A DNA stretch of 64,000 nt. It comes from Candidatus Sumerlaeales bacterium (GTDB taxonomy: Bacteria; Sumerlaeota; Sumerlaeia; Sumerlaeales; Sumerlaeaceae). Below, in pieces: positions 1-64,000 of the stretch (position 1 is the first letter of the stretch; each line of letters opens with the position of its first letter). Made by a program: the position numbers and the translations under genes. The stretch covers positions 33,445 through 97,444 of the forward strand of contig JBBSQY010000007.1 in NCBI GenBank assembly GCA_038243585.1, read 5' to 3'. The notes beneath the pieces are model-generated. The model saw only the letters and a list, made by a program, of their open reading frames with translations, had not been told where the DNA came from and searched no databases.

Positions 1-238
1 TATTTCCTTCAATGGTTGAGGAAACAACGCCGTCCTTATTACGGACAACAAAATCTTTTGGGAGCTTCATGCCCACCGGGTTTTCCCAACCGGCCAGAGA
101 TTCGTAGAAACCTAAACCATTCAGGTACGCAATTGAAGTCTCTGCTTCAATTTTCGCCAAGACTACTTCGCGCCCCTGGGTCTGGTTGGCGGCTTTCTTT
201 TTACGAGGCTCCGTTACTTTTCTTGATGTTTCGTTCAT
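1..238 (-). CDS. Hypothetical protein of the integrated element (partial, runs off the left edge)
   Basis: ATG at 238 preceded by AAGGAG. Frame stays open to base 1 (MNETSRKVTEPRKKKAANQTQGREVVLAKIEAETSIAYLNGLGFYESLAGWENP...). Divergent from the xis-int cluster. Absent from the ORF track because it has no stop in the window. Confidence 0.6.
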   Translation of the reverse strand, partial: MNETSRKVTEPRKKKAANQTQGREVVLAKIEAETSIAYLNGLGFYESLAGWENPVGMKLPKDFVVRNKDGVVSSTIEGN

Positions 239-241
239 TTA

Positions 242-297
242 AATGAGCTCCTTTGAGTTATATGAGAGCTCATTGTACCCCACCTGATTTTTGGGGT
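242..297. promoter_or_regulatory. Inverted repeats in the element's divergent control region
   Basis: AATGAGCTC-N15-GAGCTCATT (242-274) overlaps the RBS of the leftward ORF; ACCCCA-N9-TGGGGT at 277-297. Confidence 0.35.
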
Positions 298-542
298 CAC
301 AACTTGGTCTCGGCATAACTTAGGGTAGTCATTTTCAAATTTCAAAAGACCGTACCCCTTGGTTGCCATCCGTTAGAATCCCGTCACGTGCATCAATGCC
401 TAAACGGCCCTTCCCTTGTCCCAAGCTCTGCTCGGCACCGTGCTCGTTTAGAAATCGTAAGGTGCTACCCTAGCATGTTCCAATAAGCAGATACTGCCGG
501 CTAGACAGGCGTTGATGCGGAAGTAGCCGAGGGTGGCGACAG

Positions 543-1007
543 ATGGAGTCAGACAAAGTTCGGGAAGGAACCGGGGAATTTGAAGATGCCTTTATGCCTC
601 TTCACTATCCCCAAGTACGTGCTGCAACCGGTCTCAGTGCAAAAAAACTATTGCAACTGATCAAGACTGGAAGCTCTCCGTTTCCTCCTGATGTCCTGCT
701 CTGCTACCCCGATGGCACTCTCCGTTTTAACCCCGCGCGCTGGCTAAGACACCTGGAGGCCTTACCATGGGCAGGCATGCAAGCGGACCAAAAATCGTTA
801 GTAGAGGAAAAGAGCCAGTCCTGTACGCCGTCTTTGCAGACGGCAGCGGGAAGAAAGCCTTCGTCAGGATCAAGGATGAAAACGGAAGGCCCATCAGTCC
901 AGGAGCGCCGCAGCACGAAATTGCAACAAACGCGTGGCGAATCTTCAACGACCGGCGCCGAGAGGTTACGGATATTACTGAAGATAACAAAACCATCGGA
1001 GAACTAA
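543..1007 (+). CDS. AlpA/excisionase-like winged-helix DNA-binding protein (putative recombination directionality factor)
   Basis: QVRAATGLSAKKLLQLIKTGSSPFPP...LRF resembles the AlpA/Xis pattern; lies directly upstream of and overlaps the integrase. Confidence 0.55.
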   Translation: MESDKVREGTGEFEDAFMPLHYPQVRAATGLSAKKLLQLIKTGSSPFPPDVLLCYPDGTLRFNPARWLRHLEALPWAGMQADQKSLVEEKSQSCTPSLQTAAGRKPSSGSRMKTEGPSVQERRSTKLQQTRGESSTTGAERLRILLKITKPSEN

Positions 1008-1954
1008 CCCTCCGCTACGTAGAGAGGCGCAGCAAAGGCTGGTCTGATGGTACTATGAAACGATACGTTTCATACCTGGAACAAGTTGACTTGCACCTGG
1101 ATCCTGCTCTCAGAATTGACGAATTTACAGTGGAAGAAGCGGAGGACTTATTAGTCAACGTTGCAGGTTCAACTGGCTGGGCGTCTGGCACCGCTGAGAG
1201 GTTCTATTGGTTCTGCAGAGGTGTTTTTAATTACGCCCGGGATCTCGGTTGGATACTTGGGAACCCGTTTGCTCTTATACCACCACCCCAAGTTGTGCCA
1301 CTACGAACGGCAGCCCCGTTCTCCGAAGATGAGGTAAAGAAACTTCTCGCCGTGGCCTATACGCAGTTCCGGTGGTTTTATCCTGCAATCGCAGTCGCTG
1401 TGGCGGCGGGTGCACGGCGGTCAGAGATCTGCGCTCTTCGTGTTGGAAATTATGATCCGATACCGGGGATTTTACACTTCCCCGGCGAAATTACAAAAAC
1501 CCGTGAGGCAAACGACGTGGGTCTTCCGCAGTTCGTCAAGGCTGCACTGGATGATTGCGTGAAAGGGCGGTCTCCGCAAGAACAGCTATTCGTTAAGCCG
1601 TCTGGAAAGCCGCTTCGCTCCAAGGATTTTGACCTGACGTGTAAGGAAGGCCGCGATTCACCACGGGTCTGGCGTAAACTCCTGATAGCGGCTGGTCTGG
1701 AGTTGCGCGGTGTCCATAAACTCCGCACAGCCTTTGTCACAAATCTCGTCAACCATGGCAGGTTTACGATCGAAGAGGTAACTGCAGTTACCGGCCAGTC
1801 GGTCGAAGTGGCGAAACAGCACTATCTAAAACAACGGATCAACCGGCAGGCACCTATTGTCGAACATCTGGAGAAAGTCTATGGGCAGCAGACGGGGCGA
1901 ATCACTAAACGAGCCAGCCAATGTTTCATAGGGCACGCCTTCGAAGAGCTGTAG
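767..1954 (+). CDS. Tyrosine recombinase/integrase 1
   Basis: GARRSEICAL (catalytic R), ITKT (K), HKLR (HxxR), VTGQS...HY (Y nucleophile); N-terminal arm-binding-like and SAM-like core-binding regions. Confidence 0.9.
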   Translation: MGRHASGPKIVSRGKEPVLYAVFADGSGKKAFVRIKDENGRPISPGAPQHEIATNAWRIFNDRRREVTDITEDNKTIGELTLRYVERRSKGWSDGTMKRYVSYLEQVDLHLDPALRIDEFTVEEAEDLLVNVAGSTGWASGTAERFYWFCRGVFNYARDLGWILGNPFALIPPPQVVPLRTAAPFSEDEVKKLLAVAYTQFRWFYPAIAVAVAAGARRSEICALRVGNYDPIPGILHFPGEITKTREANDVGLPQFVKAALDDCVKGRSPQEQLFVKPSGKPLRSKDFDLTCKEGRDSPRVWRKLLIAAGLELRGVHKLRTAFVTNLVNHGRFTIEEVTAVTGQSVEVAKQHYLKQRINRQAPIVEHLEKVYGQQTGRITKRASQCFIGHAFEEL

Positions 1955-2075
1955 ACTTTGCTGCAGTCGTTGCTGGAACCGTATCATCATTAGTATTTCA
2001 TTTCTGAATTAACCCTGAATCACTGCTTGAGGCCACTGTCGGGTTTTGGTGAAATTGATCCGATCGAGGTGTTCC

Positions 2076-3472
<1,397 letters not shown>

Positions 3473-3530
3473 ATACGAACGGCACTACGATTACTGGATG
3501 ACGCACCTGCTATTCATCATCCTGGGCGAC

Positions 3531-3779
3531 CTAGGCTATAGCGGTATTGGCCAAAGAGATGTCAATAATGTCTCCGTCTGCCAAAAACGCATCAGCGGTA
3601 ATGGCCTGGCCTCCGCGGCACAATTGAAAGCTGCTAAGCTGGCCAAGAGACTCAGGGTGGGCGGCGCCCAGCCGCGAAAGCAAACTGGCGACTGTCGCGG
3701 ATTCGTCCAGGTTCAAAAGCTCAACCTGTTTGCCGGTAAAGCTCTGCACGATATCATGGTAAACGAGTCTAATCTGCAT
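3531..3779 (-). CDS. MoaD/ThiS-family beta-grasp protein lacking the C-terminal Gly-Gly
   Basis: MQIRLVY...TGK..ELL.L...ATVASLLSRL...HP...LADGDIIDI fits the MoaD pattern; ends ANTAIA. Confidence 0.65.
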   Translation of the reverse strand: MQIRLVYHDIVQSFTGKQVELLNLDESATVASLLSRLGAAHPESLGQLSSFQLCRGGQAITADAFLADGDIIDISLANTAIA

Positions 3780-3835
3780 GGTATCCTCCTGCGCATCTAA
3801 AGGTATTAGGTCACTGCGTCGGTGCTGATTAACGT

Positions 3836-4696
3836 TTAGGCGATAGCCGCCGACTTCAGTTCCTGCTCGTCCGCTGATAGATCACTGTCAGTGTCGTCGT
3901 TGCCGATCTTATAGCGGTTACGAAACACATCAATGCCGGAGCGGAGTTCGTTCATGTCAATAAAAGCGCCTTTGCAAGGACCCATGGGGCGCTTGTTCGT
4001 TACTCCAAGAACAGGGAAATACTTGCCCACGTCCCGGATGCCGGAGATCAAATCCCGCTCACACGCAATGCCGATAATGGCCGCTGGTTTGGTCTGCACA
4101 ACCTTCTGGCGTGCCTGAGCGCCTGTGGGTGCCATGTAGAAATCGCAATCATATTCCGCGCTCAGCGACCGAATCTGATCCGCAGTATCGCGATCAATGC
4201 AGCGGGGCGACAATACCAGCAGGCGACCTTTGCTGGGCATACCCATGCGCAGGCGGGTCAGCTCATTATGTATCTCCAGCAGCGAGTAGCCGAGGCGGTC
4301 TTTGGAAATGCCGCAGTGTTTTGAGATCGAAGAGAAAAAATCAAACAATTTAATAGACTGCATACACGCCGCGTCAGCGAGGCGGTTTGGCTTATGGGTT
4401 ATCAAGACTAAGGTTATAGAACCCAGCCATACAGCAAAGGCTGCGGCAAAAACGCCCAGCAGCACGATGCTCCCGGTGGCCACAGCGGGATGAATAGACT
4501 GAAGCCGTAGATAGAATCCCCACACGAGAAAGGAGGCCAGCGAAAAGAATAAGATAAAAGTAAACGCCACAATCCCCAGGAACAACCGTTTGGGTTCCTC
4601 AATAAAGCCTTCGTGCGCTTCGACGTTTCCGTCCCAGCCATACCACTCGTGACCAAGTTTGCGGTCTGTAATGTGCGTTTCCATATTCGCGGCCAT
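3836..4696 (-). CDS. DUF116-domain membrane protein
   Basis: Two N-terminal TM helices; LSPRC, AIIGIACERDLISGI and NKRPMGPC motifs typical of DUF116. Confidence 0.8.
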   Translation of the reverse strand: MAANMETHITDRKLGHEWYGWDGNVEAHEGFIEEPKRLFLGIVAFTFILFFSLASFLVWGFYLRLQSIHPAVATGSIVLLGVFAAAFAVWLGSITLVLITHKPNRLADAACMQSIKLFDFFSSISKHCGISKDRLGYSLLEIHNELTRLRMGMPSKGRLLVLSPRCIDRDTADQIRSLSAEYDCDFYMAPTGAQARQKVVQTKPAAIIGIACERDLISGIRDVGKYFPVLGVTNKRPMGPCKGAFIDMNELRSGIDVFRNRYKIGNDDTDSDLSADEQELKSAAIA

Positions 4697-4853
4697 GTTA
4701 AACCCCTTTTTTCCGGTAGTGGAGAAAGTCAAATAAGGTTACGGAAGCCTATCCTCGTTATTCGGCAGGCTGAAACGTGGTGTGCCGTCAATGCCGCGAA
4801 GCGGTGGGTATAGGAACGCGGCGAAGTCGGTCGTGTTTTGATATATACGAGTT

Positions 4854-4879
4854 ACACAGGTGGGACGCCTATGCTACTT
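4854..4879 (-). repeat. GTAG-type REP element (single copy)
   Basis: ACACAGGTGGGACGCCTATGCTACTT, near-identical to the copies at 46697-46887. Confidence 0.8.
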
Positions 4880-4893
4880 GAATCTGCGGCATT

Positions 4894-4927
4894 AAAAAAC
4901 CTCGCGACAGGTAATCCGCCGCGAGGT
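4894..4927 (-). terminator. Rho-independent terminator of the 4963-5661 gene
   Basis: ACCTCGCG...CGCGAGGT stem followed by a T-run on the minus strand. Confidence 0.6.
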
Positions 4928-4962
4928 ATGTTGGCTATATATATTGGTAAAGTGCTTTGCGT

Positions 4963-5661
4963 TTATTGATCGGCAAAAGGGTTTGCGGCTGTGCTGTCCG
5001 TCGTGACGGTATCGTCAGTGGCCGGCTTGGTTTCACGGTCAAAACGCTTGTTGTCTTTGCCGGTTTTTTTCCCTTTTTCGCCCTTCTTTCCCTTTTCGCC
5101 TTTTTTACCTGGCTTGCGTCCTTTGTCGGGTCTGTCTGCTTTTGAGCGCGTTGACTTGTTGTCGTTGCTGCTCATGCGGTCGCGACCGGCGGTTTTCATT
5201 AAATCAGCGGTTTTTGTGTTAACTTCCGTCAACTGTTCCGGCGTTAAATTGGCTTGCAGAAACGCGTCTGCTTCCTGCTGTGCCGTTTCCATCTTTTGAC
5301 GCAGAGGTTGCATTATTGCCTGGCGGGCTTCGCGATCCGTTGCCTGTCGCGCCTGCTTCATCGCTGTGCGCATTTCTTCACGCACCGTATCAGCTTCGGT
5401 TTTATGCTGCTCCAGAAAATCGTTCAGCGCCTGCTTCTGTTCCGTCGAAAGCGTCGGCAGGTTTTTGGCGACCTGGATTTTGGCGAAAGGACCAGCCTGA
5501 TGGTGTCCCATTTCCCGATTCGGGCCTTCGGGAGGAGTATGCGGGGCATTCATAGGGGCGGAGCCCATAACGGCAGGGCCGGTCGTAGGCGGCTGTGCCA
5601 TTGCCACGCCTGCGGCCATGCTCATTACTGCAAAAAAAGCGGTGAGGTTCAATCTGTTCAT
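4963..5661 (-). CDS. Secreted helical protein, Spy/CpxP/ZraP-like
   Basis: Signal peptide (AMA|Q), LSTEQKQ and LTPEQ motifs, Lys/Gly-rich tail. Confidence 0.65.
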   Translation of the reverse strand: MNRLNLTAFFAVMSMAAGVAMAQPPTTGPAVMGSAPMNAPHTPPEGPNREMGHHQAGPFAKIQVAKNLPTLSTEQKQALNDFLEQHKTEADTVREEMRTAMKQARQATDREARQAIMQPLRQKMETAQQEADAFLQANLTPEQLTEVNTKTADLMKTAGRDRMSSNDNKSTRSKADRPDKGRKPGKKGEKGKKGEKGKKTGKDNKRFDRETKPATDDTVTTDSTAANPFADQ

Positions 5662-5709
5662 GAAGGGTCATTCCTTAGTATTAAGATGGTCAACGATTAA
5701 GAATGATGC

Positions 5710-5724
5710 GCAATGGTTGTGCCA
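5710..5724 (-). promoter_or_regulatory. Sigma-54 (-24/-12) promoter
   Basis: Minus strand reads TGGCAC-AACCA-TTGC with exact consensus spacing, about 50 nt upstream of the ATG at 5661. Confidence 0.6.
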
Positions 5725-5953
5725 CATCATCTCTGAAGTTAGAATATTGATAATACTGCGGTTGATAAATGATGGGGCCGAAAAACTGTTCGATCCCGTT
5801 CTGCTGTACGTGTTCGTCTGACCAAATAGAACAATCGACACCACACAACGTCTGTCCCGATTTAATAAGCATTTCCGCCCGAACAGTGTACCCTTTTTAC
5901 TTGTTGTATCCGGGGGGGAACGATTTTAAAATGGAAAAAAGGTATGTAATCAG

Positions 5954-7327
5954 ATGACTCGATTTGTCCCTCTAATACTCGTCGCCCTGCTAAGCACCTT
6001 CGCCGCCAACGCTTTCGCGGCCACTAACGTGCAGGCTAATATTGAAGCACAGGGGCTACTTCTTACCCTCGCCGGCATTTTCTTCGGCGGAATGCTCGTC
6101 AGCATGACCCCATGTGTTTATCCGATGATCCCCATTACGTTAAGTATCATCGGCGCGCGCAGCGCGGAATCGAAACCGATTGTTGGATTCCTGCGATCTC
6201 TCGTGTTCGTTCTGGGCATCGCCACCATCTATACGGTGTTGGGCTTGATTGTCGCACTTAGCGGCGGAACCATAGGTTTTCTGCTTCAGAGCAAAGCGTT
6301 TCTGATCGTTCTTTCGGTTTTGTTTATTGTCATGGGATTGAGCATGCTGGGCCTGTTTAATCTGCAATTGCCCCCCGCCTTCACGTCAAAGCTGCAAGGC
6401 AGCGGAAATCGCGGCGGGTTCCTTGGCGCGTTTCTGCTAGGCATTACTACCGGTGTGGTCGCGTCCCCCTGTGGCAGTCCGGTGCTGGTGGGCATTCTTG
6501 CCTTGGCCGGAGCGGGCGGCCAGCCATCCCTGGGTGCCATAATGCTGTTTACCTATGCGCTGGGCATCGGAATGTTGTTCCTGGTACTAGGCACGTTCCC
6601 AGCATTTTTAAGTAAAGTTCCAAAATCCGGCGTATGGATGGAAGACGTCAAAAAGATGTTGGGTCTGGTGTTGATCATCGCGTCATTTTACTATCTGGGC
6701 CTGGCGTTGCCAAAGATGCTTGTGTGGGGAATGTTGATCGCCACCTGCCTGATGTTCGCGGTGATTATCGCCATTAAAAGCCGCGAGCGGCACCCTTGGC
6801 CGAAGCTGTTGTGGGCGTGGCGCGCAGCAGGTTTGATCCTGGTAGGATTGGCTTTCTACGCGGCCTTTGCGGCTGTGCCGGCATTGTTGGCACAGGAAGC
6901 AAAGGTAAACGAACAGAATTCCGGTATCCCCGGTTTGATGGACGGACGTACGTCAGGCACGCTGGAAGCGCCGCCCGCGGCATGGCTGACTGACGAGCCT
7001 GCAGCTCTCGCCATGGGTAAGGAGTATGGCTGGCCGGTAATAGTGGATTTCGGGGCAGAGTGGTGCGCCGCCTGTCAGGAGCTGGAACACAAAACTTTTG
7101 CGGATCCCGCCGTTGAAAAAGTTCTGGCCGGCTACGTGAAAGTACGCATCGACTGCACAGAAGAGACGCCGGAAAACGCCGCACTTCAGAAGAAGTACAA
7201 CAGTCCGTCGTTGCCAACCGTATCGTTTATAAACGCGCAGGGGACCTATCTGCCGGATTTATCTCTTTATGAATTCGAGACGCCAGAGGAATTCCTGGTG
7301 CGGTTGTCGCAGGTAACCGGCGAATGA
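5954..7327 (+). CDS. dsbD: DsbD/CcdA-type thiol:disulfide interchange protein with C-terminal thioredoxin domain
   Basis: TPCVYPMIP and ASPCGSP transmembrane cysteines; DFGAEWCAAC thioredoxin motif. Confidence 0.85.
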   Translation: MTRFVPLILVALLSTFAANAFAATNVQANIEAQGLLLTLAGIFFGGMLVSMTPCVYPMIPITLSIIGARSAESKPIVGFLRSLVFVLGIATIYTVLGLIVALSGGTIGFLLQSKAFLIVLSVLFIVMGLSMLGLFNLQLPPAFTSKLQGSGNRGGFLGAFLLGITTGVVASPCGSPVLVGILALAGAGGQPSLGAIMLFTYALGIGMLFLVLGTFPAFLSKVPKSGVWMEDVKKMLGLVLIIASFYYLGLALPKMLVWGMLIATCLMFAVIIAIKSRERHPWPKLLWAWRAAGLILVGLAFYAAFAAVPALLAQEAKVNEQNSGIPGLMDGRTSGTLEAPPAAWLTDEPAALAMGKEYGWPVIVDFGAEWCAACQELEHKTFADPAVEKVLAGYVKVRIDCTEETPENAALQKKYNSPSLPTVSFINAQGTYLPDLSLYEFETPEEFLVRLSQVTGE

Positions 7328-7348
7328 GCCCAGCCGTGGAAGGCCGTC

Positions 7349-7564
7349 GTGCCGCCTCTCGGTAAGATGCTTATCATCGGCGGCGTCATGATGATTCTGG
7401 CGGGGCTTTTCGTATGGGGCGGACCGCGCCTGCCGTGGATTGGCAGGTTGCCCGGCGACATCCGAATAGAAGGCAAAAGCGGGTCCTTTTACTTTCCCGT
7501 CGTTACGTGCATCATCATTAGCGTGGTATTGAGCATCATTTTAAACCTGTTCCGGGGACGCTGA
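7349..7564 (+). CDS. DUF2905 small membrane protein
   Basis: GRLPGDIRIE...FYFPVVTCIIIS signature. Confidence 0.85.
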   Translation: MPPLGKMLIIGGVMMILAGLFVWGGPRLPWIGRLPGDIRIEGKSGSFYFPVVTCIIISVVLSIILNLFRGR

Positions 7565-7570
7565 CTTTTC

Positions 7571-8368
7571 ATGACCACTGTTATTGATAACTCTGTCACC
7601 GGCGTGGCGGGTATGCAAAATGACGATCCGGCTAATGCGCCTGGCGTTCTTATTGAACATCTCACGAAAACCTATGAGGATCTGACGGCTGTGGACGACC
7701 TGAACCTGGTCGTGCCACGGGGGGAATTTCTCTGCTGCCTGGGACCCAACGGTGCCGGAAAAACAACGACCATCAAGATGCTGACCGGGCTCATTCGCCC
7801 CACCAGCGGGCGGGTGATGGTGGCGGGCTACGATGTCCTCAAGCAACCGGTAGAGGCAAAGCGCCGCATTGGTTATGTTCCGGATCAGCCGTACCTTTAT
7901 GAAAAACTGAGCGGCCGGGAATTCTTTCATTTTGTGGGAGATCTGTTTTCTGTCCCGCGTGATTTGCAGGAAGAAAAACTGAACTACTTCATGGACTTGT
8001 TTGAAATTAAAGGCGTGGCGGACAAGCTTATCGAAGGCTACAGCCACGGCATGAGGCAAAAGCTGGTGATCAGCGCCAGCCTGATGCACGATCCAGAAGT
8101 GGTGGTGGTGGATGAGCCGATGGTCGGCCTCGATCCGAAAAGCGCCCGAACGGTGAAGCGGCTTTTTCGCCAACAGGCGGAAATGGGACGCACCATATTT
8201 CTATGCACCCACGTGCTGAGCGTGGCGGAGGAACTGGCGGACCGCATTGCCATCTTCAACCACGGCAAAGTGATTTTCCTCGGAACCATGGGCGACCTGC
8301 GCGAGCGGCTCGGAAGCGACGATAGCCTGGAACAACTCTTCCTGGAACTGACAAAAGACGCGGACTAA
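7571..8368 (+). CDS. ABC transporter ATP-binding protein (ABC-2/CcmA-like)
   Basis: GPNGAGKT Walker A, YSHGMRQK signature, VVDEP Walker B, H-loop. Confidence 0.92.
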   Translation: MTTVIDNSVTGVAGMQNDDPANAPGVLIEHLTKTYEDLTAVDDLNLVVPRGEFLCCLGPNGAGKTTTIKMLTGLIRPTSGRVMVAGYDVLKQPVEAKRRIGYVPDQPYLYEKLSGREFFHFVGDLFSVPRDLQEEKLNYFMDLFEIKGVADKLIEGYSHGMRQKLVISASLMHDPEVVVVDEPMVGLDPKSARTVKRLFRQQAEMGRTIFLCTHVLSVAEELADRIAIFNHGKVIFLGTMGDLRERLGSDDSLEQLFLELTKDAD

Positions 8369-8432
8369 GTGGTCGCGCCGGCGGTCTGATTTTTGTCATT
8401 CGCGATCCGCGGGCGTGTCGCACTTATAAATG

Positions 8433-8684
8433 TTACCGCTGCGGTCGGATGAGCAGGATGTATCCGATGAACACTCCCGCAAAAATTCCGCCGATGACCG
8501 TGGCCGCGAACTTCTGAAACACCTGCCACCACCACCCTGACTCCATATCTGTTGAGGCGGGTTCCTGCAATATCGCTACCAGCCACACGCCCAGGTAATA
8601 ACCAAATACTGCCATTGAGCATATGACCAGCAGGTGCACAACCCACCACATGATCAGCTCCGGAGGAGCGGTATCAGATTTCAC
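8433..8684 (-). CDS. Small two-TM hypothetical membrane protein
   Basis: Two hydrophobic helices; fills the gap just downstream of the 8703 gene. Confidence 0.45.
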   Translation of the reverse strand: MKSDTAPPELIMWWVVHLLVICSMAVFGYYLGVWLVAILQEPASTDMESGWWWQVFQKFAATVIGGIFAGVFIGYILLIRPQR

Positions 8685-8702
8685 TGCGGTTGACTGGCAG
8701 TC

Positions 8703-11429
8703 TTAGTACAACTGCCAGTCGTCAACGCCGGAGCTTACCAATTCGAATCGGACGGCGTCCATTACGAACCGGTTACCAGGCGAAGATCCATTTCCGTCAA
8801 GATTCTTAAATCGTAGTGTGCCGTTCGTCCCGGCAGCAAACTGCACGTTTGCAGAAAGTAACGCCCACTGATTTACCAAATTTGCATCTGTAAATACCAG
8901 CCGCTTCTGCCCGGTTATGAGAGGTCCAGAACCTGTAATCGTATATTCCGTCAGGGCATCGTTGTTGTTGCCAGGACCCATCGTCACATAGATGTTATAG
9001 CCCCCAGGCACGGGCAGGTTTGGACGGAAAGTCGCTGTCTGATTGATCGTGGTGCCATAACGCGCTCCGCTTCCAGTCAATCCGGGAGCGGAACTTTTGC
9101 TGGTGGTGGGAAACATGCCCCCGCTTTCCACATAGGTAGGGGACGGAGTCACGTTGCCGTTGCTCAGGCGGCTCTCGACGATTACATCGGCGCTGACTAC
9201 GCTCACCGGACCGACCAGGGTCGCCGTGCCCTTGTTGTTGTAGTCATCGACCGGCACTATTTTATAGTAGTAGTTTCCCGCAGTCGGAAACGGGCCATCG
9301 GTGAAGCTGTTGCCTGTGATTGTCTGCGAGACGCCGACCTGGTTCGAGTATAATTCCCGGACCGATGATGAAGTCGAACGATAGATTAAATAATGGACTG
9401 GTACTTCACCGTCAGTGGCAGCCGCCGGCGTGTTCCAGGTTATGGTAGCATAATACTGCTGGCTGGTTGCGGTCCCGCCAAATATGGCAAGAGGCGGCGT
9501 ATTGTCATAGCCATCTTTCATCAGGTAATCCGGCAGCGGCGCGGCGGACGACATGACGTCCGGACCACAAGCAGTAGTCGCACTGCGGATCCGGGAAATC
9601 ATGCTCGTGCCAAATGCCTGAGATGGTATCAACAGGCTCTCGGCGCTGAAAATCCCGCTGCCGTTGAGCGGATACCCGGCTGACTGAGTGTCGCAGATGT
9701 TGTCGGCGAGGGCCTGGGCTGTGTTTGCCGCGTCCGTTGCATCGTCTATCTCAAGCGTAGCGAACAGAGGAGCCACATTGGTGTTTGATCCGGGCATAAG
9801 ACCATAATCCATGGGGTCGGAAACCTGATCGCCGTACAGGGCTTTTGTCATTAGAACACGGTTGGCCCCCGGTGCATTATAACTGCCACCAGGTCCGCCA
9901 CTGTTCCACTGGCGATAAAACTGCGGCTGGATTAGATCCTCGGCACCAAAAGTGATGGTACGGTTTGCCGTAGGTATGGCGCTCCACTTTGGCCAGCTTT
10001 GAAATACCCGGTTATAGGTATCATTGAAGCTGGTCACATAGGCAATGGGAACGGTTCCCACAATCATCCATGGCTTCATATCCGTCACCGCGACATAGGC
10101 GTCATGGAGGAATGTCGTAATTACTTCCTGCCGTTTTTTCTCAAAGGCAACGCTCTGCGGGTCGGGAGGGGAAGCAGGATTGTAACCCATTTCAATTAGG
10201 GCCTGAGGATTATAGCCGAAATTGTTGCCTTGGTAGCGGATGCGGTCGAAGATGATGCCGTCAAGATCGTAGTTTTGAACCAGGTCTTTCAGGACGTTGA
10301 TCGTGTGGGCGCGCACATCTGCACGACCTGGGTCAGCCCATAGACCCGACTTATCATCACCACCAGTACCCGCGGTTTGTGGAGTAGGTGCCGTACCAGG
10401 CCCGCGGTACACGTAGGTGACGCTGCCCGCCGGCATGGCGGACGGGTAATTATTGTTGCCGTCTGTAACGAGGAAGCAGGAGAATGCCCCATAGACACGC
10501 ATCCCGAGTTCATGTCCGCGATCAATGGCATACTGAACCGGATCATTGCCAGCGTTTGCACCGTTCCCAAAGGGTTCATTGTGCTGGTAAGTGTTGAAGT
10601 TGCGATTTTTAATGTAATAATGATTGGCCCGGTAGCGAACGAGGATGTCGATGCAGTTAAATCCGTTGGCTTTTGCCTGGGTTATGTAGGTTTCGATATT
10701 GGCCAGGCTGGTCAAGCCGTCTCCGATGGAAATCCAGCAATGGCGCTCTTCGCCGAAACTGCCGGGACCGATGCGTTTGATATTGTCGATGTAAACGGCG
10801 CTGGTGTTAGTGGCGACTGGCCATGTCGACGCGGATCCGCGGTGAGGGCCCGCAAAATCCGCGTGAGGCTCGCCGGGAGTGCCGATAGGGTCTGTACTGG
10901 GGTCTGTGCTGAAATAAAGGGTAAGATCCTTTGGAAAAGTGCCGCCTGCGGAAACCTGTACTCCAGCACCGATGGTCTGGTAGCCGAATGTCGCAGCGTT
11001 TGTGGGTCTGTCCGGCAGGTTCAGGATGTATCCCGCGTTTACATCGCTGACGCGGGCATTACTAGGCGAGCCGACCTTCGCAGCCATGCCGAAGGTGGCA
11101 ATGGGTCCCGCGGCGGTGTTGTTGACTTTCACGTCGGAGGTAACCATGTAAAATCCGGCTTCGGAGAAGGCGTTCGGAATGGTGACCACGACGCCGTTGA
11201 CGTTTCCGCCGGGGTCGGTCATCTGGAGGCGCTGACTGCCGCCTTCGGACGCCACGGAAAATGCGCTGGAAGAGTCGCCGGAGGCGGAGGAATTCGCCCC
11301 CGTGGCCCTGGCGATAGTCGGCAGTGCTCCTTCAAAATCCGACAGTACGACAGTATCGACGGGAGAAGCCGCTAGAAGGCCGGCGGGCAGTAAAGCAAAG
11401 AGAATGGAAGTAATATTTTTAAAGTTCAT
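8703..11429 (-). CDS. Secreted GHL10/DUF187 glycoside hydrolase-like protein with FN3-like and golvesin-like domains; C-terminal DWQLY tag
   Basis: Signal peptide MNFKNITSILFALLPAGLLA; WADPG...YDLDGIIFDRIRY TIM-barrel motif; YLIYRS/YYYKIVPVD FN3; VMDAVRF golvesin-like end; terminal SGVDDWQLY. Confidence 0.8.
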   Translation of the reverse strand: MNFKNITSILFALLPAGLLAASPVDTVVLSDFEGALPTIARATGANSSASGDSSSAFSVASEGGSQRLQMTDPGGNVNGVVVTIPNAFSEAGFYMVTSDVKVNNTAAGPIATFGMAAKVGSPSNARVSDVNAGYILNLPDRPTNAATFGYQTIGAGVQVSAGGTFPKDLTLYFSTDPSTDPIGTPGEPHADFAGPHRGSASTWPVATNTSAVYIDNIKRIGPGSFGEERHCWISIGDGLTSLANIETYITQAKANGFNCIDILVRYRANHYYIKNRNFNTYQHNEPFGNGANAGNDPVQYAIDRGHELGMRVYGAFSCFLVTDGNNNYPSAMPAGSVTYVYRGPGTAPTPQTAGTGGDDKSGLWADPGRADVRAHTINVLKDLVQNYDLDGIIFDRIRYQGNNFGYNPQALIEMGYNPASPPDPQSVAFEKKRQEVITTFLHDAYVAVTDMKPWMIVGTVPIAYVTSFNDTYNRVFQSWPKWSAIPTANRTITFGAEDLIQPQFYRQWNSGGPGGSYNAPGANRVLMTKALYGDQVSDPMDYGLMPGSNTNVAPLFATLEIDDATDAANTAQALADNICDTQSAGYPLNGSGIFSAESLLIPSQAFGTSMISRIRSATTACGPDVMSSAAPLPDYLMKDGYDNTPPLAIFGGTATSQQYYATITWNTPAAATDGEVPVHYLIYRSTSSSVRELYSNQVGVSQTITGNSFTDGPFPTAGNYYYKIVPVDDYNNKGTATLVGPVSVVSADVIVESRLSNGNVTPSPTYVESGGMFPTTSKSSAPGLTGSGARYGTTINQTATFRPNLPVPGGYNIYVTMGPGNNNDALTEYTITGSGPLITGQKRLVFTDANLVNQWALLSANVQFAAGTNGTLRFKNLDGNGSSPGNRFVMDAVRFELVSSGVDDWQLY

Positions 11430-11513
11430 ATAGGGGGACCGTTCGCCAAGGATATAACACGATAAGAAATACTGGTCTGCATAATTGAAATCTGCAAACC
11501 AGAAAAATCTTCT

Positions 11514-11536
11514 ATAGAACAAAATTTCTATTGATT
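11514..11536 (+). promoter_or_regulatory. Candidate SOS/LexA-like operator next to a possible -35 upstream of recA
   Basis: ATAGAA-CAAAAT-TTCTAT palindrome containing GAAC-N4-TTTC, abutting TTGATT. Confidence 0.35.
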
Positions 11537-11604
11537 CTTTCGTTCGTTCGCGAATACCACTGCATAACTTTCACAACATCAACTGCTTTCGAGGAGCCTA
11601 CACC

Positions 11605-12702
11605 GTGGCAAAAGTTGCCCAGGACACCGCAGAATCCGCCAACACCAGTAAAGCCGAATCAAACCGCACAAAGGCTCTTGATCTCGCGTTGACCCAGATC
11701 GAGCGTAACCACGGCAAGGGCTCCATCATGCGCTATGGGGAAAAATCCGTCGACGAAACCCAGCAGGTGATCACCACGGGTTCCATCTCTATTGATTGCG
11801 CGCTAGGCATCTGGGGCTTCCCCAGAGGCCGGGTTGTGGAAATTTATGGTCCGGAATCCAGCGGAAAAACCACGCTGGCGCTGCACGTGGTAGCAAACGC
11901 CCAGCGGCTGGGCGGTGTGGCGGCGTATATCGACGCTGAACACGCCATGGATCCAAAGTATTGTCGTAACCTCGGCATTAACGTGGACGAGCTTCTGATT
12001 TCTCAGCCGGACACGGGCGAGCAGGCTCTGGACATTACGGAAACGCTGGTGCGCTCAAACGCCGTTGACGTTATTGTAATCGATTCCGTGGCGGCCCTGG
12101 TGCCGAAGGCGGAAATCGAAGGCGAGATGGGCGACTCTTTCATGGGCCTGCAGGCACGCCTTATGAGTCAGGCGTTGCGCAAGCTGACCGCTTCTATCAG
12201 CCGCTCAAAAACCTGTGTGATCTTCATCAACCAGATCCGCGAAAAAATTGGTGTGATGTTTGGAAGCCCGGAAACCACGACTGGTGGTCGTGCGCTGAAG
12301 TTTTACTCGTCTATCCGCATCGACATCCGACGCATTGGCGCGATTAAAGAAGGCACAGATAACGTGGGCAACCGTTGCCGCGTGAAGATTGTAAAAAACA
12401 AGCTGGCTCCGCCGTTTCGTGAAGCGGAATTCGATATCATGTTTGGCGAAGGTATCTCCCGCCAGGGCGATCTCGTCGATCTTGGCGTTACTGCACAGGT
12501 TGTTGAGAAGAGCGGCTCATGGTTTTCCTTTAATGGGGAACGCATCGGTCAGGGACGCGAGAACAGCAAGCAGTTCCTTAGGGATCACCCCGAAGTGGCG
12601 GATCGTATTGAAAAGCTGATAAAAGAAAAAATCAATCCAGACATGCTTGAAGGACCGCCGGTGGTCGACGACGACGACGATTTGCCGGAAGATCTGGTAT
12701 AA
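11605..12702 (+). CDS. recA: Recombinase RecA
   Basis: [21 protein letters not shown] and GGRALKFY motifs; GAGGAG RBS before GTG. Confidence 0.99.
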
Positions 12703-12716
12703 ACAGGGCAATCAGG

Positions 12717-12740
12717 GTTCTGGGCAGAATTGCCCAGAAC
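12717..12740 (+). terminator. Hairpin after recA
   Basis: GTTCTGGGCA-GAAT-TGCCCAGAAC perfect 10-bp stem; no T-tract. Confidence 0.45.
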
Positions 12741-12850
12741 TCCTCGGCGGTCGTAATTCGGTTATGCGCCTGCCATGTCAATGATATCTATTTTGTCAAT
12801 AATAAGGCCCATTTCGTCCATCAAGTATACCATCCTTAAAAGCCGTACCT

Positions 12851-13822
12851 TTGCAACCTGATCACCATGCGCCCCCTTCCGCGGCCGGCGATCCTGTATT
12901 GTCTGCGGAGCACCATGCGCATCACGCGCGGCGCGAGCTGATTGGTTTGCTGGAAGGCCTGTTCGCGGTATTCTTTTTTGCCATGACGCTTCCCATGTCC
13001 CGTTTTGTGGTGCGCGAGGTCGATCCCATTACTACGGGGTTGGTGCGTTGCGCCCTGGCCGGATCGCTTGCCGCGATTATGCTTTTTGTTTCTAAACAAC
13101 CCTGGCCTAGCCGCCGGCAATATAAAGGGCTGGCGGCCTGCAGCGTAGGCATTGTCTACGTCTACCCAATTTTTGTCGCCTGGGCAATGAAGTATATTCC
13201 ATCCAGCCATGGCAGCATCGTTGTCGGTCTACTGCCCCTGGCGACGGCCGCGGCTGCTGCGTTGCTCGGATATGAGCGTCCCGGTCTCCGCTTTTGGATT
13301 GCCGCTGTTGCCGGCAGTCTGATTGTGATAGCTTACGCGCTATTCCATGGCGGAGGAGGGATGCACGGAGCAGACATCGCGCTGATTATCGCTGTGATAT
13401 GCAGCGGCGTCGCCTATGCGGAGGGCGGCTGGCTGGCGCGGGAGATGGGCGGCTGGCAGGTCATCTCCTGGGTCATGGCGCTGAACCTTCCTATTGTCCT
13501 CGTTGTGCTGGCCATCAGCCTGGCGTATAACGGTTTCCATGCGTCCGCTCTCACCATTGTCGTTCTGCTTTTTATGGGAGTTTTCAATCAGTTCATCGCT
13601 TTTTTTGGCTGGTATAAAGCCATGGCTAACGTGGGCGTTGCCCGGGTCAGCCAGCTCCAGCTCCTTCAGCCTTTCATGACCGTCGTCATTGCGGCCGTCA
13701 CGTTAAACGAGCTCATTACCTGGGATACCTGGCTGGCTTTGGTTCTCGTCATGGCCACGGTTCTAATTGCTCGCCGGGCCGTTAAAAAGCCAACCACTCT
13801 CGCAGGTACGGGAATAGTATAA
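12851..13822 (+). CDS. DMT/EamA-family transporter
   Basis: About 10 TM helices; LGYERP and VSQLQLLQPF EamA motifs. Confidence 0.9.
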   Translation: MQPDHHAPPSAAGDPVLSAEHHAHHARRELIGLLEGLFAVFFFAMTLPMSRFVVREVDPITTGLVRCALAGSLAAIMLFVSKQPWPSRRQYKGLAACSVGIVYVYPIFVAWAMKYIPSSHGSIVVGLLPLATAAAAALLGYERPGLRFWIAAVAGSLIVIAYALFHGGGGMHGADIALIIAVICSGVAYAEGGWLAREMGGWQVISWVMALNLPIVLVVLAISLAYNGFHASALTIVVLLFMGVFNQFIAFFGWYKAMANVGVARVSQLQLLQPFMTVVIAAVTLNELITWDTWLALVLVMATVLIARRAVKKPTTLAGTGIV

Positions 13823-13958
13823 TCGTCCGGCACGCAGAAGAAAAATGGTATGTAACTTCTGGGCCACATGGCTAAATCCGACGCTTCGCACTTATGATTC
13901 GCATTTCTGTATTCTGTCGGCTTGTATTTTGCTACAAACACATGAAGAGGTATTACAA

Positions 13959-14690
13959 ATGACAAGAAGTTTTTCTTTCTTACGCAGCTCCACACTGGTA
14001 GCTGTTGGCGCTCTTATGATTTCGCCGGTTAGCGCGCAGGAGTCTGCCAACACCAACATGGCAGCCGCTTCTACAACTTCCGCCACCGCAGCGTCCAACG
14101 CGAAATTGTCGCAAGAAGACATTAAGCTCATGCTTGATCAGGCGGAAAGCAGCGCAAACAAAACCGCCAGTCTCGAGGGAATCCGCTCTACTGGCGGCAA
14201 AAAGCGTCCTGGTAAATTTCATATTTTTATTGTAGACCGTAACGGAAAAACACTGGGCGGTCGTTCTATGCCCGACGCCTGGACAGGATCATTGGATATC
14301 GCACTTTCGAAAGCCCGCACCGCCGCTTTCTTTTCCAGCAATGAGAATGCCTTCACCAGTCGCCACATCGGTATGCTTTCTCAGTCTCACGGTGCCGACG
14401 GCACAGGGCCCGCTGGTGGGCTGTGGGGCATTGGCCATTCGAACCAAGCCACTTCCGATGCGGGCTTTACTGGGCAAGTCAAACGGAATGGAATTATCAC
14501 ATTCCCTGGCGGCCTTCCTCTCTACAAAGATGGAATACTCGTGGGCGGAATAGGCGTTAGTGGTGATAGCGTTGATCAGGATGAGGCTGTCGCCTATGCG
14601 GGTGCCAAAGGTTTTATGCCTGGCTCTGACGTTGGAACGATTGCCCCTCTTGAGCCCAAAGCTGTTGAAATGATACCGGGAGAGAATTAA
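13959..14690 (+). CDS. Secreted GlcG/HbpS-family heme-binding protein
   Basis: Signal peptide; IVDRNG, DIALSKARTA and FPGGLPLYKDGILVGGIGVSG motifs; GAGG RBS. Confidence 0.85.
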   Translation: MTRSFSFLRSSTLVAVGALMISPVSAQESANTNMAAASTTSATAASNAKLSQEDIKLMLDQAESSANKTASLEGIRSTGGKKRPGKFHIFIVDRNGKTLGGRSMPDAWTGSLDIALSKARTAAFFSSNENAFTSRHIGMLSQSHGADGTGPAGGLWGIGHSNQATSDAGFTGQVKRNGIITFPGGLPLYKDGILVGGIGVSGDSVDQDEAVAYAGAKGFMPGSDVGTIAPLEPKAVEMIPGEN

Positions 14691-14751
14691 CAGTTCGACG
14701 AAGTTCGTGCTGGCGGTTATGAACCAGTGGCGGGTTGTGAGAGCAATCGGG

Positions 14752-14790
14752 GGCCGAAGCATTCACACGTTACGCGTGTGAAGCTCGGCC
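14752..14790. terminator. Intergenic hairpin
   Basis: GGCCGAAGC-A-TTCACACG-TTACG-CGTGTGAA-GCTCGGCC. Confidence 0.4.
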
Positions 14791-14856
14791 AGGAGCCAGT
14801 TAGACAAGTTTTTCCTGAATGTAACCCGTGTTTGTCCCTTTTGTAATTTCAATGTT

Positions 14857-16101
14857 ATGAATTCACAACCTCTCCAGCTATCAGGCATTGCCTGCCGGCG
14901 TCTTCGCACGCCGAAACACATACTCGACAACGTTTACGTAGAGTTCGATGGTCCGCGGATCGCGATCATGGGAGACTTTAACTCCGTTGCGCTTCCTCCG
15001 GGAGTATTTAACGCTCGCGACGAAGAAATAACGGTAGTCCCAGGCTTAGTCGATGTCCATGTGCATGGAGGCGGCGGTATTGATTTTCTCAATGCTGATC
15101 TCGAAGGGATGCGGCTGATCTCACGCATTGCCGCTCAGGGCGGAGCCACCACCATGGTGGCAACCACCACTCTCGCCGGCGAGGACCACGATCTTGAAAA
15201 GTTTGCCGAGTTTGTTCGTATTTTGCGCTCGGCTGGTGGCATGGGTTATGATCGGGGTTCCGGCGATAAAACAGTGTCCACGCTGCCCGGCACCCGAGTG
15301 GTAGGCATTCATCTCGAAGGGCCGTTTTTAAATCCTGAACGTCGCGGCGCTTTCACGGACCGCTTTCTTCGCCCCCCGGACCTGAAAATTGCGGAAAAGG
15401 TGATGGAGATATGCGGCGATCTTCTCCTGAAGGTAACGCTGGCGCCCGAACTGCCTGGTGGTGAAGACCTCATCGATTTATTTACCAGCAGCGAGGCCCC
15501 CGTGGAAGTCAGCCTGGGACACACCACGGCGGATTTCGCACTGGGAATGAAGGTTTTCGAAAACCCTCGTTCCCGCCAGATTACTCATGTTTTTAACGCC
15601 ATGACCGGTCTTCATCACCGTCAGGCTAATCTCATTACTGCCGCTCTAATGGATCCGCGTGTCAGCCTGGAAATCATTGGCGACGGGCTCCATGTTTCGC
15701 CTCCCGTCATGCAACTGCTCCATCGCCTTACCGGTGCAAAGAGACTTATCGCCATAACTGATGGAGCGAGCTCCGCCGGCGCTCCGGTCGGACGTGTGTT
15801 TGAAGCTTTCAGCGGCCAGGCTCGCGTCGGCGCAGACAGCGGCGTTCGGCGGACCAACGACAACGTCCTTGTTGGCAGCGCAGCGCTAATGATTGATATA
15901 TTTAACCGGCTCCAGCATATGTCCGATATTCCTTTTGAAGACGCGCTGTTAATGTGCACGGAAAATCCGGCGCGCTCAATCAACCGCTTCGATCAGATCG
16001 GAAGCATCGACAAAGATAAACGGGCGGACTTTGTGGTGTTGCGTGATGACCAACATGTGGTCGCCACAATTCGCGACGGGCAACTGGTTTACCAGGCTTA
16101 A
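14857..16101 (+). CDS. nagA: N-acetylglucosamine-6-phosphate deacetylase
   Basis: PGLVDVHVHG, GIHLEGPF, TLAPE, GHT, THVFNAM, DGLH and ITD motifs. Confidence 0.92.
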   Translation: MNSQPLQLSGIACRRLRTPKHILDNVYVEFDGPRIAIMGDFNSVALPPGVFNARDEEITVVPGLVDVHVHGGGGIDFLNADLEGMRLISRIAAQGGATTMVATTTLAGEDHDLEKFAEFVRILRSAGGMGYDRGSGDKTVSTLPGTRVVGIHLEGPFLNPERRGAFTDRFLRPPDLKIAEKVMEICGDLLLKVTLAPELPGGEDLIDLFTSSEAPVEVSLGHTTADFALGMKVFENPRSRQITHVFNAMTGLHHRQANLITAALMDPRVSLEIIGDGLHVSPPVMQLLHRLTGAKRLIAITDGASSAGAPVGRVFEAFSGQARVGADSGVRRTNDNVLVGSAALMIDIFNRLQHMSDIPFEDALLMCTENPARSINRFDQIGSIDKDKRADFVVLRDDQHVVATIRDGQLVYQA

Positions 16102-16136
16102 CCAGCCACGATTAAGAACACCACGCGTGGGGGGCC

Positions 16137-16859
16137 CTATGGCAACTCATAAATCTGGGCCAGCGAGCGATATACCGCCTGTGGCGCCTGGACAATAATT
16201 GGTGTTTTTCGCTTATCCAGGAACTGAATCAGCTTTAAAATATTAGCTTCCGTCATGGCAGTGCAGCCGGCCGTTGTGCCCCCCGGCTGACCGATATGGT
16301 AGAAAATGCAGGAGCCATGACCCGCCACCGGCGGGTTTGTGTTATATCCCACAACTATTCCGTACTTGTAGGCATCGGACTCCATGCGCATGGTCTCTGC
16401 TGAGTCCCAATCCTTGTCGACCTCGTCTCCCCGCACGATCTGATTATAATATTTCGACTTAGGGTCGTCCACGCAGAACGTGTTAGTGTCCACTTTGAGA
16501 TAGTCCATTTTGGCGGAAAGGTCTTCATAACCGTAAATGCTATCCAGCGGAAAAATACCGGCGGGGGTTTTTCCGTCTCCTTCGATTTTCACCGGCGGCT
16601 GGTTCAATTTTGCACGGTGCAAGCCAGGCCCCCAGGCCATTCCTGCCCGACCAATTTGCACAGCGATGGGCTCAAGTGCCCGCCGCCACCGCCCGCCGAC
16701 CTTCTCATGAGCCACCAGAACACCGTCAGTCGCCGACCAGTCAGATGTCGTCACCACCAGTATCTGGCGAGCACCAATTTCCTGGGTCAGGTCCACCTTA
16801 GATGAACCGCACCCGGAAAGCAGACACGCGGAGATAAAGAGCAAAAACAATTGGCGCAA
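16137..16859 (-). CDS. YkuD-like L,D-transpeptidase-family lipoprotein
   Basis: TTG start gives lipobox LLSG|C; EGDGKTPAG and GSCIFYH...TAGC (catalytic His/Cys). Alternative ATG at 16910. Confidence 0.8.
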   Translation of the reverse strand: MRQLFLLFISACLLSGCGSSKVDLTQEIGARQILVVTTSDWSATDGVLVAHEKVGGRWRRALEPIAVQIGRAGMAWGPGLHRAKLNQPPVKIEGDGKTPAGIFPLDSIYGYEDLSAKMDYLKVDTNTFCVDDPKSKYYNQIVRGDEVDKDWDSAETMRMESDAYKYGIVVGYNTNPPVAGHGSCIFYHIGQPGGTTAGCTAMTEANILKLIQFLDKRKTPIIVQAPQAVYRSLAQIYELP

Positions 16860-16999
16860 AATAGTTATGCCGGTTCCGGGAAATGCTTTTTCTTCCAATC
16901 GTTCGTCCATGCATAAAACTTTAGATGATGCACCGGAACACAATTTGCCTTCTTTTGTCAGGGAGTTCAGGCGAACGGCAATCAGGTTCAGACATCCTT

Positions 17000-17842
17000 T
17001 TACGACTTTAAGACTTCTGGGTTTTTGAGAGACTTCTTGCCTTCCGATGTTATCCGGCGTTCGACTTTCTTCACGTCTTCGTCCGGCAATAGAGTCTCAG
17101 GGCGTATCCCTCGATCTATTAAAGTAGCACGTACCGCCTGGTTGTTCGTGACATGTTCGCTGGATATGGCCGATTCGCTGGTGTACTGATTTTGCCGCGA
17201 ATTAAAGATTGTGATTTCCGCGGCAAAATCTTTAGCTTTGAGGATGATCGTGGGAGCGAAATCCGCGAGAGGGCGTGTATCTGGCACGTTCCACTGGGAC
17301 TTCATCGCCTTTGTCGTCTTTCCGAAAAGAGCCTCGTCGCCCTTGCTCCGGATAATCGCGAAATTATCGTTGCCGCCGGTCTGCTCATAGATGACCAGTG
17401 ACAGTTCCTTTTCTGTATCTGAAAGCTTCCGTCGCACTGACACCCGCTCGGCGTCCAGCAGCCGCTGCTCAATAAGTTCGGCGCGGCGGGTCTGGTAGGC
17501 GAAGTAGGTTTGCGCGAACGCAATTTCTTTCTTTTTGGGATCCCCGTTCTGCGCGATCAGATAACAAGCGTAGCGAGTTAGCATAATATCGGCAACTTGT
17601 TTTTCCGCGCCTTTCGGCATCGCTATCGTTTTGTTGACGTCAACAAAATGATCGGAGCATTGATGCCCGGACACCTCACAGGCGGTTTTCGCTTTCATAA
17701 CAACAGCCGTAAAATTTCGCCATTCCGTATACCCCAGCAGTTGTTGCAGGTCGCGGGCCAGCCAGAATTCGACTCCGCCTTCTGTCTTTTGGGCATGACC
17801 TTCAAAAGTAGTTGTCAGCGTTTGCACGATATCCGTTTGCAT
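17000..17842 (-). CDS. dinD: DNA damage-inducible protein D
   Basis: EFWLARDLQQLLGY.EWRNF, LTRYACYLIAQNGDP.K.EIAFAQTYFA and RPLADF motifs. Confidence 0.92.
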   Translation of the reverse strand: MQTDIVQTLTTTFEGHAQKTEGGVEFWLARDLQQLLGYTEWRNFTAVVMKAKTACEVSGHQCSDHFVDVNKTIAMPKGAEKQVADIMLTRYACYLIAQNGDPKKKEIAFAQTYFAYQTRRAELIEQRLLDAERVSVRRKLSDTEKELSLVIYEQTGGNDNFAIIRSKGDEALFGKTTKAMKSQWNVPDTRPLADFAPTIILKAKDFAAEITIFNSRQNQYTSESAISSEHVTNNQAVRATLIDRGIRPETLLPDEDVKKVERRITSEGKKSLKNPEVLKS

Positions 17843-17935
17843 TATCTGTCCGTTCCATCACGGTGCAAAGTTCATTTTATTTCTTACAAACCATGCAATG
17901 CACGGTACCCGATGGTCAAACGAAAAATATCTGCT

Positions 17936-19516
17936 TTAGATCACCCGCACGTATTCTTCACGCTCAATTCGCCAGACGGGGATACCGCAATACCGGTCAC
18001 CTTCCGGGCAGATTGGCTTTGCGCCTGCGTGTTTTCGGAGGCCACAGGGGGGCAGAAGCCAGCGCCCGATCTCTGGGTTTACCTTCGTCACTGCAAGCGC
18101 CTCGTCCAGGCTGGCTCGCCAGATTTCTTCCTGGGCGTTATAGCAGAGGCGCATAGCCATTTTGTGGTGCAGATTGAGAAGATCGCCGCTTTCTGTGAAC
18201 CGCACCTTGACGGCGTTAGGCAGCAGGTAGGCCGCGAACTCTGGCGATTCGCCTGCGTCCAGCAGTCCGTTAACCGCGGTCCATGATTCTGCCATAGCAT
18301 CCTCGTAGCGGCGCTTAACGGCTTCGTTTACCTTCACCGGTTCGGGGACAATGAAATCCGGCTCGCCAGTGAAATGACGCATCAGCACGGGCCGCGATGC
18401 GGGAACCATCCGGTGTCGCTGATCCTGGCTATCGCCGGCGTGGCTGAGCACCTTCTTGAAGACATAGTGCGCGTGATACATGGCGCGGGAAAGCTTCGAG
18501 ACGCTGGTCAGGTTCAGGTTCTCACCCATCAGGTTGTTCTGTGCAGGGTCAAGCACCAGCCGCAGGGCGTCCACGTCCGGCAGGTCCGCCGTTGCCAGTC
18601 CCAATACCTCGCGCACGCCGGAAGCAACGCTTTGCTCGTTACGCGCGCCCCAGTCTGTCAACACGCTGTACTTGCCGCCCAGTTCCGTGTCAAATTCGGT
18701 GGTAAACCGTTTCGCCCCCGCGCGATCCACTTCCTGCAGACCAAACTGCTGAAACGCCCGGTATTCAGGCGTCTCTTCCAGCGGCATCGGCTCGCGCAGG
18801 ATCGACTCAAAATCTGGTTCTGCTCGCAGCAGCTCGGCCACCATAGCACCCACCACCTGCCGCTGCTCCGCCGGGGTATCGAATTGACCACACAGGCGGT
18901 AGTACCGCAGCAATGTCACTACGCTCACCGTGTGATACAGATAGGCATGCGTCGCCAGGGGCAGCGCATAGCGCCCCACTTCCTGCGCGCGCTTCTTGAT
19001 GTCCGTCTCGGCTCGTTTCGTATCGTATCGTCCCCGAAAGCGCGCGTAATACTGCTCAGCGACGACAGGCTTCAGCATCTCCGTCAGCTCGCGGTATGCC
19101 TCCATCTGTCGCTGCACGCACGACCGAAACGCCGCCTGTCCTGGCGCTGAAAGCCCGTCCGGGACATGGAAATTCTCTTCCTTCACCGAAACGTAACGCT
19201 GGCTCACCTGCTCCGAATTGTAAAACGGGTGCGAGTGCAGAAAGCTCCAGATAAAATGCCGCGAAATGCCGTCCATGGCGAACTGCGCGTGGGCATGCTG
19301 GAGCGTCGTATGATGCCCCGCCTTAAACAGCGACTGCGCCAGCGCGAATTTCCGTTCCCGCTTCTGCTCCAGCAGGCTCGGCTCCGCGCCTGCTGGCCCA
19401 GACACATCTTCATGGGTCACAATGCCCTTGGCCGAATAACAAGTCCGCGCCGTCGCCACGAAGTTGTCATAGGCATGGCTGAACAGGTTAACAAGGCGGA
19501 TCGTAGGCGCGGTCAT
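17936..19516 (-). CDS. thyX: Tandem-domain FAD-dependent thymidylate synthase (ThyX-like)
   Basis: Domain 1: ARTCY, GHHTTLQH, ISR, EQVSQRY, RYALP. Domain 2: QDQRHR, AYLLPN, RLCYNAQEEI; C-terminal CPE..C motif. Confidence 0.8.
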   Translation of the reverse strand: MTAPTIRLVNLFSHAYDNFVATARTCYSAKGIVTHEDVSGPAGAEPSLLEQKRERKFALAQSLFKAGHHTTLQHAHAQFAMDGISRHFIWSFLHSHPFYNSEQVSQRYVSVKEENFHVPDGLSAPGQAAFRSCVQRQMEAYRELTEMLKPVVAEQYYARFRGRYDTKRAETDIKKRAQEVGRYALPLATHAYLYHTVSVVTLLRYYRLCGQFDTPAEQRQVVGAMVAELLRAEPDFESILREPMPLEETPEYRAFQQFGLQEVDRAGAKRFTTEFDTELGGKYSVLTDWGARNEQSVASGVREVLGLATADLPDVDALRLVLDPAQNNLMGENLNLTSVSKLSRAMYHAHYVFKKVLSHAGDSQDQRHRMVPASRPVLMRHFTGEPDFIVPEPVKVNEAVKRRYEDAMAESWTAVNGLLDAGESPEFAAYLLPNAVKVRFTESGDLLNLHHKMAMRLCYNAQEEIWRASLDEALAVTKVNPEIGRWLLPPCGLRKHAGAKPICPEGDRYCGIPVWRIEREEYVRVI

Positions 19517-19707
19517 GGGCAGTTTCCAGGGTAGATAAATTCTGATGGTGGATTTTGGTCAGGGTTCATCAAACTTGTTGTTAGAACACAAATCACAACC
19601 TGGTATTTTACAAGCGTATCAGAACGCTTAAACTATGCTGCATCCAAAGCGAGTATCTATTATGAGATGGCTCAGAAAATTGCCAAGGCAATTGCGGAGG
19701 ATAAAAG

Positions 19708-19986
19708 ATGGAGCAGACTGAAGAAATATCCGAGTTTGCTTCGGCCGCCTCTGCATTCGCTGCTGCAAAGCGGAACTATTGGAAGATAGCTATCCCGTAT
19801 TTATTTGTATTAATAATGGAAAGCGCTTTTACTATATATAAGTTTAAGGCCGACATTTCTGACACCCGCATTTGGCTGCCGGGTTTTTTAAACGGTCTTT
19901 TAATGTTTGCTCTTCTACATCCCATAATTGTGGTAGCCATATACTTTTGCCAACTCAGCGATTCTTTGAAAAGAAAACCCAGATAA
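19708..19986 (+). CDS. Small AT-rich two-TM hypothetical protein
   Basis: GGAGG RBS and two hydrophobic segments; fills an intergenic gap. Confidence 0.45.
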   Translation: MEQTEEISEFASAASAFAAAKRNYWKIAIPYLFVLIMESAFTIYKFKADISDTRIWLPGFLNGLLMFALLHPIIVVAIYFCQLSDSLKRKPR

Positions 19987-20005
19987 ATCCCTGCTTCACG
20001 CAATG

Positions 20006-20164
20006 CTATTTTCCTGCCTGATTTCTTGCGCCCGTCTTCTTTATAACGTTGAATCCTCTTTCCAGCAAATACGTTACTGTATCTTCAAAGCTCTCATTTC
20101 TCTCAATAGCATGAAGTTGCACACGACGAAATAAGCCGTCTGGGATGTGCAAAGCAGCCTTCAA
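20006..20164 (-). CDS. Ribbon-helix-helix / antitoxin-like small protein
   Basis: TTG start after GGAG; MKAALHIPDGLFRRVQLHAIERNESFEDTVTYLLERG fits the RHH pattern. Confidence 0.55.
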   Translation of the reverse strand: MKAALHIPDGLFRRVQLHAIERNESFEDTVTYLLERGFNVIKKTGARNQAGK

Positions 20165-20180
20165 GCTGCTTTCTCCCTTT

Positions 20181-21629
<1,449 letters not shown>

Positions 21630-21808
21630 AATGTTTAATAACCCCGGATTGAAAAGCTATGCCAGAAGAAGCTGATAATAGGACGCCCGTAGCCTGACGC
21701 CGACTTGTTCAAGTCAGATATTATCCCGGCGCTGCCAGAGACGGGTGTTAGTACTATGCGCATGATTATTCTGAATTTCAATTGTTTGACTGCCATCCGC
21801 CTCGTTAT

Positions 21809-21827
21809 GTGCAATTGATAATTGCAC
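21809..21827. promoter_or_regulatory. Palindromic operator-like site between the divergent regulator and helicase genes
   Basis: GTGCAATT-GAT-AATTGCAC perfect 8-bp inverted repeat. Confidence 0.45.
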
Positions 21828-21898
21828 GTTCCTATTTTACCCGTTTGTCATACATTATCAGTCATTCATCTTAGTTTTTATCGGCCACGCACCCCATC

Positions 21899-23638
21899 AT
21901 GGATATTCCTCGCGCATTCTCCCTCGAGTTGCTTGAAAATAAACGTATTGCAGTTACATTTCCCTATAACGATGATATAATCAGTCGCCTGCGTTCACTG
22001 TCAGACAGAAAATGGGATCCGGAGAAGAAGCGGTGGGAGGTTAGCATTTGCCACCTCCATGACCTGCTGGATATTTTCGGCCTTCAGATGGCCGATTTGG
22101 ATCGCAACATCCTCCGGTGCTACCAGATGTACCGCATCCGCCATGGGCGGGCGCGCATTTCTGTCGGAAACTGCCATGCGGTGCTGTCGGGGGTAAGTCT
22201 TCCGCTGGAAAAAATCGACCGTGCCACGGCGTTTCATGTACCCGGCTACCGATTTATGACGCGTTTTAAAAAGGGGGCCTGGGATGGGAAACGCCATTTG
22301 TTTAAGGCGGCGGGACAGACTTTTCCGAGCGGTTTGGTTTCGAGGGTCTCGCGGATCGTGGGCGAGGCGGGGGTAGACTGTGACATTTGCCTGCCGGAGG
22401 AACCCGATTCGTGTCGGCTCAATCTTTCTATGGGTAGTTATTCGGCTAGGGAAGTGCAGGCAGACCCGAACGGGAAAGGTCCGTCGCCCTGCCGCCCTAC
22501 CGCTCTACGAGATTATCAAACGGAATGCGTGGGAATTGCACTGGCGAAGCGTCGCGGAATTATTGAGATTGCGACAGGCGGCGGCAAAACTTTAATCGCC
22601 GCGCATATCATTCGCCACATCGATCGACCTGCTCTGTTCCTGGTGCATACCCGGGATCTGCTGTATCAGACCATCCGGGTGCTGGAACGGGAACTGGGGA
22701 TGCCGATCGGCTGCGCGGGAGACGGGAAGCTGGACATTCAGCCCGTAACGGTGGGCACTGTGCAGACCTGTGCGCGGGCGCTGGACATTAAACTGGATCA
22801 GTCGCCGGACGACGATGAACTGCTCGAAACGGAACATACGGCATCGACGGGAGGCACGGACGAGCTAACCCAGTTGATCAGGACTGTGCCCGTGGTGTTT
22901 TTTGACGAGTGTCATCATCTGCCGGCGGAAACGGCTTATGGCCTGGCGATGGAAATGGAGGGAGCGGCATGGCGGTACGGGCTGAGCGCAACGCCGTATC
23001 GGGCGGATCGGCAGGAGATTTTGATGGAGGCGGCGCTGGGGCCAAAGTTTTTTTGCGCCCGGGCATCTCTCCTGATCGACCTGGGTTTTCTTGTGGCTCC
23101 AAAAATTAAATTCCTTCATGTGCAGCCGGCCGCCGCTTGTTCCGGGAAATATGATTACCAGGACGTTTACACTATCTACATTGTGGAAAACAAGGCGCGC
23201 AACCGGATGATTGTCGAGGCTGCGAAGGCACTGGCAGCGGAAGGGAAATCTGTGTTGATCCTGGTCAGTCATGTGCGCCACGGAAATGCGTTAAAGTCGC
23301 TCATAGGAGATGCTCAACTGGTCCAGGGGACAGACCCGGCAGAGCATCGGCAGAGGGCGTTTTCGGCGCTGGCAGATAAGTCAAAACTGATCTTGATTGC
23401 GACAACTCTTGCGGATGAAGGGCTGGATCTGCCTAGTCTGGACTGCGTTATTTTGGCCGGGGCCGGGCGCAGCGAAACGCGGGCGCTGCAACGGATAGGG
23501 CGCGCCCTGCGGACGGCGCCGGGGAAGACCGGAGCTACAATTATTGACTTCATGGATAACGCACCCTACCTTAGGGAGCACGCCGCAGACCGGCTGGAGC
23601 TTTACCGATCAGAGCCAAGGTTTGTGGTGGAATTTTAA
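21899..23638 (+). CDS. SF2 DEAD/DEAH helicase, UvsW/SSL2-like, with N-terminal HARP-like domain
   Basis: LRDYQ, ATGGGKT, DECHH, LSATP, EGLDLP and QRIGRALR motifs; FPYN...RKWDPEKKRW (HARP-like); PGYRF...WDGKRHLF (UvsW-like). Confidence 0.88.
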   Translation: MDIPRAFSLELLENKRIAVTFPYNDDIISRLRSLSDRKWDPEKKRWEVSICHLHDLLDIFGLQMADLDRNILRCYQMYRIRHGRARISVGNCHAVLSGVSLPLEKIDRATAFHVPGYRFMTRFKKGAWDGKRHLFKAAGQTFPSGLVSRVSRIVGEAGVDCDICLPEEPDSCRLNLSMGSYSAREVQADPNGKGPSPCRPTALRDYQTECVGIALAKRRGIIEIATGGGKTLIAAHIIRHIDRPALFLVHTRDLLYQTIRVLERELGMPIGCAGDGKLDIQPVTVGTVQTCARALDIKLDQSPDDDELLETEHTASTGGTDELTQLIRTVPVVFFDECHHLPAETAYGLAMEMEGAAWRYGLSATPYRADRQEILMEAALGPKFFCARASLLIDLGFLVAPKIKFLHVQPAAACSGKYDYQDVYTIYIVENKARNRMIVEAAKALAAEGKSVLILVSHVRHGNALKSLIGDAQLVQGTDPAEHRQRAFSALADKSKLILIATTLADEGLDLPSLDCVILAGAGRSETRALQRIGRALRTAPGKTGATIIDFMDNAPYLREHAADRLELYRSEPRFVVEF

Positions 23639-23718
23639 AAGCCTGCGAAGACGGCGGCGGCCCGCCACCGCCTAAACTTTAAGCGGGGCGGGGCGGGCAA
23701 TCACCCCTTGCTCGTTGG

Positions 23719-23743
23719 CACAGGCGAGACGCCTCTGCTACTT
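23719..23743 (-). repeat. GTAG-type REP element
   Basis: CACAGGCGAGACGCCTCTGCTACTT between convergent genes. Confidence 0.75.
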
Positions 23744-23746
23744 TAG

Positions 23747-24784
23747 TTAGCGTTTAACTTTTATCCTTTTGCCGGTGGCTGCGCTTTCAAATGCGGCCAG
23801 GGCGACGGCCAGGCTGCTGTGGCCCGCATCTATGCCTGGTATGTCTGTAACTGTTTTCTTACCAAGACAAAACTTGATGAACGATTCCATCTGCAGCGGC
23901 CAGTTGTCGAAGCCGTTGAAGCCGGCGATGGTGGTCTCCTTCTGCGTTGTGGAGCCGTCGGGTTTGGTAATGCCGGTGGTCAACACGCCCTCCTGACCCA
24001 TGGGCAGGCGAAGGCTGCCTTTGTCTCCGAAAACTTCTATGCCCGTGAATCCGGAGGAGCTGGTCCAGCCAACTTCCATGTAGCCCAGACACTGGGCCTG
24101 TTTGCCGAAGTCGAAGAGCGCTATGGCGTTATCGTCCACCTGGATTTTTTTGCGGAGGGTTTTTACTTCCGCCTGGACGGTTTCGATGGGGCCGATGAAG
24201 TACTGGCAGATGTCTATGGCGTGGATGCCCATATCAAGCATTGCGCCGCCGCCGGCGATGTTCTTTTTGTAGAACCAATCACTTTGCGCCCATCCCGGAT
24301 AGGGGCCTGTGTGGGCATAGCGCACGCGCATCATGTATGGCTTGCCGATGGCGTTTTTGTCGATCAGTTTTTTTGCGGCGGCGTTTGCCATAAAGAAGCG
24401 GTGGGAAAAAGCGACCATGAATTTGACGGGATGCTCTTGCAAATTCTGCTGTAGCTTCCGCGATTCCGCGAGAGTCAGGGTTATGGGTTTTTCCAGCAAA
24501 ATATTGATATCGGCCTGAATGACGTCAGAGGCGATTTCAAAATGAAATTTATTTGGAACGCAGACGGAGACGGCGTCGAGGCTTTCGTTGGCCAGCATTT
24601 TTTTGTAGTCGCGATACCGCTTCTCAGGAGCGACGCCAAAGGTCTCGCCCATTTCGTCCAGGCGGGTTTTGTTAATGTCGCAGATGGCGGTGATCTGAAC
24701 GGTCTTTGGGGCGGCGGCGTAGCCTTTCAGATGATAGGCGCCTACGGCGCCGACGCCGATGACGCCGATGGAGAGCTTGGGCAT
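23747..24784 (-). CDS. Gfo/Idh/MocA-family oxidoreductase
   Basis: GVIGVGAVG, LLEKP and GGGAMLDMGIHAID motifs. Confidence 0.93.
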   Translation of the reverse strand: MPKLSIGVIGVGAVGAYHLKGYAAAPKTVQITAICDINKTRLDEMGETFGVAPEKRYRDYKKMLANESLDAVSVCVPNKFHFEIASDVIQADINILLEKPITLTLAESRKLQQNLQEHPVKFMVAFSHRFFMANAAAKKLIDKNAIGKPYMMRVRYAHTGPYPGWAQSDWFYKKNIAGGGAMLDMGIHAIDICQYFIGPIETVQAEVKTLRKKIQVDDNAIALFDFGKQAQCLGYMEVGWTSSSGFTGIEVFGDKGSLRLPMGQEGVLTTGITKPDGSTTQKETTIAGFNGFDNWPLQMESFIKFCLGKKTVTDIPGIDAGHSSLAVALAAFESAATGKRIKVKR

Positions 24785-24931
24785 TTCCGGGATTCCTTGG
24801 TTAATTTGTGGGGCGGTTTGGTTCTACCGGGATGAGGCGGGTTTAAGCGGTGGGAGTCGCGCATTGTGTGTAATTATCGGCGGCGCAGGCGAAAAGATAG
24901 ACATTCGTGTCGGTTCGTCTTCGGTGTTGAG

Positions 24932-25900
24932 TTAGTCGTGTTGTTTTCTGCCTTCGATCAGCCGTTGCATTACTATGAAGAGCAGCAGCAGGGCTGCGAT
25001 TCCAATCTTCGTCCACCAGGAATTGAGGCTTCCTTCGAAGGCTATTGACGTCTGGATGATGCCGAAGATGAGCACACCTATGAACGTTCCGAAGACGCCG
25101 CCGATGCCGCCGGTGAGGAGGGTGCCGCCGATGACCACTGCGGCGATGGCATCCAGCTCAAGGGCCACGCCTGTGGTCGCGTTTCCGCTGAAACTGTACA
25201 TGGTATAAACGATGCCAGCGAGGGCGGAGCAGAGACCGCTGACGGCGTAAACGCTCACACGGGTCAGGCCGACAGGTATGCCCATCAGCAGCGAGGCGTC
25301 TTCGTTCCCGCCGATGGCGTACACGTTGCGCCCAAAGGTGGTGTATCGTGCCACGAGGATGCCCAATATGACGATGACTCCGTATACGATGGGCACGGCG
25401 CCCATAGCGGTGTTTTCACCCAGGCTAATGGAGAAACCCAGGAGGCTCCCGTACCACGGATGAACGATGGGAATGGATTCCAGGCTGATGACGAGGGCCA
25501 GGCCGCGGCCCATGAACATTCCGGCCAGCGTAACCAGGAACGCCGGCAGCTTGAACACCTGAATGATGCCGCCCATGATGGCTCCAAAAAGGGTGCCGGC
25601 GGCGACCATGATTAGGCCTGCGGATACCGGGTGCCATCCCTTCTGTTCGATGAGGACGACCATGCCGATGCTGACCAGGGCAATAACGGACCCGACGGAT
25701 AAATCAATACCGCCGGACAGGATGACAAAGGTCATTCCGACGGCGACGATGCCGAGGACGGCGTTGTCAGACAAAAAATTGACGAACACCTGGAGCGTTG
25801 CGAAGTTTTCGAATCGGAACGCGGAAGCCAGATAGAGCGCCAGGCATACGAGTACGGTGGCGAAACGGGGGATGGATGAGGCGGACAGGGAAAGTTTCAT
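24932..25900 (-). CDS. yjfF: Sugar ABC transporter permease, YjfF-like
   Basis: True start MKLSL overlaps the upstream stop (ATGA); GMTFVILSGGIDLSVGS, GRNVYAIGGN, ELDAIAAVVIGG and SWWTKI motifs. Confidence 0.85.
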   Translation of the reverse strand: MKLSLSASSIPRFATVLVCLALYLASAFRFENFATLQVFVNFLSDNAVLGIVAVGMTFVILSGGIDLSVGSVIALVSIGMVVLIEQKGWHPVSAGLIMVAAGTLFGAIMGGIIQVFKLPAFLVTLAGMFMGRGLALVISLESIPIVHPWYGSLLGFSISLGENTAMGAVPIVYGVIVILGILVARYTTFGRNVYAIGGNEDASLLMGIPVGLTRVSVYAVSGLCSALAGIVYTMYSFSGNATTGVALELDAIAAVVIGGTLLTGGIGGVFGTFIGVLIFGIIQTSIAFEGSLNSWWTKIGIAALLLLFIVMQRLIEGRKQHD

Positions 25901-26886
25901 GACTGCGCCCCGCGCCGTTTTCTGAACCCGCCAAACAATTTTTCGCGGACGGTGCTGGATTGCAGGATACATACGATAAGGATGACGGAGGCCTTTACGA
26001 CCTGCGTCCATTCCATCTGAATGCCGCGGGCGAGGATCGTCGTGGTGAGGGCCTGCATGAGCAACGCGCCTATGACGGATCCGAGGAGAAGAAAGCGTCC
26101 GCCGGTCAGAGCCGTGCCGCCGATTACGACGGCGAGGATGGCGTCGAGCTCCGCGTAGAGTCCTGCGGTGTTTGAGTCTGCCGTTCCAATGTCTGCTGCG
26201 GCTACGATGCCGGCGAGGGCGGCGCATATACCGGCGGTGGCATAGGCGAACAGCAGCGTGCCGGGGACTGGCAAGCCGCTGAGGCGGCTGGCTTTCGGGC
26301 TGTTGCCTACGGCTTCAATGTATAGCCCCAAAGCTGTTTTACGGACAAGGAGGCCCAGGATCGTAATGGTAATGACAATGAGGGTTACGCTGAACGGCAA
26401 CCGCAGGAAAAAGCCGCTTCCGAAGCGCTCCAGGAAACCGTTGCTGAAGGTTTCCGGCTGACCGTCCGTTAAAAGCTGAGCGACGCCGCGCCCGCTGACC
26501 ATCAGGATGAGGGTGGCAACAATAGGTTGAATACCGATAAACGCGACCAGTCCGCCGTTGATAAGGCCGGCCAGCAGGCCCGCCGCCAACGCCATTGCCA
26601 TGGCTGCGGGGCCGCTCCAGCCGTCGTTTACAGCGAGGGCGGCGACGGCGCCAGATATGGCCATCACAGAACCGACGCTGAGATCGATGCCGCCAGTGGC
26701 AATGACGAGAGTCATGCCGAGGGCTAACAAAGTGACCGGCGCGGCGCGATCCAGGATGTCAATAAGGCTGCCGTATAAATGACCGTCACGGACTTCGAGG
26801 TTGAAAAAACCGGGGGTGAAAATCGCGTTGAGGCCCAGCAAAAGCGCCAGGGCTATGAGAGCCCAGATAAGATTTTGATTTTTCAT
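25897..26886 (-). CDS. ytfT: Sugar ABC transporter permease, YtfT-like
   Basis: DGHLYGSLIDIL, GIQPIVATLILMVSGRGVAQL and ELDAILAVVIGG motifs. Confidence 0.88.
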   Translation of the reverse strand: MKNQNLIWALIALALLLGLNAIFTPGFFNLEVRDGHLYGSLIDILDRAAPVTLLALGMTLVIATGGIDLSVGSVMAISGAVAALAVNDGWSGPAAMAMALAAGLLAGLINGGLVAFIGIQPIVATLILMVSGRGVAQLLTDGQPETFSNGFLERFGSGFFLRLPFSVTLIVITITILGLLVRKTALGLYIEAVGNSPKASRLSGLPVPGTLLFAYATAGICAALAGIVAAADIGTADSNTAGLYAELDAILAVVIGGTALTGGRFLLLGSVIGALLMQALTTTILARGIQMEWTQVVKASVILIVCILQSSTVREKLFGGFRKRRGAQS

Positions 26887-27295
26887 AAGTTAGAACTTTT
26901 AGGGATAGTGGGGTTTGTCACGTGTTAAAAAGCCGAAGTGAAGTTTGATTCATGAAAGCGTGGCGTCAAGGGCTTTGGAGCGGGCGGGGGGGATTTGACA
27001 CAGAAAAACTGGAGGAAAGGAGAAGCAAAAGAAAAACGGCGATGTGCCCCTACGCATCTCCTTTGATGACTTTCACTGTCATGCTTTTCGTTTCGGCTAC
27101 CATGTGTGCGGGCAACATAAACTTTAGCGGTTAATCAAATTTCAGCTTTGAGTATAGTGTTGTCCCCTTCATAAATAGAGAGACGAATTACTCGCTCAAG
27201 TTTTAAGCAATTATTTTTTAGAAATGCCTATTTTTTGTTGCAATATGAAGCTGCCTTCGCTTGCATGATGAAATATTATTTCTTAAGGAGAAATC

Positions 27296-27550
27296 ATGTT
27301 TAAAAAGGTCGCGGTAGTTGCGGTTCTTGCCGCAACAGTATTTGCAGTAAGCAGCGCCGAAGCACGTTACGTGCAAAGTTGCAGCTCGCGCTGGGTTCCT
27401 GATTACCCGGTGTATCCGCAGGTTGTGGCACCACCAGTAATTCAGCAGCCGTATTATCCTGTGGCCGCATATCAGCCATATCCATATTATCCGCAGTACC
27501 CAATGGGCCATGGGCACCAGCACGGCAATCATGTCGACTGGTATAATTGA
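27296..27550 (+). CDS. Small secreted Tyr/Pro/Gln-rich protein
   Basis: TAAGGAG RBS; signal peptide ending AEA; YPV/QQPYY low-complexity body; His-rich tail. Confidence 0.7.
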   Translation: MFKKVAVVAVLAATVFAVSSAEARYVQSCSSRWVPDYPVYPQVVAPPVIQQPYYPVAAYQPYPYYPQYPMGHGHQHGNHVDWYN

Positions 27551-27639
27551 TTATACAGTCTCGCCTCGTACTGGTTTGATATGAGAGTATTGCTACTTCG
27601 CAGCATGAATCCACATAATTTAAATTTAGGAGAACATCA

Positions 27640-28057
27640 ATGAAGCGCATCCTGGGCGGCTTTTTAGTCGCTACGCTTGCTTTTGGAAGCGTTCCAGCGC
27701 AAGCTGGCGACACAGCCAATGTTTTAGGAGGTCTGCTCGCTGTTGGCCTTGTAGGTGCTGCAATTAATAACAGCATGCAGCACCAAAGCCATAACGACCA
27801 CCATGATAATCATTATAAACCATGGCTATGCTTATTCAACGCCAGTTTATCAACAGCCGTATGTTTACCAGCAGCCCTATGTATACCAGCAGCCGGTCGT
27901 TTATCAACAACCCGTGGCATACCAGCAGCCTGTTGTTTATCAACAGCCCGCCGCCACCTATGTGCAGCCGGTATCTAGTGGCTATGCCTATCCGCAGAAT
28001 TATGGCTATACCTATCCAACAACGAGCTACACCACCGGCTATTCCTACGGGTATTAA
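27640..28057 (+). pseudogene. Secreted YQQP-repeat protein split by a +1 frameshift (pseudogene or sequence error)
   Basis: AGGAG RBS and signal peptide in one frame, YQQP repeats in another. Removing one A at 27817-27819 (CATTATAAACCATGGC) joins them into a 138-aa ORF. Confidence 0.7.
27848..27955 (+). repeat. Six 18-nt coding tandem repeats (YQQPxx)
   Basis: YQQPYV YQQPYV YQQPVV YQQPVA YQQPVV YQQPAA with synonymous codon variation. Confidence 0.85.
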
Positions 28058-28095
28058 TAAAGAGCTTTTGTGAGTTTTGCAGCATTTAAAACTAC

Positions 28096-28132
28096 GGCAG
28101 CCCTGCTATGCTATTAGCAAGGCTGCCTTTTT
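28096..28132 (+). terminator. Rho-independent terminator
   Basis: GGCAGCC...GGCTGCC followed by TTTTT, between convergent genes. Confidence 0.7.
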
Positions 28133-28136
28133 GCGT

Positions 28137-31100
28137 CTAATCGACCACTTTTAGCACTGTTTCGTCTGCGTTGGCGCGGAGCGGTGGGAAATACATGGCG
28201 TAGCCGGTGGTGGGCATGGCGTGAAATGTCCCGGGGATTTCTGCGCGGATGTTGTAGGTCAGGGTGTGTTCGCCCTGGCGCAGAGTTGTTATGAAGAACG
28301 CGGTCCAGGCGTCGCGCAGTTCCATGTTCGACACCAGGCCGTTGCCGTATTTTGACCCGCTTTGTAGATCGACCGCTTCCATCCCGGCGGGCTTGGGATC
28401 TTCAAAGACGAGGTATTCGTAATCGTTGAGAGACTTGATCTTCAGGGTCACGCGCAGTTCGTCGCCGCTCTTCAGCGGGTCGCCCTCTTTCAGGGGAAGC
28501 CACTTGTCGCGGTAGATGACCGAGGCTTTACCGTTGACGGTTTCCGTGGTTTGTTCGCGATCGAGGATCTCATAGGCACGGGTGACGTAGATTTCATTGC
28601 CCGCTTTTTTGATGTCCTCTTCCAGGGTAAAATACTCGGCGTAGATGGAGTAGTAAACGTTTCCTTCGCCCTCGACGGTGAAGCTGAGGGGGAAGTCGCC
28701 GTCGGGAATGGCGTCGCCTCGCAGAGTGATGCGGCCGTCAAAATCCCAAAAATTCTCAGGAGTTACTTCCAGCGTCTTGATCAGTTCTCCGCCAGCGCGA
28801 ACCTGGATTTTGACCGGCTTTGCGGCTTCTTTGCGCTGGAGCATATACTGGGTGAGGGCCAGCACGGATTGGGCGGTGTCACGGGTGCTTTTCCAGCGGC
28901 CGCCCTGACGGTTCAGCACCAGCCACTTCATGGCCTGGTCAACGACAGGGTCGTCCGGCTTCAGGTCGAGGTAGGCCATCAGGCCAACGGCGGTGGCTTC
29001 GACGGGGTCGTCGTACCAGCGCCAGCCGCCGTCGATGCGGCCCCAGCGGAGGGTGTTGTTTTCAGGGGAAAAGACGGCCATGTTCACCATGTTGCGCAGC
29101 ACGACTTCCGCGTCGGGCGTGCGGCCGAGCTTGCCAAGGGTGCGGGCAAGCATAGCGAGGCCGTGGGCGCTCAGCTTGTCGCGACGTGACCACAGAAGTT
29201 CCACCGTGCGCGATGACGACTGGTTGTTCAGGGTAAGCACGTACTCCGCAAACATCAGGTTGTGGAGATTGTTGGGATACCAGTAGGTATCTCGTTCATC
29301 GCCAAGGCTTTTGCTGGTCGTGTCGTCGCGTAGCTCGGATAGGCGGCGCAGTCCACTGTCCATCATGGCGGGTTCCACGGTCACTTCGGCGTCGCGGGCG
29401 AGGGTGAGACCGTACATGACGTAGCTGGTCATGTAGAGATTCTCCGCGTCCTCCGCCCACCAGCCCCAACCGCCGGATGGAAGCTGCATGTCGCTCAGGC
29501 GCTTGAGGCTTTCCGCTGTTACTTTCGGCAGGCGTTCCTGCATGGATTGATCCAGAGGGTAGCCGAGCACCTGGAACGCGCGGGCGGCGACGGCGGCGGG
29601 CATAAACCGGCTCATGGTCTGCTCGACGCATCCGTAGGGGTAGTCAATCATGTAGGGGATAGCTTCGCGGATGGAGGAGGCGAGGGAGGGATTCACGATG
29701 ATGTCGAGTCGGGTGGTTTCCTTTATGCGCTCCACAGGGAGGGAGACCGTTTGCGTTATGATGCGGGCCGTGCCGGAGGTTTCGACGGTGACGCCTGTTG
29801 TAGCTTCGTCGCGGGACGTGCCGTTCCAGGCTACGAATTTATCAATGCCGTGGGGCATCAGCGGCACGGTTGTCTGCATGGCGTCGCTGCCGCCGGGCGA
29901 CAGCGCCATGAGATTCAGGATGGCTTCGCCGGGTTGGGCTGATTTGACGTTAACGGTCCAGTCGACCCGCTTTTCGCCGCCGGCTGGGACGGTGACGGTC
30001 TGGGTGTTGCCCATGAAATTCTCGTTGCCGCCGCCGGGCAGAGGCATGGTCGTCGCGCCGTCGAGGGCGACGCCCTGCGTGCGCAGGGTCGCTTCCATGC
30101 TTAGATCGGCGTTTGTATAGTTGTGCAGATTACCGGAGATGGTAACGCTGTCGCGTTCGCGGAAGAACCGCGGCGCCTGAAGCCGCGCCAGCACTTTCTT
30201 TCTGGCGACGGTATCTGTGGTTACGTTTCCAACGCGGGTATCGGCGGTCAGGCCGACGGCAACCATGCGCCATGTGGTGAGGGAGTCCGGATATTTTATG
30301 TCGACCGTCGCACTGCCAGCGGCGTCCGTGCGGATGGTGGGCGACCAGAACATGCTGTCGCGGAAGTCTGCGCGGATGGCGGGCGTTTCAATTCCCAGTT
30401 CTGCTTTAGCCTCAGCAGAATTGTCAAAGTCGCCCACCATGATATCCGGCAGGCCACTTATCACGGGCGCAGCCTTTGCCGCTGGCGCCGCTTCCGCCAT
30501 GGCCATGGCCGGCACCCCTGCGGTGCGGCTGCTTTTACTAAGAGACTTGTCTCGAAACGCCATTTCTTGTCCGGGTACTTCAAAGCGGAACAAGTTGTTT
30601 TCGCCGTCGCCTGCCATGTTCAGGTATCCCGACGCCGGAATAAGAAACCTTCCGTAGGAGCCAGAACTATTTATGGACGCACGAACATCGCTGCGCAGCG
30701 GGCGCTTCATGCCGTAGAACATGCGGCGAATGTCGGGCCGGGTGTCCGGCGCGATGTATGTGATGGCCTGGTCAAAAATCGAGAGGGACAGTTCCGCCGC
30801 TACAGGCGCGCCGGCCTCGTCCGTTGCGCGGATGGACACCTGGCCTGTTTCGCCGGGCTCAACGGTGGACTTTGCCGGCACGACTTCCACGTTGATCACC
30901 CGCGACGTGGGCGGGACGATCAGTTCGACTTCGTCGGTAATAATCGTCTTGTCGCGCACCGCCACGATGTGTATCATGCTGTTGGGCACAAACGCTTCAG
31001 TAATGGGTATTGAAACAAAGTTTGTCCGGTGGAGAAGGGGCAGGACCTGCTTGTGAAGATTGCCGCTGCCGGTGTCGATCCAATACCACGCTACGGCATC

Positions 31101-33899
31101 TTTGAACTCACTGAGGATCATGATGCGGGCGGTCTCGCCTACGGTGTAGAGGGTTTTATCTGTGATGATTTCCACGCCCTGGTAGCGGGTGGCGATATCC
31201 GTGTCGTCGGGCGATGCTGAGTAAAAACTGGCATAGGCGACAGACTCGCCGCCGAAGGGATCGGCCGCAATATAGGCGAACCGCAGCCGCCCGTGAAGGT
31301 CCTCTGCCACGCGCCAATCCAGCACCAGGGAACCACTCGCCTCAATAGAAACCGCCTGGCTGGACACAGTGGTGACGTCATCCTCTTCGGCCTTTTCGTT
31401 CCACATCAGCTTTTCTATGTAGAGCGTGCCGCTGCTGGGGACGGGCTTGTCGGCCAGATTTAACGACTTCAGTTCTACCCGCGCATTATCGCCCGGCGTG
31501 ACGATTGTCCGCTGGGTTTTGGCGGCGAGATTCAACGCTTTGAGGCCGACGGGGATTACCTGGCTGGCGTCGATGTTGCGCCGGCTGGCATCTGTGACGG
31601 TGACCTCGACCTGAAAATCCCAGGTGGAAGGGGACGGCGGCCAGAACATGCGGCGGCTGGCGCCGTCGCCGCCGTGAAGAGAATTTTCGGTCGGTTGCAA
31701 CTCGTTATCGGGCACAGTGGAATCAAAGGTGAGGGTGAAATTGCCATCGGCATCCAGCTTGCCTTCCCCTTGAGAAACGATGACGCCGCCGCTGCCGTGC
31801 ATTACGGGAGGGCGCTCCGGTGCTTCCTCAAACCAGCCTAAATCGCGGTCGTCCAGATTCCAGCTCATATTGTCCCACATCGTGCGAAAGCGGGGGCTAC
31901 GGCGAACCGTGTATTTCACTGTGCCGTCTGTCACTGGCGATCCGAAGAGATACTTCGCTTCGACCCGCGCCTTGACCGGCTGGCCAACGCGAGCGAAATC
32001 GTCTGCCGACTCCACCGACACTTCAAATTCCGGCTTTTTGTATTCTTCTACGCGAAACTGGCTGTTTCCAAAATGATTCTGCCGCTGGTCCAGAATTTGA
32101 ATTTGATACTGTCCGAGAGGCGCTCCCGCGATCAAATCGATTTCGCCTTCCAGGGTTCCGAATTCAGACAGCTTCATATCCTTTTGATCAAGCACGTCCT
32201 GTCCCTTCGGATCTCGGACCTTCACCTGGTATGTCATTCCCGTGGGCACCCGGTACTCGCCGCCAGCCTGGTTGCGTAAAATGGCGCGCCAGTAGACTTT
32301 TTGCTCAGGCCGATATACTGGACGATCCGTATAGAGGTATGTGTGAGGCTGTTCCTGTTCACGACCGTGATTAAACCGGGACCAGTGAAAGTTATCAAGG
32401 AGCGCAATGTTGTCACCGCTCGCAGCAACGGCGAAAAGCTGGCCGTTGACGCTTTCACCTTTAAACTCGGCGAACCCATCACTGCCGCTTTCTAAATTGT
32501 CGAATTCTGAAAAATACTGAAAGCTCTTTCCTGTCAGCCAATGATTATCGTTTTTCTGGTTGTGGGCGACGGTGATCGCGGCGCTCGCGCGCGGGCGACC
32601 GGTTTTGGCGTCAACGGTCCAGAACTCATATCCCTGGGGGCCGGTGTTGCCCACCAGCACCAGATCGCTAATTACCAGCATCGCATTGCAGGTGATTTTA
32701 CCGTCTACTTCCGCGCGCAGAACGTAAACGCCGGCCTTTTTAATGTTAAGCGTTACGGTGCGGGTGGTCGAATGAAAATCGCCGTTGTCTTCTACGGAGA
32801 CGTTTTCAGTAAACGTCGGCTTGCCCGTCACCGATTTCAGATCGAGGTCAGTAGTTTTTTGCCGTTGAAGTTCCTTCATTACGTTAAAAGGTGTGGCGGT
32901 GAACCGTACGCGACTGGTGTTTCTGGCGGTCAGGTTAAAGGTTATTTTTTCCCCTGGCAGGAACTGGCCCGACAGGGAAAAGATTGCTTCTGAGCGCTTT
33001 ATCTTTACGATTTCCTCCGCCGCCATGCCGGCTTCTTCAGCGCCGGCGAACTGGCTGACCAGCATCGCTAATTCGTAGAGGGCAGGTTCGAATTGCTGGA
33101 GGGAGATATAATGTTGGGCCACTTGCCATTGCGCGGTGGCGGCGGCGCGGGTGCGCGGAAACTCTGCGACGATGCCGCGCCATCCCGCTAACTTGTTATC
33201 GACAGGACGATCTGGCGTTTGAGCGGTCAAGGCTCCCTGGCGGCGGAGCTGCACGTCTGCAATTACCTCCTCCTGCCCTTCCAGAAGAGGAATGACTTTG
33301 TCAAAAAACGAGAGAATGTAAGCGCGATCGGATTCCTCCGGATAACGCAGCGTCGGCAGCTGGCTTTTGATCACATCCATGTAGAAATCAGCAAGGTCAG
33401 CCGGCTTTAGATCCGTGAGAATGCGATCAGCGGCGCGGAGATTCTTTAATGGATTGGTGGTGGAAACATCCAGCCATCGGTTTTGGTCGAGTCCATCCTG
33501 TGATCGCCAGAGCGCTCGCCCGGCCCAGACATCGGAAGGATTCTCTGCAATAAGGGCCTCGAATACGGCTGCGGCCTGGGGATTGTTATGGAGATGCAGC
33601 AGCGCCTGTCCCTTGATATATTGCAGCTCGCGATTCTCATCTGCGGTCAAGGTAGCGGTATCGGATTCATCCGCAGTATCGACGGCGAGCTTCCACGATT
33701 TTTCTTCAAAGTAGAAGCGAGCGGTTTCCAAAGTGCCAGAATTGGGTGGCGTCGCGACCACATGAACGGGAGCGTCGGCATCCGCTTGAAGAACCGCAGG
33801 AGGCGAGCCAGGCGCACCATAGCCAACCGCCCGTTCTGGCTTTGCCTGGATTGTTAACGTGGCAACGGATATACAAACGGCGCAAAGCAGATGTTTCAT
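28137..33899 (-). CDS. Bacterial alpha-2-macroglobulin family protein with N-terminal TPR-like region
   Basis: YTDRPVYRP (MG2), FRVEEYKKPEF, IRADF...FWSP, PDSLTTW, APRFF, thioester YPYGCVEQ, A2M C-terminal domain. Confidence 0.93.
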   Translation of the reverse strand: MKHLLCAVCISVATLTIQAKPERAVGYGAPGSPPAVLQADADAPVHVVATPPNSGTLETARFYFEEKSWKLAVDTADESDTATLTADENRELQYIKGQALLHLHNNPQAAAVFEALIAENPSDVWAGRALWRSQDGLDQNRWLDVSTTNPLKNLRAADRILTDLKPADLADFYMDVIKSQLPTLRYPEESDRAYILSFFDKVIPLLEGQEEVIADVQLRRQGALTAQTPDRPVDNKLAGWRGIVAEFPRTRAAATAQWQVAQHYISLQQFEPALYELAMLVSQFAGAEEAGMAAEEIVKIKRSEAIFSLSGQFLPGEKITFNLTARNTSRVRFTATPFNVMKELQRQKTTDLDLKSVTGKPTFTENVSVEDNGDFHSTTRTVTLNIKKAGVYVLRAEVDGKITCNAMLVISDLVLVGNTGPQGYEFWTVDAKTGRPRASAAITVAHNQKNDNHWLTGKSFQYFSEFDNLESGSDGFAEFKGESVNGQLFAVAASGDNIALLDNFHWSRFNHGREQEQPHTYLYTDRPVYRPEQKVYWRAILRNQAGGEYRVPTGMTYQVKVRDPKGQDVLDQKDMKLSEFGTLEGEIDLIAGAPLGQYQIQILDQRQNHFGNSQFRVEEYKKPEFEVSVESADDFARVGQPVKARVEAKYLFGSPVTDGTVKYTVRRSPRFRTMWDNMSWNLDDRDLGWFEEAPERPPVMHGSGGVIVSQGEGKLDADGNFTLTFDSTVPDNELQPTENSLHGGDGASRRMFWPPSPSTWDFQVEVTVTDASRRNIDASQVIPVGLKALNLAAKTQRTIVTPGDNARVELKSLNLADKPVPSSGTLYIEKLMWNEKAEEDDVTTVSSQAVSIEASGSLVLDWRVAEDLHGRLRFAYIAADPFGGESVAYASFYSASPDDTDIATRYQGVEIITDKTLYTVGETARIMILSEFKDAVAWYWIDTGSGNLHKQVLPLLHRTNFVSIPITEAFVPNSMIHIVAVRDKTIITDEVELIVPPTSRVINVEVVPAKSTVEPGETGQVSIRATDEAGAPVAAELSLSIFDQAITYIAPDTRPDIRRMFYGMKRPLRSDVRASINSSGSYGRFLIPASGYLNMAGDGENNLFRFEVPGQEMAFRDKSLSKSSRTAGVPAMAMAEAAPAAKAAPVISGLPDIMVGDFDNSAEAKAELGIETPAIRADFRDSMFWSPTIRTDAAGSATVDIKYPDSLTTWRMVAVGLTADTRVGNVTTDTVARKKVLARLQAPRFFRERDSVTISGNLHNYTNADLSMEATLRTQGVALDGATTMPLPGGGNENFMGNTQTVTVPAGGEKRVDWTVNVKSAQPGEAILNLMALSPGGSDAMQTTVPLMPHGIDKFVAWNGTSRDEATTGVTVETSGTARIITQTVSLPVERIKETTRLDIIVNPSLASSIREAIPYMIDYPYGCVEQTMSRFMPAAVAARAFQVLGYPLDQSMQERLPKVTAESLKRLSDMQLPSGGWGWWAEDAENLYMTSYVMYGLTLARDAEVTVEPAMMDSGLRRLSELRDDTTSKSLGDERDTYWYPNNLHNLMFAEYVLTLNNQSSSRTVELLWSRRDKLSAHGLAMLARTLGKLGRTPDAEVVLRNMVNMAVFSPENNTLRWGRIDGGWRWYDDPVEATAVGLMAYLDLKPDDPVVDQAMKWLVLNRQGGRWKSTRDTAQSVLALTQYMLQRKEAAKPVKIQVRAGGELIKTLEVTPENFWDFDGRITLRGDAIPDGDFPLSFTVEGEGNVYYSIYAEYFTLEEDIKKAGNEIYVTRAYEILDREQTTETVNGKASVIYRDKWLPLKEGDPLKSGDELRVTLKIKSLNDYEYLVFEDPKPAGMEAVDLQSGSKYGNGLVSNMELRDAWTAFFITTLRQGEHTLTYNIRAEIPGTFHAMPTTGYAMYFPPLRANADETVLKVVD

Positions 33900-34038
33900 C
33901 AGCGGAAGGCTCCTATGGGGTTGGGTGTAATTGTAAAGGGAAGCGGTTATTTAATGATTCCCCCATACTGACCACCATAACGAGTAAAAGGTTTGGCGTC
34001 TGCGAAAACTTTCTTTTCAATTGCGCCTGACCCCTAAT

Positions 34039-34065
34039 GAAGTAGCATAGGCGTCCAGCCTGTGT
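34039..34065 (+). repeat. GTAG-type REP element
   Basis: GAAGTAGCATAGGCGTCCAGCCTGTGT. Confidence 0.8.
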
Positions 34066-34132
34066 GGGCATTTTTCGAGCGTTTACCGCAATTGCGTCAC
34101 GTTCTCCGCAATAGCCTTCTGTCTGCCTCTGC

Positions 34133-35560
34133 TTAGGAGTCTTTGACCTGGATTTTAATCCAGCTTTCCTGCGCTTTAGGCAGGTCTATACGGTAGGTGT
34201 TTTTAAAAGCCTCGGCAAATTTTTCTTCTTTTGTAAGACGCGTCACCCATTCGCGCAATTTCTCATGGCCGTACTTACGGTTGAGATGGGTCAAAAAATA
34301 TTTCGAAAGCAGATAGGCAGTTTCCGCCGTCCCCTTATTCTCGATTCCCTTAAAGGACTCTTCGAGTTGCTCGAAGCTGATCTGGTGTCGCGTAAGAGCA
34401 ATTCGCACCTGTTCCTGTTCCCGGTTGTTTTCCCGAAACTGAGGTTCCATCAGCTGGGCAATTCCCTCGTGAAACCAGGCAGGCACTTCCTGCTTCACAT
34501 TCATGGCCAGAACCGCGTGGGTGTACTCGTGAAAAAGGAGGTCGCGCACAAGTTCTGGCGCGCTAAGAAGTTCATCCGTCCGCAGGCGCATCTTGCCGTC
34601 AAAAATGCCGATGGCCCATTCAGGCAGCTTCGCCACTTTGTAAAAATCTTCCTGCGTGTACACCTTCACGTTGACTGCGCGAGCAGGGTAAACTCCCAGG
34701 TCCCGCCCGATCACGGTATAGGCGTCGTTCAGCATGGCAAGCACCTCGGATATAGAGGTGCCACCGTTATAGTCGGCATACTGGAGAACGAAACGTTTTT
34801 CATCGTCAATAACCCGGTGGAAGCGGGATTCCAGGCCGGATTCATCCTGAATCATTTGAAGGCGGTTTTCCAGGTAATCTTTGTTTTCCTGGCTAACGGG
34901 TAAGGCGGCGGAATAGCTGCGGGCGGCACCGGCATAATCGTTGGATTCATAGGCGAGATCGCCAAGAGAGACATGGGCCACACCGTTTTTGCTGTCTAGG
35001 CGAACGGCCTGATCCAGCGATTTGCGGGCGTCGGAGATCTGGTTGCGCTTCATCAGTTCGGTGCCCCATAAGGTGAGCAGGGCGGAGTAGTTTTCGCGAA
35101 TGCTGGTGCGCGCCTTCGCATCGCCAAGCTTGGGCAGGGCCCTGCTGGCTCTCTCAAAGTATCCTTGAGCTTCAACAAAGGCCCGCTCATTGGATTGGTC
35201 CACGCCAAGATTGTTTAGCGTCGACACGTAATTCTTCAGAAGAACCTGATCTTCAGGAGAAAGGCTGAGAGCTTCTTCATAAGCGTCCAGAGCTTCGTCT
35301 GTGTCGCCGGTCGTGCTCATGTGTAGTGCTTTGCTGTTATACGCCGCCAGAAGATTATGGCGGAAGTCTTTGTTCTTCGGGCGACGGTCTACGGCACCGC
35401 GCAGATACGTGATTGCCTCATCATAACGTTTTGCCTTCAGGGCCTCCACGCCGCGAGTGTTGGCCTCGTAGGGTTCCCGACTGTTGAGGACCATGGGGAT
35501 AGCAGCCAGTATAAGACCAAGTAAAGCGACATTTAGCGCTATCAACAGCCAGCGATTCAT
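34133..35560 (-). CDS. TPR-repeat protein with C-terminal peptidase MA-like metallopeptidase domain
   Basis: N-terminal TM anchor, several TPRs, HEYTH...PAWFHEGIA gluzincin motif. Confidence 0.85.
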   Translation of the reverse strand: MNRWLLIALNVALLGLILAAIPMVLNSREPYEANTRGVEALKAKRYDEAITYLRGAVDRRPKNKDFRHNLLAAYNSKALHMSTTGDTDEALDAYEEALSLSPEDQVLLKNYVSTLNNLGVDQSNERAFVEAQGYFERASRALPKLGDAKARTSIRENYSALLTLWGTELMKRNQISDARKSLDQAVRLDSKNGVAHVSLGDLAYESNDYAGAARSYSAALPVSQENKDYLENRLQMIQDESGLESRFHRVIDDEKRFVLQYADYNGGTSISEVLAMLNDAYTVIGRDLGVYPARAVNVKVYTQEDFYKVAKLPEWAIGIFDGKMRLRTDELLSAPELVRDLLFHEYTHAVLAMNVKQEVPAWFHEGIAQLMEPQFRENNREQEQVRIALTRHQISFEQLEESFKGIENKGTAETAYLLSKYFLTHLNRKYGHEKLREWVTRLTKEEKFAEAFKNTYRIDLPKAQESWIKIQVKDS

Positions 35561-35595
35561 AGGTGATTATTTAGCGTGGGGTGTTTGGAAAATTC

Positions 35596-35639
35596 AGTTT
35601 CCCGGGAGGGAGGTGCATGCAGCTTCCTCCCGGGAAACT
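35596..35639 (-). terminator. Hairpin after aceF
   Basis: AGTTTCCCGGGAGG...CCTCCCGGGAAACT 14-bp stem. Confidence 0.65.
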
Positions 35640-35645
35640 AGATAC

Positions 35646-37046
35646 TTAGAAGCCGAGAAAAGCGCCTTCGAAGTTTTCGAGAATTTCGACGAGGCGGGCG
35701 GTGAAGCGGGCGCCTGCGGCACCGTCGACTACACGGTGATCATAGGCGATGCAGAGGGGACAGATGTCGCGTCCGACGACGTTGTTGTCTTTATCGAAGC
35801 GTGGCTTGCGCTGCGACCGTCCGATTCCCATGATGGCGACTTCGGGGGTGTTGATAATCGGGGAGAAATACGTGCCGCCGATACCGCCCAAATTGCTGAT
35901 GGTAAAGGTTCCGCCGCGGAGATCGTCCATGCTGACCTTGCGGTCGCGGGTTTTCTGGGCGAGCTCGTTCAGTTCTTTTGACAGCTCAAGAAGCGGCTTC
36001 TTGTCCACGTCGCGGATGACCGGCACGATGAGGCCGCCGGGAGTATCCACGGCAACGCCGACATGGATGTAATCCTTGTAAATAATTTCCTGATTGGCGG
36101 CGTCATAGGTGCAGTTAAGCTGGGGGAACTCCTTCAACGCCAGCGCAGCCGCCTTGAGGGCGAAAACGGTTAGAGTAAGGGATCCGCCCTGTTCTTTTAC
36201 GCGATCTTTATAGCGCTTCAGCAAGGCAAGCAGATCGGTTATATCTGCATCTGCATATTGATGAACGTGAGGGACCGTACTCCAGCTTTGGTTCATCTTC
36301 TCCGCAATTTTGCGGCGCAGACTGTCGGCTTTTTCCTTACGGATAGGACCAAACTTTGAAAAATCCGGCAATTCGATGGCTGCCACGGCTATGCCGCTAC
36401 CGCCCGTTGATCCACCGCCACGTTTGGCGATATAGCCTTTAATATAAGGATCAAGATCTTCCACGACGATGCGACCATTGCGACCGGAGCCGTGAACAAT
36501 GCCAAGATCCACGCCCAGCTCGCGGGCGATGCGGCGAACAGTGGGACCGGCTGGGATAGGCTCGCCCGGCTCGCGAAGATGGCTGGCCGGAACGGGACGC
36601 TGTCCGTCCTGCTTATCGGTCTTTCCGCCTTCGGGAGCTTTAGCGCTCTCTTTAATGTCCTGTTTTGTATCTTCGGCTTCGCTTGTATCCAGCTCAGGTG
36701 CGCCTGCGGGCTGATCGCCGCTGCCTGCGCTCGCAGGTTTGGATTCTGCGGCAGGCTTGGATTCGGATTTCGCGTCGGCGGGCGCAGCTTCGCCACCCGC
36801 GCCTTCGGCATCAATTTCCAGAATTGCCTCACCCACAGCCACAGTCTGGCCTGGCTTAACCAAAATCTTTGTGACCTTTCCCCTGATGTTCGCGGGAATC
36901 GGAAGTGTCGCTTTTCCCGATTCGACCTCAACCAGGGTGGTGTCTTCATTAATAACGTCTCCGACGTTAACCATGATGCCAACGATTTCGCCTTTATCGA
37001 CGCCTTCTGCCAGTTCCGGAAGTTTTACCTCAGTAGCCATTGCCAT
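35646..37046 (-). CDS. aceF: Pyruvate dehydrogenase E2, dihydrolipoamide acetyltransferase
   Basis: One lipoyl domain (VESGKA), E3-binding PAGPTVRRIARELGV, catalytic DHRVVDG. Confidence 0.9.
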   Translation of the reverse strand: MAMATEVKLPELAEGVDKGEIVGIMVNVGDVINEDTTLVEVESGKATLPIPANIRGKVTKILVKPGQTVAVGEAILEIDAEGAGGEAAPADAKSESKPAAESKPASAGSGDQPAGAPELDTSEAEDTKQDIKESAKAPEGGKTDKQDGQRPVPASHLREPGEPIPAGPTVRRIARELGVDLGIVHGSGRNGRIVVEDLDPYIKGYIAKRGGGSTGGSGIAVAAIELPDFSKFGPIRKEKADSLRRKIAEKMNQSWSTVPHVHQYADADITDLLALLKRYKDRVKEQGGSLTLTVFALKAAALALKEFPQLNCTYDAANQEIIYKDYIHVGVAVDTPGGLIVPVIRDVDKKPLLELSKELNELAQKTRDRKVSMDDLRGGTFTISNLGGIGGTYFSPIINTPEVAIMGIGRSQRKPRFDKDNNVVGRDICPLCIAYDHRVVDGAAGARFTARLVEILENFEGAFLGF

Positions 37047-37117
37047 CCTGTTTACTTAGTTAATATGCGGGGCTTAAATTGTATCGTGTCGCTTTGTGTT
37101 ACTTAGAATAAAGACTC

Positions 37118-39874
37118 TTACCGATGCAGCGAAAATTCTTGTTCGGGGTCAATGTCCAGGGCTTTGATGGCTTTTTCCACGACAGCCGGTTTAATCTGGC
37201 CTTCCTGGGCGAGCCTTGTCAGCACTGCGACTACGGTGTGTTCTGCATCAGTTTCGTAAAAGCGGCGTAGATTTTTCCGGCTCTCGCTGCGGCCATATCC
37301 GTCGCAGCCGAGGGTGTGCAGACCGCCTGGAACCCATTTCTCGATCTGATCGGCCACCAGGCGCATCTGATCGCTTACGGCGATAAACACGCCCGTTTCG
37401 TTTTTCAGAAGATTTTCCAGGTAGCTGGTCTTTTTCTGCTTTGCCGTGGGGTGCAGAGCGTTCCAGCGGTCACATTCCATACAGTCATAGCGGAGCGATT
37501 TATAGCTGGTCGCGCTCCATACGTCTGCATCAACGCCATAGTCTGTCGCCAGTATCTGCTGGGCTTTCAGGGCCGCGTTAACGGCGGAGAAATCGCCGAA
37601 GATGTGAGCCTTTAATTTGCCGTTGCCGCCGCCCGCGCGCAGCTTATACAGGCCCTTAAGGATGCCGTCATGGCAGCCTTCCGGCATGGGAAGCTGTTCG
37701 TAGTTTTCATTACCGAGGGTAATGTAGTAGAAAATGTCTTCCTGATCCTGGAACATGCGGCGCATGCCGTCCTGGATGATCGTTGCGATTTCAAACCCAT
37801 AGGCCGGCTGATATACCAGGCAGTTAGGGATGGTGTTTGCAAGGATCGGGCTGTGACCATCCTGATGCTGGAGACCTTCACCATTGAGTGTGGTCCGTCC
37901 GGCGGTGCCGCCCATTAGGAAGCCGCGCGCGCGAATGTCGCCGGCAAGCCAGCACAAATCGCCGACTCTCTGGAAACCAAACATGGAGTAATAAGTGTAG
38001 AATGGCATCATCTGCTTGCCCTGGGTCGCGTAAGCGGTTCCGGCTGCGATGAAGCTGGACATAGCCCCTGCTTCGTTGATGCCTTCTTCAAGGATCTGGC
38101 CGTTGACAGCTTCCTTATAGTAGGCTGTCATCTTGCGATCAACCGGTTCGTAAAGCTGACCAACGTGGCTATAGATGCCGTACTGCGAGAACAGGCTGTC
38201 CATGCCGAAGGTGCGTGCTTCATCCGGGATGATTGGGACTATATACTTGCCAAATTCCTTATTTTTTAAAAGCGCAGGAAGAATGGCACCGGCAAATGTG
38301 CCGGTGGTCGACGCGATGTTTCCAGTCATTTTATCGATAGCTGGTTTAAAGAATTCGAGGCCGGGAGTTTCAATAGCTGCGGCGTCGGCAACTCTGGCGG
38401 GAACATGGCCGCCCAACTCGTTCCGGCGCGCTTCGATGTAATTCTGCTCGGGGCTGTTCTTCGGGAAACGATAGAACGGCAGGTCCTTCATTTCGGCGTC
38501 AGAAACGGGGATATGGAAGCGATCGCGGAAAGCAGCCAGTTCCTCTTCCTGAAACTTGTCGCCTTTCTGGTTATGGGCGATGTTGCGGCCTTCGCCCATT
38601 TCGCCGAGACCGTAGCCTTTGACCGTCTTGGCAAGAATAACCGTTGGCCGGCCGTTGGTTTCGATAGCGGCCTTATAGGCAGAGTAAACTTTTTGCGGAT
38701 CAAGACCGCCGCGCTTAAGGCTGCGGATTTCGTCGTCCGTCAGGTCCTCAACCATTTTTTTGAGTTCAGGATAGGCGCCGAAGAAATGCTCGCGGTTATA
38801 AGCGCCGCCTTCCACGGAAAACTTCTGATACTGACCGTCCACGACTTCCATCATCCGCTTGCGCAACAGGCCCTTTTTGTCTTTGGCCAGCAGGGGATCC
38901 CAGTTGCTACCCCATACGACCTTAATCACATTCCAGCCGGCGCCCTTAAAGATGGCTTCCAGTTCCTGAATGATTTTGCCGTTGCCGCGCACAGGGCCGT
39001 CAAGGCGCTGAAGGTTACAGTTGATGACCCAGGTCAGATTATCCAGACATTCGCGGCTGGCCAGGGTAATTGCGCCCAGGCTTTCCGGCTCGTCCACTTC
39101 ACCGTCGCCGAGAAACGCCCAGACGCGAACGCCCTTGTCTTCCTTGATGCCGCGATCAATCAGGTAGCGGTTAAACCGCGCCTGGTAAATTGAGTTAATA
39201 GGGCCGAGGCCCATGCTTACGGTGGGGAACTGCCAGAAATCCGGCATAAGCCAGGGGTGCGGATAGCTGCTCAGCCCGCCGCCTTCGGCGAGTTCGCGCC
39301 GAAAGTTATGAAGTTTGTTGGCTGGGAGGCGACCTTCAACATAAGCCCTGGAATACATTCCGGGGGAAGCATGCCCCTGAAAGAAAATCTGATCACCAGG
39401 GAAATCTTCTGTACGGCCACGGAAAAAGTGGTTGTAGCCGACTTCGTATAGAGTGGCCGCGCTGGCATAAGTGGAGATATGCCCGCCGATGCCTTCGATG
39501 GGGTTGCCATCTTCATCCTTCTGAGTGTTAGCCTTAACGACCATTGCCATGGCATTCCAGCGAACAACGCTTTTGATGCGGCGTTCCATTTCGCGGTCGC
39601 CGGGATACTCAGGCTCCAGGTGGGCGGCAATGGTGTTCACATAAGGAGTGTTGGCGGTAAACGGCACCTGAACGCCTGAGATGCGGGCTGCTTCAATAAT
39701 GTCTTCCAGCAGCATGCGGGCGCGTTCCGGCCCCTGCTCGGCAAGCACATATTCCAGCGCCTCAATCCACTCGCGGGTTTCCGCGTCGTCAAGATGGCCG
39801 TTGGCATCGCCAAGGGCACCGGTGTTATTTTGCAGTTCATCTGTCGATTGAGTGGGCATATCCAGTGTAGTCAT
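37118..39874 (-). CDS. aceE: Pyruvate dehydrogenase E1, homodimeric type
   Basis: ETREW, GGHISTY, FPTVSMGLG, GDGEVDE TPP motif, GEGLQHQDG. Confidence 0.97.
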   Translation of the reverse strand: MTTLDMPTQSTDELQNNTGALGDANGHLDDAETREWIEALEYVLAEQGPERARMLLEDIIEAARISGVQVPFTANTPYVNTIAAHLEPEYPGDREMERRIKSVVRWNAMAMVVKANTQKDEDGNPIEGIGGHISTYASAATLYEVGYNHFFRGRTEDFPGDQIFFQGHASPGMYSRAYVEGRLPANKLHNFRRELAEGGGLSSYPHPWLMPDFWQFPTVSMGLGPINSIYQARFNRYLIDRGIKEDKGVRVWAFLGDGEVDEPESLGAITLASRECLDNLTWVINCNLQRLDGPVRGNGKIIQELEAIFKGAGWNVIKVVWGSNWDPLLAKDKKGLLRKRMMEVVDGQYQKFSVEGGAYNREHFFGAYPELKKMVEDLTDDEIRSLKRGGLDPQKVYSAYKAAIETNGRPTVILAKTVKGYGLGEMGEGRNIAHNQKGDKFQEEELAAFRDRFHIPVSDAEMKDLPFYRFPKNSPEQNYIEARRNELGGHVPARVADAAAIETPGLEFFKPAIDKMTGNIASTTGTFAGAILPALLKNKEFGKYIVPIIPDEARTFGMDSLFSQYGIYSHVGQLYEPVDRKMTAYYKEAVNGQILEEGINEAGAMSSFIAAGTAYATQGKQMMPFYTYYSMFGFQRVGDLCWLAGDIRARGFLMGGTAGRTTLNGEGLQHQDGHSPILANTIPNCLVYQPAYGFEIATIIQDGMRRMFQDQEDIFYYITLGNENYEQLPMPEGCHDGILKGLYKLRAGGGNGKLKAHIFGDFSAVNAALKAQQILATDYGVDADVWSATSYKSLRYDCMECDRWNALHPTAKQKKTSYLENLLKNETGVFIAVSDQMRLVADQIEKWVPGGLHTLGCDGYGRSESRKNLRRFYETDAEHTVVAVLTRLAQEGQIKPAVVEKAIKALDIDPEQEFSLHR

Positions 39875-39934
39875 TAACTCCAGGCTCTATGTTTCAGGCA
39901 CACCGAGGGCGGCGCGCGTCAATAGGGGTCTAAA

Positions 39935-40624
39935 TCACTCTGGCAGTTTTATTTCAAGGGATTGCCGGGTGGGATTTTGAGAACTGGAGATTAAACTGAT
40001 TACGCGTCGACCTATCGCCTCGGACGGTTCGATTACCTTCGCCCGCCCTGCGGCAATTTCGACAATCAGTTCTTCTATCCAGTGATAGTGCGTGCATCCG
40101 AGCACGATAACGTCGGCGCCTTTTTCACAGGCCTCATTAATGACGGCCTCTATTTCCTGGCGGTTGATCTTGTTGTTTTCGATCATATAAGCCCAGTTGC
40201 GGCAATTGGGTTCGAGGACTTTAATCTGTGCGGCGTACTTGCCAAGCAGTGTATGATATCGATCGCTCGCAAGGGTGACAGGAGTGGCGCAGACAGCAAT
40301 GGTTTTTGTTTTGGTGAGCATTGCCGCGGTTTTAATCATTGGTTCTATACCGATAAATTTTTGATCCGGATAGCGGGCACGCAGGGTTTCGATGGCAATT
40401 GCGGTGGCGGTGTTGCAAGCGAGAATAATGATATCACAGTGATCTTTTAGCAGCGGTTGGATGGCCGCGTCCGTAAGGGAAATAACGCTGTCGGGAGTTT
40501 TATCGCCATAGGGAACATTCTCGTGGTCGTTCACGGCAATGATTGATGCGTCAGGAAATGTATGGGCGAGGGCGAGCGCAACGGCTTCGCCGCCAATGCC
40601 GGAATCGAATACGCCCAGTTTCAT
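39935..40624 (-). CDS. murI: Glutamate racemase
   Basis: MKLGVFDSGIGG, PYG, and ACNTA / LGCTHY catalytic cysteines. Confidence 0.88.
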   Translation of the reverse strand: MKLGVFDSGIGGEAVALALAHTFPDASIIAVNDHENVPYGDKTPDSVISLTDAAIQPLLKDHCDIIILACNTATAIAIETLRARYPDQKFIGIEPMIKTAAMLTKTKTIAVCATPVTLASDRYHTLLGKYAAQIKVLEPNCRNWAYMIENNKINRQEIEAVINEACEKGADVIVLGCTHYHWIEELIVEIAAGRAKVIEPSEAIGRRVISLISSSQNPTRQSLEIKLPE

Positions 40625-40747
40625 GCTGGCAAGTATGGCATAATCTGAGAAGTCTGTAAAAATAGCATAACCGGATACCCTCGCCAAAATTGATCTTATG
40701 CACTATTATGCATGAAGCCTCTTAAGGAATGCGGTGTCTGTAATTCA

Positions 40748-41464
40748 ATGAAATTTCTTGATCTCAACCTCCTTTCGCCTGAAGCGAACCTCGCCCTTGA
40801 AGAAGCCCTGCTGGAATGGGCGGAAGCCGGCGGAGGCGAATGTCTGCGCTTGTGGGAAAGCCCGACGCATTTTGTGGTGTTGGGGGCGGGAAGCCCGCTT
40901 GAGACAGATGTGAATCTGGCCGCCTGCGCCGACAGACAGATTCCAGTGTTGCGCCGGTGCAGCGGCGGAGGCACCGTAATCCAGGGCCCCGGATGCCTGA
41001 ACTACACCCTGGTGCTGGACAAAGACAAACGTGAGGATCTGGCCACAATCGCATCGACAAGTTGTACTATTCTAAAGAGTATAGCACGCGCCATCGAGGT
41101 CTGTGGCGGCGGATCCGTGGCGGTTCAAGGCTACAGCGATTTAACAATTGGCGGTCTCAAGTTTTCAGGCAATGCTCAGCGTCGCCGCAAGCGGTTCATC
41201 CTTTTCCATGGGACTATTCTTTACAACTTCGACCTCGACCTGCTCGCCACCTGCCTGGGCACCCCGGAAAAGATGCCAGACTATCGCGAAGAGCGTGAGC
41301 ATGACAGTTTCGTCACCAATCTTGCCGTGGAAGCTGAATGCCTGAAACAGGAAATCCGGCGCGAGTGGGGAGCCGACGTTGGCCTGACGGCGTGGCCTGC
41401 TGACCGCACGGAAGAGCTGGCAGCCGGCAGATACGCTGATCAGGGTTGGATTCGAAGCATCTGA
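40748..41464 (+). CDS. Lipoate-protein ligase family protein
   Basis: NLALEEALL, RRCSGGGTV, KFSGNAQ and FHGT motifs; located next to the PDH genes. Confidence 0.9.
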   Translation: MKFLDLNLLSPEANLALEEALLEWAEAGGGECLRLWESPTHFVVLGAGSPLETDVNLAACADRQIPVLRRCSGGGTVIQGPGCLNYTLVLDKDKREDLATIASTSCTILKSIARAIEVCGGGSVAVQGYSDLTIGGLKFSGNAQRRRKRFILFHGTILYNFDLDLLATCLGTPEKMPDYREEREHDSFVTNLAVEAECLKQEIRREWGADVGLTAWPADRTEELAAGRYADQGWIRSI

Positions 41465-41594
41465 TTTTTCTTTTAACATCGTGCACAAAACTTTCCATTT
41501 CATCTTTGAACAGGCATCCCCGCCTCATTGTTACCTTATGGTCACTAGCACGGGGCGCGAGCTCACGGCTGCTATATCCTGAATTGACCATGCC

Positions 41595-42119
41595 ATGACT
41601 ATTGAAGTTGCCATCCAGCCATCCATCTCCTCCGGGACGGCGATCGCTCGAAAAGCGACCGTGGATGATGTCGAGCGCCTGCAAAAACTGATCAGCGTGT
41701 TTGCCTCGCGAAACGAGATGCTGCACCGCAGCCTGAATGAGTTGTATGAGACAATCCGCGACTTCAGTGTTGTATCAATTGGCGACGAGGTCGTGGCGTG
41801 CAGCGCTCTTCATGTCACGTGGGATGACCTTGCGGAACTAAAATGCGTCGCCGTGGGTGAAAACTGGCAGGGTCACGGCCTTGGGCGGGTGGTCGTAGAT
41901 AAGTGCCTGGCCGAGGCACGGGAGCTGCAACTTAGGCGGGTGTTTACATTGACCTACCAACCGGCTTTTTTCGCGAAATTTCGTTTTCAGATCGTCGACC
42001 GTAATACGCTTCCTCACAAGGTCTGGGGGGAGTGCATCAAGTGTCATAAATTTCCGGATTGTCACGAGGTCGCCATGATGCATTATGTGGGACGCAGGGC
42101 GGGCATGCCGACCCCGTGA
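41595..42119 (+). CDS. Short GNAT N-acetyltransferase (ArgA-like amino-acid acetyltransferase)
   Basis: MLHRSLNELYE.IRDF, WDDLAE, QGHGLG, LPHKVWGECIKC.KFPDC. Confidence 0.85.
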   Translation: MTIEVAIQPSISSGTAIARKATVDDVERLQKLISVFASRNEMLHRSLNELYETIRDFSVVSIGDEVVACSALHVTWDDLAELKCVAVGENWQGHGLGRVVVDKCLAEARELQLRRVFTLTYQPAFFAKFRFQIVDRNTLPHKVWGECIKCHKFPDCHEVAMMHYVGRRAGMPTP

Positions 42120-42183
42120 GGCGCTGGTATAACCTTCGCTGAAAGCTTTAAGGGATTTTGATAATCAAGGGGAGTAACTGGGA

Positions 42184-44187
42184 ATGATCAAGGGACTTAA
42201 AATCACAGCGGCGCTGGCGCTTAGCCTTGCCCTGGCAGCGCCTGCGGGGGCTGCCAGCGATAATGACGAGCCGGACGACAGCAGCTTTATCAGCCGCCTG
42301 GCTGACGCCGCCGAGCAGATGGCAGAAGGCTCTGATGCAACTTCTGGCACAGCGAGTGAAAAAGACGGCGAGAATAGTGACAAAAAGTCCACATCGAAGA
42401 ACGACGCCAAGAGCAGCCTTTCAAAATTAATAAAAAGCTCTGACAGCAAAACGAAAACCGCCAACGGCAAAAAGGTGCTTGTTCTCCCCATCCAGGGTAA
42501 CATCCAGGAGCGCGCCCAGGAAATGGTGCTCTTCGGTGAACAGCCCGAAAGCCTAAAAAAGTATGTAGATATTCTGCGCAAGGCGCGGCTGGATAATGAA
42601 GTGAAAACTGTCGTGCTACGCGTGGGGCCCAACAGCCTGGGCATGGCCACCGGACAGGAGCTCCGCGAAGCTATCAGCGAGCTGAAGAAGAAAAACAAAA
42701 ACGTCATCGCCATTATGGAAGACAACAGCCAGGCCAGCTACCTGGTGGCTGCGGCAGCGAACGAAGTCGTTATGCCGCCCAGCAACGATCTGATGCTTCA
42801 TGGGGTGAGCGCTGATTCCTACTTTCTGAAAAACCTTCTGGCCAAGGTGGGCGTGAAGGTTCAAATCATCCACATCGGCCAGTATAAGAGTTATGGTGAA
42901 ACCTATACCCAGGACGACTTCACCTCTCCGGCGCGCCAGAACATCCAGGAGATCGTGGACGGGGTCTACAGCCAGGTCACAGCAATGGTGGCCGAAAGCC
43001 GCAACATGACGCCGGACAAAGCCGAAGAAGTCATTAACGCAGGACCTATCGGCGCAGAAAAGGCAAAAGAGCTGGGTCTTGTGGATCGGATCGCTTATGC
43101 AGATGAAGTGCTGCAGGGCCTTGAAAAGAAGTCTTTCGAAATTGTAAAAGCAGAAGATTATAACAGTTCCACAAAGACCGATACTTCCTCGGAAGTCAGC
43201 CTGCTCAGTCTGCTGAGCTTGATAAACAAATCCGACTCCTCAGAGGATTCGACCAATAAAGACCTGCCGCGAGTGGCCGTTCTATATGCGGTTGGACCTA
43301 TCACCCTGGGCGGCAGCGGTGGATCCGGCTTCGGCTCCAGCACAGAAATCGCGTCTCAGGATATGATTGATGAGCTGGAAAAGCTGAAAGAGGACGACAA
43401 GATCAAGGCGGTCATCCTGCGAGTCAACAGCCCCGGCGGGAGCGCTTTCGCGTCAGATCTCATCTGGAAAAAAGTGGAAGAGCTTAAAAAGAAAAAGCCG
43501 GTCATCGCCAGCATGGGCGATGTGGCCGCGTCCGGCGGGTACTATATTTCCATGGGTGCTACTAAGATCATTGCTCAACCCGGCACCGTCACCGGCAGCA
43601 TTGGCGTTGTAGGCGGAAAGCCAAACCTCAAAGGCCTGTATGAGAAGCTGGGCGTAAACAAAACCACCATCTCCAAAGGAAAATACGCTGGCTTGTTTTC
43701 CGAGACCACAGACTTTTCGTCGGAAGAACACAAGGTTATCGAGTCCATGATGAAGCGCACTTACGACGAGTTCGTGAACAAGGCGGCCCAGGGTCGCAAC
43801 CGCACTTATGACCAGGTCCACGAAGTGGCCCAGGGGCGCGTGTGGGTCGGCACGGACGCGAAGAAGGTAGGACTCGTGGATGAGCTGGGCGGCATGGACA
43901 GGGCCATCGTTGAAACCAAGGCGCTGATCGGTCTGACGCCGGACGATAAAGTTCGCCTGATCTCTTACCCGAAAGAAAAAAGCATTGTGGATATGCTTCA
44001 AAAGGCTTTCGGCGCAAGCTCAACAGCGGTAAACGTTGGAGACTCGCCGGGACTGAATCTACTGCTGAGCGCATTGCCGGTGCCCGAAGGGCTGACCGCC
44101 GTCCTTAAACAAGCCACCAGCATTTCAAAGATGTTCAACAAAGAAAACGTTCTGACGGTAATGCCCTTCACCCTCGACCTGCGATAA
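42184..44187 (+). CDS. sppA: Signal peptide peptidase SppA (two S49 domains)
   Basis: GQYKSY (Lys), LRVNSPGGS, SMGDVAASGGY (Ser), GSIGV and AQGRVW motifs. Confidence 0.93.
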   Translation: MIKGLKITAALALSLALAAPAGAASDNDEPDDSSFISRLADAAEQMAEGSDATSGTASEKDGENSDKKSTSKNDAKSSLSKLIKSSDSKTKTANGKKVLVLPIQGNIQERAQEMVLFGEQPESLKKYVDILRKARLDNEVKTVVLRVGPNSLGMATGQELREAISELKKKNKNVIAIMEDNSQASYLVAAAANEVVMPPSNDLMLHGVSADSYFLKNLLAKVGVKVQIIHIGQYKSYGETYTQDDFTSPARQNIQEIVDGVYSQVTAMVAESRNMTPDKAEEVINAGPIGAEKAKELGLVDRIAYADEVLQGLEKKSFEIVKAEDYNSSTKTDTSSEVSLLSLLSLINKSDSSEDSTNKDLPRVAVLYAVGPITLGGSGGSGFGSSTEIASQDMIDELEKLKEDDKIKAVILRVNSPGGSAFASDLIWKKVEELKKKKPVIASMGDVAASGGYYISMGATKIIAQPGTVTGSIGVVGGKPNLKGLYEKLGVNKTTISKGKYAGLFSETTDFSSEEHKVIESMMKRTYDEFVNKAAQGRNRTYDQVHEVAQGRVWVGTDAKKVGLVDELGGMDRAIVETKALIGLTPDDKVRLISYPKEKSIVDMLQKAFGASSTAVNVGDSPGLNLLLSALPVPEGLTAVLKQATSISKMFNKENVLTVMPFTLDLR

Positions 44188-44202
44188 ATAAAACGGCAAA
44201 AT

Positions 44203-44238
44203 AACGCGGAGCCGGATGCCTCTATCCGGCTCCGCGTT
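44203..44238. terminator. Likely bidirectional terminator
   Basis: AACGCGGAGCCGGAT-GCCTCT-ATCCGGCTCCGCGTT 15-bp stem between convergent genes. Confidence 0.75.
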
Positions 44239-44348
44239 TATCATTTACAACTCGCTCAAAGGTCCCTCCGTATCGCAGCCCAACTGAACGCCTTGGAGTG
44301 CAGCGACTTGTCGCCGCGTTCATTATGCGCCTTGCGCCCTCTGCAACA

Positions 44349-45665
44349 TCACTGATAAAGCTGCCAATCCCGTGCAGCGGAAACCGGCCCCGGCTGTAGT
44401 CGGCGCGAGTAAACGGCCTTCGTCTCCGGCGCCCCCGGCTGACCAAACATTACCGACACGAAACCGTTGGCCCCTGCGGTCAAAGCCTGCTGCGGCACGT
44501 TACCCGTTTCATCCTGCAGGCGCGCCCACGGGGTCCAGGTTTGCCCTAGATCGCTTGTGCGGGTAACCAGGCCAGGCACCTGAAGTCTCAAAGAGATGGT
44601 AACGGCATAGCGTGCCGTGGCCATTACAACAATTTCGCCATTTTCACTATAGACAATCTTTTCAGGGACGATCTGTTGAAGATTAGGTATCTCGTCAAGC
44701 AGATCCGGCGGCCCAGGAATGTCCCTGAATGAGTGCCCGTTATTGTTCGAATGCCGTATGCGAAGGCTATCCGCCCCGTAGACCCATTCATCCGCCAGAA
44801 TCCAGTTGTCGGTGCCGTCTGTGCCGCCGACTGTTGAGACAATAGGTAAACCGAACGTGGCCCCGTTGTCATAACTAAACCTGGAAACCCGTTTGCCGGA
44901 AGTTGGCCTACCAAGAACAATCGGGAGATCATACTCATAGTAATTAATGAGTACGGCTTCTGACAGCGGGTCTGACTGAATATCCGCTTTATAATGCATG
45001 GGATTTTGATTCTGTAATATTATCGTTGATCCCCATGTTACGCCGTCATCCGTGGAGCGGACGTAGCGAACAACTCTTCCTGTACTCTGCATAACAATCC
45101 AGCAGGAGTTTCCGCAGTAAGCAACAAGCAACTGAGCGGAGTAAGCCGGGTCCTCTGCCGTAACAGGAAATTTCTCACTTAGGTCGACTATTGCAGGCCA
45201 GGTTTGACCGGAGTCGTGGGAAATTACAACGCCATGTTGGGGCACATAAGGCAGGTTGTGTTCCCCCACGACAATCGATGTCATCCAAATTCCATTTTCT
45301 CCAGCGGCAATTCTCGCGCCACGCCGATCGACGTTGTCTCTGCTTAAGGCAGGTAAAAGCTCACTTGGCTCGCTCCAACTCGCTCCGCGGTCGAAAGATT
45401 GCGCGAAGTAAGACGTATAGTAATGCGAGTGATTCTCTGGAACATTAACTAAGTAAACCCACACGGCCACCATCGTTCCGTTGGTGTCGCTGTCAACCGT
45501 AACACTTTGTACGTCCGCCGGACCCTGGTCCAGAATCACGGGAGGACTCCAATCTACCGCCACCCTCGGCATACCGGAACCAGGCAACGGCTCCGCGGCC
45601 ATTGCGGCGGTTGGTAGCAATGGTTGTAAAAGAAAAAGGCCGACTAAACCATGAAGAATATTCAT
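44349..45665 (-). CDS. Secreted BNR/Asp-box (sialidase-like beta-propeller) protein; C-terminal DWQLY tag
   Basis: GGAGG RBS, signal peptide, Asp-boxes (SFDRGASW, SHDSGQTW, STDDGVTW, SYDNGATF, SNNNGHSF, SDLGQTW); ends SAARDWQLYQ. Confidence 0.82.
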   Translation of the reverse strand: MNILHGLVGLFLLQPLLPTAAMAAEPLPGSGMPRVAVDWSPPVILDQGPADVQSVTVDSDTNGTMVAVWVYLVNVPENHSHYYTSYFAQSFDRGASWSEPSELLPALSRDNVDRRGARIAAGENGIWMTSIVVGEHNLPYVPQHGVVISHDSGQTWPAIVDLSEKFPVTAEDPAYSAQLLVAYCGNSCWIVMQSTGRVVRYVRSTDDGVTWGSTIILQNQNPMHYKADIQSDPLSEAVLINYYEYDLPIVLGRPTSGKRVSRFSYDNGATFGLPIVSTVGGTDGTDNWILADEWVYGADSLRIRHSNNNGHSFRDIPGPPDLLDEIPNLQQIVPEKIVYSENGEIVVMATARYAVTISLRLQVPGLVTRTSDLGQTWTPWARLQDETGNVPQQALTAGANGFVSVMFGQPGAPETKAVYSRRLQPGPVSAARDWQLYQ

Positions 45666-45761
45666 ATTTTTGCCTCCAATCTTTTCGGACCTGAAAATAT
45701 TCATTTTAACACTTGCATGAAATACAATGCCATCTAAGCTAAAAGTCCATAAACCTTCGTA

Positions 45762-46652
45762 TTATGGGGTTACTACAACGTCAATAGGACACGGCAGCGG
45801 TTGGGCAAGAGGATCGTTGTGTCTCGTGGTGAGATGGATGCGTCCGAGATGCGGGGCGGGCTGATGGCAGCGGTTTGAGTAGCTGAGTTCGCCGGGAAAA
45901 CTGTGCTGCTTCTTTAGCGCGACGGCGAGCTCAGGGCGGGAGATCAGCCGGGTCGAGGTAACGTGGCGGATGCCTGTGATGGGTGATCGGGCGAGGTCGA
46001 TGATGCGGTCGGCCAGGAGCGACGCCGGGACGGCGGAGCGAGATTCGTCCTGGATAATCGTCACGGGCAACCCGGCAGTCAGGCGGTAGCGCAGCCAGTC
46101 TACGTGGCCGCTTTTTCCGTCGAGGGATGCACCGATGGGCAGGCCCGCGCGGATGAGAAGCGTCCCCGGCCGATCGACGGCCGCAATTCGCGTAAGCGCC
46201 AGCTGTTCCGCCTCGGTGCGGATGGCGCCGTAGCGGCTTACGGGGCAAGTCACGCTCATTTCGTCATAAGCGCCGTCGTCCCCGAACACGTGGTCCGACG
46301 AAACGTAAACAAGGCGCGTATCATCAGGCAGAGCGTCCAGCACGCGTCGCAGATTCCCGACATTGATCTCCCGAGCCCATTCCGGGTTTTGCTCGCATTT
46401 GCTTACGTCGCAGACGGCGTCGCAGTAAATGATGACGGACGCGGGAGGAAGCGTGGCGCAGAAGGCGGCGAGTTCCTGCGGGTCGTGCAAAGCCAGCCGG
46501 GGCCAGTCGGCTACAGCGGGATTGCGAGAGCGGGACGTGACGATGCAGGTGACGCCGGCGCGGAAACGCAGGAAAATATTGTATCCAACAATGGAAGTGG
46601 CCCCGAAAAGAAAAACAGGGACGGGTTGGCCAAAATCAGGAGAAACTATCAT
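45762..46652 (-). CDS. RmlD-like sugar-nucleotide-binding SDR protein
   Basis: CEQNPEWAREINV, YVSSDHVF, and degenerate GATSIVG and YGAIR motifs. Confidence 0.75.
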   Translation of the reverse strand: MIVSPDFGQPVPVFLFGATSIVGYNIFLRFRAGVTCIVTSRSRNPAVADWPRLALHDPQELAAFCATLPPASVIIYCDAVCDVSKCEQNPEWAREINVGNLRRVLDALPDDTRLVYVSSDHVFGDDGAYDEMSVTCPVSRYGAIRTEAEQLALTRIAAVDRPGTLLIRAGLPIGASLDGKSGHVDWLRYRLTAGLPVTIIQDESRSAVPASLLADRIIDLARSPITGIRHVTSTRLISRPELAVALKKQHSFPGELSYSNRCHQPAPHLGRIHLTTRHNDPLAQPLPCPIDVVVTP

Positions 46653-46696
46653 CGCAGATGAGACAGCGTCAACGTCGCGAAATTGCCCAACAGACA

Positions 46697-46887
46697 GAAG
46701 TAGCATAGGCGTCCCGCCTGTGTAGGGCCGACGTATGAAGTAGCATAGGCGTCCCGCCTGTGTAGTTTGACTTTGGCGGACGAACACGCCCAAGGGCTTG
46801 TCTAAAAACCAATGCTGGTACGACACAGGCGGGACGCCTATGCTACTTCAAGCTGAAATGACACAGGCGAGACGCCTATGCTACTTC
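46697..46887. repeat. Cluster of four GTAG-type REPs (two forward, two inverted; REPIN/BIME-like)
   Basis: GAAGTAGCATAGGCGTCCCGCCTGTGT at 46697 and 46737; reverse complements at 46823 and 46861. Confidence 0.9.
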
Positions 46888-46948
46888 ACCTTGACACCGC
46901 GTCTGTCCTCCGTCGGCATTACCCCAATTTGTTATCGGAGGATTTAAG

Positions 46949-48535
46949 ATGCGTAAGCCAATCATAATAACTGCCATGCTGGCGTTGGCGACGGCCGGAG
47001 CGGTGGCTCAGACGACTACTGGTACAGAAACAGGCAGCACGAAACAATACGACGTAATCGTTTACGGCGGCACCGGGGGCGGCGTGGCTGCGGCCATTGC
47101 GGCCGCGCGGGAAGGCAGCAGTGTCGCGCTGCTGGAGCCGACGAAACACATCGGCGGCATGGTGACCGGCGGACTTGGACGGACGGATTTCGGCAACAAA
47201 AAGTGCATCGGTGGCATGGCCCTGGAGTTTTACCAGCGCATCGGCAAGCATTACAACAGATCGATCGAGTGGTATCCAGAACCTCACGTGGCGGAAGAAA
47301 CGCTGACGGCGATGTTGAAAGAGGCGAACGTTCCTGTGTTTTTCGAGCACCGGTTGCTGGAGAACAACGGCGTGACGACGGAACCAGGACGCATTAAATC
47401 CATCACGATGGAAAACGGTGCGGTATTTAGCGGCAAGGTGTTCGCGGATTGCAGCTATGAAGGCGACCTCATGGCAAAATCCGGCGTAAGCTATACCTAT
47501 GGCCGCGAGAGCGACGATCAGTATGATGAGCCGCTGGCTGGGGTACGCGAGCGGACCCCTCATCATCAGTTCACTGTAAAAGTGAAGGCGCGGGATGAAA
47601 ACGGTAAACTGCTGCCGCAAATCCAGGCCGGCCCAAAGGGTCAGGCGGGTCAGGCGGATAAGAAGGTCCAGGCGTATAATTTCCGTATGTGCATGACAAC
47701 CGCAACGGCCAACAAGGTTCCGTTTCCAAAACCTGAGAATTATGATCCGGCCCGGTTTGAACTGCTTGCGAAGATGATCGAAGCATGGGAAAAGGAAAAA
47801 GGCGCTCCGCCGAAAGTGAATGAGCTGATGGATCCGGGCAGAATTTCAAATTTTAAAACGGACACGAACAACAACAAGGCTTTTTCAACGGATCACATCG
47901 GCGGCAGCTGGACTTACCCGGACGCAACCTACGCGGAGCGTGACGAGATCTGGCAGGATCATTACGACTACCAGGCTGGGTTCATGTACTTCCTGGCGAA
48001 CGACGAGCGGGTTCCGCAGGTGCTGCGCGATGAGATGAACACCTGGGGTCTGGCCAAAGATGAGTTTTTGGACACAAACCACTGGCCGCGTCAGCTATAT
48101 GTGCGTGAAGGTCGGCGCATGGTCAGCGATTTTGTGATGGCGCAGCGGGACATCCAAACGTCGCGGACCAAGAATGACGTGATCGGCATGGGCAGCTATA
48201 ACAGCGACAGCCACAACGTGCAGCGCTTTGAAAATGCAGAGGGTTTTGCGGAAAACGAAGGCGACATGCAGGTCAGTGTGAAGCCTTACCAAATCCCGTA
48301 TCGGATCATGGTTCCAAAGAAAGCAGAGATTCAGAACCTGCTCGCGCCGGTAACAATGTCCGCCAGCCACGTTGCCTACAGCACTGTGCGCATGGAGCCG
48401 CAGTACATGATACTCGGCCAGGCAGCCGGCGTCGCCGCGACTATGGCGGCAAAGAACGACGTAGCCGTGCAGGATGTGGACCCGGCAGCCCTTACGGCCA
48501 GGTTGCGCGAGCTAAAGGCTGTGCTGGAATTGTAA
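46949..48535 (+). CDS. Secreted FAD-dependent oxidoreductase (FAD_oxidored family)
   Basis: DVIVYGGTGGG, DCSYEGDL, QAYNFR, YVREGRR and SASHVAYSTVRMEP motifs. Confidence 0.9.
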   Translation: MRKPIIITAMLALATAGAVAQTTTGTETGSTKQYDVIVYGGTGGGVAAAIAAAREGSSVALLEPTKHIGGMVTGGLGRTDFGNKKCIGGMALEFYQRIGKHYNRSIEWYPEPHVAEETLTAMLKEANVPVFFEHRLLENNGVTTEPGRIKSITMENGAVFSGKVFADCSYEGDLMAKSGVSYTYGRESDDQYDEPLAGVRERTPHHQFTVKVKARDENGKLLPQIQAGPKGQAGQADKKVQAYNFRMCMTTATANKVPFPKPENYDPARFELLAKMIEAWEKEKGAPPKVNELMDPGRISNFKTDTNNNKAFSTDHIGGSWTYPDATYAERDEIWQDHYDYQAGFMYFLANDERVPQVLRDEMNTWGLAKDEFLDTNHWPRQLYVREGRRMVSDFVMAQRDIQTSRTKNDVIGMGSYNSDSHNVQRFENAEGFAENEGDMQVSVKPYQIPYRIMVPKKAEIQNLLAPVTMSASHVAYSTVRMEPQYMILGQAAGVAATMAAKNDVAVQDVDPAALTARLRELKAVLEL

Positions 48536-48652
48536 TTCTGCGCATAATCACAAAGATGTAAAGGCGTTGTGTCCAATTTGTCCTGCGTTTTTCGTTGTCT
48601 TATTGAACGACCAATTTGTTGATCACCAGATCAACCCAGAGGGAAGATTGAT

Positions 48653-49060
48653 ATGGATAAGCAGGACAAAAGCTCGGAGTATTTGCTGCTGTTCAAAGGC
48701 GGAGACTGGAAAGATAGCATGTCTCCGCAGGAACTGCAGGATGTCATGGGTCAGTGGATGGCCTGGTTTGAGCGCTGGACAGATAAAGGCGTCGTAAAGG
48801 GTGGTCAGCCGCTGCGCAGCGAAGGTCGAGTTGTGACCGGCAAGGCGGACGGTTCCGTGTCCGATGGTCCGTTCGCGGAATCAAAAGAGGCCATCGGCGG
48901 CTACTTCCTGCTAAGCGGAGTCAGCCTGGAGGAAGCGCTGGAAGTTGCGCGGGAGTGTCCGACGTTGAGATACGGGCTGACTGTAGAGGTGCGGCCTCTG
49001 GCAGAGATTTGCCCGATAATGGAACACCTGAACGAGCTGGCGGCAGGCGCAACGGCCTGA
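48653..49060 (+). CDS. YciI/DGPF-family protein
   Basis: DGPFAESKEAIGGY, VEVRP; upstream of an ECF sigma factor. Confidence 0.9.
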   Translation: MDKQDKSSEYLLLFKGGDWKDSMSPQELQDVMGQWMAWFERWTDKGVVKGGQPLRSEGRVVTGKADGSVSDGPFAESKEAIGGYFLLSGVSLEEALEVARECPTLRYGLTVEVRPLAEICPIMEHLNELAAGATA

Positions 49061-49064
49061 ACCA

Positions 49065-50369
49065 GTGAGCGTAACGAATACAAAAAAAGATGCTCCGCCC
49101 GCCGGGCAAGTTGCCGGCCTGGCGGAGCATCTTTTTCGTGAGGAATACGGCAAGCTGGTTTCTGTGCTCACGCGCATCTTCGGCATTGATCGGCTACAGC
49201 TTGCGGAAGACGTGGTGCAGGAAGCGCTTGCGCGCGCCATGCAGACATGGCCCTACCATGGAGTCCCTGCCAATCCCGCCGGCTGGCTCACATTAACGGC
49301 AAAAAATATGGCCTTGGACGCAATGCGGCGCGACAAGGTTTTTCGCAGCAAGGAGCAGGATATTGCAGCGTCGCTGGAGGCATGGTCTCAGGGGGCAGTG
49401 GCCGGCGATTCTGTACGCCTTGAAAAGGAAATCAGCGATAATACGCTGCGGCTGATGTTTGCGTGCTGCCATCCTCTTATCGCCCAGGAGACGCAGACGG
49501 CGCTGGCATTGAAAACCCTTTGCGGATTCAGCGTGGCCGAAATAGCAAAAGCTTTTTTAACAACGGAAGCGGCAATCGCCAAGAGGCTGACGCGGGCAAA
49601 GCACACGATTCGTGAGTTGAATATTCCGTTTGAGATTCCAGCGGGTCAGGATATCGCGGAGCGCCTCAACGGCGTGTTGCAAACACTTTACCTGCTCTTT
49701 AATGAGGGATATAAAGCATCCAGCGGAGAGAACCTGCTCAGGGAAGATTTGTGCTTTGAAGCCATTCGTCTTACGACTCTCCTCGCGCAGCATCCGATCG
49801 GTAATCAGCCCCATGTTCATGCGCTGCTTGCGCTGATGCTGTTAAATGGCGGGCGACTCGCTTCGCGGATCGATGCGGCGGGTCATTTGCTTCGCCTGCG
49901 GGAACAGGATCGGACTCACTGGAATAGCAATATGATCGGGCGTGGACTCATCCATTTGGGTCAGTCGACTACGGGTGATGAGCTAAGCGAGTATCACCTT
50001 CAGGCGGGGATAGCCGCCTGTCACTGCATGGCCGCCGATTATGAATCGACCAACTGGCGGAGAATTCTGTCGCTGTATGATCTCTGGATGACAATAAACG
50101 ATTCGCCGATAATCGCTCTGAATCGCGCTGTTGCGGTAGCCAACGTTCATGGACCGGATAAGGGCGTTGAGGCCGTGGCCGCCATCAAGAGCACGCGTCC
50201 TCTGGAAACATACTATCTGCACTACGCGGTGCTTGCCGAATTCGAGACCCAACGAGGCAATTTCGCAGTCGCTATTGGCCATCTTCACAAGGCGATTGAG
50301 TTTACAGAAGTCAGTTCAGAACGGGCGTTCCTGCGTAATCGCCTGCGGGAATGTGAGCTGCGCACATAA
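49065..50369 (+). CDS. ECF sigma factor with C-terminal TPR extension (ECF42-like)
   Basis: AEDVVQEA, LRLMFACCHP, YLLFNEGY, YHLQAGIAACH and LNRAVA motifs. Confidence 0.9.
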   Translation: MSVTNTKKDAPPAGQVAGLAEHLFREEYGKLVSVLTRIFGIDRLQLAEDVVQEALARAMQTWPYHGVPANPAGWLTLTAKNMALDAMRRDKVFRSKEQDIAASLEAWSQGAVAGDSVRLEKEISDNTLRLMFACCHPLIAQETQTALALKTLCGFSVAEIAKAFLTTEAAIAKRLTRAKHTIRELNIPFEIPAGQDIAERLNGVLQTLYLLFNEGYKASSGENLLREDLCFEAIRLTTLLAQHPIGNQPHVHALLALMLLNGGRLASRIDAAGHLLRLREQDRTHWNSNMIGRGLIHLGQSTTGDELSEYHLQAGIAACHCMAADYESTNWRRILSLYDLWMTINDSPIIALNRAVAVANVHGPDKGVEAVAAIKSTRPLETYYLHYAVLAEFETQRGNFAVAIGHLHKAIEFTEVSSERAFLRNRLRECELRT

Positions 50370-50414
50370 GACTGGTAGGCAGGGGACACCGGCTCATGGT
50401 GCCCCCCGCATTCG

Positions 50415-52652
50415 TTATTTCTTAAAAGGCGGAGGAAAGGGCTTGTCCTGATCCGACACACGAACAACTACGCCCCGAATTTTCCCGTTAAATTTAAAAT
50501 CATCCGCGTACTCGCCTACTTGGCCCGCAGGGTCGTTTCCGACGGTCAGGCCTTCTTGCGGCGTTTGCGAGATACCACCCGGAACGTTACTGAGTCGGTC
50601 TTTGCCTTTCGTCTTGGCGATTCGCAGACTCATCGTGCCGTCCATTTTTAATTCCGCGGAGATCCGCGCTTTCACGCCTGTCTCTAAGGCCGTTTCCGAC
50701 TGGATGCTGTAGAGTTTTCCTTCATTGCGAAACGCGAACGCCGGCTTTCCATCTATGCTATAAAGCGCATAGCCGAACAGGCTGCCACCCTGGCTGATAA
50801 TAACGCCCTGATCGCCCCACTCGTCGACTTTGGCCACCACGCGGATTTCGCGACCAGCCAGCGGAGGGCGTTCACTTCCCTCCAGCGTATCGCCCGCCTT
50901 TAATTGAAAAACCGTCGTCGTCGTCACGTCCTCGTCCTCATCCTCGGCATGGCCACCGTCCCTGTCTTTTTCCCAGGTGCCCAGGGGAAGCACGTCGTTC
51001 TTCTTAGCCCATTCGTCCCATTGGGACGCCATGGTCTTTACGATGTCGGGGTGCTGCTCGGCGAGGTTGTTCATCTCCGCGCGATCTTTATCCATGTCAT
51101 AAAGCTCCCATGGGCCCATGCCCAGGGTCACAATTTTCCATTTGCCGTCGCGCACGGCGCGGTTGCTCTCATGCTCCCAGAAGATAGGCGCGCCACGATC
51201 AAACTTATCCGCCTGCAGAAGCGGAAGTAGGCTTACGCCGGCAAGAGGCGCGATCCGATTGCCATTGTAGGTTTGCGGATAGCTCGTGCCAGCGGCGTCA
51301 ACCACCGTCGCCATAACGTCGATCAGATGGCCGGGCTCACGGACAAGGCTGTTGTCCAGTTTATCCGGCACCCCACCGGGCCAGTGGACGATCAGGGGCG
51401 TCGCGATGCCGCCCTCGTGGGTGTAATGTTTGTATTGCCTGAATGGGGTGTCAGAAACGTTGGCCCAGTTTTCCCCATAAGAATTATAGGTATCCGCTGC
51501 GCCGGCCATCACGTCCGTTCCTGTCTTCACAGGGCGCCCGTCGCGAGTCTGCATGGGCGGCCATATTTTCTTTTGCAGGTCGTCCGGTCCCATGGGTTTC
51601 AGATCGTTAGGATAGTCGTCGCGGTTTTCCCGGCCAATGGTTTCCGCGCATCCGCCGTTGTCCTGCATATACATGATCAAAGTGTTCGACAGTAGGTCAT
51701 CGGCCTTCAACTTTTCGACAACCCGCCCGATTCCGGTATCCATGCGGGTAATCATGGCCGCATAGGTTTCCATGGTACGCGCTTCCCAGGGTTTGTTTTC
51801 CACTGCGGACCAATCGCCGACCGTCGGCGACCATTGCAGATCCTGCGAAACAATGCCCAGCTTCTTCATTTTTTCGAATCGCGCCTGGCGTACGGATTCA
51901 TAACCCGCGTCGTACTTGCCTTTCTGCTTTGCGATTTCCTCCGCGGGCGCGTGCAGGGGCCAGTGGGCGGCCGTATAGGCCATGTACATAAAGAACGGCT
52001 TGTCCGGGGCTTCCTTCTGGTGCTCGTCTACAAATTTGATGGCGTTATCGGTGATGGCGTCAGTGAAATAGTAATTATCCGGTTTGTACTCAGGATCGTT
52101 TTCAACGGTTATAAATTTATTTCCGCGGCAGAGCGTGGCGGGATCGTAATAGCTGCTGGCGCCGGTGATGATACCGTAATATTTTTGAAAGCCGCGCTGC
52201 ATTGGCCACGAAACTTTAGAGCCGTTGGGAGATATGGCTCGGGCGACATGCCATTTGCCGACCATATAGGTGCTGTAGCCTGACTGTTTTAATACTTCTG
52301 CCATGGTCATGCTGTCCGTCGATAAGCGATCCGTGTATCCGGGATTGCCTGTTTGAGTAAGCATATGCCCTATCCCCGCCTGGTGAGGATAAAGCCCGGT
52401 GAGGAGTGAGGCCCGGGAAGGGCAGCAACGGGCTACGTTATAAAACTGCGTAAAGCGCACGCCTTCGCCGGCCAGCTTGTCGAGGTTGGGCGTTTCAATT
52501 TCGCCGCCATAGCTTCCGACATCAGAGAAGCCAACGTCGTCGCTCATGATGACAATGATATTTGGGCGTTCGGCCGCAGCGGAGCCCTGCTGAGGCGCGG
52601 AGGCAAAAACCAGCGCAGATGCCGCCGTATATAAAAGCCACAGGTTCTTCAT
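50415..52652 (-). CDS. Arylsulfatase with C-terminal LamG-like domain
   Basis: Signal peptide; DDVG, CCPSRASLLTG (formylglycine motif), GKWH, AHWPLH. Confidence 0.92.
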   Translation of the reverse strand: MKNLWLLYTAASALVFASAPQQGSAAAERPNIIVIMSDDVGFSDVGSYGGEIETPNLDKLAGEGVRFTQFYNVARCCPSRASLLTGLYPHQAGIGHMLTQTGNPGYTDRLSTDSMTMAEVLKQSGYSTYMVGKWHVARAISPNGSKVSWPMQRGFQKYYGIITGASSYYDPATLCRGNKFITVENDPEYKPDNYYFTDAITDNAIKFVDEHQKEAPDKPFFMYMAYTAAHWPLHAPAEEIAKQKGKYDAGYESVRQARFEKMKKLGIVSQDLQWSPTVGDWSAVENKPWEARTMETYAAMITRMDTGIGRVVEKLKADDLLSNTLIMYMQDNGGCAETIGRENRDDYPNDLKPMGPDDLQKKIWPPMQTRDGRPVKTGTDVMAGAADTYNSYGENWANVSDTPFRQYKHYTHEGGIATPLIVHWPGGVPDKLDNSLVREPGHLIDVMATVVDAAGTSYPQTYNGNRIAPLAGVSLLPLLQADKFDRGAPIFWEHESNRAVRDGKWKIVTLGMGPWELYDMDKDRAEMNNLAEQHPDIVKTMASQWDEWAKKNDVLPLGTWEKDRDGGHAEDEDEDVTTTTVFQLKAGDTLEGSERPPLAGREIRVVAKVDEWGDQGVIISQGGSLFGYALYSIDGKPAFAFRNEGKLYSIQSETALETGVKARISAELKMDGTMSLRIAKTKGKDRLSNVPGGISQTPQEGLTVGNDPAGQVGEYADDFKFNGKIRGVVVRVSDQDKPFPPPFKK

Positions 52653-52830
52653 TTGGATTCTCACTTGTCTGCCACCACTCCTGGTCTGGTTTCCAAAACG
52701 TTATTGCGTTTCCGAAGTCGGATGAAACAAATTTCAAGCTATCAATGCTTCAGGTACAATCAGAGGAATTTCCCATTAAATGTTTCTGGGATAATCCAAA
52801 AACAACACCCCGAAAAATAAGGATATTTGT

Positions 52831-55644
52831 ATGATAAAAAGCCATCTTAAAGCATCGGTTCTGGCGAGCTCGTTTCTTATTTCGTCAGGAGCCCGGGCGA
52901 CCCTGCCCGCCGGCTGGACCGCCGACGCCCACCCCAGCGCCACCATCACCATGGCGTCAGATCATGCGGTTTCTATAACGTCTCCCAACAATGTCCATGC
53001 CCATATTGAGCGCGACTTCAATCATGCGACGCCGGTTCGGGTTTCCGCCGCTATCAGATCCCCGGAAGTGGCAGATTGGGCACCATCCCTGTTTCTCTAC
53101 TGGCAGCCCGGCACCTGGCTTCGCATCGGTTATTTGAGCGCCCACGACACTTATCACGTGAACGGTCCCGGCGTCTACGGTGTCATATCCCGTGAAGGTG
53201 CTTCCCCAATCAGCTATCGCCTGACGACTACCTCCAGCAGCGACTGGACGTATAACACGGACCATGGCGGACTCGACAAAGCTTCGGCAGACAGCCGACC
53301 TCATTACATGGCGATAGTGTTGACGGACGACGTTATCCATTTTCAGGTCAGCGACGACGGTGCAGTCTGGAATACCGTGCGCACCGTTGACCGCAACAGT
53401 GGAATGGCAGGTACGCCCGCAAAGTTAATTGTGGGCAAGGGCTATTATGAGGCCGGAACACATCCGGCGGCGGACCTTGATAATGACTACAGCGATCCCG
53501 GTCCCATGGTAGATGTGCAGATTACTGACTTAACCATTGAACCAGTGTCCGCAGCCGACTTGAAACAGGCCGCTGTGCCCGGTGAATACTTCCGCGACGT
53601 CTACGGCGAGCGAGAACTGGCTAAGCCCGGCGATCCGACGTTTGAATCTGTAGCCAGTCACTGGCCGCCCCTGCTCTATCCGCGAGATGCTATTGGGGTG
53701 GCGAATCATCCCGAAGAGTTTTCCATTCTCCCTAACGGCGTCATTGGCGCATGGCCGAATCACCTGCTTTATCCTAAAAACCACGACGCCCGCCGGGCAT
53801 GGTTTGTCCTTGGAGACGAGGGCCACCGATTCGGTGGCGAAACCACTGTTACGCGGAAACTGGCGGCTGGCTGGCTGCCCATTCTGACATGTGGGTACGA
53901 CCACGACGGACTCAAGTATGAGCAAACTATAGCTGCCTGGTCAGAGGGAATGAGCGCGGACACGCCCCTGATCGGACTGGTGCGAATGACCGTTCGAAAC
54001 GAGCAGAAGCAGTCGGCCAGCTCCCGCCTTGCATTCTTTGCGGAGCACGAGAAAAAAGATATCGCAGTGTGGGAGAAGATGACCATTCCCGCTGGCGGCG
54101 AACAGACCGTATGGCTGGAGATTGACTTTCCCAATGGCAGCGACAAACCCATAACCGGCAGAAAAATTGACCAGGGTACTTACGACAAAAAGACGTCCGA
54201 AGTTTCTGATGCCTGGACAAAATTGATCGGTGAAGGGATGCAGATTTCCGTACCCGAAGAGCGCATCATGAATGCCTGGCGCGCATGGCAGGTTTGGATG
54301 CTCAGCGATGTTGACAAGGTCAACGGCCAGCTGGAATTCCACGACGGCGGCGGTGGATTTTACGAACTGGTTTACGGATTCAGCGCCGCCCGCGCCGCGG
54401 AAATGGCCGACCAGATCAACAGACCCTCCGCGGCCCGCGCGTGGCTGGAGGCTATGCTGTCCATGGGCGACAAGGATGGATTGCATGTCATTAATTTCGG
54501 ACTGCCGGACCAGGGCTCTTTAATGAATGCGGTGGTCCACCATTACCGCTATTCCAGGGATAAGGAATGGCTGAAGAAGGTTGCTCCATCCCTTCTGAAA
54601 ATGAGCCAATGGTCACGCAACGCCCGCGTTCAGGCCAAGGCGGAAACCCCAACGACAAGCCCTGCTTACGGCATGATAAAGGCCCGGCCCTATTGCGATC
54701 ATCCCGATCCCGGATTCTATCTCATCTCAGACGTCCTACTGGCCACGGGTCTGCAAAATGTTGCGAGGGCACTGGCTGGCATCGGTATGGAGGACGATGC
54801 AAAATGGATTGCCGCCGAAGGCGAAGCCTATGCCGCCGACCTGCGCGATATCATCAAAAAGTCCGTGTTTACCGTGGACAATATGGAACTATTGCCCCTT
54901 TTCCCCGAAACAAAGGAATTGCTGCGCGCGACCGGCTGGATGGCCAGCGATTACTACAGCCTCTGCGTCACGTCCCTTCTGGAATCCGGCGGCGACATAC
55001 TTCCTCATGACTCTCGTTACGCACAAAACATAGTGGAATCTCTGGAGCAACGCGGCGGCCTTCTAATGGGCGTTTCAAAGTTCTGGGGCGGCATCGATCA
55101 TGCCTACACCGCCGGCTACTGGGCCAATCGTCTGCGCCACGGTGAACCGGAAAAGGCGCTTCTTGGCCTCTACGCATCCATGGCCTACGGCATGTCTCAA
55201 GACACCTTTGCATCGGTTGAAGTGACGTTTGCCAAAGACGGAAAGAACTTTCCGACTCTCCCTCACAACTACTCCAATCTTGAACAGATCCGGCTCGTGC
55301 GAAACCTGCTTGTTGATGAAGTTGGGGATGTGGTAGTGCTGGGTTCAGGCATAGCCCGCCACTGGCTGAAACAGGGAGAGAGCGTGGAAGTAAAGAATGC
55401 CGGAACACGATGGGGAACAGTCTCTTACCGGATAACCTCTCAAATCGACAGCCAGAAAATCCAGGTGACTCTATCGGCTCCGGAAGAAGCACCTCCCGGC
55501 GGCATCAAAATCGTCCTTCGCCATCCGGATGAAACGCTTCTAAAAGATGTGATCGTCACCGGGGCAGAGATCGCGGAAAAAGGCAATGACTACATACTAT
55601 TGAAAAACGCCGCAGGCGACGTAAAGATGGAAGCTTCCTACTGA
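52831..55644 (+). CDS. Large secreted putative glycoside hydrolase (beta-sandwich plus (alpha/alpha)6-like domain)
   Basis: Signal peptide; HYRYSRDKEWL, LPHNYS and GIARHWL.QG...V.NAGTRWG.VS patterns typical of six-hairpin glycosidase-like proteins. Confidence 0.6.
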   Translation: MIKSHLKASVLASSFLISSGARATLPAGWTADAHPSATITMASDHAVSITSPNNVHAHIERDFNHATPVRVSAAIRSPEVADWAPSLFLYWQPGTWLRIGYLSAHDTYHVNGPGVYGVISREGASPISYRLTTTSSSDWTYNTDHGGLDKASADSRPHYMAIVLTDDVIHFQVSDDGAVWNTVRTVDRNSGMAGTPAKLIVGKGYYEAGTHPAADLDNDYSDPGPMVDVQITDLTIEPVSAADLKQAAVPGEYFRDVYGERELAKPGDPTFESVASHWPPLLYPRDAIGVANHPEEFSILPNGVIGAWPNHLLYPKNHDARRAWFVLGDEGHRFGGETTVTRKLAAGWLPILTCGYDHDGLKYEQTIAAWSEGMSADTPLIGLVRMTVRNEQKQSASSRLAFFAEHEKKDIAVWEKMTIPAGGEQTVWLEIDFPNGSDKPITGRKIDQGTYDKKTSEVSDAWTKLIGEGMQISVPEERIMNAWRAWQVWMLSDVDKVNGQLEFHDGGGGFYELVYGFSAARAAEMADQINRPSAARAWLEAMLSMGDKDGLHVINFGLPDQGSLMNAVVHHYRYSRDKEWLKKVAPSLLKMSQWSRNARVQAKAETPTTSPAYGMIKARPYCDHPDPGFYLISDVLLATGLQNVARALAGIGMEDDAKWIAAEGEAYAADLRDIIKKSVFTVDNMELLPLFPETKELLRATGWMASDYYSLCVTSLLESGGDILPHDSRYAQNIVESLEQRGGLLMGVSKFWGGIDHAYTAGYWANRLRHGEPEKALLGLYASMAYGMSQDTFASVEVTFAKDGKNFPTLPHNYSNLEQIRLVRNLLVDEVGDVVVLGSGIARHWLKQGESVEVKNAGTRWGTVSYRITSQIDSQKIQVTLSAPEEAPPGGIKIVLRHPDETLLKDVIVTGAEIAEKGNDYILLKNAAGDVKMEASY

Positions 55645-55681
55645 CGCGTTGACAACCAGTAGTCGCGCGGCGGACTTTAAG

Positions 55682-55717
55682 ACTGGCGCGGGCAGTCCCC
55701 GCGCCAGTATATTTTTT
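55682..55717 (+). terminator. Rho-independent terminator
   Basis: ACTGGCGCGGG-CAGTC-CCCGCGCCAGT followed by a T-rich run. Confidence 0.65.
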
Positions 55718-55724
55718 ACAAACG

Positions 55725-55961
55725 TCAGGCTGTCTTTGGTGGGGGCAAAGTTGTTGCCACGACTACAGAGTCAAACTCACACTGCTTATGAGCCCCATCA
55801 CAAAATGGTTTGTTATTCGACTTTCCGCATCGGCATAGCCCAATAGCTTTACGTCCACCCAGGTCATAGCTGTTGCCGCTGCCGTCCTTGATGACGAATT
55901 CGCCGCCGGATATCCTGATCGATCCATTATTGTTTACTGTAATTTCCACAACTTCGCTCAT
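55725..55961 (-). CDS. CDGSH iron-sulfur domain protein
   Basis: LCRCGKSNNKPFCDGAH. Confidence 0.9.
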   Translation of the reverse strand: MSEVVEITVNNNGSIRISGGEFVIKDGSGNSYDLGGRKAIGLCRCGKSNNKPFCDGAHKQCEFDSVVVATTLPPPKTA

Positions 55962-56095
55962 AACTGTCTGCTCTCTTTTTTGCCAACGTGCTATATTAGC
56001 TTTTGTCGTTCTTCCTGCAAATCCCGACCATGCGTCAAGCTTTGAAGTCACATATCATGTTTAAAACGAAGATGCGGCCCGTAATCAAGCCGAAG

Positions 56096-58189
56096 TTAAG
56101 CCGACCTTTCCCGGAGAAGCTTTACCACGCTTGTCATAAATTCATTGCCATTGACCGGCTTGGCCACATGCAGGTCATATCCGGCCTTCAACGCTCGATC
56201 GCGGTCTTCGGGGCGGGCAAACACCGTCACCGCTATTGCAGGCGAGGTCCGGCTGCTGAATTGTGACTGGCGCACCTCGCGGATGAAATCATAGCCGTCT
56301 CTGTCCGGCATTCCGATGTCGCTTATCAGCAGGTCAAAATAGTTTTCTTGGATCAATAAAATTGCATCCGCGACAGACTGGGCCACCTTCACGGACGCCG
56401 CTTGTTTTTCAAACATTCGTCTAAACAAGTCACATACAACAGGATCGTCGTCCACAACCAGCACCTGCAAATCCATAAAGTTTGCCGCTTCAGAATCGCT
56501 GTCGGTCTGCCCGCCCGGAACCGCCGCCTGCGCGTTATCAACCCATGGAAGCCGCACAATAAAAGTTGCTCCCTGTCCTTCGCCCGGACTTTCGACAGAA
56601 ATTTCCCCTCCGTGCAGTTCAACGATGTTCTTGCAGATGGAAAGGCCAAGCCCCAGGCCGCCGGACCTTCGCGTGGTTGAACCATCCGCCTGAGTATACC
56701 TTTCGAACATTAAGGGCAGAAACGAGGCACTGATGCCGAGACCTGTATCAGAAATGCGGATTTCAATAAAATCGTCGATGCGATTTGCCGTCAAGTTCAC
56801 CGCCCCTCCAGACGGCGTAAACTTTACGGCGTTGGAGAAAAGATTCCAGAAAACCTGTTTGAGGCGAGCGGGGTCGCCGGTCATTCTTTTAACGGACGGT
56901 TCTGTCTCAATAGTAATGCGGATTCCCTTGGCCGCCGCCGAAGGCCGAACCGTCTCCAGTGCGATATCCAGAACCTCAGTCAGACTAATTGTTTCCGCGT
57001 CCAGGCGGAATTTGCCCGAAACAATCCGGCTAATGTCCAGCAGATCCTCAATAAGCTCCGCCTGGGCCCTCGCACTTCGTTCGATGGTGAGGAGACCCTT
57101 TTCCAGGTCAGATGCCTCCCGGGAATCTTCCCTGAGAAGCTGCGCCCACCCCAGAATCGCATTCAAAGGAGTGCGAAGTTCATGAGCTAGCAGCGCGAGA
57201 AACTCATCCTTCGCGCGACCCGCCTGCTCGACTTCCGCTCGCGCAGCCCTCTCGCTCACCAGCAATTGTTCGCGCAAGGCTTCCGTCTCTTTCCGTTCGG
57301 TAATATCCATGAAAGAGGTAATCGCGCCGGTCACTTGCCCCTGTCCGTCCTTCAACACGGAAAAATTGACCAGAATCGGCAGCCGAGAACCATCCGGCCG
57401 TTCCATATACATTTCCACGTCACGCTTTGGAATTCCCGTTTGCATCACTTTAAGGACGGGGTGCTCAGCGTCGGGCACCATAGCGCCGTCCGGCAGCCAC
57501 ATTTTTACCGAGCCGCAAGGGGTCTTGGTCCACGTTTCTGGTTCTTTCCCCCAAAGTTCCACCGCTCGCGGGTTATATTGTTGGATCACGCCCTCTTGGT
57601 CACACACGAAAACGCCCATGGGTGACGAGGTAAACAAAGCGCGGTATCGCTGTTCGTGCTCGGCTAATCGTTCTTCTGCCCGCCTCCGCACGTCCATTTC
57701 CTCACGCAGTTGGCCGTTCAGCTTCTCCGCCGCTTCGGTCAGCTCATGCTGGCGCACCGACCCCAGCATCAGCGCCTCGTTCATGGCTATGGTATTTTTG
57801 TGAGCCTTCACGCTCTCGGCGATCTGAATCAATATGTTGGCGACACCGGCTGTTGCCAGCACCGGCCATACGGTATACGACCAGAATAACTTATGAGGGT
57901 GGGCGGGGTCATGCTCTGTGTAGCTTTCCGGTCTGTCCGTTTGCAATACGCGATCAATCATCTTAAAGCACGCATCTTTTTCCGGCATCAACTCGTCGAA
58001 AGGCTTTCCAATGACTTCCGCAAGCGGCATATCCACCAGGCAGCAAAAGGCCGGATTGGCGTAACGGACCAGGTGAGAGTCCCCTTCTACCGTGACAATG
58101 GATAGCGGAGCATGATCGTTAATTGCAAGGCACAGGTCGGGAAAATCTGCCGGCAGATTTCCCGCTATGGGTGGCGGGTTTGTTTTCAT
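56096..58189 (-). CDS. PAS-PAS hybrid sensor histidine kinase/response regulator
   Basis: AHELRTPL, NLFSNAVKF, DTGLG, GGLGLGL; C-terminal receiver SDIGMP. Confidence 0.95.
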   Translation of the reverse strand: MKTNPPPIAGNLPADFPDLCLAINDHAPLSIVTVEGDSHLVRYANPAFCCLVDMPLAEVIGKPFDELMPEKDACFKMIDRVLQTDRPESYTEHDPAHPHKLFWSYTVWPVLATAGVANILIQIAESVKAHKNTIAMNEALMLGSVRQHELTEAAEKLNGQLREEMDVRRRAEERLAEHEQRYRALFTSSPMGVFVCDQEGVIQQYNPRAVELWGKEPETWTKTPCGSVKMWLPDGAMVPDAEHPVLKVMQTGIPKRDVEMYMERPDGSRLPILVNFSVLKDGQGQVTGAITSFMDITERKETEALREQLLVSERAARAEVEQAGRAKDEFLALLAHELRTPLNAILGWAQLLREDSREASDLEKGLLTIERSARAQAELIEDLLDISRIVSGKFRLDAETISLTEVLDIALETVRPSAAAKGIRITIETEPSVKRMTGDPARLKQVFWNLFSNAVKFTPSGGAVNLTANRIDDFIEIRISDTGLGISASFLPLMFERYTQADGSTTRRSGGLGLGLSICKNIVELHGGEISVESPGEGQGATFIVRLPWVDNAQAAVPGGQTDSDSEAANFMDLQVLVVDDDPVVCDLFRRMFEKQAASVKVAQSVADAILLIQENYFDLLISDIGMPDRDGYDFIREVRQSQFSSRTSPAIAVTVFARPEDRDRALKAGYDLHVAKPVNGNEFMTSVVKLLRERSA

Positions 58190-59763
58190 TTAGCTACGAG
58201 TTTCGCTTTGGGTTCGGGCGCTGGTTCATCTTCTTGAAACTCCCGCGGACCTGCGCGCCGGGGTATACCCGTAATCAGACCGACGTAATCCGTCCGTCGC
58301 GGATGAATGACCACGACGCCCTTGTCTGTGATCACATACTCGCGGATGTCCTTGCTGTGGTTTCCCCCGCGCATTTTAATCACCATCATAATCTTTCGCA
58401 GCTGACCGTCGATCTCCACATAACGCATTCGTAAAATGTCGTCAGTGAGAAACGAAATCGTATAATTGCTAAACGGCAGCGCGGTAAAAGTATCTTCCAC
58501 CTCGACCGTGCTGATAATTGTCACGCCGGCGCCCGTCAGCGCTCCGATCATCCGGTAGAGGGATTCGCGGAAGTCGGTGCGAAATCCCGGCGCCAGCGCC
58601 ATTTCAAATCCGACCAGCGAATCGATGACCAGACGTTTCGCCCCCACTCGTTCAACAGCGTCCAATATCTCCTGCATCGTTTCATCGACTGACAGGTCGA
58701 GCGGGCGAAGATACAGGATTTCGAGAGTTCCCTTTTCCTGCGGCGTTTTAAGATCCAGCCCAAAATTGTCCGCGCGATTCGTATATCCTGGCGGGCGTTC
58801 TTCGAAGATTGCCATAATCCCGGATTCGCCGTTACGCAAACCTTCAGCAATAAATTGCGTAGCCAGCGCAGACTTACCCGTGCCAGAAGGTCCTGCGATC
58901 AAAAGGCTGTCGCCTTCCCGAATCCCCCCGCCCATCATTTCGTCGAGGTCGGGTATGCCAATGGAAAGCTTTCGCCCGCGCAATGGTTTCGTTTTTTTCC
59001 CCACCAGACCCAACGTCCGCGAAAACGCCTGTAATCCGTCGTCGCCTATCCGGATGGTATGCAGCCCCGGCACCGATCCCTGCCCGCGCAGCTTCAAGAT
59101 CTGTAGCTTGCGGACAACGGAATTTCTCTCCACTACCTGCGAAAGCCAGTAAATGCCGTCGACGATAGTGAACAGGGGGTTATCCCGAATCTCGTCCCGT
59201 TCATACTCGCCCACCAGAAAAGTCGTCGCTTCCCAGCTGGTAAGAAATTGCGCCAGGCCCTGGATAAACGTCTGCATCTCCACTTCGCTTGCGCCGGCTA
59301 CCGCCCGGCGCATCACTGTGCGAAACGAATCCACGACTACGACACTCGGATTGGCCTCGGTAACCTGCTGAATGATCGACTGTAACACAGCGCCGAGATC
59401 CTGTTTCATGACCACTTCGCTCAGGTTTCTGAAATGGATGGCCGTGCCTAGCTTCGACTCGTCGAAAAAAGAGAACTGCTGCTGATACCGCAGCATCTTG
59501 ATGGCGGGCTCACCGAGTACGGTAAAATAAAGAGCCGGTTTCTTTTCTGTCGCGTTGGCAAAAATGATTTGATGCGCCATCGTCGTCTTACCGCAACCGG
59601 GCGTGCCGGCAATAATGTTAAAAGAAAATTCCGGAATTCCGCCGCCCAGGATATCGTCAAGACCCCGTACTCCGGATGGAATCTTTTTAATAATAACTTT
59701 AGACGGCAGACGGTCCGCAGCATGGGCCGGCTTGCCGTCAGCCGATTTGTCTTGTTTTTTCAT
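58186..59763 (-). CDS. KaiC-like/RAD55 double-domain ATPase
   Basis: Two RecA-fold domains: GTPGCGKT/VVDS/KLRG and GPSGTGKS/FEE/VIDS/KMRG. Confidence 0.92.
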   Translation of the reverse strand: MKKQDKSADGKPAHAADRLPSKVIIKKIPSGVRGLDDILGGGIPEFSFNIIAGTPGCGKTTMAHQIIFANATEKKPALYFTVLGEPAIKMLRYQQQFSFFDESKLGTAIHFRNLSEVVMKQDLGAVLQSIIQQVTEANPSVVVVDSFRTVMRRAVAGASEVEMQTFIQGLAQFLTSWEATTFLVGEYERDEIRDNPLFTIVDGIYWLSQVVERNSVVRKLQILKLRGQGSVPGLHTIRIGDDGLQAFSRTLGLVGKKTKPLRGRKLSIGIPDLDEMMGGGIREGDSLLIAGPSGTGKSALATQFIAEGLRNGESGIMAIFEERPPGYTNRADNFGLDLKTPQEKGTLEILYLRPLDLSVDETMQEILDAVERVGAKRLVIDSLVGFEMALAPGFRTDFRESLYRMIGALTGAGVTIISTVEVEDTFTALPFSNYTISFLTDDILRMRYVEIDGQLRKIMMVIKMRGGNHSKDIREYVITDKGVVVIHPRRTDYVGLITGIPRRAGPREFQEDEPAPEPKAKLVAK

Positions 59764-60194
59764 TGTTTTTCTGTGTCCTCAAAACTCGAAGCATCGAGTG
59801 GAAAGTTTGGCCAGATCTGGCTCACGAGATTCATCGTTAAAGTCACTCCAATAAAAGCGACCAGCAGTCCCAGCAACTGGGTGAGCATTGCGACTTTCCC
59901 ATCAGCCTGCTCATCCGGCGTTTGTTGAAGAAGAGCTTCATCTAAACCCTCAAAAGATCCATCCGGATTTAAACGTATCGTCTGAAGCCAGCCAGCTTCC
60001 TCCTTGGCCAAAACCTGTGAACGCGCAAGCAGTGCATGAAATCCTGCCGCTCCCATCAGATGTGTCAGCGGCGAGCGTAGCCTCTCACAGGCGAAAAAGC
60101 AAGACGTGCGGTCATCATTATTTTTGTTTTCGATGGCATCAAACTCAATAAGGCGTTCTGCCAGACCGTGTAAATTGGAAGTCGAATGGCTCAC
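59760..60194 (-). CDS. Small helical hypothetical protein translationally coupled to the KaiC-like gene
   Basis: ATGA overlap with the KaiC-like start; LMGAAGFHALLARS...WL...LLVAFIG..LT..LV..IWP. Confidence 0.75.
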   Translation of the reverse strand: MSHSTSNLHGLAERLIEFDAIENKNNDDRTSCFFACERLRSPLTHLMGAAGFHALLARSQVLAKEEAGWLQTIRLNPDGSFEGLDEALLQQTPDEQADGKVAMLTQLLGLLVAFIGVTLTMNLVSQIWPNFPLDASSFEDTEKQ

Positions 60195-60452
60195 CTGGAA
60201 ACAGCTGTCAACGAGAGCGGGCGGGGAGACAACAGGGTCGCTCGCCGCAGGCGGTGACAGCAGGCCGACGCAAATTGCGACAGGGGACCAGTTCGCTTTA
60301 TTTTATGAGGCATAGGCATATAAGTTACCACTACCATGAGCATTCTGATAAATTACGGCTGACGCAAGGACTAAAGAGTGAAGCTCAATCAACTTAACCC
60401 GCCCAACCTGGAATCTTACTTTGACGGTTAACGTCGGTTTATAGGATAGGTA

Positions 60453-62399
60453 TTAATAGTATCTGCCCGCCAGGTACACATCCTCGGCCACGGTCAGGTA
60501 AGATAATGCTTCGTTCGTGATGTTGCGCGTGTCTTGATGGGACTCTTCGCCCACCTCGCCGCCGGTTACCGTCTGGTCAAAATTGAACAGCTTCGGCTTT
60601 TGCTGAGGGCGGAGCATGAGCGCCTTATCTCCGCGCACATAAGCATAGGCGCCGTAATAATGCATCAGGGCGGCACCCTCATCAGCGCGTATGCTTAGCA
60701 GATCGCGGCCAAAACCCATATAGCGGCTGTCACCACCCAGCAGGGCCGCTAGCGTGGGAAGCACATCAAGCTGTGAGCCCAGCGTGTCTATTCGGCGTGG
60801 CTCAAAACCCTCTAGCCCGGGTGCCAGGATGAGTAACGGGATATGAAACCGCTCTACCGGCACCAGTCCTCGACCGTGTACCGCGCTGCCGTGATCAGCC
60901 ACAAATACGAATACGGTGTTCTCCCACTGAGGCAATTGCCGTGCTTTTTCGATGAACTGCCCCATGGCAAAATCGGCATACTGGAAGGTGCTCTCGATGT
61001 CACTTTTTGGATAGATGGGGTCGATTTTGTCCGGTGGCCAGGTGTATGGCCGGTGGTTTGATATGGTCAGAAAGAAGCCAAACAACGGGTTGTCAGGAGT
61101 ACGGGTGGCAAGATCTGCAAGCACTGCATCGTACAGGTTTTCATCCGAGTGGCCCCAGTTGGTGGTCCATACCGGGTCTTTGACGTCGTGCTGTTCAAAG
61201 GTGGAATCGAAACCGTTTGATAGCATGAAACCGCTCATGTTGTCAAACGATGCATCCCCACCGTAATAGAACTTCGTATCGTAACCGCGCTGTTTGAAAA
61301 ACCTGGCAGCCGTAAAGGTGTGTCCGTGGCTGCGCTGGCGCTTGATTGTGCTGACACCAGGCAAGGGAGGAAGGCCGCACAAAACGGCTTCTATGCCGCG
61401 GGCGGTGCGATCGCCATTGGCATACATGCGAGTAAACAGCAGCCCATCTTCGGCCAGTCTGTCGAAGTGTGGCGATACCCCTCGCGGTGAACCAAGCGAC
61501 CCGATGTGTGCTGCGGCGTGGCTTTCCATCAGCACCATAATTACATTAGGTCGCGCTTGGACACCGGGGCGATGATCTATTCGATCCAGTGCATTTCGTG
61601 GATCGGGGGAGAATTCGATTGTGTCCGTTTTCAATATCGAGCGCAGGCGTTCTCTCGTCTTGTCGATATCCTGTTTTTTAAACAGCGTACCCACGCGCCC
61701 GCCGCGATGCCACTCATCATAGAAAATGCGGATGAGCTGATAATAGCCGTTAGCCGCCAGTTGATTGATGATCTTGGAGTTGGTGAATTCAATAAAGTTA
61801 ATGCCGATGGGGCGATGCTTCAGACCGCGGCAACCCGCGACGATCCACGCCAGTCCCAGCACGCTTTGCAGTATTAACGCCCACCAGGGGTTATCAAAAT
61901 CTGCAGCCCACCGCAGTAAACCCCACGATGTAAACAGCAGCGCCGCCACCGCCGCAGCGACACCGAGACCAGCGCGTACAACAGGGTAATCATGCCAGAT
62001 CATACCAGTGATTTCGCCCTTGCCGGGGCGCATGTACTCGATAGCTATCTGGTTAAACTTCGCACCGTATTCGTTGTAATAATAAAACTCGGCCACGCTG
62101 CCAAATACCAGGGTGGTAAAGATTATGCCAAGCCAGACGAGCAGGCCAATGACAACAGGCGTGCTGTCGAACAGGGCATCAGGCAAACCGCACACAATGA
62201 ACAGCATCGGAAACAGCAGATAGCCGGATACGATCCAGTCGACCCGCAAGCCGATAAAAAAAGCGCGCCGAAGCGCGCCGGGTGCAGCATGAGAAAACCT
62301 GTCGCGATGGCCTAGGTAAACGGCATAGCGTGACATGGAAAAGATCATTATAATCAACAGCTGAACGAAAAGAAGCACAGCTAAACGGGTGAAAAACAT
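60453..62399 (-). CDS. LTA synthase / phosphoglycerol transferase (MdoB-like) family protein
   Basis: About five TM helices; NVIMVLMES, RTARG (Thr nucleophile), SNHRPY and ADHG motifs. Confidence 0.9.
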   Translation of the reverse strand: MFFTRLAVLLFVQLLIIMIFSMSRYAVYLGHRDRFSHAAPGALRRAFFIGLRVDWIVSGYLLFPMLFIVCGLPDALFDSTPVVIGLLVWLGIIFTTLVFGSVAEFYYYNEYGAKFNQIAIEYMRPGKGEITGMIWHDYPVVRAGLGVAAAVAALLFTSWGLLRWAADFDNPWWALILQSVLGLAWIVAGCRGLKHRPIGINFIEFTNSKIINQLAANGYYQLIRIFYDEWHRGGRVGTLFKKQDIDKTRERLRSILKTDTIEFSPDPRNALDRIDHRPGVQARPNVIMVLMESHAAAHIGSLGSPRGVSPHFDRLAEDGLLFTRMYANGDRTARGIEAVLCGLPPLPGVSTIKRQRSHGHTFTAARFFKQRGYDTKFYYGGDASFDNMSGFMLSNGFDSTFEQHDVKDPVWTTNWGHSDENLYDAVLADLATRTPDNPLFGFFLTISNHRPYTWPPDKIDPIYPKSDIESTFQYADFAMGQFIEKARQLPQWENTVFVFVADHGSAVHGRGLVPVERFHIPLLILAPGLEGFEPRRIDTLGSQLDVLPTLAALLGGDSRYMGFGRDLLSIRADEGAALMHYYGAYAYVRGDKALMLRPQQKPKLFNFDQTVTGGEVGEESHQDTRNITNEALSYLTVAEDVYLAGRYY

Positions 62400-62567
62400 A
62401 TGTTGCCTCTGGCAGCCGGATCAAAGTGAGAAATGTGAGAGCGAACACACAGACAACGCATCAATGTTTTTGTTGTACCTCGGGTGCAGAAAATGCCAAG
62501 GCGCTTTTTGATTTTAGCCGGTGATTAATCCCTTTTCATAGTCCAACCAGGTGCGCCGTTGCCGAAT

Positions 62568-63524
62568 CTATCTTCGCGGGAACATATCTGGGTTGTCGGT
62601 AAAGAGCGCGTCAATACCGTTATCGTAGAGATAATGGGCCATCTCGGCGCGCAGATCGGTAAAGCCTTCGGCCTTGTCTGCTGGTCGAAAGGTGTAAGGC
62701 ATGACCTTGATGCCAGCGGCGTGGGCGGCGTCTACGAACTCTTTGGTGGCATCGGTTTTGTATGGGCCAATCCACTCGAACTTCAGTTTTTTTGCAGTCT
62801 TAATGTCGCCCATTACATCCTTCACGCGCTTGGATCGCAGCCAGAGCTCTGGCAGGTCTATACCGTTTTTACGCAAAGCGAGCATGCGGTCGTGGTGAAA
62901 GCATTGCATGACTATTGGGGTGTTTGGGTCGGCGCCGCGCTTATCCAGTCCATTTTTGCGGAGCGTGTCGGCTACCATTTTCTCCATGTCAAAGCCCAGC
63001 TTCTTGTATTCGGGGAGGCTTTTGATTTCCGGGCAGAGTCCAGCTTTGCCTCGAATGGCGTCGATGGCCTCTTGCCAGGTGGGGATGGTGGTTGCGGGAA
63101 ACTGGCCGTCCGTTCGTGAACCGGCTTTGAGTTGCTTTATCTCTGCCATGGTAAACTTATGAATTGGCCAGGTTTTTACCATTTTGCCGCCGACTGTTTT
63201 TTCTTCAAACCGGTCAGGAAACACGTCTTCGATGTTGGTGGTGGCTTCGAGAGAGACGTCGTGTATACAAACCAGGATGCCGTCCTTGGTGATGTTCAGA
63301 TCCTGCTCGACCAGATCAGCGCCTTGTTTAATGGCCAGCATGTAGGCGGGTATGGTGTTTTCTGGCGCGTAGGATGATGCTCCGCGATGGGCGACAAGGA
63401 TCTTATTATGGACGGGGCGATCAGGCTTCATGGTCGCTGTAATGGTTGCCCAGGTGTCGGATGGCAACACAGCGGCTGCTCCGCCCGCAATGCTTAAGGA
63501 TTTCAAGAACGAACGACGATTCAT
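62568..63524 (-). CDS. Tat-exported glycerophosphodiester phosphodiesterase
   Basis: NRRSFLK Tat motif; AHRGAS..APENT, EQD, IHD and FTDNPD motifs. Confidence 0.92.
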   Translation of the reverse strand: MNRRSFLKSLSIAGGAAAVLPSDTWATITATMKPDRPVHNKILVAHRGASSYAPENTIPAYMLAIKQGADLVEQDLNITKDGILVCIHDVSLEATTNIEDVFPDRFEEKTVGGKMVKTWPIHKFTMAEIKQLKAGSRTDGQFPATTIPTWQEAIDAIRGKAGLCPEIKSLPEYKKLGFDMEKMVADTLRKNGLDKRGADPNTPIVMQCFHHDRMLALRKNGIDLPELWLRSKRVKDVMGDIKTAKKLKFEWIGPYKTDATKEFVDAAHAAGIKVMPYTFRPADKAEGFTDLRAEMAHYLYDNGIDALFTDNPDMFPRR

Positions 63525-63795
63525 AATAAGGCTCCTGTTTATAAGTTGAGTGAGATGAGTGGGCTCGCGTTACTAGCTATCGACAAACGAAAAGTTGAAT
63601 CTCTGAAAGATAAGCCAACACGGCCTCAGCGTATTAGTTTGGATGACCTCCCTGTGTAGCTCCATGCTCTCAGCATGGTCAAAAAAACCTGCAGTTTCTC
63701 ATCATATTGTGTTTGATTTGCCATGATTGGCTAGCCCAAATAAAAACCTCTACAAATATTTTTCCCCAACGCTTTCAAATTATGTCTCTCTTTAA

Positions 63796-64000
63796 ATGGA
63801 GCCTTCATTGCCAAACCTTAATTCTCAATTGCGCCTGTTGTCACGGATCAGCCTTATTGTTATCGTTGGATTTTCAATAGCCTCGACGGACGTCAACGCT
63901 CAGGATGTCTCTAGCCAATGGACTTTTATGAAGGGGTCAACGAAGGTTTATGATCCAGGCTTCGGTGTAAAAGGCGTAGCGAGCGTGCAGAATACCCCCA
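63796..64000 (+). CDS. Secreted kelch/beta-propeller-like protein (partial, runs off the right edge)
   Basis: Open frame MEPSLPNLNSQLRLLSRISLIVIVGFSIASTDVNAQDVSSQWTFMKGSTKVYDPGFGVKGVASVQNTP; WTFMKG...G.KG.AS..NTP resembles kelch-repeat units. Start uncertain. Confidence 0.5.
   Translation, partial: MEPSLPNLNSQLRLLSRISLIVIVGFSIASTDVNAQDVSSQWTFMKGSTKVYDPGFGVKGVASVQNTP

Follow-up and report, generated by a model that had tools for sequence, protein, structure and literature searches.

A C-terminal tail of ten residues was shared by about 90 proteins of one Ca. Sumerlaeota genome (G000), and its register appears to be that of strand A in an Fn3 module that some C25 peptidases contain. The same genome encodes a small exported protein, the catcher, predicted to be an Fn3 domain without this strand. 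In our best reading, to which we assign a probability of roughly one half, the tail is captured by the catcher as a donor strand and is then processed by PorU-type transpeptidation. What is new here is the register of the tail and the predicted strand-less exported Fn3 gene, whose phylum-wide relatives are mostly lipoproteins and in some cases lie beside PorU-like C25 genes. No description of the tail or the catcher was found in the literature searched, which included a minority of the subscription papers. In the main text of two Sumerlaeota genome papers there was no mention of C25 or gingipain (PMC8092238) and no mention of secretion, pilin, C-terminal or peptidase (PMC10866078).

A shared tail on unrelated exported proteins

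The window, a 64,000-nucleotide stretch of G000, held two tagged ORFs only. The first encodes a protein with a signal-peptide-like N-terminus, a GHL10 hydrolase domain and a Golvesin_C-like last domain (8703..11429, minus strand); its ORF spans 8703-11522 from a TTG, with a likely start near 11429 and a record of 908 aa. Pfam matched GHL10, and Golvesin_C below the cut-off. The second (44349..45665, minus strand; ORF 44349-45704, likely start 45665) has a signal-peptide-like N-terminus and BNR/Asp-box repeats, which Pfam matched below the cut-off. Their tags are SSGVDDWQLY-stop (8703..8735, minus strand; 26.1 bits on the tag PSSM) and VSAARDWQLYQ-stop (44349..44384, minus strand; 28.9 bits), exactly the two C-termini on which the earlier note had reported a DWQLY tail; the synonymous codon differences it quoted between them were confirmed, and its guess of a Ca. 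Sumerlaeota origin was right. A kelch-like exported protein, present by its start only (63796..64000, plus strand), was cut by the contig end; one of its paralogues was tagged (C31:1985) and another untagged (C46:11459).

Across G000, 83 proteins ended in [STA]-x-[VAI]-x-D-W-x-L-Y (class A tail). When 634 untagged exported-like proteins were screened for other C-terminal motifs, the sole find was P-V-x-L-S-x-F-x-x-[ED] (class B tail), carried in the same register by six proteins of G000, each with E as its final residue. The earlier note had recognized class A correctly and had missed both class B and the PorU-like peptidases described below. The bearers of either tail make up approximately 3% of the proteome and fall into 52 unrelated families. 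Of 63 homologues of the GHL10 protein of the window, 23 carried a class A tail and 12 had a class B tail at the corresponding position, and hybrids were also seen, showing that the two classes are interchangeable forms of one tail.

In a crude gene set of G000, the C-terminus scored at least 10 bits on the tag PSSM in 78 of 2690 closed ORFs, and 0.19 were expected by chance from internal windows (14 matches in 986,171 at this threshold). The internal-window rate was used as the control because the PSSM had been trained on 73 ORFs picked by pattern. The excess at the C-terminus is not due to chance. By a heuristic, 70 of the 79 tagged proteins tested looked exported (signal-peptide-like, no TM helices), compared with 634 of 2155 untagged proteins (p = 6e-27); a TM-like segment of any kind was found in one of the 79. 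The cargo were soluble proteins such as enzymes and binding proteins rather than barrels, and two twin-arginine proteins were among the tagged set. In at least seven proteins an intact Fn3 domain was followed by a class A tag.

Untagged paralogues stopped at the last strand of the final domain, which places the tail beyond that strand. After the last aromatic, 0-1 residues remained in 81 of 83 class A tails. NCBIfam sorting models matched none of nine tails, in line with the earlier view that the tail is unlike known sorting signals. Three findings named beforehand as speaking against the earlier interpretation were a motif confined to two proteins, no enrichment among secreted proteins, and a tail that is the final strand of a known domain; the interpretation is supported because the opposite was found in each case. 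The tail would serve as an export address or anchoring signal.

In a comparison set of 75 Sumerlaeota genomes, the tail was present phylum-wide with lineage-specific variants. Fixed DNA patterns, which overlook such variants, gave no tag excess in 26 of the 75 genomes; G005 was among these, yet in its 20 pilin-centred loci six proteins were found to end in a variant tail carrying Arg/His in place of Asp.

A predicted Fn3 domain without its first strand

An Fn3-like module is present in the C25 proteins P0077 and P0105 (the Sumerlaeota set scored higher), and the strand with which it begins is in the register of class B. A profile of the two found the catcher gene outside the window (G000:C43:928-1464, plus strand; E 2.6e-8), from position 16 on and without the first strand. 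The structure model of the catcher (pLDDT 94) showed a helix at the N-terminus and six main strands. Its top VIA matches were mostly Fn3 domains (best Z 9.5), and stand-alone Fn3 domains aligned to it from residue 14-19 on (3teu, 14..98; 3mpc, 17..98; 8oq9, 19..105). On this model the catcher is predicted to be a six-stranded Fn3 domain without strand A, and it is a candidate for the dedicated receptor foreseen in the earlier note. Complex prediction of the catcher with a class A tail scored 0.00 twice, with a partner pLDDT below 50 and unfolded controls, and counts neither for nor against binding.

Relatives of the catcher were found in 55 of the 75 phylum genomes by a single query, and a profile search gave matches, intact domains included, in 66. 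The profile had no match in nine genomes (58-94% complete), including the tag-rich G001 and G062 and the variant-tagged G005, which counts against the main reading. None of the NCBIfam models described the catcher (best E 0.003). An ESM Atlas search with the catcher returned unnamed clusters at 0.93-0.95, with Pseudomonadota the commonest taxon, and is a lead only. Read by eye, none of the 30 best relatives had a tag-like strand upstream; among them, a lipobox-like Cys was seen in 17 of the 18 catchers outside the window's family, and no lipobox was present in any of the 12 from the window's family.

Some weaker matches carried a tag-like first strand. By eye, ten of the 19 scored showed x-[VIA]-[DE]-[LM]-x-S-[FL]-x-A in the class B register and four a T-x-V-x-x-[LF] strand, loosely in the class A register; no intact domain had Trp at the aromatic position. 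One of 21 intact strands reached 5 bits on the tag PSSMs (median -0.3, versus -6.1 for catchers; p = 6e-4), a comparison in which absolute scores were low and the intact group included two or three further catchers. Native strand A sequences thus appear closer to class B than to class A, although class A dominates among the tails, a further point against the main reading.

PorU-like peptidases and the proposed mechanism

Three C25 peptidase genes lie in G000 outside the window (C8:21028-25782, C5:23681-28711 and C49:14751-17564, all on the minus strand). PF01364 was matched in 73 of the 75 phylum genomes, in 43 of 43 good ones and in none of 14 controls. The His-Gly...Cys motif was intact in all 26 C25s examined and in all three of G000, and the best PDB match of two of the three was PorU (6ZA2). 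However, all three scored 118-185 bits, far under the NCBIfam PorU/PorU2 cut-offs of 420/450 (on NF033707, PorU, 160-185 bits against 420), and the Arg that PorU orthologues share 32 residues beyond the catalytic Cys (PMC4560394) was absent in the two aligned to PorU; both observations weigh against the main reading. No tag was found on the C25s themselves (0 of the 150 best representatives).

PorU cuts at X/(GSA)(VLI), for example D/SVEDI and N/GVEDI (Table 2 of PMC4560394), and the start of the tail resembles this motif. The matching positions of the 83 class A tags held S/T/A/N in 100%, G/S/A in 66%, V/L/I in 72% and D/E in 67%, the first and third being partly selected by the seed pattern. 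Against this, the variant tail of G005 fitted the PorU motif less well, and the tag excess did not follow the number of C25 copies (rho 0.21, p = 0.07).

The catcher adjoined a C25 gene of approximately 780-980 aa in 5 of 20 loci examined and in a further locus (L073), together six genomes and five families; three of the five were chosen because their coordinates already showed adjacency, and the blind rate was 2 of 17. In L182, a variant-tailed cargo gene, the catcher and a C25 gene followed one another on one strand, and class B cargo lay beside the catcher in L177 and L183. In G000 and G066 the catcher was adjacent to neither a C25 nor a tagged gene, which also counts against the main reading.

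If the main reading holds, the tail would be the displaced strand A of an Fn3 domain and would slot into the exported catcher, predicted without that strand. A PorU-like C25 would then cut just before the strand, at [STAN]/[ASG][VAI], and would join the cargo to an envelope anchor, the nature and membrane side of which are conjectural. That a secretin/pseudopilin machine takes the cargo across the outer membrane would be a further supposition. Together, tag and catcher would restore in trans what T9SS cargo have in cis, an Ig-like sorting domain. Binding of tag to catcher, cleavage and transpeptidation are our inference. As a more tentative extension, Sumerlaeota could possess a T9SS-free surface display system in which the strand-less Fn3 protein catches the tail. 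The cargo would be cut and covalently anchored by three transpeptidases of PorU-like type, one of them partnered by a membrane TPR protein, and exported by a secretin machine that uses dozens of GspG-like pilins. Such a natural tag/catcher pair, coupled to a sortase, might be ancestral to the T9SS attachment module or derived from it.

Strand complementation could also proceed without cleavage, the catcher holding or shuttling cargo non-covalently and the C25s serving another purpose. The whole of the catcher evidence applies equally to this alternative, which we nevertheless consider rather unlikely. The lipoprotein-like catchers could themselves anchor, the proteins with an intact Fn3 domain and a class A tag would permit chains, and the missing Arg and the low PorU scores would suit C25s of other function. 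Against it stand the lack of a lipobox in the window's family, the single catcher gene of G000 for approximately 90 cargo genes, the catcher and C25 neighbours in five families, the fusion of the Fn3 module into P0077 and P0105 and the PorU-like residues ahead of the strand.

Links to pilins and TPR proteins

A pilin-motif gene adjoined 11 of 89 tagged genes, one of these neighbours being a false pilin, compared with 17 of the 592 exported controls that had no tag (p = 3e-4). Seven tag-then-pilin pairs no more than 200 nt apart were seen by eye in four distant genomes. This linkage is not explained by the tag, catcher and C25 model alone. It would be expected if the tail were an export signal that adds as a beta-strand to T2SS or type IV pilus pseudopilins, as PilC/PilY1 does on PilK, where the last ~10 residues form the added strand (PMC13533445). 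The three secretin genes and one GspK-like gene present (the latter not linked to tagged genes), the twin-arginine proteins in the tagged set and the pilin loci that led to the variant-tailed proteins of G005 are consistent with such a route. It is unlikely, however: the linked pilins were GspG-like with Glu5, not of the strand-accepting PilK type. A Foldseek search with the pilin model had nothing at E<=0.001, and type IV pilins and GspG headed its weak matches. Adjacency was limited to about 11% of tagged genes and could stem from shared nutrient-uptake loci, and tag number correlated weakly with pilin number (rho 0.33; within the family 0.83, which fell to 0.36 and lost significance when taken per Mb). 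The catcher adjoined a pilin in none of 20 loci, and the strand-less Fn3 protein would be left without explanation.

In 29 of 36 evaluable loci the gene of the C25 of approximately 1800 aa was followed by one for a TPR protein of 337-385 aa that has a TM segment at its N-terminus, and TPR genes flanked the catcher in 5 of 20 loci. Such a membrane-anchored protein could be another periplasmic receptor, or the fixed end of the tail could be a BAM-type terminal beta-signal. Both seem improbable, given a TPR family with 1 invariant column of 450, cargo that are soluble and not barrels, and an Fn3 strand register that would go unexplained; the TPR protein may be an accessory part of the capture and transpeptidation model. 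The tail's resemblance to strand A of a possibly truncated Fn3 domain would also suit a functionless remnant or a shared domain's last strand, a very improbable reading already largely refuted by 52 unrelated families with synonymous codon change, by phylum-wide retention with lineage-specific variants and by the true last strand at the end of untagged paralogues.

Capture followed by transpeptidation, if true, would reveal how an entire phylum of uncultured polysaccharide degraders addresses its secretome and which machinery is a candidate for reading the address, make Sumerlaeota surface enzymes predictable from sequence and give PorU-like C25s outside Bacteroidota a substrate. PorU substrate recognition, an open T9SS question, would become testable in vitro, since a domain of 100 residues, one synthetic peptide and a single enzyme would suffice. 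A natural peptide and catcher that a transpeptidase reads could also serve protein labelling.

Comparison with known systems

T9SS cargo likewise combine an N-terminal export signal with a C-terminal signal on many unrelated proteins, and the Ig-like sandwich would directly follow a cut at X/(GSA)(VLI) in both systems (PMC4560394 and PMC11285876); C25 peptidases with a His/Cys dyad are also common to both. T9SS cargo are conjugated to a glycolipid once cut, and for the tail the parallel lies in the sequence of the putative site. In contrast, the tag has ~10 aa and T9SS CTDs have 40-82 aa from shortest to long (PMC11969387), and the Ig-like fold would here be split over two genes. The PorU Arg and PorU-level scores are lacking, the TIGR04183 CTD had no match in G000 (89.7% complete), and PorV (PF19572) was found in none of the 75 genomes, with the B. 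thetaiotaomicron control matched. SprA/Sov (PF14349) was also matched in none of the 75, but no control genome matched either.

As in the PilC/PilY1 system, approximately ten extreme C-terminal residues would complete another protein's sheet as a beta-strand, and there are also pilin and secretin genes, linked in part. The cargo here are approximately 90 unrelated proteins, whereas there a single tip adhesin is involved; the candidate acceptor is an Fn3 domain, and the linked pilins are GspG-like rather than PilK/GspK without Glu5. An acceptor predicted to lack one edge strand also recalls donor-strand complementation. Type V pili (Mfa/Fim), which are matured by gingipains, unite a C-terminal donor strand, a lipoprotein acceptor or anchor and a C25-family protease in a single system. 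Their fold differs from that of the Fn3 catcher, and the tagged cargo are diverse enzymes, not pilins, with no sign of a polymer.

Tripartite sorting signals differ in having a TM segment and a basic cluster (criteria 4 and 5 of bioRxiv 2023.06.07.544157), and criteria 1, 2, 6, 7 and 8 of that source describe the tail as well. Like LPXTG, PEP-CTERM, GlyGly-CTERM and MYXO-CTERM, it is C-terminal, occurs in multiple copies on signal-peptide proteins that share no other homology, and is borne by proteins that also have untagged homologues.

Tail motif in the source genome

The earlier note claimed that two unrelated window proteins, the GHL10 protein (8703..11429, minus strand) and the BNR/Asp-box protein (44349..45665, minus strand), end in DWQLY tails, and both tails were confirmed. 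In the source assembly G000 (3.43 Mb, 89.7% complete; window at G000:C7:33445-97444), 99 of 5856 closed ORFs matched a loose end pattern; a PSSM built from 73 of them scored at least 10 bits at the C-terminus of 78/2690 ORFs, against 0.19 expected from internal windows. Class A tails ([STA]-x-[VAI]-x-D-W-x-L-Y) were found in 83 proteins (at least 5 bits and 150 aa), with Trp at position 0 in 81/83, Tyr or Phe at +3 in 83/83 and zero or one further residue at the end in 81/83. Class B, P-V-x-L-S-x-[FWY]-x-x-[ED], was the ending of six more proteins; it shares the class A register, with an aromatic residue at 0 and a hydrophobic one at -3. Strong class A tags were followed by four extra residues in G000:C4:15711-16817 and six in C28:13040-15505; Phe replaced Trp in the tails of C15:20097 and C32:11205, and a divergent Trp-containing end was common to C12:56015 and C12:57824. 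The 83-aa ORF at G000:C84:5578-5829 matched the tagged end of a 1298-aa protein (C20:45434) at 95% identity and is a duplicated tail module.

Tails on likely exported proteins

Export was called by a crude heuristic (signal-peptide-bearing, no TM helix) in 70 of the 79 tagged proteins whose 5' end was closed, compared with 634/2155 untagged proteins (odds ratio 18.7), bearing out the suggested enrichment on signal-peptide proteins. Two tagged proteins missed by the heuristic had twin-arginine leaders, and 1/79 had a lipobox-like site. The 90 tagged proteins fell into 52 single-linkage families; Pfam searches on 23 returned GH43, LTD, M23, NAGPA, PIG-L, FG-GAP, BNR, BACON and DUF1501, with some unassigned. 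When paralogues were compared (GH43/ConA, Golvesin_C and one class B pair), the shared domain's last strand closed the untagged proteins; the tagged ones continued with a few residues and the tail. Of 63 homologues of the GHL10 protein, 23 had a class A ending and 12 a class B one, the remaining 28 having neither; the two classes occupied the same place and hybrid tails were found. We conclude that the tail is a tag added at the end of proteins that are likely exported. About nine untagged G000 proteins ended in a Golvesin_C-like domain (e.g., C57:9105, C65:8727, C12:17398, C11:48092, C24:4244, C2:52330), which may serve for binding or as a second C-terminal address.

Distribution in the phylum

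The earlier note mentioned similar ends in Ca. Sumerlaeota proteins, and tail patterns were indeed in clear excess in 49/75 phylum genomes. Counted over all 75, matches to the DNA patterns numbered 1565 for class A (reversed control, 468) and 256 for class B (reversed control, 52). These fixed patterns undercount tails because variants escape them: in G005, a genome with no pattern excess, six proteins within 20 pilin-centred loci carried an Arg/His-variant tail. As proposed, the tail differed from tripartite and T9SS sorting signals, having no TM part and being shorter than T9SS CTDs. No NCBIfam model matched the full window proteins or any of 9/9 tails. We judge this sorting tag to be real, uncatalogued and spread across the phylum, and its candidate mechanism can be tested.

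A candidate catcher protein

In two C25 proteins (P0077 and P0105), the first strand of an Fn3-like module follows the class B register. Their two-sequence profile matched, from position 16, a small exported protein (G000:C43:928-1464, plus strand), here called the catcher, and also a 145-aa lipoprotein overlapping a small C25 gene in G046. The predicted catcher structure (pLDDT 94) had six main strands, and Fn3 domains made up most of its top structural matches, with the alignment beginning at their second strand, consistent with a predicted Fn3 fold without the first strand. Catcher relatives occurred in 55/75 phylum genomes with a single query; profile matches occurred in 66/75, a count that includes intact domains in long proteins, and the nine genomes with no match included the tag-bearing G001, G062 and G005. 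In the 30 best catchers a low-complexity linker or short helix preceded the domain, with no tag-like strand upstream. By eye, a lipobox-like Cys was present in 17/18 catchers outside the window's family and 0/12 inside.

Twenty weaker profile matches were fetched and 19 were scorable: ten had class-B-like first strands, four had loosely class-A-like ones (Leu/Phe for Trp), two to three were further catchers and the rest were ambiguous. Tail PSSM scores of these own first strands were low in absolute terms. Six of the weaker matches, plus L074, also ended in a class A tail. Such proteins (L074:16449-17615; L232-L236, L240), with an intact catcher-subfamily Fn3, its own class-B-like first strand and then the tail, could be chain extenders or adaptors.

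The catcher adjoined a small C25 gene in 5/20 fetched loci plus L073, covering five families; three of the five were chosen knowingly, giving a blind rate of 2/17. Cargo, catcher and C25 genes followed one another on one strand in L182, and a class B cargo gene adjoined the catcher in L177 and L183. No catcher-C25 or catcher-cargo link was found in G000 or G066. The small C25 gene behind the L182 catcher (L182:4178-6491, G020:C33) was split into ORFs of 507 and 288 aa, by either a frameshift or an assembly error. Part of the window's family had a longer catcher ORF (368-417 aa; L193:7561-8730 in G066, L151-L153). A TPR profile also matched the G066 ORF, and TPR genes flanked the catcher in 5/20 loci.

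C25 peptidases and proposed mechanism

Three C25 peptidases were encoded in G000, and PF01364 was present in 73/75 phylum genomes vs 0/14 controls. Relatives of one G000 peptidase came from loci titled Ca. Sumerlaeota/BRC1 or 'bacterium' in 44/44 cases, the closest (66%) being Ca. Sumerlaeales. Phylum C25s fell into three size classes, and 26/26 examined had the His-Gly...Cys motif. The best PDB match was PorU for two of the G000 proteins and RgpB for one; all three scored below the NCBIfam PorU and PorU2 cut-offs, and the conserved Arg of PorU had no aligned counterpart in the two that matched PorU. TIGR04183 (T9SS CTD) had no match in G000, and PorV was absent from 75/75 phylum genomes in a search whose control worked. 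A membrane-anchored TPR gene lay 3' of the ~1800-aa C25 gene in 29/36 evaluable loci (44 minus 8 truncated). Two nearby copies of the ~1500-aa C25 were seen in L067-L071 (G014, G017, G016, G009). Table 2 of PMC4560394 gives the PorU cleavage site as X/(GSA)(VLI), which the class A tail start, [STAN]-[ASGD]-[VAI]-x-D, resembles at the level of residues.

Cargo most likely pass the inner membrane through Sec or Tat and would fold afterwards. We infer that the tail completes the Fn3 sandwich of the catcher and that a PorU-like C25 cuts before the tail strand and transfers the cargo to an envelope acceptor; a secretin machine is a plausible exit route at some stage. We give this capture, cut and transfer roughly even odds (about 0.5). 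Pairing of tail and catcher with no cut at all would draw on the same predicted fold and leave aside the C25 genes beside catchers and the PorU-like tail start; we think it unlikely.

Slightly less likely still is that the tail works via pilins. A pilin-motif gene was adjacent to 11/89 tagged genes (one false) vs 17/592 controls in G000, and seven close tag-then-pilin pairs were seen by eye across four distant genomes. The tag-linked pilins belonged to an expanded GspG-like family in 74/75 phylum genomes; G000 also had three secretins and one GspK-like gene. The correlation between tag and pilin counts was weak after genome size was removed, among kin genomes that are non-independent. The linkage may reflect an export route or shared nutrient-uptake loci.

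Comparison with known systems

The proposed capture, cut and transfer works like the attachment step of T9SS, but the Sumerlaeota system has no CTD and no PorV, and its C25s are not PorU orthologues. The shortest T9SS CTDs described are 40-55 aa (PMC11969387), and PMC11285876 states that T9SS genes are confined to FCB phyla. Tripartite C-terminal signals, as described in bioRxiv 2023.06.07.544157, have TM and basic parts, whereas the Sumerlaeota tail has neither. Strand addition is common to the proposed tail mechanism and PilC/PilY1 (PMC13533445), and type V pili are a further comparison. Targeted searches of mostly open-access main texts found no description of a tail/catcher system.

Other genes

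An untagged 1920-aa bacterial alpha-2-macroglobulin was encoded at window 28137-33899 (minus strand). At 56096-59763 (minus strand), a KaiC-like gene (NF006799, 250 bits, below cut-off) overlapped a hybrid sensor kinase gene. A 2529-aa exported-like protein (G000:C14:7255-14844, in L017) combined an N-terminal ubiquitin domain with FG-GAP, HYR and DUF11 repeats.
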